64,000 nucleotides of DNA from Oculina patagonica (Eukaryota). The position numbers and the translations under genes were made by a program. Location: contig NC_135763.1 of NCBI RefSeq assembly GCF_052425735.1, positions 14,446,001 through 14,510,000 on the forward strand, written 5' to 3'. The first letter of the stretch is position 1. Every line of letters starts with the position of its first letter. The notes beneath the pieces are model-generated. The model saw nothing but the letters and a program-made list of their open reading frames with translations. It made no database searches and was not told where the DNA came from. Of this stretch, positions 1-64,000 are shown one piece after another.

Positions 1-702
1 GAACACGTCGGGAGAATTGAAGTACATCTGTATTCCTATCTGCACTCTGGGTACCAACAACTTGCTCAGATGAAACACTTCGATGAGGGGTTTGAAACGC
101 AACACGTGTCGCTTGCCTTCCGTGTAATTGGCTTGTTCTGCTTTAGAGTTCTTGAGAGCCTCCTTGTGATTGGCGGTCAGGGCTACATAGTCTGCGTGTC
201 CAGCTCCAGCGTTGGCTGCAGTGTTCGTGTTATTGTCCGTCCACGTGGCTGGGAAATCGATATGATTGTACCAGCCTTGAGGTTTCAAGATGGTTTCTCC
301 ATCACGTCTGTCGTAATTCAGCAACGTTTCCAAGAAGGCTCTGTAATGGTACGTGTCCGTCTGGGGACTGATGAGAGTACCGTTGAGACGCACGCTGATT
401 TGCTTGAACAGAGAATGGGCTAGATTGTTGACGGGCCACAGCTTGTCGGCAGCTGCCACGTTCTCATCGTTGTCTTTCTTCAGTTGCAATTCTACCTCGA
501 AGAAGCTACGGCTGAGATCGATGTAATCTTCTTGGGGGTCGATCTGAAACTCCACCGGATTGATGCCTGTGGTGTAGGTCTGAACGGGGACCATCCGATA
601 CGACGAGACGCTGACGTCTGTCGGTGGTACGGCGAATAGATCCAATCGAGGATTGGCCTCGCGTCTCGACTGCGGGTAGGCGCTCGAGATGGTTTCGGTC
701 AT
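1..702 (-). CDS. Polinton double jelly-roll major capsid protein (PY/hexon-like), N-terminal 234 aa, runs off the window edge
   Basis: Own translation from the ATG at 702 is open to position 1: MTETISSAYPQSRREANPRLDLFAVPPTDVS...YIDLSRSFFEV...PVNNLAHSLFKQISVRLNGTLISPQTDTYHYRAFLETLLNY... The LDLF..PPT, NN..HSLF.Q and Y.YRA.LE.LL.Y motifs are typical of Polinton MCPs. Confidence 0.92.
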   Translation of the reverse strand, partial: MTETISSAYPQSRREANPRLDLFAVPPTDVSVSSYRMVPVQTYTTGINPVEFQIDPQEDYIDLSRSFFEVELQLKKDNDENVAAADKLWPVNNLAHSLFKQISVRLNGTLISPQTDTYHYRAFLETLLNYDRRDGETILKPQGWYNHIDFPATWTDNNTNTAANAGAGHADYVALTANHKEALKNSKAEQANYTEGKRHVLRFKPLIEVFHLSKLLVPRVQIGIQMYFNSPDVF

Positions 703-935
703 CGTATTCTCTTCCTTCTTCCACTGCGCTTCCGTAAGGTCTGTATCCAATCGTAGCCAGGAGGCTTTCTGAGCTCGGGACCTATCCACCCGCCCTTTTG
801 TACTTTTCGTCGTCGCCTCTTTTGTCCCAACAAGGCCTGGTTCAAAAGTGCCAGTGAGAATCCTTCTCCCCGCTGTCTGACGGGGGCGCGTTTGGATCGG
901 ACCAGTCTGGACGAGCGCGAGTAAACGGGATTCAT
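699..935 (-). CDS. Small basic virion core-like protein (78 aa) with putative protease sites
   Basis: Very Arg/Lys-rich, with QRGEG/F and QKGG/W motifs. Sits between the capsid genes with ATGA overlaps at both ends. Confidence 0.75.
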   Translation of the reverse strand: MNPVYSRSSRLVRSKRAPVRQRGEGFSLALLNQALLGQKRRRRKVQKGGWIGPELRKPPGYDWIQTLRKRSGRRKRIR

Positions 936-1189
936 TTTTCGGCAAAGATGTCGTTCAGTTTTCTCTTGACGTTTCGTTCTATGACGTTTTTCAGTTTGCG
1001 TTTCACGACTCGTTTAGGACCACTCTTGGCTCCTTGACCCGCTTTACGAATGCGGTCCGCGACGCCGCGCCCACTCTTAAATCCTCTCACGGCTCCACCC
1101 AGAGACTCTCTCACGATGTCGGCCAAAAATCCGTTCCCCTCTTGAGGTGGAGGATCCGGTGTGAAACGCGTCAGGGCACCGCCTCTCAT
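932..1189 (-). CDS. Small basic protein with an amphipathic helix (cupiennin-like / adenovirus pVI- or pX-like), 85 aa
   Basis: N-terminal MRGG/A fits the adenain consensus. QEGNG is followed by the amphipathic FLADIVRESLGGAVRGF and a basic C-terminus. ATGA overlaps at both ends. Confidence 0.75.
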   Translation of the reverse strand: MRGGALTRFTPDPPPQEGNGFLADIVRESLGGAVRGFKSGRGVADRIRKAGQGAKSGPKRVVKRKLKNVIERNVKRKLNDIFAEK

Positions 1190-2217
1190 GTTCGCTTGAT
1201 ATGTAAGGTCACGATCGTGTTGCCTTCGCCAAAATCCACCAGTTTACCTGTAGTCTCGCTCACTTGCGTTTCAATAATGTCCACAATCTGGTTGCGGAGT
1301 GGAATATATTGTATGTGGAGAGGTTCAAAGTACTTGATACCTTTTCCTTCACGTTGAAAGTGAATTTCCCGCAACAGATCCGTGACTTGATTTCCCACAA
1401 CGGAACTACCACCCACGTCTGAGTAAACGAAAAGCGTACGCGATGCATCTCCAATCACTTTTTGGAAGGCTCTGTTGAGTTTCACAAAGCGCCAGTTACA
1501 ATAGCAACTCAAGAAAAGCTGTCCATTCTCAACAACCCAGAAATTTTTCTTGCCCTCTCCAAAATCATCCACGTCTATGGGATCGGGTATCGTAGCGTGG
1601 TGGCATTCCGGCTTCAGGTTCGGCCCGAGAAACACGTTTTCTTTCTCGTTCTTTTTTACCCATCCCATGTCAAAGGCCAAATCCTCGTTGAAAGACATGT
1701 AGTATGGGACGCCTTCAGTTTTCACTTCCGAGACGTCCAAGTTCGAGTTGTCGAGGACTAGCTCTTCACCTTCCCACTTGAAAGTATATTCCCACTCCTT
1801 TCCATTATCTGGCGACTTGGTCAAGTCTCCCACGATACGCTTGTATTCTTTGACTTGATCGAACTTGAAGACCAGGGCTTTCATGAAACTGAGGCCATCC
1901 ACGATGTTGTCGTCATATAGAATGTCCTGGAACGTCAGATCGGTGGTCACCGACTTGCTTTGCACGCGACCCTCCTTGTCTTTGCGCTTGAGCATCCACT
2001 GGGCACTCAAGAGAGGAAACTTGAACGACTTAAAGCGAGTTAAGTCGATGCTGGCATCTGGCACGGAAATGCTACTCAATCCCACTTTCCAACCGGTTCC
2101 TTCCAATCGTAGCGGGTGAGGTAATCGCACCTTGAAAGAGTTTGCTCTATTCTCTGGAAACTCGGTTCCGCTGCTGTGACTGGGTAACGTGACGTAAAAT
2201 CCTTCCTCGTGGCTCAT
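1186..2217 (-). CDS. Polinton minor capsid protein (penton, single jelly-roll)
   Basis: FYVTLPS.SS...FPEN....F.V.LP..L.L...W.VGL N-terminus and LFVYSD...S.VG......LLR...YIPL C-terminus, characteristic of Polinton pentons. Confidence 0.88.
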   Translation of the reverse strand: MSHEEGFYVTLPSHSSGTEFPENRANSFKVRLPHPLRLEGTGWKVGLSSISVPDASIDLTRFKSFKFPLLSAQWMLKRKDKEGRVQSKSVTTDLTFQDILYDDNIVDGLSFMKALVFKFDQVKEYKRIVGDLTKSPDNGKEWEYTFKWEGEELVLDNSNLDVSEVKTEGVPYYMSFNEDLAFDMGWVKKNEKENVFLGPNLKPECHHATIPDPIDVDDFGEGKKNFWVVENGQLFLSCYCNWRFVKLNRAFQKVIGDASRTLFVYSDVGGSSVVGNQVTDLLREIHFQREGKGIKYFEPLHIQYIPLRNQIVDIIETQVSETTGKLVDFGEGNTIVTLHIKRT

Positions 2218-3293
2218 GATTTTTTTAGAGCCGTCTTCTCGATCCAGCTGTCGTACTTGTCTGGCCAGCCTTTCCAGTGCACCAAGACTTTATTTCCTTT
2301 TCGTTTGACGATCTTGTCCACCCTGAAGACATCGTCGTCGGACACTGCGACTTTTTGTAGATCTTCCTTGTAAAACGTACCGCGAAGGGGGGTGTCGTCC
2401 AACTCTTGGATCTTGTAAGTCGTGACGGGTGGTCCCCGACGCACCTCTCGTATCACAAACACTTCTTCGGTCCAGCCGGGTAAATACCCTTTCTCGAACG
2501 TGCGAAATTTCTTGTTCAATCTCACGCGTTCTCCTACTTTTAGCGGGGGTTTTCGATCTCTTTTACCCGACGACAATCTCTTCGCGTACAGACGTTCCCA
2601 CACTTTTCCTTCGTTGCTCGCATTCACTGTCTCAGGGCTGGTGCCGATGCTACGATGGTGGGATCCGTTGTAACCTTTCACCAAGGCCTGGAGTACGGGT
2701 AGGTAACTGAGCGTGTTCTTGGCGGTAAAGTATCGGTACATGCGTTCCTTGAGAGTGCGGTTGAAGCGTTCCACGGTGCTGGCTTTGGTATCTCCGGCCG
2801 TGGAAAAGTGGTGGATGCCTTCCCGTTTCATCAACGCGGCAAACGTCTTGTTGTAAAATTCTTTCCCGTCGTCGGTCTGTAGGTTCTGAGGTTTGCGTCC
2901 ATCGGCTCGTTTCAAAATCTTGGCAAAGGCGTCCGACACCGTTTTTCCCGTCTTGTCTTTTAGGGGTTCCACCCAGGCATATTTAGACAAGACGTCGATC
3001 ACGTTGAGTAGATATCTGTGACCCTTGTTGTATTTGGACAACGGTTGCGTTTCCACTAAATCGGCTACCCACTGTTGGTCGACGTTAAACACCAGGACCG
3101 GTAACGCGGCGAAACGACGTCTGCGCGGTTTGTGAAGGGTATAACCCAAATCGCGCTCCAATACTTTTTTGGCTGTGTCGACGGATATCTTGTGCGATTT
3201 GGCGAATCTTGTTATCCCACCCAAGCTACCCGGTTGACTGGGATCGTGGTAGTCCGAAAGTATTTTTTTATCCTTTTTCAGCTTCTTTGGCAT
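2214..3293 (-). CDS. Retroviral-type (rve) DDE integrase with C-terminal chromodomain
   Basis: Catalytic motifs QWVADL, LQTDDGKEF and VERFNRTLK. Chromodomain-like VDKIVKRKGNKVLVHWKGWPDKYDSWI. Confidence 0.96.
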   Translation of the reverse strand: MPKKLKKDKKILSDYHDPSQPGSLGGITRFAKSHKISVDTAKKVLERDLGYTLHKPRRRRFAALPVLVFNVDQQWVADLVETQPLSKYNKGHRYLLNVIDVLSKYAWVEPLKDKTGKTVSDAFAKILKRADGRKPQNLQTDDGKEFYNKTFAALMKREGIHHFSTAGDTKASTVERFNRTLKERMYRYFTAKNTLSYLPVLQALVKGYNGSHHRSIGTSPETVNASNEGKVWERLYAKRLSSGKRDRKPPLKVGERVRLNKKFRTFEKGYLPGWTEEVFVIREVRRGPPVTTYKIQELDDTPLRGTFYKEDLQKVAVSDDDVFRVDKIVKRKGNKVLVHWKGWPDKYDSWIEKTALKKS

Positions 3294-3589
3294 GTCGACG
3301 ACGCTCTGATCACCCTCATATAAGTGCCGTGTAATTTATGAGCTGCTTCTTCGATCGTGGTCGGATGAAGTTTGTAAATAGAAGCAAACAGCTCGGCTGG
3401 ATCCTTGAAATGTCTCAACCATAATATAAACGGTATCAATCTGAAATAGTTTTGTTCTATGTGGGTGGCTTCGAACACTCTCAAGGGGGAGTCACTCGTA
3501 TCTTCCGGTATATCTATACCCCTCCCAAATTCAGCATACGCTTTCTCGCACAATCTTTTCAACCACTCCCACTTTCCATACAGATCCAT
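3278..3589 (-). CDS. Hypothetical Polinton protein (103 aa)
   Basis: ATG-initiated ORF filling the gap between neighbours and overlapping the integrase start by 16 nt. No recognisable motif. Confidence 0.55.
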   Translation of the reverse strand: MDLYGKWEWLKRLCEKAYAEFGRGIDIPEDTSDSPLRVFEATHIEQNYFRLIPFILWLRHFKDPAELFASIYKLHPTTIEEAAHKLHGTYMRVIRASSTCQRS

Positions 3590-3616
3590 GACAAATGAAC
3601 TTTTATTTATACAACG

Positions 3617-4387
3617 TCAATTTAAATAGCCTGCATCAATAAATATGTTATCAAAAGATTTTGTACATGTTTCGCAACTTCTAGGTCTCCACAGTTTGGC
3701 TTTTTGGTAGTCGTCGCCCAGGTAAGCTTCGTCTTTATCCATGGCGCAACGGTTGCAGAGATCTCTGTCTAACAGTCTATCCGCTATTTCTTGCCAGCGA
3801 TTGCTTTCTAGGCGTTGCAATTTTACTTGAGTTGCCAGTTGGTTGCACAGTTCTTCGTACGTGTTTGCGTCGACCGTGATGGGTTGTTTCAAGTAAGTAG
3901 ACAATGCCTGGCTTAGGGCTACACTCGCTCTCAACGGGGCGATGAGATCTTCTAAACCACTCCGGTCGTCAAAGTCGCAGACGTTCGCGTTCAACCAGAA
4001 CGAGACGCCGTTGCCAATGGGCGGCGGTTTACGAGACGTCACGAAGAAAAAGGCTCGCTGCAATGGCACGTAGACAAATTCATTCCAATGTCTATCCCAG
4101 AGATAACCGTGCCCAATGTCTTTGAGGGTCGTTAGGACGGCTCCCTTCCAGTGAGGGTTCTCTTTGAGCCATTCACTTTCGGTGACGCGGTTCTTGGCAC
4201 ACCCGCGCTCTTTCACCATGTCCTCGAAGACGTAGACTCTCCTTGGAATGTTTTCGGGTATGGTGGTGGGAAAGTCTAACGACAACGTACTCATTCCCGT
4301 GTCGGTCTGGATCTTTTTTTCTAGCTTTGTACAATTGGTGTAGAAGAGTCGTTGTTCCAGGTCCATCCAGTTTTTTCTCGTACCCAT
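3617..4387 (-). CDS. Hypothetical Polinton protein (~256 aa) with C-terminal CxxC...CxxC
   Basis: Likely start is MGTRKNW at 4387, one base after the upstream stop (TGA-C-ATG). Contains LCNRC...SCETC. Minus-strand AATAAA at 3602-3607 just after the stop. Confidence 0.7.
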   Translation of the reverse strand: MGTRKNWMDLEQRLFYTNCTKLEKKIQTDTGMSTLSLDFPTTIPENIPRRVYVFEDMVKERGCAKNRVTESEWLKENPHWKGAVLTTLKDIGHGYLWDRHWNEFVYVPLQRAFFFVTSRKPPPIGNGVSFWLNANVCDFDDRSGLEDLIAPLRASVALSQALSTYLKQPITVDANTYEELCNQLATQVKLQRLESNRWQEIADRLLDRDLCNRCAMDKDEAYLGDDYQKAKLWRPRSCETCTKSFDNIFIDAGYLN

Positions 4388-4388
4388 G

Positions 4389-4664
4389 TCACTGCTCTTG
4401 GCTTGCTTCGGCCGAACCTTTGTGTAATGCACTCTCGAGATCGCACATCCAATGCTCTTGACACTGCATAAACGTGTAGCCGGCTTCCATGCCACGTTTC
4501 GCGCGCTCCAATAGGTAATCTTCGTCCGATTGATAATCGCCCCTTTTTAGATCCCTATAGTAAGGCAATGGTTCCCAGTCCTTGGGATCTCCTTGTACAA
4601 CGACACCGTTGACTTGTGGGGTTTGAGTTTGAGTTTGGCTGGAATCGCTGTCTGTGCTTTCCAT
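4389..4664 (-). CDS. Hypothetical acidic Polinton protein (91 aa)
   Basis: First ATG about 36 nt downstream of the minus-strand TATA box at 4700-4707. Its stop abuts the next ORF. Confidence 0.65.
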   Translation of the reverse strand: MESTDSDSSQTQTQTPQVNGVVVQGDPKDWEPLPYYRDLKRGDYQSDEDYLLERAKRGMEAGYTFMQCQEHWMCDLESALHKGSAEASQEQ

Positions 4665-4699
4665 CGCTACAACTGAGTCGACAAATGGACGCGCAGCTC

Positions 4700-4814
4700 T
4701 TTTTATACGTTGGATGACGTCACCTGGGTCATTGCCGGTTGGTCGGAAGAGGTCACGTGTTACCTCTCTGGTTGGTTCGTGCGTATTGACGTCATCCGAG
4801 AAAAGAGTATAAAA
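4700..4814. promoter_or_regulatory. Compact bidirectional Pol II promoter
   Basis: TATAAAAA (minus, 4700-4707), TGACGTCA (4715-4722), CACGTG (4754-4759), TGACGTCA (4787-4794) and TATAAAA (plus, 4808-4814), lying between divergent ORFs. Confidence 0.75.
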
Positions 4815-4862
4815 GCGCCGTGTTGTCTCCTGTTAGTCCTCAGTTGGAGCATCGAGAGCACC

Positions 4863-5771
4863 ATGGACGTAGCAGAACCCAAAAAAAAGCGACAGAGGAG
4901 AGGGACTGGAAACCCCAAGAAACCCAAAGTCCCCCGTAAAAAGAGACATCCTACAAAGACGAAGATGGAGTTGAAAGAGGAAGTGTTGGAGGAGGGTGAA
5001 ATTTTCGACCCCGACCAGTTCCTGCAACAGACCTTTGAGGACGCGGAGCGCGACCCGGTTTGCCCCGTCCACAAAGAACCGCTGACCAAGAGAATGACTG
5101 ACGGGGGATGGGAGTTCTACTTTTGCCCCCACACGAGCGAAGGCACCATCTGTTTCATTTGCACCGGTAGCGCCCACATTGACCAGTACGTGGTGGCGGT
5201 CAATCAACAATTACCGGCTTACTATTATTGGAACATGGATAAGATGAAATGTTACTGCAACGAGAGTCTCATTCTGAGCATGTCGAAATCAGAGAGCAAC
5301 CCGGACAGGATCTATCTCAAGTGCAGAAAGGGTAAATGCCGGTTCTTTCAATGGGCCGACAGTCTTCCGTTTGGCAAGATCAAAGCCTGGCTGGAAGGAA
5401 AGGAATATGTGGGAAACGAGGATCCCCTCTACTCGAGAAGGTCTGGACTGGACTCTAGGGACAAATTTGGATACCCCAGAAGAGGACAAGACGTGGTGGA
5501 TAGACCGCAACGAATTCTGGATGGGAGACCCGCCTTCAAAGTACAACACTACCCACCCCCGGTCAAGGATTGGATTGGTGATCTTCCCTTGGACGAGTCA
5601 TTGGTCAAACAGTGTCAAGAGCAAAAGTTTTGGGTGGATGGAGAAGGGAAAATTATTCTTCCCCCGGAATTGGCTGGCGTAAAGTACGACTCGGATGAAG
5701 AGAAAATGCTGAGAAATCAACTGTATCTGAGATGCATTTCCCAGAAACAATATCCTAATTTGGATCATTGA
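4863..5771 (+). CDS. Nuclear protein with GRF-type zinc finger(s), ~302 aa
   Basis: Start MDVAEPKKKRQRR (ACCATGG context, NLS-like) downstream of the TATA box. CYC...SKSESNPDRIYLKCRKGKCRFFQWAD matches zf-GRF. A second CPVH...FYFCP...C unit lies upstream. Confidence 0.8.
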   Translation: MDVAEPKKKRQRRGTGNPKKPKVPRKKRHPTKTKMELKEEVLEEGEIFDPDQFLQQTFEDAERDPVCPVHKEPLTKRMTDGGWEFYFCPHTSEGTICFICTGSAHIDQYVVAVNQQLPAYYYWNMDKMKCYCNESLILSMSKSESNPDRIYLKCRKGKCRFFQWADSLPFGKIKAWLEGKEYVGNEDPLYSRRSGLDSRDKFGYPRRGQDVVDRPQRILDGRPAFKVQHYPPPVKDWIGDLPLDESLVKQCQEQKFWVDGEGKIILPPELAGVKYDSDEEKMLRNQLYLRCISQKQYPNLDH

Positions 5772-5836
5772 GATTTAGAGTTTAAACATTTTCATATATT
5801 TTCTACGTCAAGCATCAGAGTGCAGTTGGCTCTGGC

Positions 5837-6358
5837 ATGACTCCGGAAAACGTGTGCATGATCTTGGACTTGGAAGGTTACTTTGTGGAGAAGACGTTTC
5901 GAGTACGCGAGTTGGGTTATTACACTTGGCAAGAAAAGTTCGGACGCCATGCTTTCTACATGAGAATGTCGTGGTGCAACTTATCTTCCAGAGACAGGAA
6001 AACCGTGTCTTACGTCAAATACAACGTGCACGGACTGACGTATCAACCCAGAAAGGAAGAAAAGGCCTACGAGTATGACAGGGTGGAGGAGGTGATGTGG
6101 GATTTGTACGAGGAGACCAAAACCCCCGAGAGAACCGTGGTGGCTTACAAGGGAGGACACGTAGAAAGAGACTTGTTGAACAAACTGAACATTCCTAGCG
6201 TGAATTTAGAACTGTACGGATGTCCGAAATACGACGTGTTGAAAGAGACCATTGTAGAACCTTTACCTAGTTGCGGTTTTCATCTATACGAAGGACATTG
6301 TCCAATGACCGAATGTCATGCTTTCTGGTTATGGTACCAGACTTTTCTTGTTAAATAA
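5837..6358 (+). CDS. DEDD/DnaQ-like 3'-5' exonuclease with putative Zn site
   Basis: LDLEG...RELG...HGL...YKGG...CGFH...HCPMTEC. AATAAA overlaps the stop (6354-6359). Confidence 0.8.
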   Translation: MTPENVCMILDLEGYFVEKTFRVRELGYYTWQEKFGRHAFYMRMSWCNLSSRDRKTVSYVKYNVHGLTYQPRKEEKAYEYDRVEEVMWDLYEETKTPERTVVAYKGGHVERDLLNKLNIPSVNLELYGCPKYDVLKETIVEPLPSCGFHLYEGHCPMTECHAFWLWYQTFLVK

Positions 6359-6412
6359 ATTTAAAAATTGCTCCATGCCGAAACTGAATTACGAGAGTAT
6401 GGGATTCAATCG

Positions 6413-7350
6413 CTTAAACAACAACAACAAATACCGCACGCTAAATTATATTTTTTCGCGAACGGTGAAAATCACAACAAAGTCGATGACACTTGTGCTT
6501 AGAGTCCAAAAATATGAAATTTTCGGCTCAATAACTTTCATCGAAATAATATCTTTAATGGTTGGTCGTCTTTTAGATTTAAGGGCGGCAAAAAAACATT
6601 TTTTCTTCGAGAAAAAACATTTGAACAACGGCCGAATGAACCACCTACAACAATTATATATTTTTAGCGGCCGGTGAAAAATCACAACAAACTCGTTGAC
6701 TCACTTGTTTAGGGTGTAAAAATGTGAAGATCCGGCTCAATGACTTGCTTTGAGATTCACTAAAATAATATCATTCATGGTTGGACGTCCCTTTCATTTC
6801 AGGGCCGCAAAAACAAACAAACAAACAAACGCATTTAAACAACAACAAATACCGTACGCTAAATTATATTTTTTCGCGAACGGTGAAAATCACAACAAAG
6901 TCGATGACACTTGTGCTTAGAGTCCAAAAATATAAAATTTTCGGCTCAATAACATTCATCGAAATAATATCATTCATGGTTAGACGTCCCTTTGATATAA
7001 GGGCCGCAAAAAAAAAATTTTCTTCGAGAAAAATGCATTTGAACAACGGCCAAACGAACCGCACGCTAAAATTATATTTTTTCGCGAACGGTAAAAATCA
7101 CAACAAAGTCGTTGACACACTTGTTTAGAGTCTAAAAATGTAAAAGAGTCGGCCCAATGGCTTGCTTTGCGTTTTACTAAATTAATACCATTCATGGTTG
7201 GACGTCCCTTTTGATTTAAGGGCCGAAACAAAATTTTTTTCCTCGAGAAACAATGCATTTGAACAACGGTCAAATGAACCGCTCGCAAAAATTATATTTT
7301 TTTCGCGACCGGTGAAAAATCACAACGGAGGCGGTGACACACTTGTTTAG
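6413..7350. repeat. Internal tandem array of ~210-bp units (4 full, 1 partial)
   Basis: The anchor ATCACAAC recurs at 6471, 6681, 6889, 7097 and 7319 (spacings 210, 208, 208, 222). Units 1/3 and 2/4 are most alike. Confidence 0.9.
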
Positions 7351-7854
7351 GATTTACAACGTTTAAGCTTCACTTCTAGGTGGCTAGGTTTTATTTTTTT
7401 TCTGAATCATAGTGGGATGTTCCCTCGATTTTGAGACCACGAAAAGAAAAGATGAAGTTGTTGTTGTTTACGAAAGACAACGACAACTGCGCGAGCAATT
7501 TCGCTTAAAAGAATAATTCAGTCCACCAAAAACGACTTGTTTATTCGTAAAGTTCGGTTTCTTCTTTCTTTGACCATAAACACAACTAGACCAAAAAACC
7601 TTGAACGAAATGAACGGGTCTAAAACCTTCTTCTTCTTTACTATGCACGGTTCATGATGGCCGCACGAACAAAAACAAACCACTCGTCAAAATTTACAAC
7701 GTAACCAAATTTATTTTTCGCAGTAAATACAATTTATCAAACGCTCTTCGTCTTGTACAGTAGAGTATGGAGACATTAGCTCACCTTAAAGCTTATATCC
7801 TTCTTGAAAAGAGCTGTAATCCGACAAGAAAACTTTGTCCGTTTTACTGTACTT

Positions 7855-8135
7855 TTCCGAGAATGAACACACGCGGGTTCCTAGAATTCCGAGAATTCCG
7901 AGAAAGATTCTCCACGCGCGTGCGTCGGGATTTTTCCCTTGGGGGGAAATCCCGGGATTTTACCCTTGTGGGGAAAATCCCGTCAGCTTGGGATTTTACC
8001 CTTGTGGGGAAAATCCCGTCACCTTGGGTGACATTGATCATGAGATCTCATTGGTTCATTCTGTATCAGGTCACCTCGATTGACCAATGGGAATACTAGA
8101 GCCCAGTTCTTCTGGGATGGGAAAGTTGTATAAAA
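7855..8135 (+). promoter_or_regulatory. Putative polymerase promoter: 4 GAS/STAT-like sites, 6 kB-like sites, CCAAT, TATA
   Basis: TTCCGAGAA at 7855-7863. TTCCTAGAA-TTCCGAGAA-TTCCGAGAA at 7878-7904. Paired GGGATTTT(T/A)CCC and GGGGAAA(A)TCCC motifs at 7927-8017. CCAAT near 8084, TATAAAA at 8129-8135, ATG at 8200. Confidence 0.65.
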
Positions 8136-8199
8136 GGAGCTACTTTGCTCATTTATTCACTCGCAAACATAGTTTGGTCTTGAGCGCTCTGAGAAGAAG

Positions 8200-8494
8200 A
8201 TGGAAGCCAATGAGAGGCAAACAGAAAGTGACGAAGAGGTACTGAGAGAAGTCTTAGCCCTCGAGGATAAGATTGAAGAAGATGAGACTACTATGGTTGG
8301 AAATGAGACTACTACTGGAGAAGATATAGAGGCTGAGAGCCCGGAGAGAGCTAGATTGGAAGAGGTACGTTGATGAGATGCGTTGGGTTATATTTGATTC
8401 GCCAATGTTTTTTATTTATACGATGTTCTTTTCATCGTAGAGTGCAAGTACAAGTGCAAGTACAAGTGGTGGTGGAGGAGAGTCCAATGAAGAG
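8200..8494 (+). CDS. Two predicted coding leader exons of pPolB (8200-8364 and 8441-8494)
   Basis: Exon 1 MEANERQ...ARLEE ends GAG|gtacgt. The intron ends ttttcatcgtag. Exon 2 SASTSASTSGGGGESNEE ends GAG|gtaact. Acceptor tttcctttgtttcaag| directly precedes ATG 8878. All junctions are phase 0 and in frame. Confidence 0.65.
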
Positions 8495-8877
8495 GTAACT
8501 AGTTATTAGAGTAGAGTTAATTCGTGTAACCCGTTTTTCATGTGCTTTTATGCTGTGTAATATTCTAATGAGCTGTACAGGAAAACAGAAAATTACGGAC
8601 AAATGTTCTTGTAGTCACTTTAAAGGCCCCTGTACTTTCCACGAGTACTGCTGACTCCGATCATTGCAGTCATATAGATAAAAAAACGTACATTCATTGT
8701 CTTATTGCCTTTGACTTTCAATTGAGAGGCCACGTTGACCGGAGAGTACGCAGATTTGTTCGAGACCACTGTACTTTGGAAGAGTGCTGATGACTCCGAA
8801 CATGGCAGTCATATAGATAAAAAAACGTGCATTTGTTTTTTTCCATCCATTCATTGCCTTATTTCCTTTGTTTCAAG

Positions 8878-11800
8878 ATGGAAGCTCCTTTTGAATTTGA
8901 ACTGAGAGGTCACGTGGACCGCAGAGTACGCAGATTTGGGCTCCACATCAGAAACTTTACCGGACGTTTAATACAGACAGGTGGTGGCGCCGCAGTAGGA
9001 TCCGCACCCCTGGGACCGCGCCCCGTACTCGTACAACAGATTGCCAGAGCCCTGCAGAGAGCCGTGCAGCGCCATATTTTGGACGACGGAGCCGTTGGAG
9101 ATGACGACCACTTGTTGATCAACATCAACAGTAACAGGATTCAAAATGCTTTTCATTCCAGACGGCTGAGAGTGGGAGAGTGGCGAGAAAACACCGTCGC
9201 TGCCCAACAGCTGCTAAAACAAATCAGTGACATGCTGAACAGTAATCAGACTTTTCAAGTGGACGACACGTTCAACCTAAACGTGTCTCACGTGCAAGAT
9301 CCAGGCCGAGGGGGAGACAACCAGAAACACAAACCCGGTTTGGACCCCATCGAGGACATCCTGCAAAAAAAAAAATGTGTCTTCAAGATAAAAAACACCG
9401 ACCAGTTATGCTGTGCCCGCGCCTTGGTGATGATGAAGGCCCGTGCCGATTTCGGGACCGACCATTGGTACTACTCCAACTTAAGGAAGTACGATACAGT
9501 ACAGGAAAGGGCTGCCAGGGAACTACACCGTTTGTCCGACGTGCCAGAAGGTCCTTGCGGGTTGGACGAATTGGCCAAATTTCAAGCCCACTTGAACGCT
9601 TACCAGATTGTGGTGGTGTCTGTCCAACATGGTTACCAGATCATCTTCAAAGGAGCACAACGCCCCGACGACAAACGTTTGATCTTGATCAAACACCATG
9701 ACCATTACCACGGCTGTACCTCCCTAGGGGGATTTTTTGGCAAGAGTTACTATTGTACCAAGTGCGAAAAGGGCTTCAGCCACAACGACCGCAAGGAGCA
9801 CAACTGCCCGGGGGCCAGGTGCGCCGCCTGCCATCAGACAGATTGCCACGAATGGAAGAGAGCCCACGCTGTACCCAGGGTGAACTGTACAGACTGTCAA
9901 CGGGACTTTTTTGGAACCCGTTGTCTTCAATTGCACAAGAGTCGCACCGACACCGGCAAAGACATGACCCGAGACAAGAGGAACAGCGTGTGTGACAAGC
10001 ACAAACGGTGTGCGGGCTGTTTCAAGACGTACGGTGACTATGAACTGAGAAACAGTCACAAGTGCGGCCACGCTCTCTGCCCGTCTTGTAAGGAATACCA
10101 AGATCTTCGCTACCACCAGTGCTACATACAAAATCCTCTCAAGGTGAAACAAAAACAGAACCGCAAGAGAACCAGCGCTGGTCAACGCAAAGAAGACCAA
10201 CCACCCGTGTTCGTCAGTTGGGACGCCGAAGCCACGCAGGAAGAAGGCCAGCACGTGGCCAACTTGATTTGCGCCCTGAGAGGAGACACCGACGAGAGGA
10301 GAACCTTCGAGGGAGAGACTTGCGTGAAAGACTTTCTCGCTTGGTTGAGGGAGATCGCCGAACAACACCGCGTCATAGCTGTCGCTCATAACTTCCAAGG
10401 CTACGACTCCTATTTCATCCTGAACGAGTTGTACGACCAAGCCATCTGCCCTGAACAAGTCGTCAATGGTGCCAAAATAATCAGCATGACCATCCCCAAC
10501 ATCACCTTTAAGGACTCCATGTGTTTTCTACAGATGAGCCTTGCTACCTTTCCCAAAGCCTTTGGCCTCACCGAACAAAAGAAGGGGTTTTTCCCCCACT
10601 TTTTCAACACGCAGGAACATCAAAACTATGTGGGCAGCATGCCTGCCAGAGACTATTACGATCCAGAGGGAATGTCCGCTGCCAGGAAAGCCGAATTCGA
10701 CAAGTGGTACGAAGAACGCGTGGCGGAGAATTACGAGTTCCACTTTCGGAACGAACTTGTCGACTACTGTCGCTCGGACGTGGAGCTGTTGCACGAAGGT
10801 TGCAAGGTCTTCCGGGCAGAGTTTCAAGCCATTGCCGGGTTCGATCCCATGGACCAATGCCTCACCATTGCCTCCGCCTGTAATCGCTTCTACCGCACCA
10901 AGTGCATGCAAGAACAGACGTTGGCTTCTGAACCGGTACGAGGCTGGGAAGGCAAGGGCAAACCTCACTCGCACGTCTCGCTGGAATGGTTGCTGTATCA
11001 AGACAGCCAGACGCAGGGTACCATCCGCCACGCCAGGAACGGTGGAGAACGAGCCTTGTGGATTGGAGGCCGTCTGATCAACGTCGACGGGTACGAGGAT
11101 CGCACGGTTTACGAGTTCCACGGCTGTTACTTTCACGGCTGTCCTGACTGTTTTCCCAATCGCGATCAGAAGCACCGGAAGATGGGCGACAGAAGTCTGA
11201 GGGACGTGTACGCGGAAACGCAACAAAAGACGCAACGGATCCGGGATGCGGGTTACCGCGTGGTAGAAATGTGGGAATGCCAGTGGAAAGCGCTCAAGGA
11301 CAGTGATCCCGAGGTGAAATCGTTCGTGGACTCGTTGGCGATCAACTCCCGCTTGGAGCCCCGAGACGCGTTCTTTGGCGGTAGAACCAATGCCGTCCGC
11401 CTCTATGACCTTGCCGAACCTGAAGAGGAGATCCGGTACGTGGACTTTACTTCATTGTACCCATGGGTAAATAAAAACTGTGACTACCCTCAGGGGCATC
11501 CCGAAGTGATCCTAGAACCGGGACACACAAACATTTCACAATTCTTCGGTCTGGCAAAGTGTACGGTGACGCCACCTTACGGGTTGTACAGCCCCGTGTT
11601 GCCCTATCGCCAAGGGGGTAAACTGACATTCCCCCTCTGCCGTACCTGCGTGGAAGTGGAGCAGCCCAAGCCATTGACCCAGCGATCCTCCAAATGCGCT
11701 CACAGCCCTCAAGAACGCCAACTGACCGGAACGTGGTGCACGCCCGAGTTGGAAGAGGCCGTCAAGCAAGGGTACGTGGTGGAGCACATTCACGAGGTGT

Positions 11801-12744
11801 GGCACTTTGACCGCAAATCCAACACCATGTTTAAAGAGTATGTCAACACCTTCCTGAAGATGAAGCAGGAAGCGAGCGGCTGGCCCTCGTGGGTGGGCGA
11901 CGATCCAGACAAGCGCCAGGAATACCTGAGACAGTTCTTTCTCAAAGAAGGCATCCAGTTGGATCCGGACAAGATTGAAAAGAACCCCGGACGCAGATCC
12001 CTGGCCAAGATCATGCTCAACTCCTTCTGGGGGAAATATGGCCAGAGAGGTAACAAGACCCAAGTAGAAGCCTTCACCTCTGCAGCTGAGTTTCACGACT
12101 TGTTAAGAGACGAGACCCGAGACATCCACGACATCCGGGTCGTCAATCCAGACATGTTGGAGGTGGTCCATAAGTGCAAGGAGGACTGTGCCAACATTCA
12201 ACCGGATATCAATATATTCGTGGCCTGCTTTACGACCACCTGGGCCCGTTTGAAGCTGTACCAAGAAGGTCTTTCCATCCTACAACCCGAACAGATCTTG
12301 TATTTTGACACGGATTCTCTAATCTACAAACACAGAGAAGGGCAACCCTCCTTACCGTTGGGTGATTACCTGGGAGACTTTACCAACGAGCTAGACGATG
12401 ATGACTTCATTGTGGAATTTGCCGCCGCGGGACCAAAAAACTATGCCTACAAGTCCAAATTGGGAAAAACCTGTTGTAAAGTAAGGGGTTTTTCCTTGAA
12501 CGTGAGAGGATCCGCCCATCTCAACTTTGAGACATTGAAAGACAACGTCCAATCCGAAGTGAAAGAGCCCTTGGCCGAAACGAGGAGCATTGCCCTGTTC
12601 AACCCTCACAAGATCACCCGAGACAAAACGACCAAAACCCTGAACACTGTGACGGAGATCAAGCGCTATCAAGTGGTTTTCGACAAGAGAGTGGTAGATG
12701 CCAACACCTTTATGTCATACCCCTATGGTTACTGTAAGGCCTAG
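8878..12744 (+). CDS. polB: Protein-primed family B DNA polymerase (pPolB) polyprotein, main exon
   Basis: Exo I WDAE, Exo II HNFQGYD, Exo III YCRSD, Pol A DFTSLYP, Pol B KIMLNSFWGKYG, Pol C YFDTDS. N-terminal DQLCCARAL...HDHYH (OTU-like protease), Cys-rich Zn region, and Vsr-like insert VDGY...YEFHGCYFHGC...MWEC. Frame uninterrupted. Confidence 0.97.
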   Translation: MEAPFEFELRGHVDRRVRRFGLHIRNFTGRLIQTGGGAAVGSAPLGPRPVLVQQIARALQRAVQRHILDDGAVGDDDHLLININSNRIQNAFHSRRLRVGEWRENTVAAQQLLKQISDMLNSNQTFQVDDTFNLNVSHVQDPGRGGDNQKHKPGLDPIEDILQKKKCVFKIKNTDQLCCARALVMMKARADFGTDHWYYSNLRKYDTVQERAARELHRLSDVPEGPCGLDELAKFQAHLNAYQIVVVSVQHGYQIIFKGAQRPDDKRLILIKHHDHYHGCTSLGGFFGKSYYCTKCEKGFSHNDRKEHNCPGARCAACHQTDCHEWKRAHAVPRVNCTDCQRDFFGTRCLQLHKSRTDTGKDMTRDKRNSVCDKHKRCAGCFKTYGDYELRNSHKCGHALCPSCKEYQDLRYHQCYIQNPLKVKQKQNRKRTSAGQRKEDQPPVFVSWDAEATQEEGQHVANLICALRGDTDERRTFEGETCVKDFLAWLREIAEQHRVIAVAHNFQGYDSYFILNELYDQAICPEQVVNGAKIISMTIPNITFKDSMCFLQMSLATFPKAFGLTEQKKGFFPHFFNTQEHQNYVGSMPARDYYDPEGMSAARKAEFDKWYEERVAENYEFHFRNELVDYCRSDVELLHEGCKVFRAEFQAIAGFDPMDQCLTIASACNRFYRTKCMQEQTLASEPVRGWEGKGKPHSHVSLEWLLYQDSQTQGTIRHARNGGERALWIGGRLINVDGYEDRTVYEFHGCYFHGCPDCFPNRDQKHRKMGDRSLRDVYAETQQKTQRIRDAGYRVVEMWECQWKALKDSDPEVKSFVDSLAINSRLEPRDAFFGGRTNAVRLYDLAEPEEEIRYVDFTSLYPWVNKNCDYPQGHPEVILEPGHTNISQFFGLAKCTVTPPYGLYSPVLPYRQGGKLTFPLCRTCVEVEQPKPLTQRSSKCAHSPQERQLTGTWCTPELEEAVKQGYVVEHIHEVWHFDRKSNTMFKEYVNTFLKMKQEASGWPSWVGDDPDKRQEYLRQFFLKEGIQLDPDKIEKNPGRRSLAKIMLNSFWGKYGQRGNKTQVEAFTSAAEFHDLLRDETRDIHDIRVVNPDMLEVVHKCKEDCANIQPDINIFVACFTTTWARLKLYQEGLSILQPEQILYFDTDSLIYKHREGQPSLPLGDYLGDFTNELDDDDFIVEFAAAGPKNYAYKSKLGKTCCKVRGFSLNVRGSAHLNFETLKDNVQSEVKEPLAETRSIALFNPHKITRDKTTKTLNTVTEIKRYQVVFDKRVVDANTFMSYPYGYCKA

Positions 12745-12762
12745 TTCTCCCACTGGCTCGTA

Positions 12763-12796
12763 TGGGGCATGCTGTTGTGTCCAACAGCATGCCCCA
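12763..12796. other. Perfect 15-bp stem / 4-nt loop hairpin just 3' of the pPolB stop
   Basis: TGGGGCATGCTGTTG-tgtc-CAACAGCATGCCCCA. Confidence 0.85.
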
Positions 12797-13211
12797 GATG
12801 GGAAACCTACCGCAACACGTTGATATAGTTTCAATCGTACCCACGTTGATCGTTCTCCATAACTGAATATTTAATAACTTACTTGTCGACATCTTTTGAG
12901 ATATAAACACTCTCGCCGCTCGATTCGTACTCGTTCCCAGTAAAACCGAGAAAGGGGGATACCCCCTCATCCCCCCGCTCTGACGTGTTTTTTTTTTTAA
13001 TACTTCACAAGCGTGCGTTTTTTCAGAATCGCTGAAGCAATGTAGACTCATCTGCGCATGCGTTTAGTGCAAAGTATTGAGTTCCAGATGCCACAAGGAC
13101 AGTATGGCACTTTGTGAACCATATCTATAGGATGGTGGTCTTGCTAACTTTTCATTCCCAGGGTGCGCGGCCACTAGGGCTTAGTGAACATTGACACAAG
13201 GAAAAAAAAAT

Positions 13212-13283
13212 ATCCCCAGCGAGGACTCGAACCTCGATTGCCTACCTCAGCGGCAGGAGTGATACCCGTTACACTACCGGGGC
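13212..13283 (-). ncRNA. tRNA-Gln(CTG)-like Pol III gene inside the Polinton (non-canonical)
   Basis: Minus strand reads GCCCCGG TA GTGTAACGGGTATCAC T CCTGC CGCTGAG GTAGG CAAT CGAGG TTCGAGT CCTCG CTGGGGA T: a 72-nt cloverleaf with A and B boxes and a T9 terminator at 13202-13210. G at position 33 and a G1-A72 mismatch are non-canonical. Confidence 0.75.
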
Positions 13284-13435
13284 TTTAGGACCACTTGTTA
13301 CCGTTTTTTAGTGTCTTGTACCTTAACAGAAAAAACCTGTTATTAAAAAAAACCTGTTTTTACACCTATTTTCTTGTCTTGTCGTTTTTTCCGCGCGAGG
13401 ACTGGGACCAAGTTCATTCTAACCGTTCGGGAACT

Positions 13436-13702
13436 GGGACCGACTGCTGTGACGTCATCGCCTCCGAGTCACGTGATTTTTTCCCGTTTCATCCATTTTT
13501 TGCCCCTTTTTAAAAAAAATTTCCGAGGGGGACTGGGGCGAGCGCTTTTTGGCCGTTGGGGCCTAGAACCGAGACTCGGACCACCCTGGGACCGACTCCT
13601 ATGACGTCATCCCTCCCAAGTCACGTGATTTCCCCCTCTACGCATGCGCAGAAATGCTGCTCTGTGATTGGCTAGATCCGAACTTAAGCGGTCCTTACTA
13701 CT
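13436..13702. repeat. Polinton terminal region (probable TIR) with a duplicated CRE + E-box module
   Basis: GGGACCGACT...TGACGTCATC...GTCACGTGATTT at 13436-13479 and 13588-13631, ending in ACTACT at 13697-13702. TIR length cannot be set without the other end. Confidence 0.7.
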
Positions 13703-14140
13703 ACCGTTCCAAATTTTTTTTGCTCCTTTTGCTTCCTTTTTTTCTGCCTTCTTATTCTCCTTACTTTCTACTCTTCATATCCTTTCTTTTGGCCAAAAAA
13801 GTTTTGACGTTATCATTGGAAAACACTGAAAAGGGGACCTTGACCAATTACAGGTGTACTGGCCTGTTTAAGCAACGATTTTGCACCAAAAATGGATTGT
13901 GCTTTTCTTTGATTAGCTCTGTCAGAATGCAACCGATATTCAAAATGAACCGTCCTATAGAAAGGTCGATCCAAGCTCTGTCAGATTCTTATCACGAAAT
14001 TCCACTGACGTGCTTATTGATGACGTCACAATTGAATCAATGACTGCACCTCCAAATAGCGCCTGAATGCGCGTTTAGGAGTGAAAGGGTTAAGGGCGCT
14101 TTCCATTTGACAGAACTGGCCGGCCGGCCCGGTGGTTAAT

Positions 14141-14861
14141 CAGGGACGGCGGAGCAATTTTCCAAGTTTGGGGGGGGGGGGGGGGCTGACTAGTAGGCAT
14201 GAATAGATTGTGCTAGTAAATTCAGGAAATGTTGCTTCACAATATACCCAAAAGTTGCTCTAAAGTTGCTCAAATGTCAAAAAGTTGTCAGCAAAATTTA
14301 GAAAAGTTGCTTGCTCTCTCGAGTTATTTCTATTTTCCTTGTCTGAAATTTCACCTAATTGCGATGCCATAAGTGACTCGCACTTCAGCAAATAAGAAAA
14401 TGGCCGGTGGGACGGCGGTAGGCTATATGCTACAGCGAATAACCGCTGGATTTAAGCGCCCGTTAGATAGATAGCCGCTGTCCAGATTTCGTGGGCGTAA
14501 AGCAAGTGTTATGTTATTGTATATCCTTAGTTTTAATCAAATCAGTTTTGATAAAGTCAGTTTTAATAAAATCCTTCAAAATGAAACGACCTTTTTATGG
14601 TTATTGGTGTTATATCAATTTGTTGCTCAAAAGTTGCCAAGGAAGGCAAAAGTTGCCCTAGGGTGCTGGTACTACAAAAAGTTGCTCAAAACGCTAAAAA
14701 CTGCTCAAAAGTTGCCGAGCACAATCTATTTATGCCTACTGACTAGTGACTTGAAGTGGGAAATAAGAGCTTTTTTCTTAGTAAGTCTCTATTTTTTCGG
14801 AAATTCTGGGGGGGGGGGCTAAAGCCCCCCAGCCCCCCCCCCCCCGGCTCCGCCGTGCCTG
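14141..14861. mobile_element. MITE with CAGG termini (hAT-like), interrupted by a second MITE
   Basis: TIRs cagggacggcggagc / gctccgccgtgcctg. No clear TSD. Confidence 0.6.
14194..14738. mobile_element. hAT-type MITE, nested insertion
   Basis: TIRs taggcatgaatagattgtgct / agcacaatctatttatgccta. 8-bp TSD CTGACTAG at 14186-14193 and 14739-14746. Repeated subterminal AAAGTTGC motifs. Confidence 0.85.
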
Positions 14862-15112
14862 GGTTTTGATGTGAAATGGGACTTTTCCACGATATTTTTC
14901 CACAAATCAAATGAGTCTTTTCCACGAAATTTTTCCACAAATCCACCAAAACGTTTTTTTAACAATGTATAATTTTTATGTATTAACTGATTTGATAGGA
15001 CAAATCTGACTAACAACGGAATCTTGTTTTCGAATACAGCAGACTCGCTAAAACGAGAATGTCCTTACATGACGAAATCGTTTAACACTGAAAAGATTGA
15101 CCCCGTCATTCA

Positions 15113-16219
15113 TCAGGTTTCGCTAAACGCGAAATTCTCTCCAATTTCCGGAATTATTTTGAAATCTTGTAGAGTTATTTCGTCTCGTTCACCATTTTCC
15201 GTGTTTCTTCTTATAGTCAAACAGTTCTTCCAAAACATAGCCACTTCTTTGAAGCCTTGACGATAGCTTCGCACAAACGTCATACAGATAATTGGGTTAA
15301 CTGTGGAAGATAAGTAAAACATAACACGAGAAAAAGCTCACAGTACTTTGTAAAATGAACATTGACTTCCGTCTAAAACGACATGCATAAGAATCATCGG
15401 AATATTACAGATGTAAAATGCAGCAATGACGCAGAGAGTCATCTTAATTGCTTGCTGTTTCCTTTGATCTTTCTGATGCACTGATGAACCACGAATGATT
15501 TTGTCTTGTTTTCGTAGAGTCACGACTATAACGCAATATAACAGTGTTACAGCAATCATTGGTCCCATGACAAAAAGAGCAGAACGCAATATATCATACA
15601 GCTTAAACGAAAAGGAAATACTCTTTGAATATGAACAGATGGTTTCTTTATTCTTTTTCACCAATTCATACGCATACGCATCGACAGAGCTCATTAAAAC
15701 CGCCAAGATCCAAGTTGTAACAATGACAAGGGAACGAAATCTTGACGAGATCAGATGGACTTTTATTGGAAAGACCACTGCCACAAACCGATCTAAAGCG
15801 ATGCACAAAAGGCTTCCTGTAGAAACTATAAATGAAGCACGTTGCAGAAAACTTATCGCCTTGCAGAAAATTAATCCTGTAACACCGCCGATGGGCCACT
15901 GCAAAGAACTGGACGCTATCTGTACCAATCTTGTAGGAATAACTGTTAACGGATAGATGAAGTCGGAAACGGCCATATTGACAATAAAGTAGTTCGTCGT
16001 CTTCCGTAACTCTTCACGCTTGTATACAATGACAATTATGAGAATGTTCCCAAGTAAGCTGGACAACAAAATGACGGAGAACACAAGAAGTAAACCAACC
16101 TTGACGGAAAAGGAATAGCCTAACACATCACATGCTTCATTAGGTTGGCTGAAAGTGGCGTTGCTGATATTTCCAGAATGGAATGTCCCGTTCAGCCAAA
16201 AAGACATTCTTGCTCGCAT
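15113..16219 (-). pseudogene. Class A GPCR (peptide-receptor-like), family A copy 1, with a single in-frame TGA
   Basis: GN, NMAVSD, DRF and NPIIC motifs. ORFs 15338-16231 and 15113-15322 are in the same frame, separated by a TGA at 15338-15340 where paralogues have TGG. Confidence 0.85.
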
Positions 16220-17060
16220 AGATGAAATCAAACAGGATTTTTCTGTGTTTCATCCAAGTTTATTTACGCTTATTGGCTTGCAACTGTATGAATAAAAACA
16301 CCTGCTGGCCTGCCAAGATTGGAAACCACTCTGCAACAGTGCGCTGTTCAATAGCATATCTTCCGATCTAAAACGTTGACGGATGTCAAATGTCTTTTAT
16401 TTCCGCTGTGTTACCTGGCTGGATTGACTTTATGCGAATGCAATGACTCTGGCTGAATCAGATTCGTTTTATGGCATGGTTTAAGAGTGTGAAAACTTGA
16501 ATCTTTCCTATCACTAAGGCTTTTCTCTGCAGGATATTCATGTCACAGTGCAAGTAACGACCGGCTAAGAGTTAAAAAGCAATGTACTTTTTGAATCCAG
16601 TCCATTGTAGTTGAAAAAAGCTATTTTTGGCAGCGCTTTAAATTTACAATTCTGACCAGTTTTAATGAACCTAATTCTTTCTCAAGTGTGGGGTTTTTGA
16701 TACTACAAAGTAGCGGGCGGCCTTGAGAAATTTACAGACATGTCTTTTGACAATTGAATAAGCCATCTTTGCAGGTTGTAAAAGGCAATTTACTTCAACT
16801 AATCAACGATGATAATTTTACCCTTTGTAAATAAGATACGTAAATGGAATAAGGTTTTCTACAATTTTGTAATGAGTACAAAACAATCATCCGTTCGCAA
16901 CATCTGGAACATCTTTCCGAGAATTAGGGTGATATCTTTAGTAATTTTCTACATCGATCTTTTCTACTTTTGCCTTGCATTTCTTGATTTTAAACGAAGG
17001 AGTTTGTAACCTTCTCTGAAACAAATAATCATGCTGTACTTCAATTTCGGACATTGACCT

Positions 17061-17958
17061 TAAAAAAGCCCATAGTACTTTGAAAGATGAACATTCACTT
17101 TCGTCTAAGACATGCATAACCATAAACGGAAGATTACAGATGTAAAATGCAGCAATGACGCAGAGAGTCGTCTTTTATTGCCTGCTGTTTTCTTTCATCT
17201 CTCTGATGCACTGATGAACCACGAAGGGCTTTGTCTTGTCGTCGTAGAGTCACGGCTTTAACGCAATATAACATTGAAATAGCAATCATTGGTCCAACGA
17301 TAAAAAAGATAAAACGCATTGAATAATACATATTGATTGAAAATGTAGTATTGTGCAAATATGTGCAGACGTTTCCTCCATTTTCTTCAACCAATTCATA
17401 CGTATATAGATCGACAGAGCTCATTATCACCGCCAAGATCCAGGTTGTAGCAATGACCGATGTACGAATTCTTGACGAGATCAGATGGACTTTCATTGGA
17501 AAGACTACTGCCACAAGCCGGTCTAAAGCGATACAGACGAGGCTTCCTGAAGAAACAAAAAATGAGGCATGTCGCAAAAAAATTATTGCCTTGCAGGAAG
17601 CAAAACCTGCTATACCGCCGATAGGCCACTGCAAAGAACTAAAGGCTATCTGTGCCAATGTTATAGGAAGAGCTGTTAACGGATAGATGAAGTCGGAAAC
17701 GGCCATATTGACAATAAAGTAGTTCGTCGTCTTCCTTAACTCTTCACGCTTGTATACAATGAAAATTATCAAAATGTTTCCAAGTAAGCTAGACAATAAA
17801 ATGATAAAGAAGACAAAAATTAAACCAATCCTGACGGAAAAGGAGTAGCCTAACACATCACATCCTTCATTGCGTTGGCCGAATATGACGTTGCTAACAT
17901 TTCCGGAATGGAATGTCGCGTTCAACCCAAAAGACATTGCAGTTGGTATCGCTGACAT
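17061..17958 (-). pseudogene. Class A GPCR family A copy 2, frameshifted and 3'-truncated
   Basis: Frameshift after QQAIK (~17175). Homology stops after KVLWAF at ~17061, so most of TM7 and the C-tail are missing. Confidence 0.85.
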
Positions 17959-30557: not shown

Positions 30558-33500
30558 CGCTCATCTTAGCTCAAAGGAGCACGACTTCTACTGACAAGTC
30601 ATCCTTTCAATTTCGTGCCTGTTAACTGGCAAAAAAATTGAGACACGACACTATCTGTTTTAGACTGCTCAGACACCGGCTGTTTATGGCACAATATCGC
30701 GAACAATATCAGTTCTTAATTTCCACTAAGACAACACTTACGGCAACTTCCACTGTCTGAATGAACAGCACTTAAAGCTAATGCTTGCTGTAATAATATT
30801 TATGAGCGTTTGTATCAGAATAACTTTAGAACCCGTTTATAGGAGCCGTATGAGCACGGCTGTGGAATAAGTCAAATATGGCTAATGACAATACGCTTAT
30901 AAATAACTAAAAATTGCAGTTGAATTTAATCTAATCTATGTATTTCTTCCAGTTTCAATCTGTTCTCTGGCGAACGTGGAGCTGTCCTTGAAACAAGTCT
31001 AAATACTTCGTTTAGTATAATAAAGTAATTTGTTTTTGTTTATTTTATGTCTACAGTATTACACATTTGTGATATTGATTGGACATTCACCCATGCGTGT
31101 TACTTAGACACCGGCTTTCATAAGTCGTTATCATGAAAATTAGTAATATTTACGTCTATGTGTTAGAAGACCTACTTATTACAACTTCCAATATCCGAGT
31201 GTCGAATAGTTATTGTATAAAAACACAAAAAGATAAAATTGTCAAATTTTAAGGTAATTGTTAGTCAGTCATTCAAATTACTTTGGAAAACTCATAGCAA
31301 GAGCAGTACCGTTATTGTCACTGACATGTAAAGATGATGAGTCACCGGATGTCGTCATATCGTACTGTTGTTTCAAAGATGGTAACTTTGTCCGGTGGGT
31401 AGTTAAATCTCTTTTCAGCAGCTAAAAATATCTATCATTGTACATGTTCTACCATAAAGTGATATCCGCTGTTTGAATAACCCGGAAAGGGGTTAAAACA
31501 ACTTTACAAGAAAACTGCACCTGGTGACGAAATTGTTATCGTGAGCCACTCAGTTCTATAAATAGCGTTAACTAGCATCGAAATTAGTATAGTCATTGTT
31601 GTTACCTAGACAAACAATTACAAATATACCTAACAAAATACAATATCGTGAACATTACTTAATCTAGCGGTTCCGATTTTTTCGAAAGATCAATCAATGT
31701 AGTAAGAAAAAATACATCCCCTCCCCCACACAGTTATGTACGAGCCAAGTATTTTCATTGTTCAGCCGGCTTGGCAAGCGACAGCCGATAATTACTTCTA
31801 ACAACAAGAGCTTTTAGAACACCATCAAACAATTTCTCTCCTGTCGTGTGTAGTTTTCAACTTACTTAATACCTTTTAAGTAGCTGAACATTCGAGAAAA
31901 AGAAGGCAGAAACATTATAATCACAATGTGACGTATTTTAGAACACGTCATCATCGTCAACTTTATTAATTGTCAAGTGTCAAAAGGCCTTTAGCTGGTC
32001 ACAAGTGGCTTGCTAATCGAGACACGTGCGTCGGCACTCCGCCCTCAGGCTCGAAATGCAGTCATTTCTTAAAATAATTCAAATGTTAAATTTACTTCAT
32101 GGCAAAAAAATAATAGTCACGAATGACTTTGCATGGAAAAAGAACAGACTTAACTAAAAAATCGGTGAACACAATTCCATTCTTGTTGCTCTGGAATTCT
32201 TAGCTTGAAAAAGAACAACAAAAAGCATCGAAACGAAATCGGAATATTGTTAGACTTAGATTCGCGGTTTATTCCATGGAAAGTTATAAGTGATCTTAAC
32301 AGAGATCAATAGCAACCGACACTATAGATAGATGAACTGTTAACTGAAAGACAATTTAAAAGATAGCTGTTCCATGGTTGCTTTGCCGACGTGTTTCTGT
32401 TTTTGATCAACAATAAACATACCGGTAAAGCGAATTAAGTAAACATCCTAAAAACGATTTCCAGACTTCAAATGTAACATTGAAGTTTCAATGCACTTCA
32501 AAAACATTATGTTTATGGCAATACAAGGGTAAGGCCAGATAAATAAAATTAAACGTACTTTGTAATCAGTGTAATTGCAGTTGTGGCCGGTACATAGAGA
32601 GAGTACTTCGTGCATGACACTGTAAGAACATATCGCTTTTCGAAATGTGATTACACCAAATAAAAAAACGATCTTAAAAACTTGTTCTATCATTTTGCCT
32701 CTTTTTGGGTCAACACCATTTTTAGGGTTGAATTCGTGTTGTGGAATGGGAAGTAAGTATTCTTTGCAAAACCCTTGCAAGCACGTATACTAGTGGAAGA
32801 ATACGTGTTTGCAAGGGTGTTCTCAAATATTTCATCAAATTCAGCAAAGAAAGCGATAACCGCGAAGTACGTTTGGAGACCCGGTCTTTATTAGCATAGA
32901 ATTTTAACGATTTTATGAGTCCCTTTACTCCTTAGTTTTTATTTCGAATGAGAAAATATATCAAACACTCGAGACAGTGTTTTAACAACTATCCCAACAC
33001 CTTAAATTTCGTCAAAAATACTCCGCTGCGCGACCTATTTTCAACTCTCTTCTGATTAAATACTGTCTTTCGTGTTTGATGTATTACGTCAACACATAAA
33101 TTCAACTCATTAAGAAGGAGACATGAGCCGAAAATATCCGCGAACATAAAACATCGCCAGCTAAGTGATATTGGTTTCATACGCCACCAAAATTTCAATA
33201 GTAGCATATATGGCAATCAGTAGTGCATTAGAATATTACAAACTTAGAGCAGAAAGATCTAAGACGCTATCTTTATCACTTTTTACAGGTGAAAAAAAAA
33301 AACCTGAGTAACGCGAAACCTTTGGGACACGCAAGTAAACATTTTGGGCAAAAGCGCTTGGCCTTTCGGTGATGTTCTAGAAACTGTTCAGTTTCCAGTC
33401 TCACTATTCCGATTTGAATTCTGAATACGAAGTGTACGTGGTTGTGTGCTGCGTGTTATGAACTGAGTTTACATCCTTCGTAAATCCTCCCTGAGACTTT

Positions 33501-33628
33501 TCCACCTCTATCAGTCTTTCTAATACATTGCTTACATGTAGGTGTTGGAATAATCGAAAGAACACGATGTTCGTTCTATTCTTTTTGTTCTTTTTTATCT
33601 TTATTGACATACCAACATAATAAAAATA

Positions 33629-33976
33629 CCGTAGAATTCCGGTTATAAGCCCTGGGCTTATACAACTTCGTAAGGGTTTTTGGGTGGGCTTATAATCGGA
33701 GGGGCTTATATCCGGGAGGGCTTATAAGCGGAATGAAAAAAACGTTTCGAAGCGAGCCTCGGGAGTGTTGATCGAAATACGTTTTTAAGTTAAAAACGCA
33801 CAAAAAGCAACATTTAGCCCTGTTTAGTACTGTCATCCGGTAGAGGGGGGCTTATATCCGGGGGGGCTTATAATCGGATGTATTTTTTGTTTCAGGGTTG
33901 ATGGGCCTATAACCGGGGGGGCTTATAACCGGGGGGGCTTATAAGCGGGGGGGGGCTTATAACTGGAATTTTACGG
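33629..33976. mobile_element. Tc1/mariner-type MITE
   Basis: TA-flanked TIRs ccgtagaattccggttataagccc / gggcttataactggaattttacgg. Internal repeated GGGGCTTATA motif. Confidence 0.85.
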
Positions 33977-34377
33977 TATTGCTTAGCCAAAATCGCGGTC
34001 ATAAGTTCAAGGAATCTTTTCTAGCTTGCTCTCAGTTTCGATTCTCAGGATATTTATGTTTGGACCTCTACTTTACTCGAATAAGTGATGCTGACGTAGC
34101 AATGTGGCGAGACGACTATTTTTAATCGGGCGTGGCCGATTTAAGGTTTACCCTTTGGTCGTCCTAGAGCGTAGTCTCCTGGCGCGGCCAAAAAGACGGG
34201 GATAGCTCGGGTTGCTACAAAACCGCTACGGGTGACGCATACCGCAATGGTTTTCATTTTAGTTTTGACAGGAAATCGTTGCAGGCACACTTGGTCGACT
34301 TTTGGGTTAATGTGTAATCAGGTTGTGTTTTTTTGCTTCGGCGGAAGGACAGAGAAAAAAGCTTACGGGGCAAAGTA

Positions 34378-35817
34378 CAGTATGGGGCCCAGTTCTCGGC
34401 CACTTTTGACGTAAACTTGTATTTCTTACCTCAGAAGAACCGCAGGAACTTGAAATTTCTTCCAGAGCTAGCTACATTATTCAGCTTTTTGGTGTAAAGC
34501 TATCGACCGGTCAAAAATTAATTTGCCCGAGCAATAATAAAAATAAAAGCTCCATTTGTGGGCCCAGTTCTCGGCCACCTTGGCCCAGTTCTCGTCCACT
34601 TTTGACGTAAACTTGTATTTCTTACCTCAGAAGAACCGCAGGAACTTGAAATTTCTCCCAGAGCTAGCTACATTATTCAGCTTTTTGGTGTAAAGCTATC
34701 GACCGGTCAAAAATTAATTTGCCCGAGCAATAATAAAAATAAAAGCTCCATTTGTGGGCCCAGTTCTCGGCCACCTTGGCCCAGTTCTCGGCCACTTTTG
34801 ACGTAAACTTGTATTTCTTACCTCAGAAGAACCGCAGGAACTTGAAATTTCTCCCAGAGCTAGCTACATTATTCAGCTTTTTGGTGTAAAGCTATCGACC
34901 GGTCAAAAATTAATTTGCCCGAGCAATAATAAAAATAAAAGCTCCATTTGTGGGCCCAGTTCTCGGCCACCTTGGCCCAGTTCTCGGCCACTAAAAAGCT
35001 TGTGCGTAATTATCTGTAAAAAAATGCTCAATTAATTTTCACAGTCATAAAATCACTCTGTAAACCTATTTATACTATATCGATCCCAAATTATTTTTAT
35101 GATGCTTTGTTTTACTTTAGAAAAGAAGGATTTTAACGCGCCTAGTTGCCTATGTGCAGGTTCTGGCAAAACCGCATTGTGTGACCCGTGCATTTAGATG
35201 GTTTATTTTGCAGTGAAAAGGTCTTGAAAGATTTAGGTGTTGTAGAAATAATAGACAAGACAAGAGTCAGCTCAAAACTTAGAGATAAGATTGAACTTTA
35301 TTTTTAAAACATTTATTTCTTTCATTCTGGCAGCAGCAGATGAAATTATATTAAAAACCAAGCGCTAAGCTGTGATAGCGAGCAGGGTGGCCGAGAACTG
35401 GCAAATACGCAAACGTCGCAAGAAAAAATTTCGAAGTAAATTAAGACCAAAAAATACAACGGTTCAACGAAAAGTTAACTAAAGCAGAAAGCTGAATTAT
35501 TCTACGTTTCACATGCCAAAAATTAGCTCGTATGGTGGGGGCTTTTGGATAAAATACGAATTTAACTACATCCATGAATTTGGAGCCGTAAACAAACAAC
35601 TTTTTCGGGAATGCAAATTCACCTACCTCCGCGTAAACTCGACGTGTGAGCTTTCTATATCGAATTGAACGATCAAACTGAAGATACTTAAAGCTCATGA
35701 ATCAGTCTATCGTTTGAAGGAAATACCTTTTTCTTTTGATTCAACTGGAGTATGAAAAACGCGTTAAACACAAAGTGGTCGAGAACTGGACCCGGCCGAG
35801 AACTGGGCCCCATACTG
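34378..35817. mobile_element. Non-autonomous TA-targeting DNA transposon with an internal 3 x 196-bp tandem repeat
   Basis: Perfect TIR cagtatggggcccagttctcggcc with TA flanks. Repeat anchor CACTTTTGACG at 34401, 34597 and 34793. Confidence 0.88.
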
Positions 35818-37396
35818 TACTGATATTCACCATTGTGAAATTGCACTTACTTTGACAAGTAAAAGTTATTTTTGTAAATGAAAAAGGTAACGTCATTGAT
35901 GTCACGCAGTGTTTTTTTTAGCAAACTAGATGGTTTGCTGGTTTCTGACTATGAATGGGGGTGTGATCTTGCGGTATATTTTTTGAGCCTGACTCCGCCG
36001 TAAAACTTTTTTTTTATTTAGCAAGAACTGTGTCGATTTTCATTTCTGAACAATTGGTCGTCAAGTCGTTTGTCACAAAGAGTAGAATGTTTGTACAGCA
36101 TGTTTTGGAATTATTTTAGATTCGGTTAGTAAGACGCTTCTGAAGACCTGAGCAAAACATTGGGAATGTACAGTATTAATAGGAACTTGAATGGAATTTT
36201 TCACAAGTTGGATAAAGGTATCAACTGAAAAAAATGGAATTCAAAATGAGGCTTGGATTTTGTTGTAATTAAATTTTATCGCGGATTGGATGCATAATAT
36301 CACGGCTTTGAAAGTCTTCAAATAATTAGAAAGGTTCCTTTCTTCCTTTTGATCTTATTTTTATTTTCATGTATTGATTATTCGAAAGTGGTTTTCGTTG
36401 ATACGAAAAAAAACGGGTTTTCACTGAATTGCTTGAAGTATTTTTAGACGTGATAATATTGGCTTAATCAAATTACATTGTGCACGAAATATTTGTTATT
36501 CTTTTGTCTTGAAACTTTGAGGAAATTGAAATTTTTGTTTGACAGTAGTGTATGAAAGGCATTTTATAGAACTGAATAAAAAATAAGAAACATTGATGAA
36601 GGTTATTTCAAAGATTTATTTTGCCTGATTTTGAAGGGTTTCAGGAGTTTTAAAGAGTGCTGGTAAACGGCTGTATGTTGTTTGTGATTACGGATCTTAT
36701 TTAGTTTCGAACGCTCTAATTTTTGAAAGGTTAAAACAGGTTAAAACCGGGCGGTTTCATGAGTTTTTTGGGTAGAAAGGTACGGTGGTGGTAAAAAAAA
36801 AATGTTTAGAAAGGAATGACTGTAGTAGCACGTAAGTCGGAGGTTTGCGTGAGTCACGGGGTATAGTATGCGTGAGCTGGATTTCCGGCGTCATAACGGC
36901 ATGTTTTGTTTACTGAAAGATACACTCGACGTTTAGTTAGCTTAGTCGGCTTGGGAAACTATTTTAAAAATGAATGTTGTAATAGTTAATTAATAGTAAT
37001 CTAGAATTAACCCACTCTCGATTGGAGTCTGTTCTGGATTCGCGCTACCTTTTCGCCGCGAAGGAATTTTGTAAAATTTCGCTAGTGGAAAGAGGGTACT
37101 GTAAGAACAGTATCAATAACTCAAAAGGAGGAACTTCTTTGTAGCTCTGAATTAAGACGTATGATAAAATTTTAGAATAAGAAACTTTCGATATATGGTT
37201 TTCATATTGGTTTTGTCAATTTCCTTTTGTGGCAGATTTTTTGAGAATCAGCTTTTCTTTCGTGTGATGAAAGACACAGGACAGAACGAGAGGTGGATGA
37301 GAAAGATGCCGAAGATGAATAGGCACCGAAAAACGACAAGAACCGTCAAGGACTTATCTTTAGAGGGCGGGGAGTTTTGGCATACTGTATTTCGAG

Positions 37397-38372
37397 GACT
37401 GGACTGGACTAGTAAAACGCGGACTAGTAAAACGCGGACTTGTAAAACGCGGACTAGTATAACGCGGACTAGTAAAACGCGGACTTGTAAAACGCGGACT
37501 AGTAAAACGCGGACTCAGGTAAAACGCGGACTTGTAAAAGGCGGACTAGTAAAACGCGGACTAGTAAAACGCGGACTTGTAAAACGAGGACTAGTAAAAC
37601 GCGGACTTGTAAAACGCGGACTTGTAAAACGAGGGCTTGTTAAGCACGGACTTGTAGAACGCGGACTTGTAAAACAAGCGCTTGTAAATCGGATAAAACT
37701 AAACGGTTTAGCGAGCGAAACAATTTGTGTTTGAAGCTCTTGTGTGTTTCTTCGACGGCATATTTCTAGCTTTTTTGAGCACTCTATGGTCTGTTTTAGC
37801 GTGGAGATGTTTTTGCAGTATAGCACATGTTCGTTCTGCAAACCCCTACTAAAACAACGGGATTGATGCTATGAGTTGTGTGCATATGTTTCTTTCTTTC
37901 CACTACTTGACGTCTGTTGAGTGCAGTCGTTTGTATTGCTCGCACGAGGTAGAACGGGGCCCGTCCAGAAATCAACAGTCAATCGTAAATAAAGGTGACG
38001 GGCCTACACGACTCCTACGTTCGTGACATTAGAATATTTGCCGTTAAATGTTTAAATTCGGTCTTTCGACCTTATTTGCTTCTGACTTCTTTCTGAGGGT
38101 ACTGTTTTAATTTGGGGGCAGTATGTGGTAAATAAAGGTGACGGGCCTACACGACTCCTACGTTCGTGACATTAGAACATTTGCCGTTATATGTTCAAAT
38201 TCGGTCTTTCGACCTTATTTGCTTCTGACTTCTTTCTGAGGTTACTGTTTTTTTGAGACATTATGTATTGAAGAGAGCCGTAAGATGATTGTGGCCAAGG
38301 AATTCGAAGTGTCTAGAGGCGTTTTACAAGTCCGCGTTTTACTAGTCCGCGTTTTACTAGTCCAGTCCAGTC
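37397..38372. mobile_element. Foldback-like non-autonomous element with 15-bp subterminal repeats
   Basis: (GGACTAGTAAAACGC)n array at ~37405-37690 and an inverted copy at ~38320-38372, both ending in GACTGGACTGGACT. Internal ~125-bp direct repeat at 37985 and 38128. Confidence 0.75.
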
Positions 38373-39640
38373 TACAAGTTAAAGACACATCAAGACCACC
38401 CCACTGTGAATTGCCATAGCACAGACAAAATTATAGTCAATATCTTATGTGTTTTTAAGAGAATTACATAAGAACCAAGGCATGTCTTGTCTTGCCTTAC
38501 ATTGACATGCAATAATTTGGAAATACTAAGCTCGTAACAGTTTAAGACAGAATCCATCAGGAATTTGAGTAACATTAATTTTAGTTACGCAAAAATTGAG
38601 CACCAGAATAATTTAAATCCTTGTGTTCTTTCATACCTTGTTAAAGGCTTGACATGTGATAACACCAACATAACACCAACAACAGTTCTTTATCAGTGGG
38701 GATTGAAGAAAAAAATGGAAACATCATCACACAGTTGACCCCCATGCAAAAACACTCCAGGATGTCACGGGACTGTTTGGTGTCCGTCTGCCAATTTCTA
38801 ACTTCAAATTCCAATGTTAAATTCACATTAAATTTTCAATATTTCTTAGTTGTCTAAATTTTACTAATTCTTTTAAATAAAACTATCACCTGCCAAACAT
38901 CCCCAAAAATCACTCAAAAAATTACAAAATACCGAAATACATAGATACATGGGATGAGTGAAGTTTCCTTGGATTCCTTGAAACACCAACAAGATATTTC
39001 CGTTTAAGGTGGCTGATAATGGGTTTCAGTATTTCCCAGTCCTTATACTTTGGTTCAGGACTAAAAGCCTTCATCAATTGCTATTACAGTAATGGTATGA
39101 AACAAATGTTCAATCATTCATCAACAAGATGTGATCATTTTCTTGACAATAGTAGTTCCCCGGTAAACAGTTGTAGTACTGTCCCATCAAAGTGCAATGC
39201 CTGGAAAATACCGAAAAGCACACGACCTTCAGGTGAAACCGCACCTTACAGTATTACCAATACACTGCACTTTGCTAAGTCTTAAAACTTTACATTGTCT
39301 AGTCGTCTACTTCAATCGTTTATTTGTATTTTGTGAGATACATTTATAAATTGAAACCATCATGTCATTAAGTAATAATGCAATCTCGACAACGTTCTAG
39401 ATATTATATTATGCACACTAATACAGCTCATGCAAGCCCTGTGACTTACACAAACACAGTCGGACTGAGTGCTACTTAAGTAACTGCTTCGTGGTTTCTG
39501 CTGTACTGAACCCTGCCTTTCAAGGCAAAGCGCCCGATTTTAAGCTTCTCAAGCTTCTCAATGTTCTTGTTCTATCTTGTCTCCGTTTTGGTCGTTGTAT
39601 ACCACGAAGCAAAGGCAGCAAATAGTTACTCTACTTTACA

Positions 39641-40522
39641 TCAGACCTTGCGAATTTTGAGATTCTCTTCTCCTGAAATTTTGAAGAGTTATCTCTCTTG
39701 GTTCGCCCGTTTCCATGTTGCTTCGTGTAGTTAGACGTTTTTTCCAACACATAATATAAATCTCCTTAAAACCTTGGCGGTAACTCTTTACAAATGCCAG
39801 ACAAATAATTGGGTTAATTGTCTAAGGATAGGTATATCATAACACGGGTTACAGCCCATAGCACTTTAGAAAACGAACACGACACTGCAAGTTGCTGTTC
39901 ATTCAAGATAAAAGTAAACAGTATAGGAAGATTACAGATGTAAAATGCAGCAATGACGCAGAGAGTCATCTTAATTGCTTGCTGTTTCCTTCGATCTTCT
40001 TGGTGCACTGATGTACCACGAAGAGTTTTGTCTTGTCGTCGTAGAACATAACACTGTTATGACAATCAGTGTTCCAACTACTAAAAGGATGACACTGAAT
40101 CTATAAAAAAGGCGGTTGTCTTTAAAAGTGTGCAGATAGTTTCACCATTTTCTTCCGCCAGGTCAAAGGCATCCAGATAGAGAGAATGCATTATCACTGC
40201 AAAGGTCCAAGTTGCAAACACAATGAAGATACGAAGATTTGGCGAGATCAGATGGACTTTAAGTGGAAAGACCACCGCCACAAACCGATCTAACGCGATA
40301 CACACGAGTCTTCCTATAGAAACACTGTAAGAAATGCTTTCCAGAAATCGGTCCATCTTACAGAAGATTAATCCTGCTGAACCTTCGATAGACCATTGGA
40401 TAGAACTCGATGCTATCTGTGACATCGTTTGTGGAATTACTGTTACTGGAAATACAAAGTCGGAAACGGCCATATTGACAATAAAGTAGTTTGTCGTCTT
40501 CCTCAGTTCTTTATGCTTGTAT
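39641..40522 (-). pseudogene. Class A GPCR family A copy 5, 5'-deleted with frameshifts
   Basis: Fragments YKHKELRKTTNYF...DRF and HQEDRRKQQAIKMTLC... N-terminus and TM1 missing, short deletion in TM5. Confidence 0.85.
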
Positions 40523-42506
40523 AGGGATATTTGCAAATCTGAAATAATCATCCTTTTCAGAAAGTCACTTTTAATTTACGACATCTTAAGAGAAAACCCG
40601 TGAAACCTTCCTTAATGTTTAAAAAAATACTGTAGGTGTTCCTTGAGTTCAGACCAACTTAGGTCGACAGAACGAATTTTGGCAGCAATTTGATTTAAAA
40701 AGAGGCCCCCAGTGTTAACATAGTTTAGCGTTTTTTTGTTTGTGTGGCCGTACTGCTGCTACAAACGTTAATTGAAAGCTTCACTTGGAAAAATCATTTG
40801 TACATGTCTTGTATAAATGCAAGTTAAATACAGGTGACTTGCCTGCTAAATAATCCATCCTCGCAGGTTGGAAAATGCAATTCAACTTTAGCTGTCGATA
40901 TATATCCATTGTTAGAGCAATGTACTTTGCCGCCTCCTCAAATGTTCTCAGTGATAGAAGCTTAAAAATCTCTGAGTTCAAAAACTTCAATGATCTGTTT
41001 GAAACCATCTTGTCAAAAATGCTGCCAAAAACGTATTTTTTCTCTGCCAAAAAAAATTCTGACATGAAATCATTTTCACCCCTTATTTCAATTTGCTATC
41101 AAATAACTTGTGTTTTATGGCTGCAGTGGCGTAGTTTTGAGTCAAAATCCAAATGGCTTTATAGCAATTTCCTAAAAGTATTGAAATGTAAGGTAACGTC
41201 CTTTATCTGACTTTGGTTTTAGTTTTTATTATTGAAATCCTTGTTAAATTCCTCTCCGAAATAATCATCCTATACCAAGCTCAGTGCTCCTTTGCAAATA
41301 CCACAATTTTACATATTGGTAATGACGTCATGCAATCCGCCATCTGGAATTTCTAAACACACACACTACAAGGATGCTGAAATGAACTAAAACTGTGCAG
41401 CTACTGAAAAAACAAAATGCAAAATATTATAAGAACAAACAAGTTTATTTTATTCACAGAACTTTACATCATGTTCAACATGCAGTGCGTATGTTGTCAT
41501 TATTTTCTGCTAAGTCTATTGCTGGCCTTGGTGTGAAGTTACATTTGCTCGCCTGTTATGAAATTACTTCCAGTAAATCGACTTTTTTCACAAGGTTTGC
41601 AAGTAACAAACCCGTGGCCCTCGGATTACCCATCAAACTGGAATTTAGCAATGTTGGTTTTAGTGAAGGGAGGAAAACCGGAGAACCCGGAGAAAAACCC
41701 TTGAAACAAGGACGAGAACTAAAAACGAACTCAACTATTCACTTTAATTTACAGAGCAAAAATTAGTATTTATTGATAAAAAAAAGACGTGCCTTCATCA
41801 TTCACGCAATGTGTCTACTAAAGAATTTGAAACAATGTCTCAGTGGCGACGAAATCATCACCCACAGAAAAAAAAAAACCATGCCTTATCAGTGTCATTC
41901 ACGTTATATGTCTACTAGGGCATTTTCTCAGTGCCGTTAACGGGACCGAAGCCACTTTGTTTGTATTTTAGTTTGACGTTATCAAACACTGGATCACTGT
42001 AATCGAAATAATTAAATCGATTTGACCATTTCGCTCCGGCTCGTAAATAACTTGAAGTAAATAACTCTTGAAGAAAACAACTCTTTATAGGGATTTAGTA
42101 TTGATAGTGTTCCAATCCTGGCTAGTCACAGATGTTGTTTTGTAAAGTTGTGTAAGTGTTGGCAGCTTTTTATTGTAAACACCCGCCATCAAACCGCAAG
42201 TGTCCAGGGAAGTCAGTGTTGACGCATTCGTATCCCTTTGAGTGACGTATTCATCACCCACAGCGAAAAGTATTCCCTTGAGAGTTAACAACAAAATGTT
42301 AATTGAAGGAGTGATCTTAGCCCCATCAATATTCTCCTATTTTACTTTAACAAACAAATTAGTTGAACAATGAAGCACGAGAAATATTGCAAGAACAGCT
42401 AAAAATAGCGCGACCAAGCTTCAAACAATCGCGAAGAATGGCATGACTGAATCGCGTAAAATATCGTGACATAGACTCTGTCAACAAACAGTAACTCCAC
42501 TTCACG

Positions 42507-43821
42507 TCAGGTCTCGCTAAATGTTAGATTCTCTTCTTCTGAAATGTTGAAGAGTTATCTCTCTTGGTTCGCCAGTTTCCATGTTGTTTCGTGCAGTTAG
42601 ACGTTTTTCCAACACATTATTAAAATCTCCTTAAAACCTTGGCGGTAACTTTTTACAAATGCCAGACAAATGATTGGGTTAATTGTCTAAGGATAGGTAT
42701 ATCATAACACGGGTTACAGCCCATAGCACTTTAGAAAACGTACACGACACTGCAATTTGATGTTCATACAAGATAAAAGTAAACAGTAAAGGAAGATTAC
42801 AGATGTAAAATGCAGCAATGACGGAGTCATCTTAATTGCTTGCTGTTTCCTTCGATCTTCTTGATGCACTGATGAACCACGAAGGGTTTTGTCTTGTCGT
42901 CGTAGAGCCACGGCTATAAAGCAATATAACGGTGTTATGACACTCAGTGTTCCAACTACAAAAAGGATGATACCCCATCTATAAAAAAAGGAGTTTGTCT
43001 TCAAAAATGTGCAGATAGTTTCACCATTTTCTTCCGCCAATTCAAAGTCATTCAGATTGAGAGAATGTATTATCACTGCAAAGGTCCAAGTAGCAAACAC
43101 AACGAAGGTACGAAAATTTCGCCAGATCAGATGGACTTTAAGTGGAAAGACCACCGCTACAAACCGATCTAAAGCGATGCACACGAGGCTTGTTATAGAA
43201 ACAGTATACGAAGTGTTTTCTAGAAGTCGTTCCATTTTACAGAAGATTAATCCTGCTAAACCTCCAATAGGCCACTGCATAGAACTGGAAGATATCTGTA
43301 ACAGCTTTACTGGAATTACTGTTGATGGAAATACAAAGTCAGAAACGGCCATATTGACAATAAAGTAGTTTGTCGTCTTCCTCGGCTCTTTATGCTTGTA
43401 TACAATAACGATTATGAGAGCGTTTCCAACCAAACTTGACAAAAGAATTATGGAGAGGAGAAGAATTAAACCAATTTTGACGGAAAAGGAGTACGTGTAG
43501 TCTATAGCCTGCGAGCAGGCTCTCTATATTTGGGGGCAACGTGAATATTGAACTCTTCGAGCGCCGAAGGCTCGATCCCGGGAGTGCCGAAGGCGCGAGT
43601 CGGCGAGCGAAGCGAGCCAGCGGCACTCGCGGGATCGCGCCTTCGGCGCTCGAGCAGTTCAATATTCACGTTGCCCCCGAATAGAGAGCCTGCTCGCAGG
43701 CTATGTAGTCTAAAGCATCACATTCTCTGTTGTGCATGCTTGATGTGGCGTTGCTGAAATTTCCAAGGGAGCCAAAAAAATGAAACGTCGTGTTTAACAG
43801 AAAAAGCATTCCCATTTGCAT
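42507..43821 (-). pseudogene. Class A GPCR family A copy 6, disrupted by a MITE and a frameshift
   Basis: ATG at 43821. MITE insertion at 43505-43703 before TM1. A 4-nt loss at KMT(LCV) near 42823 shifts the frame. Confidence 0.88.
43505..43703. mobile_element. 199-bp palindromic MITE with 9-bp TSD
   Basis: Near-perfect foldback tagcctgcgagcaggctctctat...atagagagcctgctcgcaggcta. TSD TGTAGTCTA at 43496-43504 and 43704-43712. Confidence 0.92.
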
Positions 43822-45924
43822 AGATGAAATTCAACAGGATTTTTTTTGGCTTCCTTTCAAAGTTATCTACCGTCAGAGTGGTCTGTTCTTGAGTAAGTAA
43901 AACTGAAAATTGAATAGAATTTGCTAAATTTGAGCCGACTTAAATTAGCTTCTGCTACCTACCTACTAAGTACACATCTGCGTGTCTTAAGGTTATGTGA
44001 CATTTAATTAAGGCCATCTCGTTAAGTTAAAAAAAGGGGTTAACTTTATCATATTTAGTACTTTTTTCTTTCATAGAAAAGTTTTCTCCAATTTTACACA
44101 GCTGACGAGTTATTTCCGTTGCAAAATTGGAAACCACTTTGGAACAGTTCGCTGTGTTACCTGAATGATGTCTAATGGCTTTCACTTCTATTGTTTCACG
44201 TAGAATATTTGAATTTGATAGGATTTTATTTATATTCGAATGCAATCAGGCCGTTCTGAATCTGAATTATTTTGTATCTTTGCTTTTACTTTATATTTTT
44301 GTAAGGCTATTTGCAAATCGGGAATGACAAAAGCTGTGAAACCTCCCTTAAGATTTAAAACACTGTGTGTTTTATTTAGTCCAGACCTTAAAAGGTCGAC
44401 GAAACTAATTTTGGCAGCAATTTGATTTAAATAGACGCCCCAATGAAAATTATCCTGTGAGGCTTTTTTGTTTGAGTGGGCATACTACTGCTTAAAACGT
44501 TTTAACGTTTGAAAAAAATTGAAAGCTTCACTTGCATTGGAAAAAGCATTTGTACATGTCCTGTAGGGAAAACAATTTAAAGACAGGTGACTCGGTCGCT
44601 GGGTTGAAACATGCAATTAACTTTAGCTGTCGATATCCATTGTAAGAACGATACACTTTGCCTCCTTAAATATTCTTCCTGGTAAAAGCTAATCTCCGCA
44701 AATTACTTATGAGTTCAAAACGTTATCTGTTTGCAAAGTCTAAAACCATCCTGTCGATTAATATCCGCTGCCAAAAATGCAATTTTTCTCTGCCAAAATA
44801 CTTCTGACATGAAACCCTTTTTTACATTTATTAAATTTGCTATCAAATAAATTGTGTTTGGTGGCCTGTAGTGACGTAGTTTTGAGTCATAATTCATATG
44901 GCCGTTATGGCAATTTTCTTAACGTATTGATATTTAAAGCAACATCCTTTTTATGACTTTGGGTTTAGTTTTATTATTGAAAGCCTTGTTAAATTCCTCT
45001 CCGAAATAAGCAACCTATACCACACACACAATGCATAAACCACAATTTTACATATTGATTATGACGTCATGCAATCCGCCGAATTTCTAAACACACACAC
45101 TACAAGGATGCTAAAATGAACTAAAACTGTGTAGCTACTGAAAAAAATACAAAATATGAAAAAAAGACAAACAATGATACCTTAAACTTTCAAATCTTAG
45201 TAAACCAGAATGTTAGGGACCTCAAAGCATGGATTTCATGGCAAAAGTATCGCAGACAGAAAGATGTTAAATTAAAATGTTTCCGAGGCGTGAAGTCCGT
45301 GAAATGAACCGCCACTGAAAGCACCCCAGAGTGAAACCCTTTTTCCAAATTGCCCAAACACCTCAAAAAGGGGCATTCGCCCACCTTCCTTTTTCGTCCA
45401 ACAGTTAACAATAGTTTCAGAGAAAACCACTTTACTAATCCAGAAATAAACATCCGCTTGCCCTAGAATTCAGACCGGCTTAGGTCAATAAAAATATTTG
45501 TTGTTCGTTATGTTGCAAAATATGCTCATATTTCTATAAGTACAATGTGCTGTAAAGACATTTGCATGGAGTTGGAGATCTTACTGGAAAACTGAACGGG
45601 AATTAAAACCTTTCCTTTTTAAGCGATGACGTCAGAAATCGCTTATTGCCATCGCACGATGGGCTCTTTTACTCTGTTAGGGAAATCGAACAGAAATCAA
45701 GTTAAACTTAACAAGAAATCGCCGTGTAGAACACAAAAGCAAAATACTCCCCTGCAGTTAGAATGGAACACTACAATGTATAAACGAAAGAGATCGAGAT
45801 TAATTAAAAATGATGGGATCTATTTGATTTAGTAGACAGAAATTTATAATTCTTATAATAATTATAAAGGGCCGCTGTGAGCAAGAGACCGTTTGACCTT
45901 TCTTTAAAAGCTTGCTCGTGCAAA

Positions 45925-47497
45925 CCGACCGATTTCGGTTCTTCCCGTCCTCTCAAAAATCTTTGAAAGGCACTTGCACAACTCTCTGTATGCCTTTCTC
46001 AGGGAAAACAACCTTCTATATCAACTGCAATCCGCCTTCAGGAAACACCACTCAACGGAGACAGCTCTAATCAACATCATCGACCGTATGCTGTTCAATC
46101 TCGATGACAACCGCATTAACGGCTTGGTTCTGGCTGACTTTCAAAAGGCTTTCGATCTTGTTAACCACGACATCTTGTTTGAAAAGCTGCGTATCTATGG
46201 TCTGGATGAATGCAGCCTGGCCCTTATGCGCTCGTTCCTTCAAAATCGCAGGCAGCGCACGGTCATCCGCGGTAGTGCACAGTCTTCGTCCCAGGCTCTC
46301 ACACATGGTGTACCACAGGGATCCGTACTCTCTCCACTACTCTTCCTGGTATTCATAAACGATCTTTCCGAGGGAGTGTCACAACCAACCACAGTCGACA
46401 TCTTTGCGGATGATACAACTATGAGCTCATCCTCGCCATACACTGATACTTCTGGTCTATGCTCCAGGCTCTGTGAGAGCACCCGTGAGCTTGAGGACTG
46501 GACTAGAAATAACCGTTTCAAACTAAATATCGAGAAGACGAAGTCTATGTTTGTAACTGGGAGTAGGCTACGCACTAAGATCGGTAGTACCGGTGTCGAC
46601 GAGATGAAAATCTGTACTAGCAGCGGGGAAGCCTTAGACAATACCACAAGCCACAAGCTTCTTGGAGTCCATGTTGATCAAGACCTAAGTTTCAATGAAC
46701 ATGTCGAACACTTATGTAAGAAACTAGCAAAGCGTTTAGGTGTTCTTAGGTCAATCAGACATTATCTTCCTCTAAACGAGCGCATACTCTTCTACAATGC
46801 AACTATAAAGCCTATATTTCTGTACGGCGGAGCAGTCTGGAGTTCAACATCTAAAAGTAACATAAGAAGAATTTTTCGTCTCCAGAAAAGGGCTGCCCGT
46901 GTTATCCTAGGCGTTAAAACAAGAGATGAACGTACTGTAAGTTTATTTAAGAGACTAGACTGGTTGCCCTTTTATGATGAAATCACTGTTAATAAGCTAT
47001 GCTTAATTTACAAATGCCTAAATGGACAATGCCCAGAGTATTTAAGGAACAGACTTGTAAGTGTCAATGACATGTCCACCAGAACCTCGCGCTATGGTGA
47101 TATTACTTTACGCTGTCCTCGGTATAACCGTGAAACGGAAGGTGGAAGAACTTTTCTTGTTTCAGCCACTAAATGTTGGAACTCTTTGCCTATATATATT
47201 AGAACTAGCACTAGCATTAAGGCCTTTAAACATAATTATAGTAATTTTATTAAGGAAGGTTATGCCGACTTAGATAGCTTTCCCATGTCATAATTTTTAA
47301 ATTTTTATACTGTCACACCCAAATTACTGTTTGTATTTTTATCTAGTTTTTATCTATCTTATCTGTTTTCATTTTTTATTGATAATATATTTGTAGTAGT
47401 ATTAACTTTTATTCTAGGGGAGGGCCACAGGTTTTTCAGTTTTTAACTGTAATGTGTAACCCTCATTAAATAAAGTTGTTATTATTATTATTATTAT
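45925..47497 (+). mobile_element. 5'-truncated CR1/L2-group LINE (reverse transcriptase ORF 45974-47293)
   Basis: RPISVLPVLSKIFE, QSAFRKHHSTETAL, DFQKAFDLVNH, GVPQGSVLSPLLF and FADD motifs. 3' UTR with AATAAA and an (ATT)n tail ending ~47497. Confidence 0.93.
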
Positions 47498-47996
47498 CGT
47501 ATGTCGTTCGTAAGATGTCACACTATAATATAACGCAATCTCTGTTGAGACAACATAGGGAAATCTAAAAAAAATAAATATATAAAATAAAATATAACTG
47601 TTGTTCAATTAAGCAAATCTACAAAGGAAATGTGTTGATTGCATCCTTTGTCTGTGAATTTATAAGTACTGTATTTATTAAAATTCAATCAGATCCTAAC
47701 TATGTTATTTATACAATCACTAACATTGCTTCTTATGTTTGAAAAATGTAAGCTGCAGTTGGACAACAGTCTTTTTCACGCACAAGGTGTCAGCTACTTT
47801 TATGTACGAAAAGTTATTGACAAAGTTCCTCAAAATTATGTAACACCTCTTGTGAAACGTCATTGCTTCTGCGTGCCATTTATTTTGCAAGCTGGTAGAA
47901 GATCTTCAAACATGCAACCTCAAATAGTACTTTATGGGCAAAATTTATTATTATAAATATAAGCTGCGTTTGTCAAAGGACATCCATATTTGTCAT

Positions 47997-50265
47997 TTAA
48001 AAATGGGTGATCTGAATGTTACTTTCTTCTTTCTTGTTGATCGAATTTTTTGTTGATATCTGATTGCTGGACGCCATATTTGGCTGTGACTTTCCAAAAG
48101 GATCCATAAGGAACAGCACGAAAGCTTTGCGAAACCTGCAGTGGAAATATAAGTAGTAGATAAAATATGAGCGGGAGATTTTGGGCGTTTCGGGCGGCCG
48201 AGGCGGTTANNNNNNNNNNNNNNNNNNNNNNNNNNNNNNNNNNNNNNNNNNNNNNNNNNNNNNNNNNNNNNNNNNNNNNNNNNNNNNNNNNNNNNNNNNN
48301 NNNNNNNNNNNNNNNNNNNNNNNNNNNNNNNNNNNNNNNNNNNNNNNNNNNNNNNNNNNNNNNNNNNNNNNNNNNNNNNNNNTGTGGGCCCCCCCCACCA
48401 ATAAAAATTAATAAAAAAAGATTATATCATTTGCCTGGAATTAATTTCACTGTAAAAAAAACATTAGGAGAGTGGGGGTGGATGAGACACACAAAATACC
48501 TTGTCAGAATACTCCTTAAGTATTTTAACAGCAGATGAAAGGCCATATCTTTTGCTACAAATACTGACTACTATGACGGCAACGCTAAGCACTATATAAC
48601 ATACAATGTGAAAACATGGTTCACCAGCGAGGAATCGAACCCCGGTCTGAACCCGCGGTCCTCCTACCGGTGAACCATATTTCCACATTACATTATTTCG
48701 TACCTCTAAATGTGTATTGATTCTAGTTCGCACTTTTGATAAGCCGATTACTATCAACTTGGCAAAAACACCTATTAAGCGAGGAATTCAACAGAAAAGG
48801 GAGGATTGGGTGGCTAGCCACCTCTAAATCCAATTCAGCCTTCTCAAGTGTTAACATTTAGGGGGAATGCCCAAGGAGAATTGAAACGTAACTTATAATT
48901 TGGTAGCTCCTCGGTATCCGTTACCTCCCCTTTAAAATACCTGGATCCACGGGTAGGGTAGGGCTTTTGACCTATATTTGGTCTGAAAATGGGTTGAGAG
49001 ATTTTGCCATTTCGGTGTGAAGTTAGGTGCGGGTTTTGTCTTGTGGTCTGAAATTACATACTGTTTTTAGAAAAACCACAAGTGTAGAAACTATTTAATT
49101 CTCAGTCTTTTCATCAGGGATTTCTTTTTTGGTCTGAAAAAGGAATGTATTTTACAGGTCAAGTCTAAAAATATGGGTTAGATATTGGAGATCTAGGCAC
49201 AACCCCACAAAAATTCCGTGGAATACTCCTGTGGCTTTTTTACAGCTCCTTTCTTGCTAGGTAAGGTAACATCATCAAAGCGCTAAACCAAAGACTGCGA
49301 AAAACTGGGGTGAGTTGTAACTGAATGTAAGGGAGATGAGAAAAAAGTTGCATGTGTTTCGGAGCATCTGGTTCAGTTTCATTTTTTATTACAGATTCCT
49401 AAGCACAGTTGACTTACCTGCGGGTCTTGAGTGAGTAGATAATGGGATTCGCCATACTGTTCAAGTGTATGAGAAAAAACGCAAGGAAATGAGGCCATGT
49501 ACCGTGAATTGTGGAAATGCTGTGTAAAAACATCGGCACAACACCCATGCAGAAAAATGCAACCACGGTTAAACCGATCGTCTTCGCTGTCTTCACGTCG
49601 CTTCTAACTTGTTTTGCGACAGAACAGAAAGTCGACAAACGCCTGGTATGGCGGCGAACCGTGCGCCAAATATAAGCTCCCATAATGAGCATGACAGCGA
49701 ACGAAACCAAATAACCAGGAATGATAAAATGCTTTCCAAATTTCTTCAGATAGTCTATCCTATACACCAGCACTGGAGCGTCACCAAGATCAATGTCGAG
49801 CCCTAGGGTGAACATACCATACGTGTAGCCTGCTGCCAGGAGCCAAACAAATACTACTGCTACCTTAGCCTTGTTGTTCGTTTTCCACGAATGGTAGCGA
49901 ATGCCGTGCACGATGGCTCCATAGCGATCCATTGTGAGCACGGTCAAATTGATCACGGTTAAGTACATGAACAGCACATACCAAGACACGATAAACCAGG
50001 AGATGGGGCGACCCTTTAGGTAAGGCACTTTGCAGATGTACCACATGATCATAAGAGGCATGTTGGTCAGTGCATTGATGATGTCTATAACAGCTAAGTT
50101 CGCTATCAAAATATTGGGAACTGTTCGCAGTGTCTTGAACCGGATGAGTAATAGGCAAATTATACTGTTTCCAATGATTGATCCGATCATAACCACGGCG
50201 ATCATTATGGTATGCGAGACTCCTTCTGCATCATGACAAGAACTCATCTGAATGGTCTCGTTCAT
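47997..50265 (-). CDS. Class A GPCR family B copy 2, two exons (49418-50265, 47997-48135)
   Basis: Close paralogue of the 27313-30557 gene. Donor AG|gtaagt at 49418/49417. Acceptor ctgcag|G at 48135 gives TRRFRKAF, with TAA at 47997-47999. Confidence 0.85.
48210..48382. other. Assembly gap (N run)
   Basis: Run of n characters. Confidence 1.
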
Positions 50266-52639
50266 CGTTCTGTTTGCTACTCATCGATATCAACAGTAAG
50301 TCTTCATCTGAGCTTTGTGCCCGATAGACGCCGGGGAGATGAGATCGACGAATCGAAGGTCCAGACTTCCTACGTGCTTAGGCTGCAGCTTATACAGCAA
50401 ATGCAATATCGCGAACAATACAGACATCACAATACCACGCCTTTTACAATTAAGACCGCTGTTTAAATACATTCATTAACAAATTGATATATGTCTCAAC
50501 CCGTACGTGGGGGATCAATTAGTTGGAGCTGACTATTCAACTATGAAGGCGGAATGCTTAACTTAAAATTGCAGTATAAGTTATAAACTTCTGATTAATC
50601 CTGTTTTTTTCTTCTGATTAAATCTGTTTTTAGTATATCGTCTCTTGCGAACAAGGAATAAACATGGGAACTGAAACAACTCGTATTTCGAATAAATAAA
50701 GTAGTTTATTTTTATTTTATTTTTTTTAATAAGAAGAGTATTTGTGATATTCGCCACTGCATGTTTCGCATAAGAAATTCAATATCATCAGTTAATCTTC
50801 ATATTATAACTGAGATGCTTATAAAAGCTTTCAATATCTCCAGGAATGAGCAATAGTTAGAGTAAAAATATGGCTCGTAAAGTGAGCAACATTTAAAAAA
50901 AGTCGCTCGTTACCAGTAAGAGGGTCACCGTTATTCCTATCATTACATTAGACGATGAACTCGAGCCACAAATATTACTTTAGGTCTAATAAACCCTGTC
51001 CAACAGTTAAAACAATATTTATTAAACAAGTTCCAGCGGATAGAATACGCCGTTCCTTAAGCAAACTCCATCCAGGAGTTAGTTTGGTTTGAGCAACCAT
51101 TACCAGGACTTCAAGACATCTTGTTACCTTTAGAATGGCATCAAAAGTTGGTTAACTGTTATCGTGAGCCACGCTCAGTTCTACAAAGGCGTTCAATTGT
51201 ATAACAATGAATACAGTCATATCGTTGTCCTGGTTGTTGCCTAGAGACCGTTTATATTTTTCTTAAGAAATGCAATATCCTGAACATTAATTATACCTGC
51301 CGTTTCCGATATTTTATTTGAAATATGGCTAATATTAGCAGGTGTGTCAAGTACGTTTTTCCAGGGCTATGCACAATAGAACAAAAAATGTTAATAGATA
51401 GATCCCTTACTCAGTTATCTATCAATTTGACTGTACAACTTGGCAAGCACCCCGAACCGATAATCTCTCATACCTTATTTGGTGTTTGCTTCATGTACCG
51501 CCAATGTTCCAGAACACTTAAGCTAGCTGTATTCACACTACTGTATAAGCTAGGTATATCTGCAATTAAGAACTTGAACTCAAGTGCCTTTCAAAATCTG
51601 AAGAAGCAATTCGGAAATAGAGGATTCAACACATGGTGATGAAGAATTTAACTGGTTGCTCTTCTTAAAACGCTCCAGATAGAGCTATTGTTAACTACAC
51701 AGCAAATGCAGCGAAGTTAATGTAGTTTGCCCTTTCTTTATATAAACTCCAGTTGTAGCTTAACATGATATAATTTACTTTTCCCGCTGCGGTCGCGTCT
51801 TTGTCGTGTTTAGAATGCCCCGCGCACTAAAATAACATTGATTTTAATATTTACTCGTTCAAAAGGAAATTCTATTTCGACTTAAAAAATACTTTTGAGG
51901 ACTGCTGATGATGATGATGTTTGTGTGGTATTAGTAAGCTTGTTTAACGCCTTCCTGTGCGTTATTCCAGTATTTCGAGTCTCGAGGTATTCCAAAATCA
52001 CTTCTTCTTTTTTTCTTAAAAAGACCAAAACAATTGTAAAGGTATATTACAATATGCACAAAGGACATTAGGCTTGAGATGCGGTCATTTCCTAAAACGA
52101 GTCAAATGCCAAAATTAATTAACGGCAGAAAATTGAAAGTTGCAATGAACTTTCCACGACACAAAAACGGAGAAAATAACGAGACAGAACAAAATTGAAT
52201 GGACATTATCTCAAGTTCTTAGTTTACTTTGAGATGATGGATAAATAATTCCAAAAGTGGCCACTTTTGTTTAGTATCAAAATCTCCAAATTTGGCCAGT
52301 TTTATTTAAGGAAACAATATTAGAAACGAAAAGCATGCGCGATTCTTTTTGAAAAAGAAAGAAACGGATAAATTTAACACTGCCATCTCCCTCTCTGGGA
52401 AGTTTAATTTTTTATAAGTCCCGCTCCTCTCCCTCCCCCCCCCCCCTCCCGTTTCTATTAAGCTCCCTCCCTTCCCTAGGTGGTAGATCAGGAAAAATTA
52501 CACAAAACAAAACTCTGAAAAATATTCCGTGTCCACCAGCCCAGAAGATGTCGATTATATGACCATCCATAAATCGGTTCGGATGTTCTAAAGGAGAACA
52601 CATTGGATTAAAAATGTGTTTTGGACATTTTTTTGCTAC

Positions 52640-52677
52640 TACTACTGATGAAGGCAGCACTGCCGAAACGCTTAGTA
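52640..52677 (+). ncRNA. Degenerate minimal type I hammerhead ribozyme motif (Penelope-associated type)
   Basis: TACTA-CTGATGA-aGGCAG-ca-CTGCC-GAAA-cg-ct-TAGTA. Stems I and II pair, but the invariant U of the NUH triplet appears to be C. Confidence 0.45.
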
Positions 52678-54444
52678 TTTTACATTGAACTTTCCAGCGT
52701 TAAACTTTACATTTAATTCAATGTGTTCATTTAAATTAACGCTGCGCAGGACATTTTCGTTTTTTTTTCTAAAGGAAACTCGTGGGAGCTTGGCCCATAA
52801 ACTTTGTTTACACGTGACAAATTACCCGCGAACTGTTAGAATAAGTTTTGCTGATTGCACCAAACGATACAGAAATTAATAGTAAATGTCCAGCCCAGTG
52901 TTGAAAATGAAGAAAAAGATATAATATTTCATTGAGTGACACAAGCATTCTTGTAATTACTATTACTATTATCAACTTTTGTATTGAAACTCTTTTAAAA
53001 TATACCTTTACCCTTTTCTTAAAATAGTGCGAAATATTGGTTTTGGCAACTTCTCTGTGTGACATGTCCAACCCACCAGGATGCTCCCAAATTTCAAGAC
53101 AGAATCCGGCCATCAGGAAATCGAGTAATATTAATTATAGTTGGACAAACATCGAGTACCAGAATAATTTAAATACTATTGCATTATTTTCTACCCTTTT
53201 TTAAAGCTAAAGATGTAAGTAATTATTTGTGATAACACTAACAACAGTTTCTTATATGAGCCTGATAAAATCGTCTTTTAAGCGATTCAGTGGAACTTCA
53301 AAATTTGTTTTCAATGTTTGGTGTTGTTAGAAATAATTTCTTTTGATAAGATATTTGAAACAGTAACACAGAAGTTTGCAATAAGATGTAAATAATTTTG
53401 GTACATAATTTTGTCCAATTAACACTCGAAGTCCTGGCAGATTCAGTCTCAATACGTTTTATATCCAGTGCAAGTTATCCTATCGCCATGAATATTTGTA
53501 TGATGATTAATGTTACTTGTGTCTCCAACTCGTAAAGAAAAGGTTTTAGATGTGATTAATTTTAAAATTTTGATGACGTCGAATGCTCTGACTCTCTGTA
53601 GTTCGCGTGCAGGCTGTCTGGCATTCAATTTCCTGAGTGGTTTTACGGCTTGCGAGACAAAGGAAACCATCGTGCACGTACGAGAGCTTGCCAGTAAACA
53701 ATTCCGTCGGTGTAACAATTGCTTTTTATTTGTTTATTGGAGAGAAACTTTCAATGTATTCAAGGAAGTTTAATGTAATTATGATCTTGCAAAGTCCCAC
53801 GTCCGAAACCAGTTGAATTCCAAGGCTTTTAGTCACGATTTCGAAAAGGGAGTGTGAAGGGAGGGGTAAATATTGTACGATTTATAACGGTGTAGTAATT
53901 AACATTTCTGTTTGAGTGAGGTATTGGAGGGGTTGAAATAAAAATAAATCTGTTTATCACAAAAAGTCGCTCAAAGTCGCCCCAAATCTTTTGGTAACAT
54001 AAAGCAAAAGGGCATTATTAAAAATCGGTGGTTCTGATTAAGAGTTTAATACGAACAATTATATAATACTACTATCGGGTTTGAAATCAATTTCTTTTAT
54101 TTACACACCTCCTAACAACTTCCCTTCATAGGCAAAAATAAATATCTCTGAGAGACAAGAAATAAATTAAACGAGAGCAGAAGCTGTCCTTTTTCTGTCT
54201 CTTAAACTATATTCAACATTTCGCGGAAACAAATCTAAGATATGTTTACGCCGCAAAAAATATCGCCCTTCACCGGTCCTACGTTAGAGCCAGTTTTTTC
54301 TGTTTGCTGGACTTCAAAACAGCACTGACAATGTTCTAAGACAGGCTGATCTAACTCGCCAGTACAACAGCCCTTATCAAAGCGTTGATAACTTTTCCGT
54401 CTATCACAAATTCCGCCGCATTTTCAAGTGGCACTTTCAGTAGT

Positions 54445-57342
54445 TCATCTTGTGGCAACCGCGGATGTCCTCTGGTATTTCGGAGTTGGTAAATTGTATT
54501 TTAAGCGAATTTGTTGGCGTAAAAGTTTTCTTTGTTCGCGTTCTTTCTTGGCTTGCTGTTCATCCTGCTCGTTCCAGACGTATGTCCTTGCATTGTAATC
54601 TCTGTCTTTAAAATTGTATTTCTTCCTGACATCCTCAATGCGCTGTTTGCTGTCTGAAGCTCGTTTCTCGCATTCTTCGCTGTTCTTCTTTACAGCAAGA
54701 ATTTCATTACCAGTTACTGGCGTTGATGTTGATCGCCTTTTTACGACGGTGACCTTTGCTGGAGTTCTGAAAAATAAATTGAATGAAATATGAATTAAAA
54801 AGAACTTTCAAAATTACAGTATTGATACATTGATAATAACATTCATTAAATCAGCAAAAAAAGTCCTCGAATATTCACAACGTACCGCCTTTATAGTTAA
54901 TAATCAACACAAAAAATAAACAGTACTTATATACGGTAATGTTAACTTTTACCAAAATTGGAAGTAATAGGTCAATTTGAAGTGCAGAGGAGTTAAAGAT
55001 TTAGGTTTATAAGCCAACGCAAAACAAAACAAACAAATGACGTAACAAATGGTCTTTAAAGACTTTGCCCTCGCTTTTTTATGTAGTGCAATATCCCTTC
55101 TTCAATTCGTATCACACATAGTAATTGTCTTTAGAAACACTTTTCAAAAGCTCCTAGTTAGTAAGCTCAATGTTACAGCACTGAATTACTATAAAAATAT
55201 CAGCTGCAGAATTGTGTAATGATATTGTGCTGAAACGGTGTGGGAGCAGTTTGAAGCAAAAACAAAACAAAACAAAGCATTGCTTTCAAGGAGAATAAAG
55301 GTCAGTTCATTGCGAAATATAAAACAAAAGAAATTGCAATATTACTTTCTGCTCGACTGTGTTTTAGCGCGTTGCACGATTACTTGAGTAATATGGTTTT
55401 GCCTTTTTAAGGTCAGGTTTGATATCGATATTTAGCCTTTGTGGAAAACCTTGATGTTTGCCTTGGGCATATTTATAGTTTGTTACTGTTTTTAGAAAGA
55501 ATGATCGAGTCGATATCTCTTCTGCGTGAAGGGTTATTCAATAAAGCAAAACCACAGGGTTTTTAATTTTACAATTAAAATTTGCATAAGAAAGTGAGAA
55601 ATAAAAAGAGTGACCAGCTATGTAGTTGTTAGGAAATTTCTAGAACTAAAATCGAAGAAAACACTGAGTTACAAGAAACACTGAGTTATTTATTTTACGG
55701 GAGATGCAGACTTTATATTAGTCGGAGAGTAAATTTTTGACAATATTCTTTCCATCGAAGAAGGACACTTTTAACTTATAGCAGTTCTAAATAAAAGTGT
55801 AAGACAATGAGCCTTTCCACTCGGATGGGTGTCAGCTACTTCAGTCGAGATCTCACATCCTGATGTTAGGTTGCTTTGCACAAGCCGAGTTTTCTGAGTG
55901 CATGCAATACGAATTTAGCTGATTTTTTAAAAAAAGTTTCGACAAACTGCCTTAAACAGTGAAGAAAAAAGCTGCTCTGATTGGTTACATTCGATTTCTG
56001 TTGCCAATGCTTTTGCGCTTTGTTGGATTTTGGCCTCTGGCCTCAGACGTGATAAGAACTTATTTGTTAATAAAACGTTTGGCAGGAACTTAACTCAACA
56101 AAAAGCAGACGATCGTTGACTGAGGTTTGAGTGTTGTTTGAACACGAACGCGGCGAAATGTGACAAATTAAAAATGAAACAAAACGAGCAATTTCAATCA
56201 AAGAATAATTTGTACAAAGGAAGAATATTTTGACATTTCCACATCGCTGATTGTCAACTACATCGACATCATCTGACAAGTGCAGAGCCACAAAATCTAC
56301 ATGTAATCTTTGTCATATTTATCTAAATGCTGTGTCTAAGAACATTTCTTACAAGCCAACACGTTTTGTTGTTTCACGGAATTTGACATTTCTGTTGCCT
56401 GTTTTAGGCTTGTTTCCCATGCTCACTGTTGAATTCTGGAATGTTCTGCTATAAAAACCAACTGAGAGAAATAATTTGTTTTGGCGGAACTTAACTCAAA
56501 AGTCGAGTCAATGATGACAAGTTTGCGCGATCGAGTAACGGATAAAACCCTATTAAAAACAGCTGCTTCGTTAGTTTACATTTTTTATCCAATTAATATT
56601 TGTTCGATCAAGATTCTGCAAGATTATTATGTTATGGTACATTTATATACAAATTTTTCGCACGGCCAACAGTGAAGAACTAGTTTGAATTTTCTTGTGA
56701 TAAATTCTTTGTGAAAAGTCAATATACCCGCGCTTATATATCGCTATTTAATTACCTTTATCGCAGTTTTGCATTTGATTATTGATAATAAACATTACCT
56801 GTTTCGGTGGGCGCTAAATTTAATAGTCCAAAAATTACTTTGAGAGAAGTATGAACGAATGAACTAAATCTCGATATCGCTTGAACTTTTAAACCAATAA
56901 TTGAAAGCGATATAGCAAAATGCGCTTTTCCATCGAAAATACTCCTTGTATAAACACTAAAGAAGCATGCCGATTTCTAGGCTTTTAATCCGTATTTAGC
57001 AATGCAGTTTAATGGTCCAATATGTTCATCTTCGTTTGAAGGATGCTTATAAAACGTTAGATTATAAAGATAAAAGTTTTTGAGCTCAGCTCTACTCTCT
57101 TACCTGTGATTTTCGTCAAGAACGAGGTTAGTTTGAGAACATGTCCCATTGTTGTTCTTTCTCCATTCGAGGTAAGAAATGTCGTCTAGCAGAGCTCCTT
57201 CGCTCAAACTCTTTCTTTTCTCTTTAAGGTACTCGTGGTACTCTGGTGCGTCTAAATCGATGATGATATCAACTGCACCGGGCTCTGAGTCAGAATCGGT
57301 CATCGGATCCTCTGCCTCAATCGAATCTACCAAATTTCCCAT
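54445..57342 (-). CDS. Predicted two-exon gene (57104-57342, 54445-54766), 186 aa, with complexin/PTTG1IP-like helical motifs
   Basis: TATAAATA at 57409-57416 and CCAAT ~57500 upstream of ATG 57342 (MGNL). Donor AG|gtaag and acceptor tttttcag|A are phase-compatible. Exon 2 is open to TGA at 54445 and encodes KQRIEDVRKKYNF and EREQRKLLRQQIRLKYNLP. Confidence 0.7.
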
Positions 57343-60300
57343 CGCGTAGAAGTCGTTACTCAAGCGTACAAGTTGTGTGTGAATGAATAAATTTCACAGA
57401 GTTCAACATATTTATACAGTCGGGCGCCTCGCCTTTGTTTTCATGTGCCCACGTAAATCGGCATAAGTGCTAAATCCGTCCATGTCTTAACGCATTCTGA
57501 TTGGCTAACGGCCGACCCGTTCGAAGTCCGAGGTCACCGCGAACGTGAGAGCGAGATCACGTAAATACGACAGGAAGGGATCAAAGTCGACACACGTTAA
57601 TCAAATTAAATGAAAGGTAGAAGCGAAACCACAAATAATGAAAAATAATGAAAGGCAAACAACACGTATCGATGTTGAATAGGACATTCTTTTTTAGTAA
57701 TGAAGGCTAAATTTATTCAAAGCACAAGTAGAAAAATTGACAATAATTAACAATAGAATAGGAAGTCACGGTCACTCGCCGACAAACTTTGCACTCAACT
57801 GAATAAATCAATTTTCCGAGGTCTTGTGTTGAGTAGGGTCTAAGTACACTTTATTAAAAAACAGGTTTTATCTGCTAAGTCTCTTTCAATGTGTAAACAG
57901 TGAAACGTCTCCCTTTTTCGAGTACATACTGAGTACTGGTGTTTGCTTACATTAAGAAAAAATCCTTTCCTTCCTACACGCAAGTGAGACAGGCAGGAGT
58001 GACCTTGACAATGACTCGAGATGGATCAGTTTTTTTTTTTTTTTTTTTTTCAACCTGTTGCGACCATAAAAGTAGGGTACCAAGATTCAAAAGCGACTCT
58101 AAACTAGAAAAAAAATGTCATGCTAAATGGAATAAGTATATATATATGACGGAAAAATAGAACTGTCGCCATAACTCGTGGCTTTTTTGTGGTCTCATGA
58201 TGGCTTCCCTGCAATTCCGGCTCACGATCCCGGTAATTCCGTTAGTTAATTCGCATATCAGCATTTTATGACGCCACAAATTGCTAATATGCGGTTTAAC
58301 TAACTGATGGGGTATAGGAAATGATTCAGAAAAGAAAAATGTCCCATAAAAGGCGAGCTCGCGCCAGTTCAGTGAAGCCCAAAGTCCGGCAGCTGACAAT
58401 TTGTTTTTAAAAAAATAAACATCACCTTCATTACCCTTGAGCTTTGCTCAGACTTAAACACTTAACCTTCTCTCGCTGATTTATCTAGACAAATGTCCGT
58501 GACAAACGTAGGAAAACGGACATTCAGATACCAGCACTCGGACGCTTTTTCAATTGTCGCAACCCAAACTATGAACTGCAAGGTACTGACAAGGAAACCC
58601 GATAAAGACAGCAACACCGCAAGCGCGACCAACAAAGCCCCTATTTACAAACTAGTTTGAGAGGGTAACACTTGACCGTAACGAACCGAGAAATTGGGCT
58701 CTCGCAGCTGGTTAGGAAAAGTCGTATAAGGGAAATTGAGGCGGGAAGAACCGAGCTCTAAGGTTGCTTTCTTTTTGTGGTCATTTCCAACGCTACAGAA
58801 GAACGGTACTTGCTATTTTCATTCCTTATCCAACACAGAAGTACTTCTGTCCAACAGTAATGCACATTGCTTGTTTTTCTTGTTGGTTTTGCTGCATCGG
58901 ATAGTCTCGATGAGGGTTTTAACGTTTCAGCGTCAATGGGCGTAAATGTATAACCGTCAACTGACAAATAAGGAAAACTTGCACTTGCACTACTGATGTA
59001 GATGGGCTAGTCGCCCGGCCGGGTTCAATGGACGAAAACAAAAAACCTAACCGACATGCAAGTAATAGTATCTTGTTTTTATTACTATCAGCAGTCCAAC
59101 GAGTATCTTAATAGGGTAAGTTATATGTAAGGTCGTCAAGGGTTAAAGGGATAAAATTTAACCATTATCCTCAAAAAATGCCAATTTGGGACCGCTAGCA
59201 TAATTATACCTCTCTTGACGTCCTTACAAATTCCCATATATTTTTTTCGATTAGACGTACATTTGCTTCGTGTAGCATTTTTACTATGTCTACTACTTTT
59301 ATGTCATAAAAGCCTGTGAAAAGAAGTACTTTTCAGATCTTGGGGTACCAGTATTTTCTCTCAGTTGTAATACAACCTCTAAGGAAAAAGCACTAACAAC
59401 AAGGAAGTTTTCAATGTTTGTGGCAACATGTTTATCTTTTCCGATTACGTTTATAGTCATGACAGTGTTTCTGATAACCTTTGATCATTCATTCCAGTTA
59501 GTTATTCATTTCGTGTGTGACATGTTTGACAATTTTCTCTTGGCTAAACCCATTGTCACCAACGTATATATTGCCCGGGATCAACTGCCCTCTCGATATT
59601 AAATCTCAAACTTTGTCTCGTGGCCAGGACGGAATGAAAACGTTTTAAAGGGTGACGAGTCAATTTCCAAAACATATGTTGTGTTCGTCTAAACTTCTAC
59701 TACTTCCTAAAGTTTCTTTACGAACGTCACTGATCAGTCGATAAATACCATATCGAGCCCAGCATCAACCTATCAAAAGTATGATGTCACGAGGAAGTTC
59801 GAAATTGAATAAAGTATTTTCCTTGGCAACTTTATCAGAGAAAGAAGCGTTGAGAAATATTTTCTTTTACCGCTTAGGTGTTTTTAAAGTGACGATAACA
59901 TCGCAACTAGGAAAATTTGTCTGGCCAAAATATCGTCCCGTTTGCGTATGTTCATTTTCAATAGGGTGTACTTTTAGGATGGGTTACGCCGTTCTAGTTC
60001 AGGGTCAGTTTGGTTAACGGTGTTTTTCCTTGTATGAGAATTGTCTGGTTGTCTGTGCAGCTGCCTTTTGACGAATTTGGAAAAAGAGAAATGGACTGAG
60101 CAAAGTGAAAATTCAGAAAATTACTTGTTATAAAAAGACTTAATTTAGAAAAACAGCAAAGAAAATTCAGGTACTGATCTGGAGGAACCGTATCATCTAA
60201 ATATGGCCAGTGCAAAGAATAGAAATCTTATACTGAATTAGTGTGTATTATACACAAACAAACGACAGACAACCGAAGATTTGGGGAGCAGTAAAGTCGT

Positions 60301-62589
60301 AAAGTCTATGATTATTATTATATCTGTCTTACGGCGTTCAGTAAAATCACAGCTACGAAGTTTTCCTTTGGACAAATTCGCGCCAAGGCAACAAGAGGAA
60401 GACCGTATCGGTGTTGGCTGCTGTTTCACGCCATGTAACGCTTAGAAAGATATTTTACAAGCCTGTGAAATTCAACACAGGGTAAACCCTTAAAAAAAGC
60501 GAATAAAAGACAGTGGCTGACGTCAAGTCGCCGCGGGTCAAGCTGACGAAGTTCGAAACATGATACCTATCCAGTCCTCTGTTTACGTCTGGAACAACAC
60601 CCAGGAATGTTTAAACAATTCATTTAGTAAGGAAGTACTCTCAAGGTTTAGAAAAGAGACTGATAAGCATGTACTATGGTATTTTCGCCCGTGTTTTGTG
60701 ACGTAAGACTGAATACTTCTCATTTAATGATTTCTTATCGATCGTATCACATCGTGGGTCCCCATATTTTGATCACAACTCCAACCCAACTTGCAACTTG
60801 ACATCGAAACACAAAAATCTTAACTTTTCCTGAGTACCGCCTTAGTGACGTCTGAAGCAAAGCCGGTTGACATTAAAAATATGAGCTGAAGTAACCGACT
60901 CAGACTTTTAAAACAGTAAAGTGCACTTAGGAACTACAATATTTAAGCAACAGCCATAAAGCTGAAGAGTTTTCATATCAAGTACTACCTAGATTTGAAC
61001 TTTAACTCTCATCATTGACAAAAAACACTTTTCATTCATCACCAGATTCAATGTTGACACATGAGGAGGGCTCTTCTCATCGCCTCAGAACAACGCAGAC
61101 TGAAGTCTTGACCCTAAAATACTCCAGAGTGACCAAACACCAATTTCTCTTTACAAGATAGATACATTGACAAGTAAACATACGAACATGAACAACTGAC
61201 TACAATATACTCTTTGTGCACCACCAAAAAAGCCTCGGAATTTATAACTTCACAAGAAGTTTATTTTAATCAATTATGGCAACCAATACTTCGAGACAAT
61301 GGGCTGAAAGGTTGAAAAGGGTGAATATGTCTCATTCCTGCATTATTGTTGATGAAGGCATTTCATTCATCACTAGTATCTTACTAACAAGGTATTGCAC
61401 GGGTGAATATATAGGATCTAGATCACACATGTTCTTCCAACCAGCTTATAATAACATGGAGTTCAAAAATCGAATGTTTCAAACCCGGGGTTTCAAATTA
61501 GGTTAAGTGGAATGCAAAGCATTTCACCGGTAACACGTTTCAACGCTGTGGAATCTCTGCGCAAGACAAAAAAAAATTCCCAAAGTAGATATAGCCTGGG
61601 GTGGTGGGCTGATAAATTCCGTATCAATACTCCGTGATCCTATCAATATCGCGTGATATTAATGCTATCCATGTTGGAGAACTTAGAGAAATCGGACATT
61701 TCAGAAACAAATTGGTTGCGAAAAAAGAATAAATTGAAACAGTAGTTTCACTTCGAAACCTCGATACTCTTCTTGATCAATAAAAGTCTTAAAAGATCAT
61801 CAAAACAAGGAAACTTTGTATCTTAAACTATCGCGTGATCTGTGTTTTGTTTATAGTTATTGTGGTCAATAAGGTGATCCCGCGCCGCCCTCGTAGCTTT
61901 CCCGAAACAAAAATCAAACGGAAAAACAAACCACTGTGTACGTTTTAATTGCTTATTCTTTGAAAGATCTGTGTAATTAACTGCAGATCGAAACCTGAAG
62001 GTGTTTTCGTCGGAAAACGTGCGTGAGAGAATTAAATCGTTCTTGAGTCGATCGATCGATCACTAATGAAGTTGAGAGTACTTGTCAACACCTTCCGGAA
62101 ACACTCATTGTGGTAAAAGTGATATGATACTATCGAGAAAAATCGCTCTAAAAGTTTTAGATATCCTATTTGTATTGGTCTTGATTTCAAAGAGAACTCT
62201 AGAAATCGTGCAAGTAAGAAGCAGTTCGATTTTCGAGGAAACTGCAGAAGTTGCTCGTCAAACAGATTGGGTTATGTCACGTCACCGAGAATTCTGGAAA
62301 GGAAACAAACAACAGACACGGCTGACTTTGAAGCCCTGTGTTTTGTTTCGTTATTTGGCTGGAAAGGAATAGAAAAATTGAAGAAACGATGAAATTTTAT
62401 ATTAAAAATTGTTTCAGACCATTCTTGAACATTTTATTCGTTACTTAAATTTTATTCTTATTTTTTTGTCATGGTAACCATGGGAAGTTGTGAGAGGGAC
62501 GATGCTCCCATAAGCTGGTGATCAGAAACAAAAATTCAATCAGTGTATTATTATATTTCTAGTAATAGCGATAGGACAATCTCTTTATT

Positions 62590-64000
62590 TCAAGTGCTCG
62601 AACGACACTGCGCTACAAAGCTAGCTAGGTCTTGCGTTGTGAGCGCTGTTCTGTCTTTACTCTGATCGAGTTCTTTATTTGCATCTGAATTATCCGCAGA
62701 CTTCGCTGTACTACCGTCAGATAACGCGTCTTTCCCGGGGAGGGAGGTGCTAGCATTTGAAGTTGTCCCACTCCAGGCCGCGTGAGCACTGGAAACAGGA
62801 CCTGTCATCATAGAGGGTGGGCCCTGATAAGATTGCCATGGAGGTATGTTCGGTTGCCATAGTGATGGAGGTGGTGGAAGGTTGAACGGAAAATTTGTTT
62901 GCCATGGCAATTGGTGAGGTGGCGGTGGTGGCATGTTCGGTGGTGGACGCCACTGATATCCAGTCCACGGCTGCTGAACAAATTCCTGTGGGGGAGGTGG
63001 AAGGTGTGGAAACCCGGGGGGAAGTGGAACTGCTGGAGAGTGTAGCGGTTGTTGTGATTGGCGTCGTTCTTGTGGCTTGTGTTCATTTTGTAATTCCTGA
63101 TGAGTTATATCTCGACTTTCACTTTGTAGGTCTTGCCCTTTATTACTTATTTCGTTCTTTTTATTAAACAGTTTTGGTGATTCCTTCCAATTGTTTTTGG
63201 TGTTATTTGTTGTATTTTTCTCCTCGTAGTAGAAAGACGGAGGCGCAAACTGCTGATCTCTTTCTGATCGTGGATCAGCGCGCGATGGCCGAGGTTTGTC
63301 AGGTTGTTCTGTTGAAAGAAACAGTTATATGATGAATCCGGAGAGATTCTAAAATGTGCGAGAGTGACAATAATTTAATAATGGTATTTTGACTTGTATT
63401 GCACAATTATCAATATATAACTTTCATTTGCGCTGGTTTTGCTTAAAAAAATGGGAGGGGGATCAGAGTACAGATGGGCCTTTCTTTACTCAAGAAGGGG
63501 AACCGAAATAATGTTTGCCCTCCCCCTCTTTGTCGGAAAATGTAAGACCCCGCCCGCCTACTGGCCTACTTCCCTAAATGAGTCACTGGACGTTCTCCGC
63601 ACACTGAAGTACACTGAAGGGGAGGCAAGGTAACATAACTGGATACAAATCAGATGAATTAACAAAGGAATGGTAAGTAAAATTGAAATTGTGACAGTTG
63701 ACTTACTTATTTTGTCTTGCGCCCATTCAGGTAATTCAGTTTTGCTCACCGGCCTTCGAGACGAGACCTCCTCCTCGTCTCTACCAAGCAACTTTTTCTC
63801 AATACCTTGCTCTGTTGTTGTTTCTCCAACATCATCTAGCACCTTCTGTTCTTTCTCTTCAGATTGCACACTACCTTCAATAGATTCCTCGCCTAGCTCG
63901 CCTGATGCTTTAAGCTTTTTAAGTTTCCTTTCTCGCACTTTGGCAAGTCGAGCGTCCAAAGCAGCTTTCCTTTTGTCTTTTAATTTCTGAGTCCGAACTC
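62590..64000 (-). CDS. CCDC174: Coiled-coil domain-containing protein 174 homologue, 3' exons (63707-64000 partial, 62590-63308)
   Basis: KDKRKAALDARLAKVRERK, EWAQDK and RSERDQQFAPPSFY match motifs I recall from CCDC174. The A|gtaagt ... cag|AA junction is in frame through to the stop at 62590. Confidence 0.8.

Follow-up and report, generated by a model that had tools for sequence, protein, structure and literature searches.

The locus studied here raises the question of what a short array of palindromes is doing upstream of the DNA polymerase gene of a mobile element in the coral Oculina patagonica. The palindromes resemble binding sites of the immune regulator NF-kB, which would connect the element to its host, and they can also fold. 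We analysed a window of 64,000 nucleotides (contig NC_135763.1, positions 14,446,001 to 14,510,000); positions refer to this window unless another contig is given. Statements drawn from PMC3630861, PMC4728583, PMC5700166, PMC8502044, PMC8713801, PMC10329013, PMC11131425 and PMC13042239 apply to the parts of these sources covered here.

The polymerase is encoded by an element of 20,174 bp, the left end of which lies outside the window, at L144:3529. Its terminal inverted repeats of 673 bp are 98.5% identical and identical 6-mers border both ends. The parts relevant here are the following:

2214..3293, minus strand: retroviral-type integrase with a chromodomain (PF00665, PF00385)
8200..8364, plus strand: leader exon 1, coding part, 55 codons, acidic, with a GT donor at 8365; N-terminus of the annotated paralogue P0109
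8441..8494, plus strand: leader exon 2, with 18 codons and GT/AG ends, joined in frame to 8878 by splicing; also supported by P0109
8878..12744, plus strand: main exon of the protein-primed family B DNA polymerase (pPolB), 1288 aa (PF03175, E 1.5e-47)
13042..13702, no strand: right terminal inverted repeat; a 6-bp target-site duplication adjoins it at 13703-13708

By its termini, polymerase and integrase, the element is of the Polinton/Alpha-adintovirus kind. Terminal inverted repeats, the 6-bp duplication, a PF03175 pPolB, an rve integrase and a PLA2-like gene (PF08398 in this element) are shared with Polintons/Mavericks, Alpha adintoviruses (PMC8502044) and the polintoviruses of stony corals (PMC11131425). 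The PLA2-like gene is typical of Alpha modules (PMC8502044), and the presence of many copies in a coral genome is a further likeness to the stony-coral polintoviruses (PMC11131425). The element also encodes a GRF zinc-ribbon (zinc-finger) protein. Candidate open reading frames for capsid, ATPase and protease were seen, with a Walker-A-like motif in L144:7939-8703; the capsid, packaging ATPase and protease candidates had no match in Pfam or PDB. Searches of IMG/VR for relatives of the polymerase, with the single sequence and with an alignment, and of the neighbouring 173-aa open reading frame returned none, and polymerases 52-73% identical occur in other samples. Both terminal repeats continue inward at an identity of 83%, and in each this extension contains a kB-like palindrome of the form G5-ATA-C5 (12954-12966 and L144:4408). 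In the host flank (15338-50265), rhodopsin-family GPCR genes were found in three of three scanned cases. Repeat families D2-D12 and D15 mark related open reading frames nearby, and 46088-47293 holds a reverse-transcriptase open reading frame.

Because two in-phase spliced exons link the TATA box to pPolB, the array region is the promoter of the polymerase. The polymerase of P0109, which is 98% identical and labelled Oculina patagonica, carries a like leader, and the second intron is skipped with GT..AG ends in two contigs of run X3, the RNA label of which is a guess. The joined form of the leader was not found in the genome. Together the leader exons encode an acidic, low-complexity N-terminus of 73 aa that diverges strongly between copies. 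Contigs spanning the array were present in three of the four runs; they are assembled contigs from runs with a guessed RNA label and have no bearing on expression. Within the second intron, a 93-bp part (8512-8604) stood out by high depth in all four runs, in many contigs with unrelated flanks. It had no match in Rfam and may be a dispersed repeat of small size or an RNA from the intron. An Rfam search of positions 6300-9000 returned a CRISPR-repeat match alone, which was rejected at E 0.96. A degenerate 208-bp tandem repeat of 4.4 copies (6414-7350) occupies the space between the 173-aa open reading frame and the promoter; it recurs in other elements with 3-4.4 copies. A search for a leftward TATA-like word in 7301-7930 found none.

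The promoter itself contains these features:

7855..7863, no strand: distal STAT/GAS-type site TTC-N3-GAA, motif match
7878..7904, no strand: three tandem STAT/GAS-type 9-mers (7878-7886, 7887-7895, 7896-7904), motif match, tandem repeat
7927..7953, no strand: palindromic unit 1; the right arm carries GGGAAATCCC (7944-7953), and no other kB core in the array is as strong; the left-arm binding values are mixed
7954..7981, no strand: palindromic unit 2; right-arm kB core at 7972-7981, left arm with position 9 fixed and unpaired
7990..8017, no strand: palindromic unit 3, TATA-proximal and identical to unit 2, the pair being a 36-bp tandem duplication
8050..8054, minus strand: CCAAT box, in all aligned copies, which we take to be an NF-Y-type site
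8084..8088, plus strand: second CCAAT box, motif match
8129..8136, plus strand: TATA box of the polymerase gene, TATAAAAG, motif match

The first-pass annotation had listed six NF-kB-like strings and placed them upstream of the polymerase TATA box. All six were confirmed, at 7927, 7943, 7954, 7970, 7990 and 8006-8017 (the G run of the second begins at 7941), as was their placement, the array ending 111 bp before the TATA box. They had been described as three palindromic pairs, and three palindromic units are indeed present, each a copy of one palindrome of 27-28 bp. The six strings are not independent sites, since units 2 and 3 form a tandem duplication (2.1 copies, 97%); what is present instead is one duplicated unit. 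The suggested resemblance to the layout of the HIV LTR does not extend to location: the array lies inside the element, about 5 kb away from its right terminal repeat, and is not part of an LTR. Its plus strand folds at -28.7 kcal/mol (z -5.8), a value equalled by none of 200 shuffles, and three further short hairpins flank it. The exact unit pattern has 59 matches in the genome, all of them within 26 of 27 Polinton promoter copies, and none for the reversed control. The fold z-score and these matches place the array above chance.

Beyond the earlier description, the region yielded four STAT-type sites, two CCAAT boxes and a pair of spliced leader exons, all listed above. The motif TTCYNRGAA occurs ten times in the window (7.6 expected), four of these occurrences falling within 72 bp upstream of the array; because three of the four form one 9-bp tandem repeat, they amount to about two independent sites. 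Between two and four GAS-type sites are kept in each of the 27 copies. Two GAS-type sites together with a kB match were found in none of 249 host-flank bins of 200 bp. Reading the TTC/GAA repeats as heat-shock elements was rejected, as their spacing is 3 and 0 and that of the heat-shock-element consensus is 2. Comparison of the copies, which are highly alike, showed 4 of 24 GAS-core positions to be variable and 25 of 126 neighbouring ones (p = 1.0), and the last palindromic unit is identical in 17 of the 27. In this constraint test across near-alike copies, motif positions were thus without detectable excess conservation over their neighbours.

The kB consensus (GGGRNNYYCC) divides the units into unequal halves. 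Of the claim of six kB-like sites, the part concerning the three right arms, which match the consensus, was upheld; none of the three left arms matches. On both strands of the window there are 13 matches (5.8 +/- 3.3 expected), four of them inside the array and all in right arms. The same asymmetry holds across copies (GGGRNNYYCC/GGGRNWYYCC): 73 of the 82 right arms match, and 25 of the 27 copies have at least one such match, against none of the 82 left arms. The two remaining copies, L016 and L023, are without any consensus kB site.

Published protein-binding microarrays report binding to such cores by NF-kB of sea anemones, not of the coral host, and to probes that are 10-11-mers in fixed non-native flanks; several cores of the array have no probe in the covered parts of either table (PMC3630861, PMC5700166). 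Row look-ups in supplement 2 of PMC5700166 gave the following z values, in the order Nematostella-Cys/Nematostella-Ser/Aiptasia NF-kB. The reference palindrome GGGAATTCCC reached 12.7/11.4/12.0. For the right arm of unit 1, GGGAAATCCC scored 11.4/9.7/9.8 and a second register, GGATTTCCCC, 11.1/11.4/10.0; for that of units 2 and 3, GGAAAATCCC scored 7.7/4.7/5.6 and GGATTTTCCC 8.0/7.3/5.7. Left arms of units 2 and 3 gave 4.0/3.0/4.0 (GGGATTTTAC) and 2.0/3.7/0.7 (GGATTTTACC), and the left arm of unit 1 gave -0.2/0.4/-0.9 (GGAAAAATCC), with 6.8/5.1/5.4 and 5.4/6.3/3.3 in two other registers. Right-arm cores therefore range over z 5-11 and left arms over -1 to 7, against 11-13 for the reference (PMC5700166). 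In the second table, GGATTTTCCCC, which reads the right arm of units 2 and 3 on the minus strand, stands in row 46; its z value for Nematostella p50 is 1.96 (rank 45 of 803), and those for p52 and RelA are 2.75 and 3.79 (PMC3630861). The six native strings, taken as exact 11-mers, had no match in the covered part of that table, and shorter terms gave the rows cited. From the right-arm and left-arm values it follows that each unit is one good kB site plus one weaker, inverted site.

The left-arm 12-mer has 97 matches genome-wide, 41 of them in Polinton copies, and the reversed control has 35; short G-rich/C-rich palindromes in general resemble kB sites. When the unit pattern was searched in IMG/VR, three contigs of bacterial type with unrelated open reading frames matched, which was judged a coincidence.

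A search with the promoter gave 36 matches in the coral genome, of which 27 span the array, and all 27 were examined. One copy has a single unit, 6 have two, 11 have three and 9 have four (82 units). In DNA-like runs coded as other organisms the array is present with a changed unit number and is otherwise near-identical. For copies L012-L020, L022, L023 and L035 the promoter was compared with the pPolB matches. Like upstream modules (mostly 84-93% identical) precede polymerases that are 40, 60, 63, 69 and 93-97% identical; where the polymerase has no more than 40-63% identity to the one in the window, the module still has 89-93%. Three or more different core promoters (TATA/initiator segments) follow the module. 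Polymerase genes thus seem to be exchanged among Polinton copies, the breakpoints falling a short way past the downstream end of the array. The array is not general to these polymerases: among 40 upstream regions fetched from 116 pPolB matches, it was present in 7 and absent from 33, many of the latter having unrelated tandem repeats. Other Polinton families (L041-L060, L028, L030, L029, L040) possess tandem arrays of their own upstream of pPolB, built from 12-bp units (a forkhead-like word in 4-8 copies, or a different word in 15-18), from a 10-11-bp unit (about 10 copies) or from units of 34 and 80 bp. These may be multimerised sites for other host factors.

A hairpin role had been offered as the alternative to NF-kB binding. 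The units do fold, as the z-score given above indicates, but not one of the 82 has a perfect 12-bp stem, and position 9 is never Watson-Crick paired. Compensatory changes were not seen among these units, the left-arm changes that break pairing being uncompensated. A role as a hairpin only is therefore disfavoured. Nor did relatives keep the base pairing and lose the kB sequence, the pattern that the first-pass annotation had held against an NF-kB function, either among the copies or in a second clade of polymerases.

This second clade came from a set of 80 metagenome loci whose polymerases are related (28-41% identity in the best segments); 57 of the loci have enough upstream DNA. A kB-consensus match lies at -600 to -150 in 32 of the 57, or in 31 after removal of L108, whose match is outside a promoter context. 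The motif, aligned for 30 loci, is a palindrome of the G5-T-C5 type, in most cases 44-125 bp upstream of the TATA box, from which a CCAAT box usually separates it; in sequence it is unrelated to the array of the window. As the loci form one clade (SH-aLRT 99 in a quick tree) far from the lineage of the window, with motif-free lineages between, we treat them as a single independent case. The palindrome has a variable centre between G and C runs that hardly change, the covariation term is 0.07 (23 sequences), and in several copies the outer arm is lost and the core kept. Factors of the Sp/KLF or Zic/Glis type are possible alternative binders for this palindrome. Probes with its core gave z values of 6.0/5.7/9.7 and 5.4/4.8/8.9 (PMC5700166), and the variant of L072 matches a probe at z 2.13 (PMC3630861). 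In L066, L070, L074-L076 and others, genes diverge from a compact promoter that is bidirectional: the kB-like palindrome occupies its middle, and a TATA box flanks the palindrome in either direction.

The expectation that the cnidarian host has NF-kB was borne out by a Rel domain (PF00554) with an intact recognition loop, for which p52 and p50 are the best structures. A stop-interrupted fragment resembling the Rel-domain exon of host NF-kB was observed on another contig, L143. For STAT, a linker exon is present in the host genome, and an exon-wise search of that genome did not find the DNA-binding domain. NF-kB of Nematostella is induced by cGAMP and needed for the induction of antibacterial genes, and the cGAMP induction is not blunted by STAT knockdown (PMC8713801); pathogen responses are the subject of a further source (PMC13042239). 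In Stylophora, it was the colony and not the heat treatment by which Polinton expression grouped (PMC11131425).

The closest cnidarian precedent in kind is the TRAF3 promoter of Nematostella, where three kB sites upstream of the gene are bound by Nv-NF-kB and needed for activation of a reporter (PMC10329013); it differs in belonging to a host gene and in having dispersed single sites, not tandem palindromic pairs. Among viruses of invertebrates, the ie1 promoter of WSSV likewise combines a TATA box with sites for host STAT and NF-kB (Relish/Dorsal) (PMC4728583). Yet the product of ie1 is a transactivator, the virus is large and lytic, and the regulation of ie1 has been shown by experiment, whereas the Polinton target is a DNA polymerase in an integrated 20-kb element, with palindromic pairs of variable number known from their sequence. 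Repeated kB sites at about 100-200 bp upstream of a TATA box also characterise the HIV-1 LTR and the major immediate-early enhancer of CMV, which belong to latent or integrated genomes. The likeness to these is loose and consists in the repeated kB sites upstream of a TATA box; the coral array is internal and made of inverted pairs, and the host factor is p50/p52-like, in contrast to p65 heterodimers. The word "promoter" is absent from the main texts of PMC8502044 and PMC11131425, as are "kappa" and "intron" from that of PMC11131425 and "splic" from that of PMC8502044. In the literature covered, which was mainly open-access, Polinton promoters were nowhere described as having sites for host factors. 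The use of NF-kB and STAT by viruses is already known from WSSV, HIV and CMV; for Polintons, no report of it was found in that literature.

We lean towards the reading that the array acts as an enhancer of polymerase transcription bound by host NF-kB, probably with STAT, and would thus operate much as the ie1 promoter of WSSV does. In each unit, NF-kB homodimers would sit chiefly on the right arm, with weaker occupancy of the left, the number of units would tune the response, and STAT and NF-Y would assist when immune or stress pathways fire. The effect would be activation, not repression, and the extra polymerase would favour replication of the element in stressed cells. If the array is such an enhancer, host immune or stress signaling would likely raise polymerase transcription.

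Against this, the array might be a neutral by-product, a chance palindrome multiplied by slippage or unequal exchange in an intergenic region prone to repeats, with a promoter that needs its CCAAT and TATA boxes alone. The unit number, varying from one to four, fits such an origin, as do the derivation of the GAS triplet from a 9-bp tandem repeat, the adjoining 208-bp repeats, the unrelated tandem arrays upstream of pPolB in other Polinton families and the outcome of the constraint test. We nevertheless consider it rather unlikely, because motifs of two types of immune factor adjoin, a pairing that no host-flank bin shows; because all 27 copies, which were found by DNA similarity to this region, keep at least one unit and at least two GAS-type sites; and because the second clade retains a kB-like core despite substantial protein divergence. 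The palindromes could also bind another dimeric factor and confer tissue-specific or autoregulated expression. Candidates of the host are EBF/COE at the centre of unit 1, CSL/RBP-J, NFAT and a BCL6-like factor at TTCCTAGAA, and the element itself offers the product of its GRF zinc-finger open reading frame, a zinc-ribbon protein. That the symmetry covers the full 28-bp unit, beyond a single site of 10-11 bp, that the left arms are weak for NF-kB and that the module stays linked to the element's left arm when polymerases are exchanged all speak for a factor of this kind. However, the 2-bp spacing of an EBF-like site is missing from the commonest unit (a 4-bp loop in 53 of 80 units), a CSL-like core occurs in a minority of variants only, and binding of anemone NF-kB to the right-arm cores was measured in vitro, whereas the alternatives are suggested by motif likeness. 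Taken as a whole, with host and element-borne candidates together, we regard this explanation as unlikely.

A structural role, in which hairpins or cruciforms in single-stranded or supercoiled DNA would serve as a signal for replication, packaging or recombination and any resemblance to kB sites would be incidental, seems quite improbable. The folding of each unit and of the flanking hairpins, the palindrome at a like position in the second clade and the exchange breakpoints just downstream of the array are in its favour, but it has to contend with the imperfect stems, the unpaired position 9 and the uncompensated left-arm breaks, and in the second clade with the low covariation term and the retention of the core where the outer arm is lost. 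Protein-primed replication moreover starts at the termini. Finally, NF-kB might bind and repress or mark the promoter, silencing the element during immune activation. Homodimers of the p50/p52 type can repress in mammals, and the host Rel domain is p52/p50-like. Mammalian p50 is without a transactivation domain (PMC3630861), but NF-kB of Nematostella activates the TRAF3 reporter (PMC10329013) and is needed for antibacterial genes (PMC8713801), and we hold silencing to be very improbable.

Taking the window and the second clade together, it is conceivable, and tentatively proposed from the promoter sequences, that animal Polintons have repeatedly wired the expression of their polymerase to host immunity, in at least two lineages independently and in one of them also with STAT sites. 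If so, infection, loss of symbionts or heat would switch on Polinton replication in corals, the number of sites would be a tunable dial, and the module would be one that is swapped between divergent polymerases. In the literature covered, the triggers of animal Polintons are not addressed, and the promoter names two candidate host triggers; the question can be tested with a 400-bp fragment and the existing reagents for cnidarian NF-kB. In bleached Aiptasia, NF-kB activity is raised about six-fold (PMC5700166); a Polinton that responds to it would therefore tie bleaching or disease to the activity of mobile elements in corals.

Follow-up and report, generated by a model that had tools for sequence, protein, structure and literature searches.

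A conserved tRNA-shaped unit with RNA polymerase III signals in the terminal inverted repeats of Oculina patagonica Polintons

Viral tRNA-like RNAs that are uncharged yet functional have been described in murine gammaherpesvirus 68, where a cluster of eight TMERs combines a tRNA-like head with microRNA hairpins (PMC4337559). The adenovirus VA RNAs I and II, for which a tRNA origin has been proposed, come from small genes on a linear, protein-primed DNA element and are built of an apical stem, of a central domain with a GGGU/ACCC stem and of a terminal stem (PMC7589676). Genes of tRNA type also occur in polinton-like viruses and virophages (PMC12220804, PMC6905037 and PMC8502044, in the last of which they are flagged in a figure legend); glutamine anticodons are common in one virophage clade (PMC6905037). 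Among host loci, fission yeast tRNA genes act as barriers that need TFIIIC and RNA polymerase III (Pol III) (PMC2040200). Polintons themselves are usually read via their proteins, and their terminal inverted repeats (TIRs) are treated as replication and integration signals. A conserved small-RNA gene in a TIR would add a class of non-coding gene to animal Polintons. A search of the literature, mostly open-access and with the supplementary tRNA tables of PMC12220804 and PMC6905037 outside its scope, yielded no description of tRNA-like genes from the TIRs of animal Polintons.

We analysed a stretch of 64,000 nucleotides of the Oculina patagonica genome (the window), the first 13.7 kb of which are the right part of a Polinton whose termini read AGTAGT and lie 20.2 kb apart. 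The assignment to Polinton/Maverick (adintovirus-like) elements relies on the presence of an rve integrase, a protein-primed type B DNA polymerase (PolB), TIRs starting with AGT, a 6-bp target site duplication and a size of the 15-20 kb order (Table 1). The element also carries a gene with a parvovirus-type PLA2 domain and an ORF (1186-2217) resembling Preplasmiviricota proteins, one cluster of which is named minor capsid (26% of members); the ORFs tried gave no Pfam or PHROG match for a capsid or packaging ATPase. Among the at least 120 relatives listed for the polymerase, the closest named ones are labelled as from stony corals. Within the Polinton, tandem repeats of ~208 bp occupy positions 6420-7330 of the window, following the last plus-strand ORF and preceding the polymerase gene. 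The insertion is adjoined by a minus-strand array of rhodopsin-family GPCR-like genes (15338-50265), within which lies a reverse transcriptase fragment (46088-47293).

The tRNA-shaped unit sits 419 bp inside the right TIR. The initial annotation had proposed that it is Polinton-borne and had named its recurrence in the left TIR as a check; the left TIR, ~6.5 kb before the window (L021:3529 onwards), holds an identical unit, and both TIRs of the 20.2-kb Polinton therefore carry it. The unit had also been described as pointing towards the 3' end of the polymerase gene. This applies to the right end, where the two are convergent, but not as a general rule: at either end the unit is oriented inward from the terminus, and on the left it faces the PLA2-like gene. 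The first canonical poly(A) hexamer past the PolB stop codon is at 13342-13347, beyond the unit.

Table 1. Features of the right end of the Polinton, in coordinates of the window.
Feature	Position	Strand	Remarks
tRNA-shaped unit, variant 1	13212..13283	-	72 nt; anticodon CTG, G33, G1-A72 mismatch, U73
A box	13266..13276	-	fits TRGYNNARYGG, which we take to be the type 2 Pol III consensus; present in all variants
Anticodon loop	13246..13252	-	C32-G38 pairable, giving a five-base loop R-C-U-R-A common to three lineages
B box	13223..13233	-	fits GGTTCGANTCC, which we take to be the consensus; present in all variants
T9 run	13202..13210	-	predicted Pol III terminator; T6 to T11 in other copies and variants
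Right TIR of Polinton	12925..13702		ends ACTACT
6-bp target site duplication ACCGTT	13703..13708		flanks element
Protein-primed type B DNA polymerase gene (PolB)	8878..12744	+	convergent with unit
rve integrase with chromo domain	2214..3293	-	domain match
Motif cluster	13450..13671	-	motifs presumed to be CCAAT, E-box, CRE-like and NRF1-like; between terminus and unit

The 72-nt sequence can be drawn as a cloverleaf (minus strand, 13283-13212) with the stems named in the initial annotation, namely acceptor CCCCGG/CTGGGG, anticodon CCTGC/GTAGG and T CGAGG/CCTCG. The G33 and the G1-A72 mismatch are present as it had them, and the D stem contains in addition a U13-U22 mismatch. ARAGORN called the unit as tRNA-Gln(CTG), the sole tRNA that it called in the 64-kb window. 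An Infernal-type score had been suggested as a check; with Rfam model RF00005 the unit reached 36 bits against a cut-off of 29 (E 1.7e-5, 1.6 kb searched), and an Rfam scan of the full 64-kb window missed it. Variant 1 has the properties expected of a canonical tRNA cloverleaf, a length of 70-76 nt and a match to the tRNA model. Its predicted fold is a cloverleaf of unremarkable stability (z -1.14; 28 of 200 shuffles fold as well). The A box, the B box and the T9 run that had been reported are all there, but the terminator is not immediate: one A intervenes, and the run starts one base after position 73. All five distinct sequences of the unit found in the genome have the type 2 Pol III layout, with internal A and B boxes and a T run downstream. 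In promoters of this type the internal boxes direct Pol III, and the RNA expected from the unit is about 75-80 nt long. The unit is likely, judging by this layout, to be an RNA polymerase III gene.

The suggestion that the unit resembles VA RNA did not hold for structure, since the 72-nt cloverleaf has no long apical or terminal stem and only the tRNA model matches it at E<=1. VA RNA is about twice as long as the unit. The likeness lies in the small gene, the internal A and B boxes, the T-run terminator and the linear, protein-primed carrier, and none of the three structural domains of VA RNA I/II has a counterpart in the unit (PMC7589676). If functional, the unit would have its nearest working parallel in murine gammaherpesvirus 68 with its uncharged viral tRNAs, and it appears closer to gammaherpesvirus viral tRNAs than to VA RNA. 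In contrast to the TMERs, the unit has no microRNA hairpins, the run of T6-T11 following at once, and it is a single gene type duplicated in both TIRs instead of a cluster of eight (PMC4337559); TMERs are viral, whereas the unit, a putative gene, resides in an integrating Polinton of an invertebrate. The tRNA-type genes of polinton-like viruses and virophages belong to the same broad virus lineage (PMC12220804, PMC6905037, PMC8502044). They are read as ordinary decoders in protist elements, whereas the unit has a constant purine 33 and drifting identity, and the sections available from the two papers contain no mention of TIR placement or of a non-canonical loop (PMC12220804, PMC6905037). With tRNA-gene/TFIIIC barriers the unit shares A and B boxes at an element/host boundary; the barriers described are host loci and orientation-independent, whereas in the unit the whole fold is kept and the orientation is fixed (PMC2040200).

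The genome was searched with an 84-nt query and with a fold pattern. All 33 scored candidates of the query were in Polinton ends (25 at 100% identity, one decayed and 7 of a second variant), and the fold pattern gave 36 matches (25 of variant 1, 7 of variant 2, 3 of variant 3 and one unrelated tRNA-like sequence), compared to 3 with a reversed control. No unit copy outside Polinton ends was found among these matches, which rely on shared words or an exact pattern and may miss more distant variants. A dispersed tRNA-derived SINE was ruled out, as 33/33 and 35/36 matches were Polinton ends and a control host repeat yielded 109 dispersed candidates. Similarly, the unit in the left TIR and the 25 TIR copies dispose of the possibility, raised in the initial annotation, of a SINE head or a tRNA pseudogene present in this copy only. 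Variant 1 is present at both ends in eleven elements, and 10 of the 11 polymerase matches of at least 93% identity have it beside the polymerase gene. The other two lineages have the unit at a similar place: variant 2 (7 copies) is 321 bp inside a TIR of another type, and variant 3 (3 copies) occurs in a 31-kb element, 366 bp into each of its 2.6-kb TIRs, and in a truncated remnant, at a depth of ~450 bp. Across the three lineages the distance from the terminus is about 320-450 bp, the orientation is always inward, and clusters like that at 13450-13671 also precede variants 2 and 3. Combined, these results identify a real, lineage-spanning, Polinton-specific tRNA-shaped unit.

Some Polintons do without it. 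One element, whose TIRs are 99.4% identical and whose polymerase frame of 1312 aa is open, has the unit at neither end, and three further ends (L032-L034) are also without it. Those TIRs that were located in more distant Polinton families likewise showed no such unit; 6 of 14 elements of these families gave no partner TIR in the DNA examined; the polymerase-side end was examined for 20 of the at least 117 polymerase matches listed, a large family of 38% identity being outside this set, and Rfam blanks in other TIRs weigh little because Rfam does not report variant 2. Since some intact-looking elements lack the unit, it behaves like accessory cargo and not like a core replication signal.

TIRs and polymerase genes do not always travel together. 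Mismatched TIRs were observed in the elements G000:C10:13927106-13948056 and G000:C8:28881087-28900524 (the combinations being types 1 and 2, and type 1 and a type without the unit), and a type-1 TIR also flanks a polymerase that is only 50% identical (C3:18317033). Three composite TIRs of 2.1-3.0 kb were found (L022:1390-3513, L184:1179-3777 and L150:273-3293); those of L022 and L184 include protein-coding frames (PLA2-like in L022) and a second TIR-type repeat set, and in L150 a type-1 TIR is nested inside the outer terminus. The mismatched and nested TIRs indicate that ends and polymerase genes are shuffled between elements by recombination.

Shuffled TIRs, a decayed copy of the unit and at least one intact-looking element lacking it would suit a neutral relic, that is a tRNA or the head of a tRNA-derived SINE captured once in an ancestral TIR and copied by homogenisation and module shuffling, with no selection. 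Dispersed tRNA-derived repeats similar in size to the unit occur in the host; one matches variant 3 at 48/72 positions, and one host tRNA-derived repeat was inserted in another Polinton copy. The pattern of conservation, however, makes such a relic quite unlikely. Variants 1 and 2 are identical at 61 of 72 positions, variants 1 and 3a at 53 and variants 2 and 3a at 49; in the three lineages the conserved block extends from position 1 in the acceptor stem to the T run, with no gap except for one D-loop base, and the 60 bases upstream of the variants agree at 14-17, which is the chance level. The unit diverges less than its flanks at two depths. Firstly, in the 25 type-1 ends none of the 72 unit columns varies, compared to 14 of 144 in two adjoining stretches (four neighbouring stretches of 72 bases have 10, 4, 22 and 8 variable columns). 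Secondly, variants 3a and 3b are separated by 4 changes in the 71 positions of the unit, all of which keep pairing, compared to 120 in the 662 positions around it. The Fisher test gave P 0.003 in the first comparison and P 0.003 in the second, values that overstate the case because the copies are related and the TIRs homogenised.

Pairing was compared separately. Across the five distinct sequences, 88% of stem cells are paired; 1 of 500 shuffles was as high, and slid controls gave 43-57%. Copies of the host repeat break 3 to 7 of 15 stem pairs, compared to 0 to 2 in the unit, which again argues against a relic. The covariation across Polinton copies that had been suggested as a check was recovered in part: the five sequences have two-sided changes at pairs 2-71, 30-40 and 32-38, but shuffles matched the count in 49 of 500 cases for three sequences and in 52 of 500 for five. 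Pair-break simulations gave P values of 0.003 to 0.16 depending on direction, and of 0.16-0.21 for 3a and 3b. Covariation is weak because there are only three lineages, and both covariation and conservation come from a single genome with few independent variants. Judged from these comparisons, selection on the whole unit is well supported, and selection on pairing as such is modestly supported. Between types 1 and 2, further blocks of the TIR also align, at 80-87%, a level as high as that of the unit (85%); on these alignments the unit is one among several conserved modules of the TIR.

The constant and the variable features of the unit depart from the pattern of a canonical tRNA. All variants keep the A box, the B box, the D, anticodon and T stems and the loop R33-C34-U35-R36-A37, and in all of them a T run of 6-11 lies within 0-3 bases of the discriminator. 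From variant 1 to variant 3 the anticodon changes (CUG, CUA, CUG), as do the discriminator (U, C, G) and pair 1-72; pair 2-71 is C-G or G-C, and variant 3 has a G5-G68 mismatch. Position 33 is a purine throughout (G33, A33, G33), and in two lineages positions 32 and 38 form a C-G or U-A pair. The unit has neither U33 in a seven-base loop nor stable identity elements. The argument against normal decoding that had been drawn from G33 and the 1-72 mismatch is supported, as purine 33 is found in all variants and the mismatch in two lineages. U33 sets the anticodon turn and G33 curtails decoding, and some natural mistranslating tRNAs carry G33 or A33 (PMC11415595).

These mistranslating tRNAs (PMC11415595) are consistent with a weak decoder, which would be a tRNA-Gln reading CAG in variants 1 and 3 and an amber reader in variant 2, with a loop perhaps altered to escape the tRNA nucleases of the host. 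C34, U35 and A37 are constant, CUG is kept in 2 of 3 lineages, the polymerase gene ends in TAG and one virophage clade carries mostly glutamine tRNAs (PMC6905037). The best phage matches of variant 1 are tRNA-Gln(CTG) (77% identical, E 3e-5), but a control host repeat also matches phage tRNA-Gln, at 76.5% (E 0.05). The changing discriminator, the 1-72 mismatch in two lineages and the anticodon switch in one argue against decoding, and tRNA-Gln(CTG) genes are already numerous in the host. In the element CAG is used 71 times and CAA 119 times, much as in six host genes (17 and 25), and TAG ends only 2 of 16 ORFs; codon supply and amber read-through thus found no support in codon use or stop codons, and we regard a decoder as quite unlikely.

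Nor was descent from a eukaryotic tRNA-Gln, as implied by the initial annotation, upheld. The unit is identical to the host tRNA-Gln gene at 41/72 positions and at 12/34 stem positions; host tRNA-Asp is closer (46/72 and 26/34), and the D arm resembles that of host tRNA-Val. Variants 2 and 3a have no strong phage match. A phage origin was not favoured over a host one, as the loop-masked mean over four variants ties between phage tRNA-Gln (45.75, the best hand-picked one), host tRNA-Asp (45.25) and a host repeat (46.5), within a host panel of Asp, Gln, Glu, His, Gly, Val, Lys, Thr, Met, Pro and repeats that covers part of the isotypes. Dispersed tRNA-shaped repeats with a valine-type D arm occur in the host (L168, L169, L170, L174; L162, L163); they give dozens of pattern matches, often 300 bp apart, and are identical to unit variants at 39-50 of 72 positions.

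We favour, with a probability of about 0.45, the reading that the unit is a gene from which Pol III would make a non-decoding tRNA mimic, and that this RNA would act in trans on behalf of the Polinton. The internal boxes would direct TFIIIC and Pol III to the unit, and transcription would end at the T run, from two gene copies per element, one in each TIR; the cloverleaf RNA would be handled like a pre-tRNA. Purine 33, together with a 32-38 position able to pair, would disrupt the anticodon U-turn, and with the 1-72 pair, the discriminator and the anticodon all varying, no stable identity for a synthetase would remain; the RNA would therefore stay off the ribosome. More speculatively, the RNA might be a decoy during element replication, along the lines of the gammaherpesvirus viral tRNAs, and engage a host protein that binds or cleaves RNA of tRNA shape, for which a stress kinase and an anticodon nuclease are guesses. 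The function is placed in the RNA because the acceptor and anticodon stems, which are outside the promoter and not needed by it, are kept. Against a tRNA mimic, the unit is dispensable in one intact-looking element and missing from the distant families examined.

Alternatively, the unit could act in cis, TFIIIC and Pol III at each end shielding the integrated element from host heterochromatin or blocking run-through between the convergent gene and the terminal promoter and origin, with the RNA as a by-product. The constant position in both TIRs, with the terminal motif cluster on one side and the first convergent gene on the other, would suit this role, as would the drift of anticodon and discriminator and the presence of a second, unrelated class of A/B-box unit in the TIRs of two other elements. 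The first poly(A) hexamer of the convergent gene lies beyond the unit in variants 1 (right end), 3a and 3b, but poly(A)-like hexamers are common in AT-rich flanks. The fission yeast tRNA genes provide a precedent for a barrier requiring TFIIIC and Pol III, but that barrier is orientation-independent (PMC2040200) and the unit always points inward. Furthermore, a barrier would need the boxes only and could do without pairing in the acceptor and anticodon stems and without a constant purine 33; we consider a role in cis unlikely. If the unit did act in cis, the Polinton would be a mobile element bringing its own Pol III boundary at both ends.

If the unit does encode a tRNA mimic, the 72-nt RNA would be a cheap marker of Polinton activity and a testable model for the passage from a tRNA gene to a viral decoy RNA. 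A broader proposal, which we put forward as doubtful, is that animal Polintons encode a selected non-decoding tRNA mimic as an exchangeable TIR module, intermediate between a tRNA gene and a VA-type decoy, that counters a cnidarian RNA-sensing or tRNA-cutting defence.

Outside this genome, the unit patterns gave 0 matches in viral contigs and 0 in prokaryote genomes. No relatives of the polymerase were found in the viral contigs, and 3 polymerase-relative loci from metagenomes were without the unit. The stretch is contained in 19 sequencing runs from 7 studies under five organism labels, none of them on record as RNA. Contigs from 4 of the 19 runs cover the unit, and 0 of the 40 differences listed (76 more are unlisted) fall inside it; such contigs are uninformative on the strand, ends or level of any RNA.

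Other tRNA-related sequences were seen in or near Polintons. The second A/B-box and T-run class is present in both TIRs of two other Polintons (L091:1616-1715 and L108; L094:2319-2410 and L109/L140), whose polymerases are 73-74% identical to that of the window. These units point outward, are 65-74% like a dispersed host repeat of ~80 bp and differ between the two ends of one element (91-92%). A further A/B-box unit near another polymerase gene (L091:976-1075) turned out to be a dispersed host repeat. Inside a Polinton that is more distant, its polymerase being 52% identical, lies a tRNA-Asp(GTC)-like gene (L117:9733-9806, minus strand; the same in L189), away from the TIR, that is 77-78% identical to host tRNA-Asp and keeps U33. 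Finally, an inverted arrangement of tRNA bodies of serine type, with the anticodon GAA, is found at L098:1249-1984, ~2.5-3 kb beyond the polymerase gene of a Polinton.
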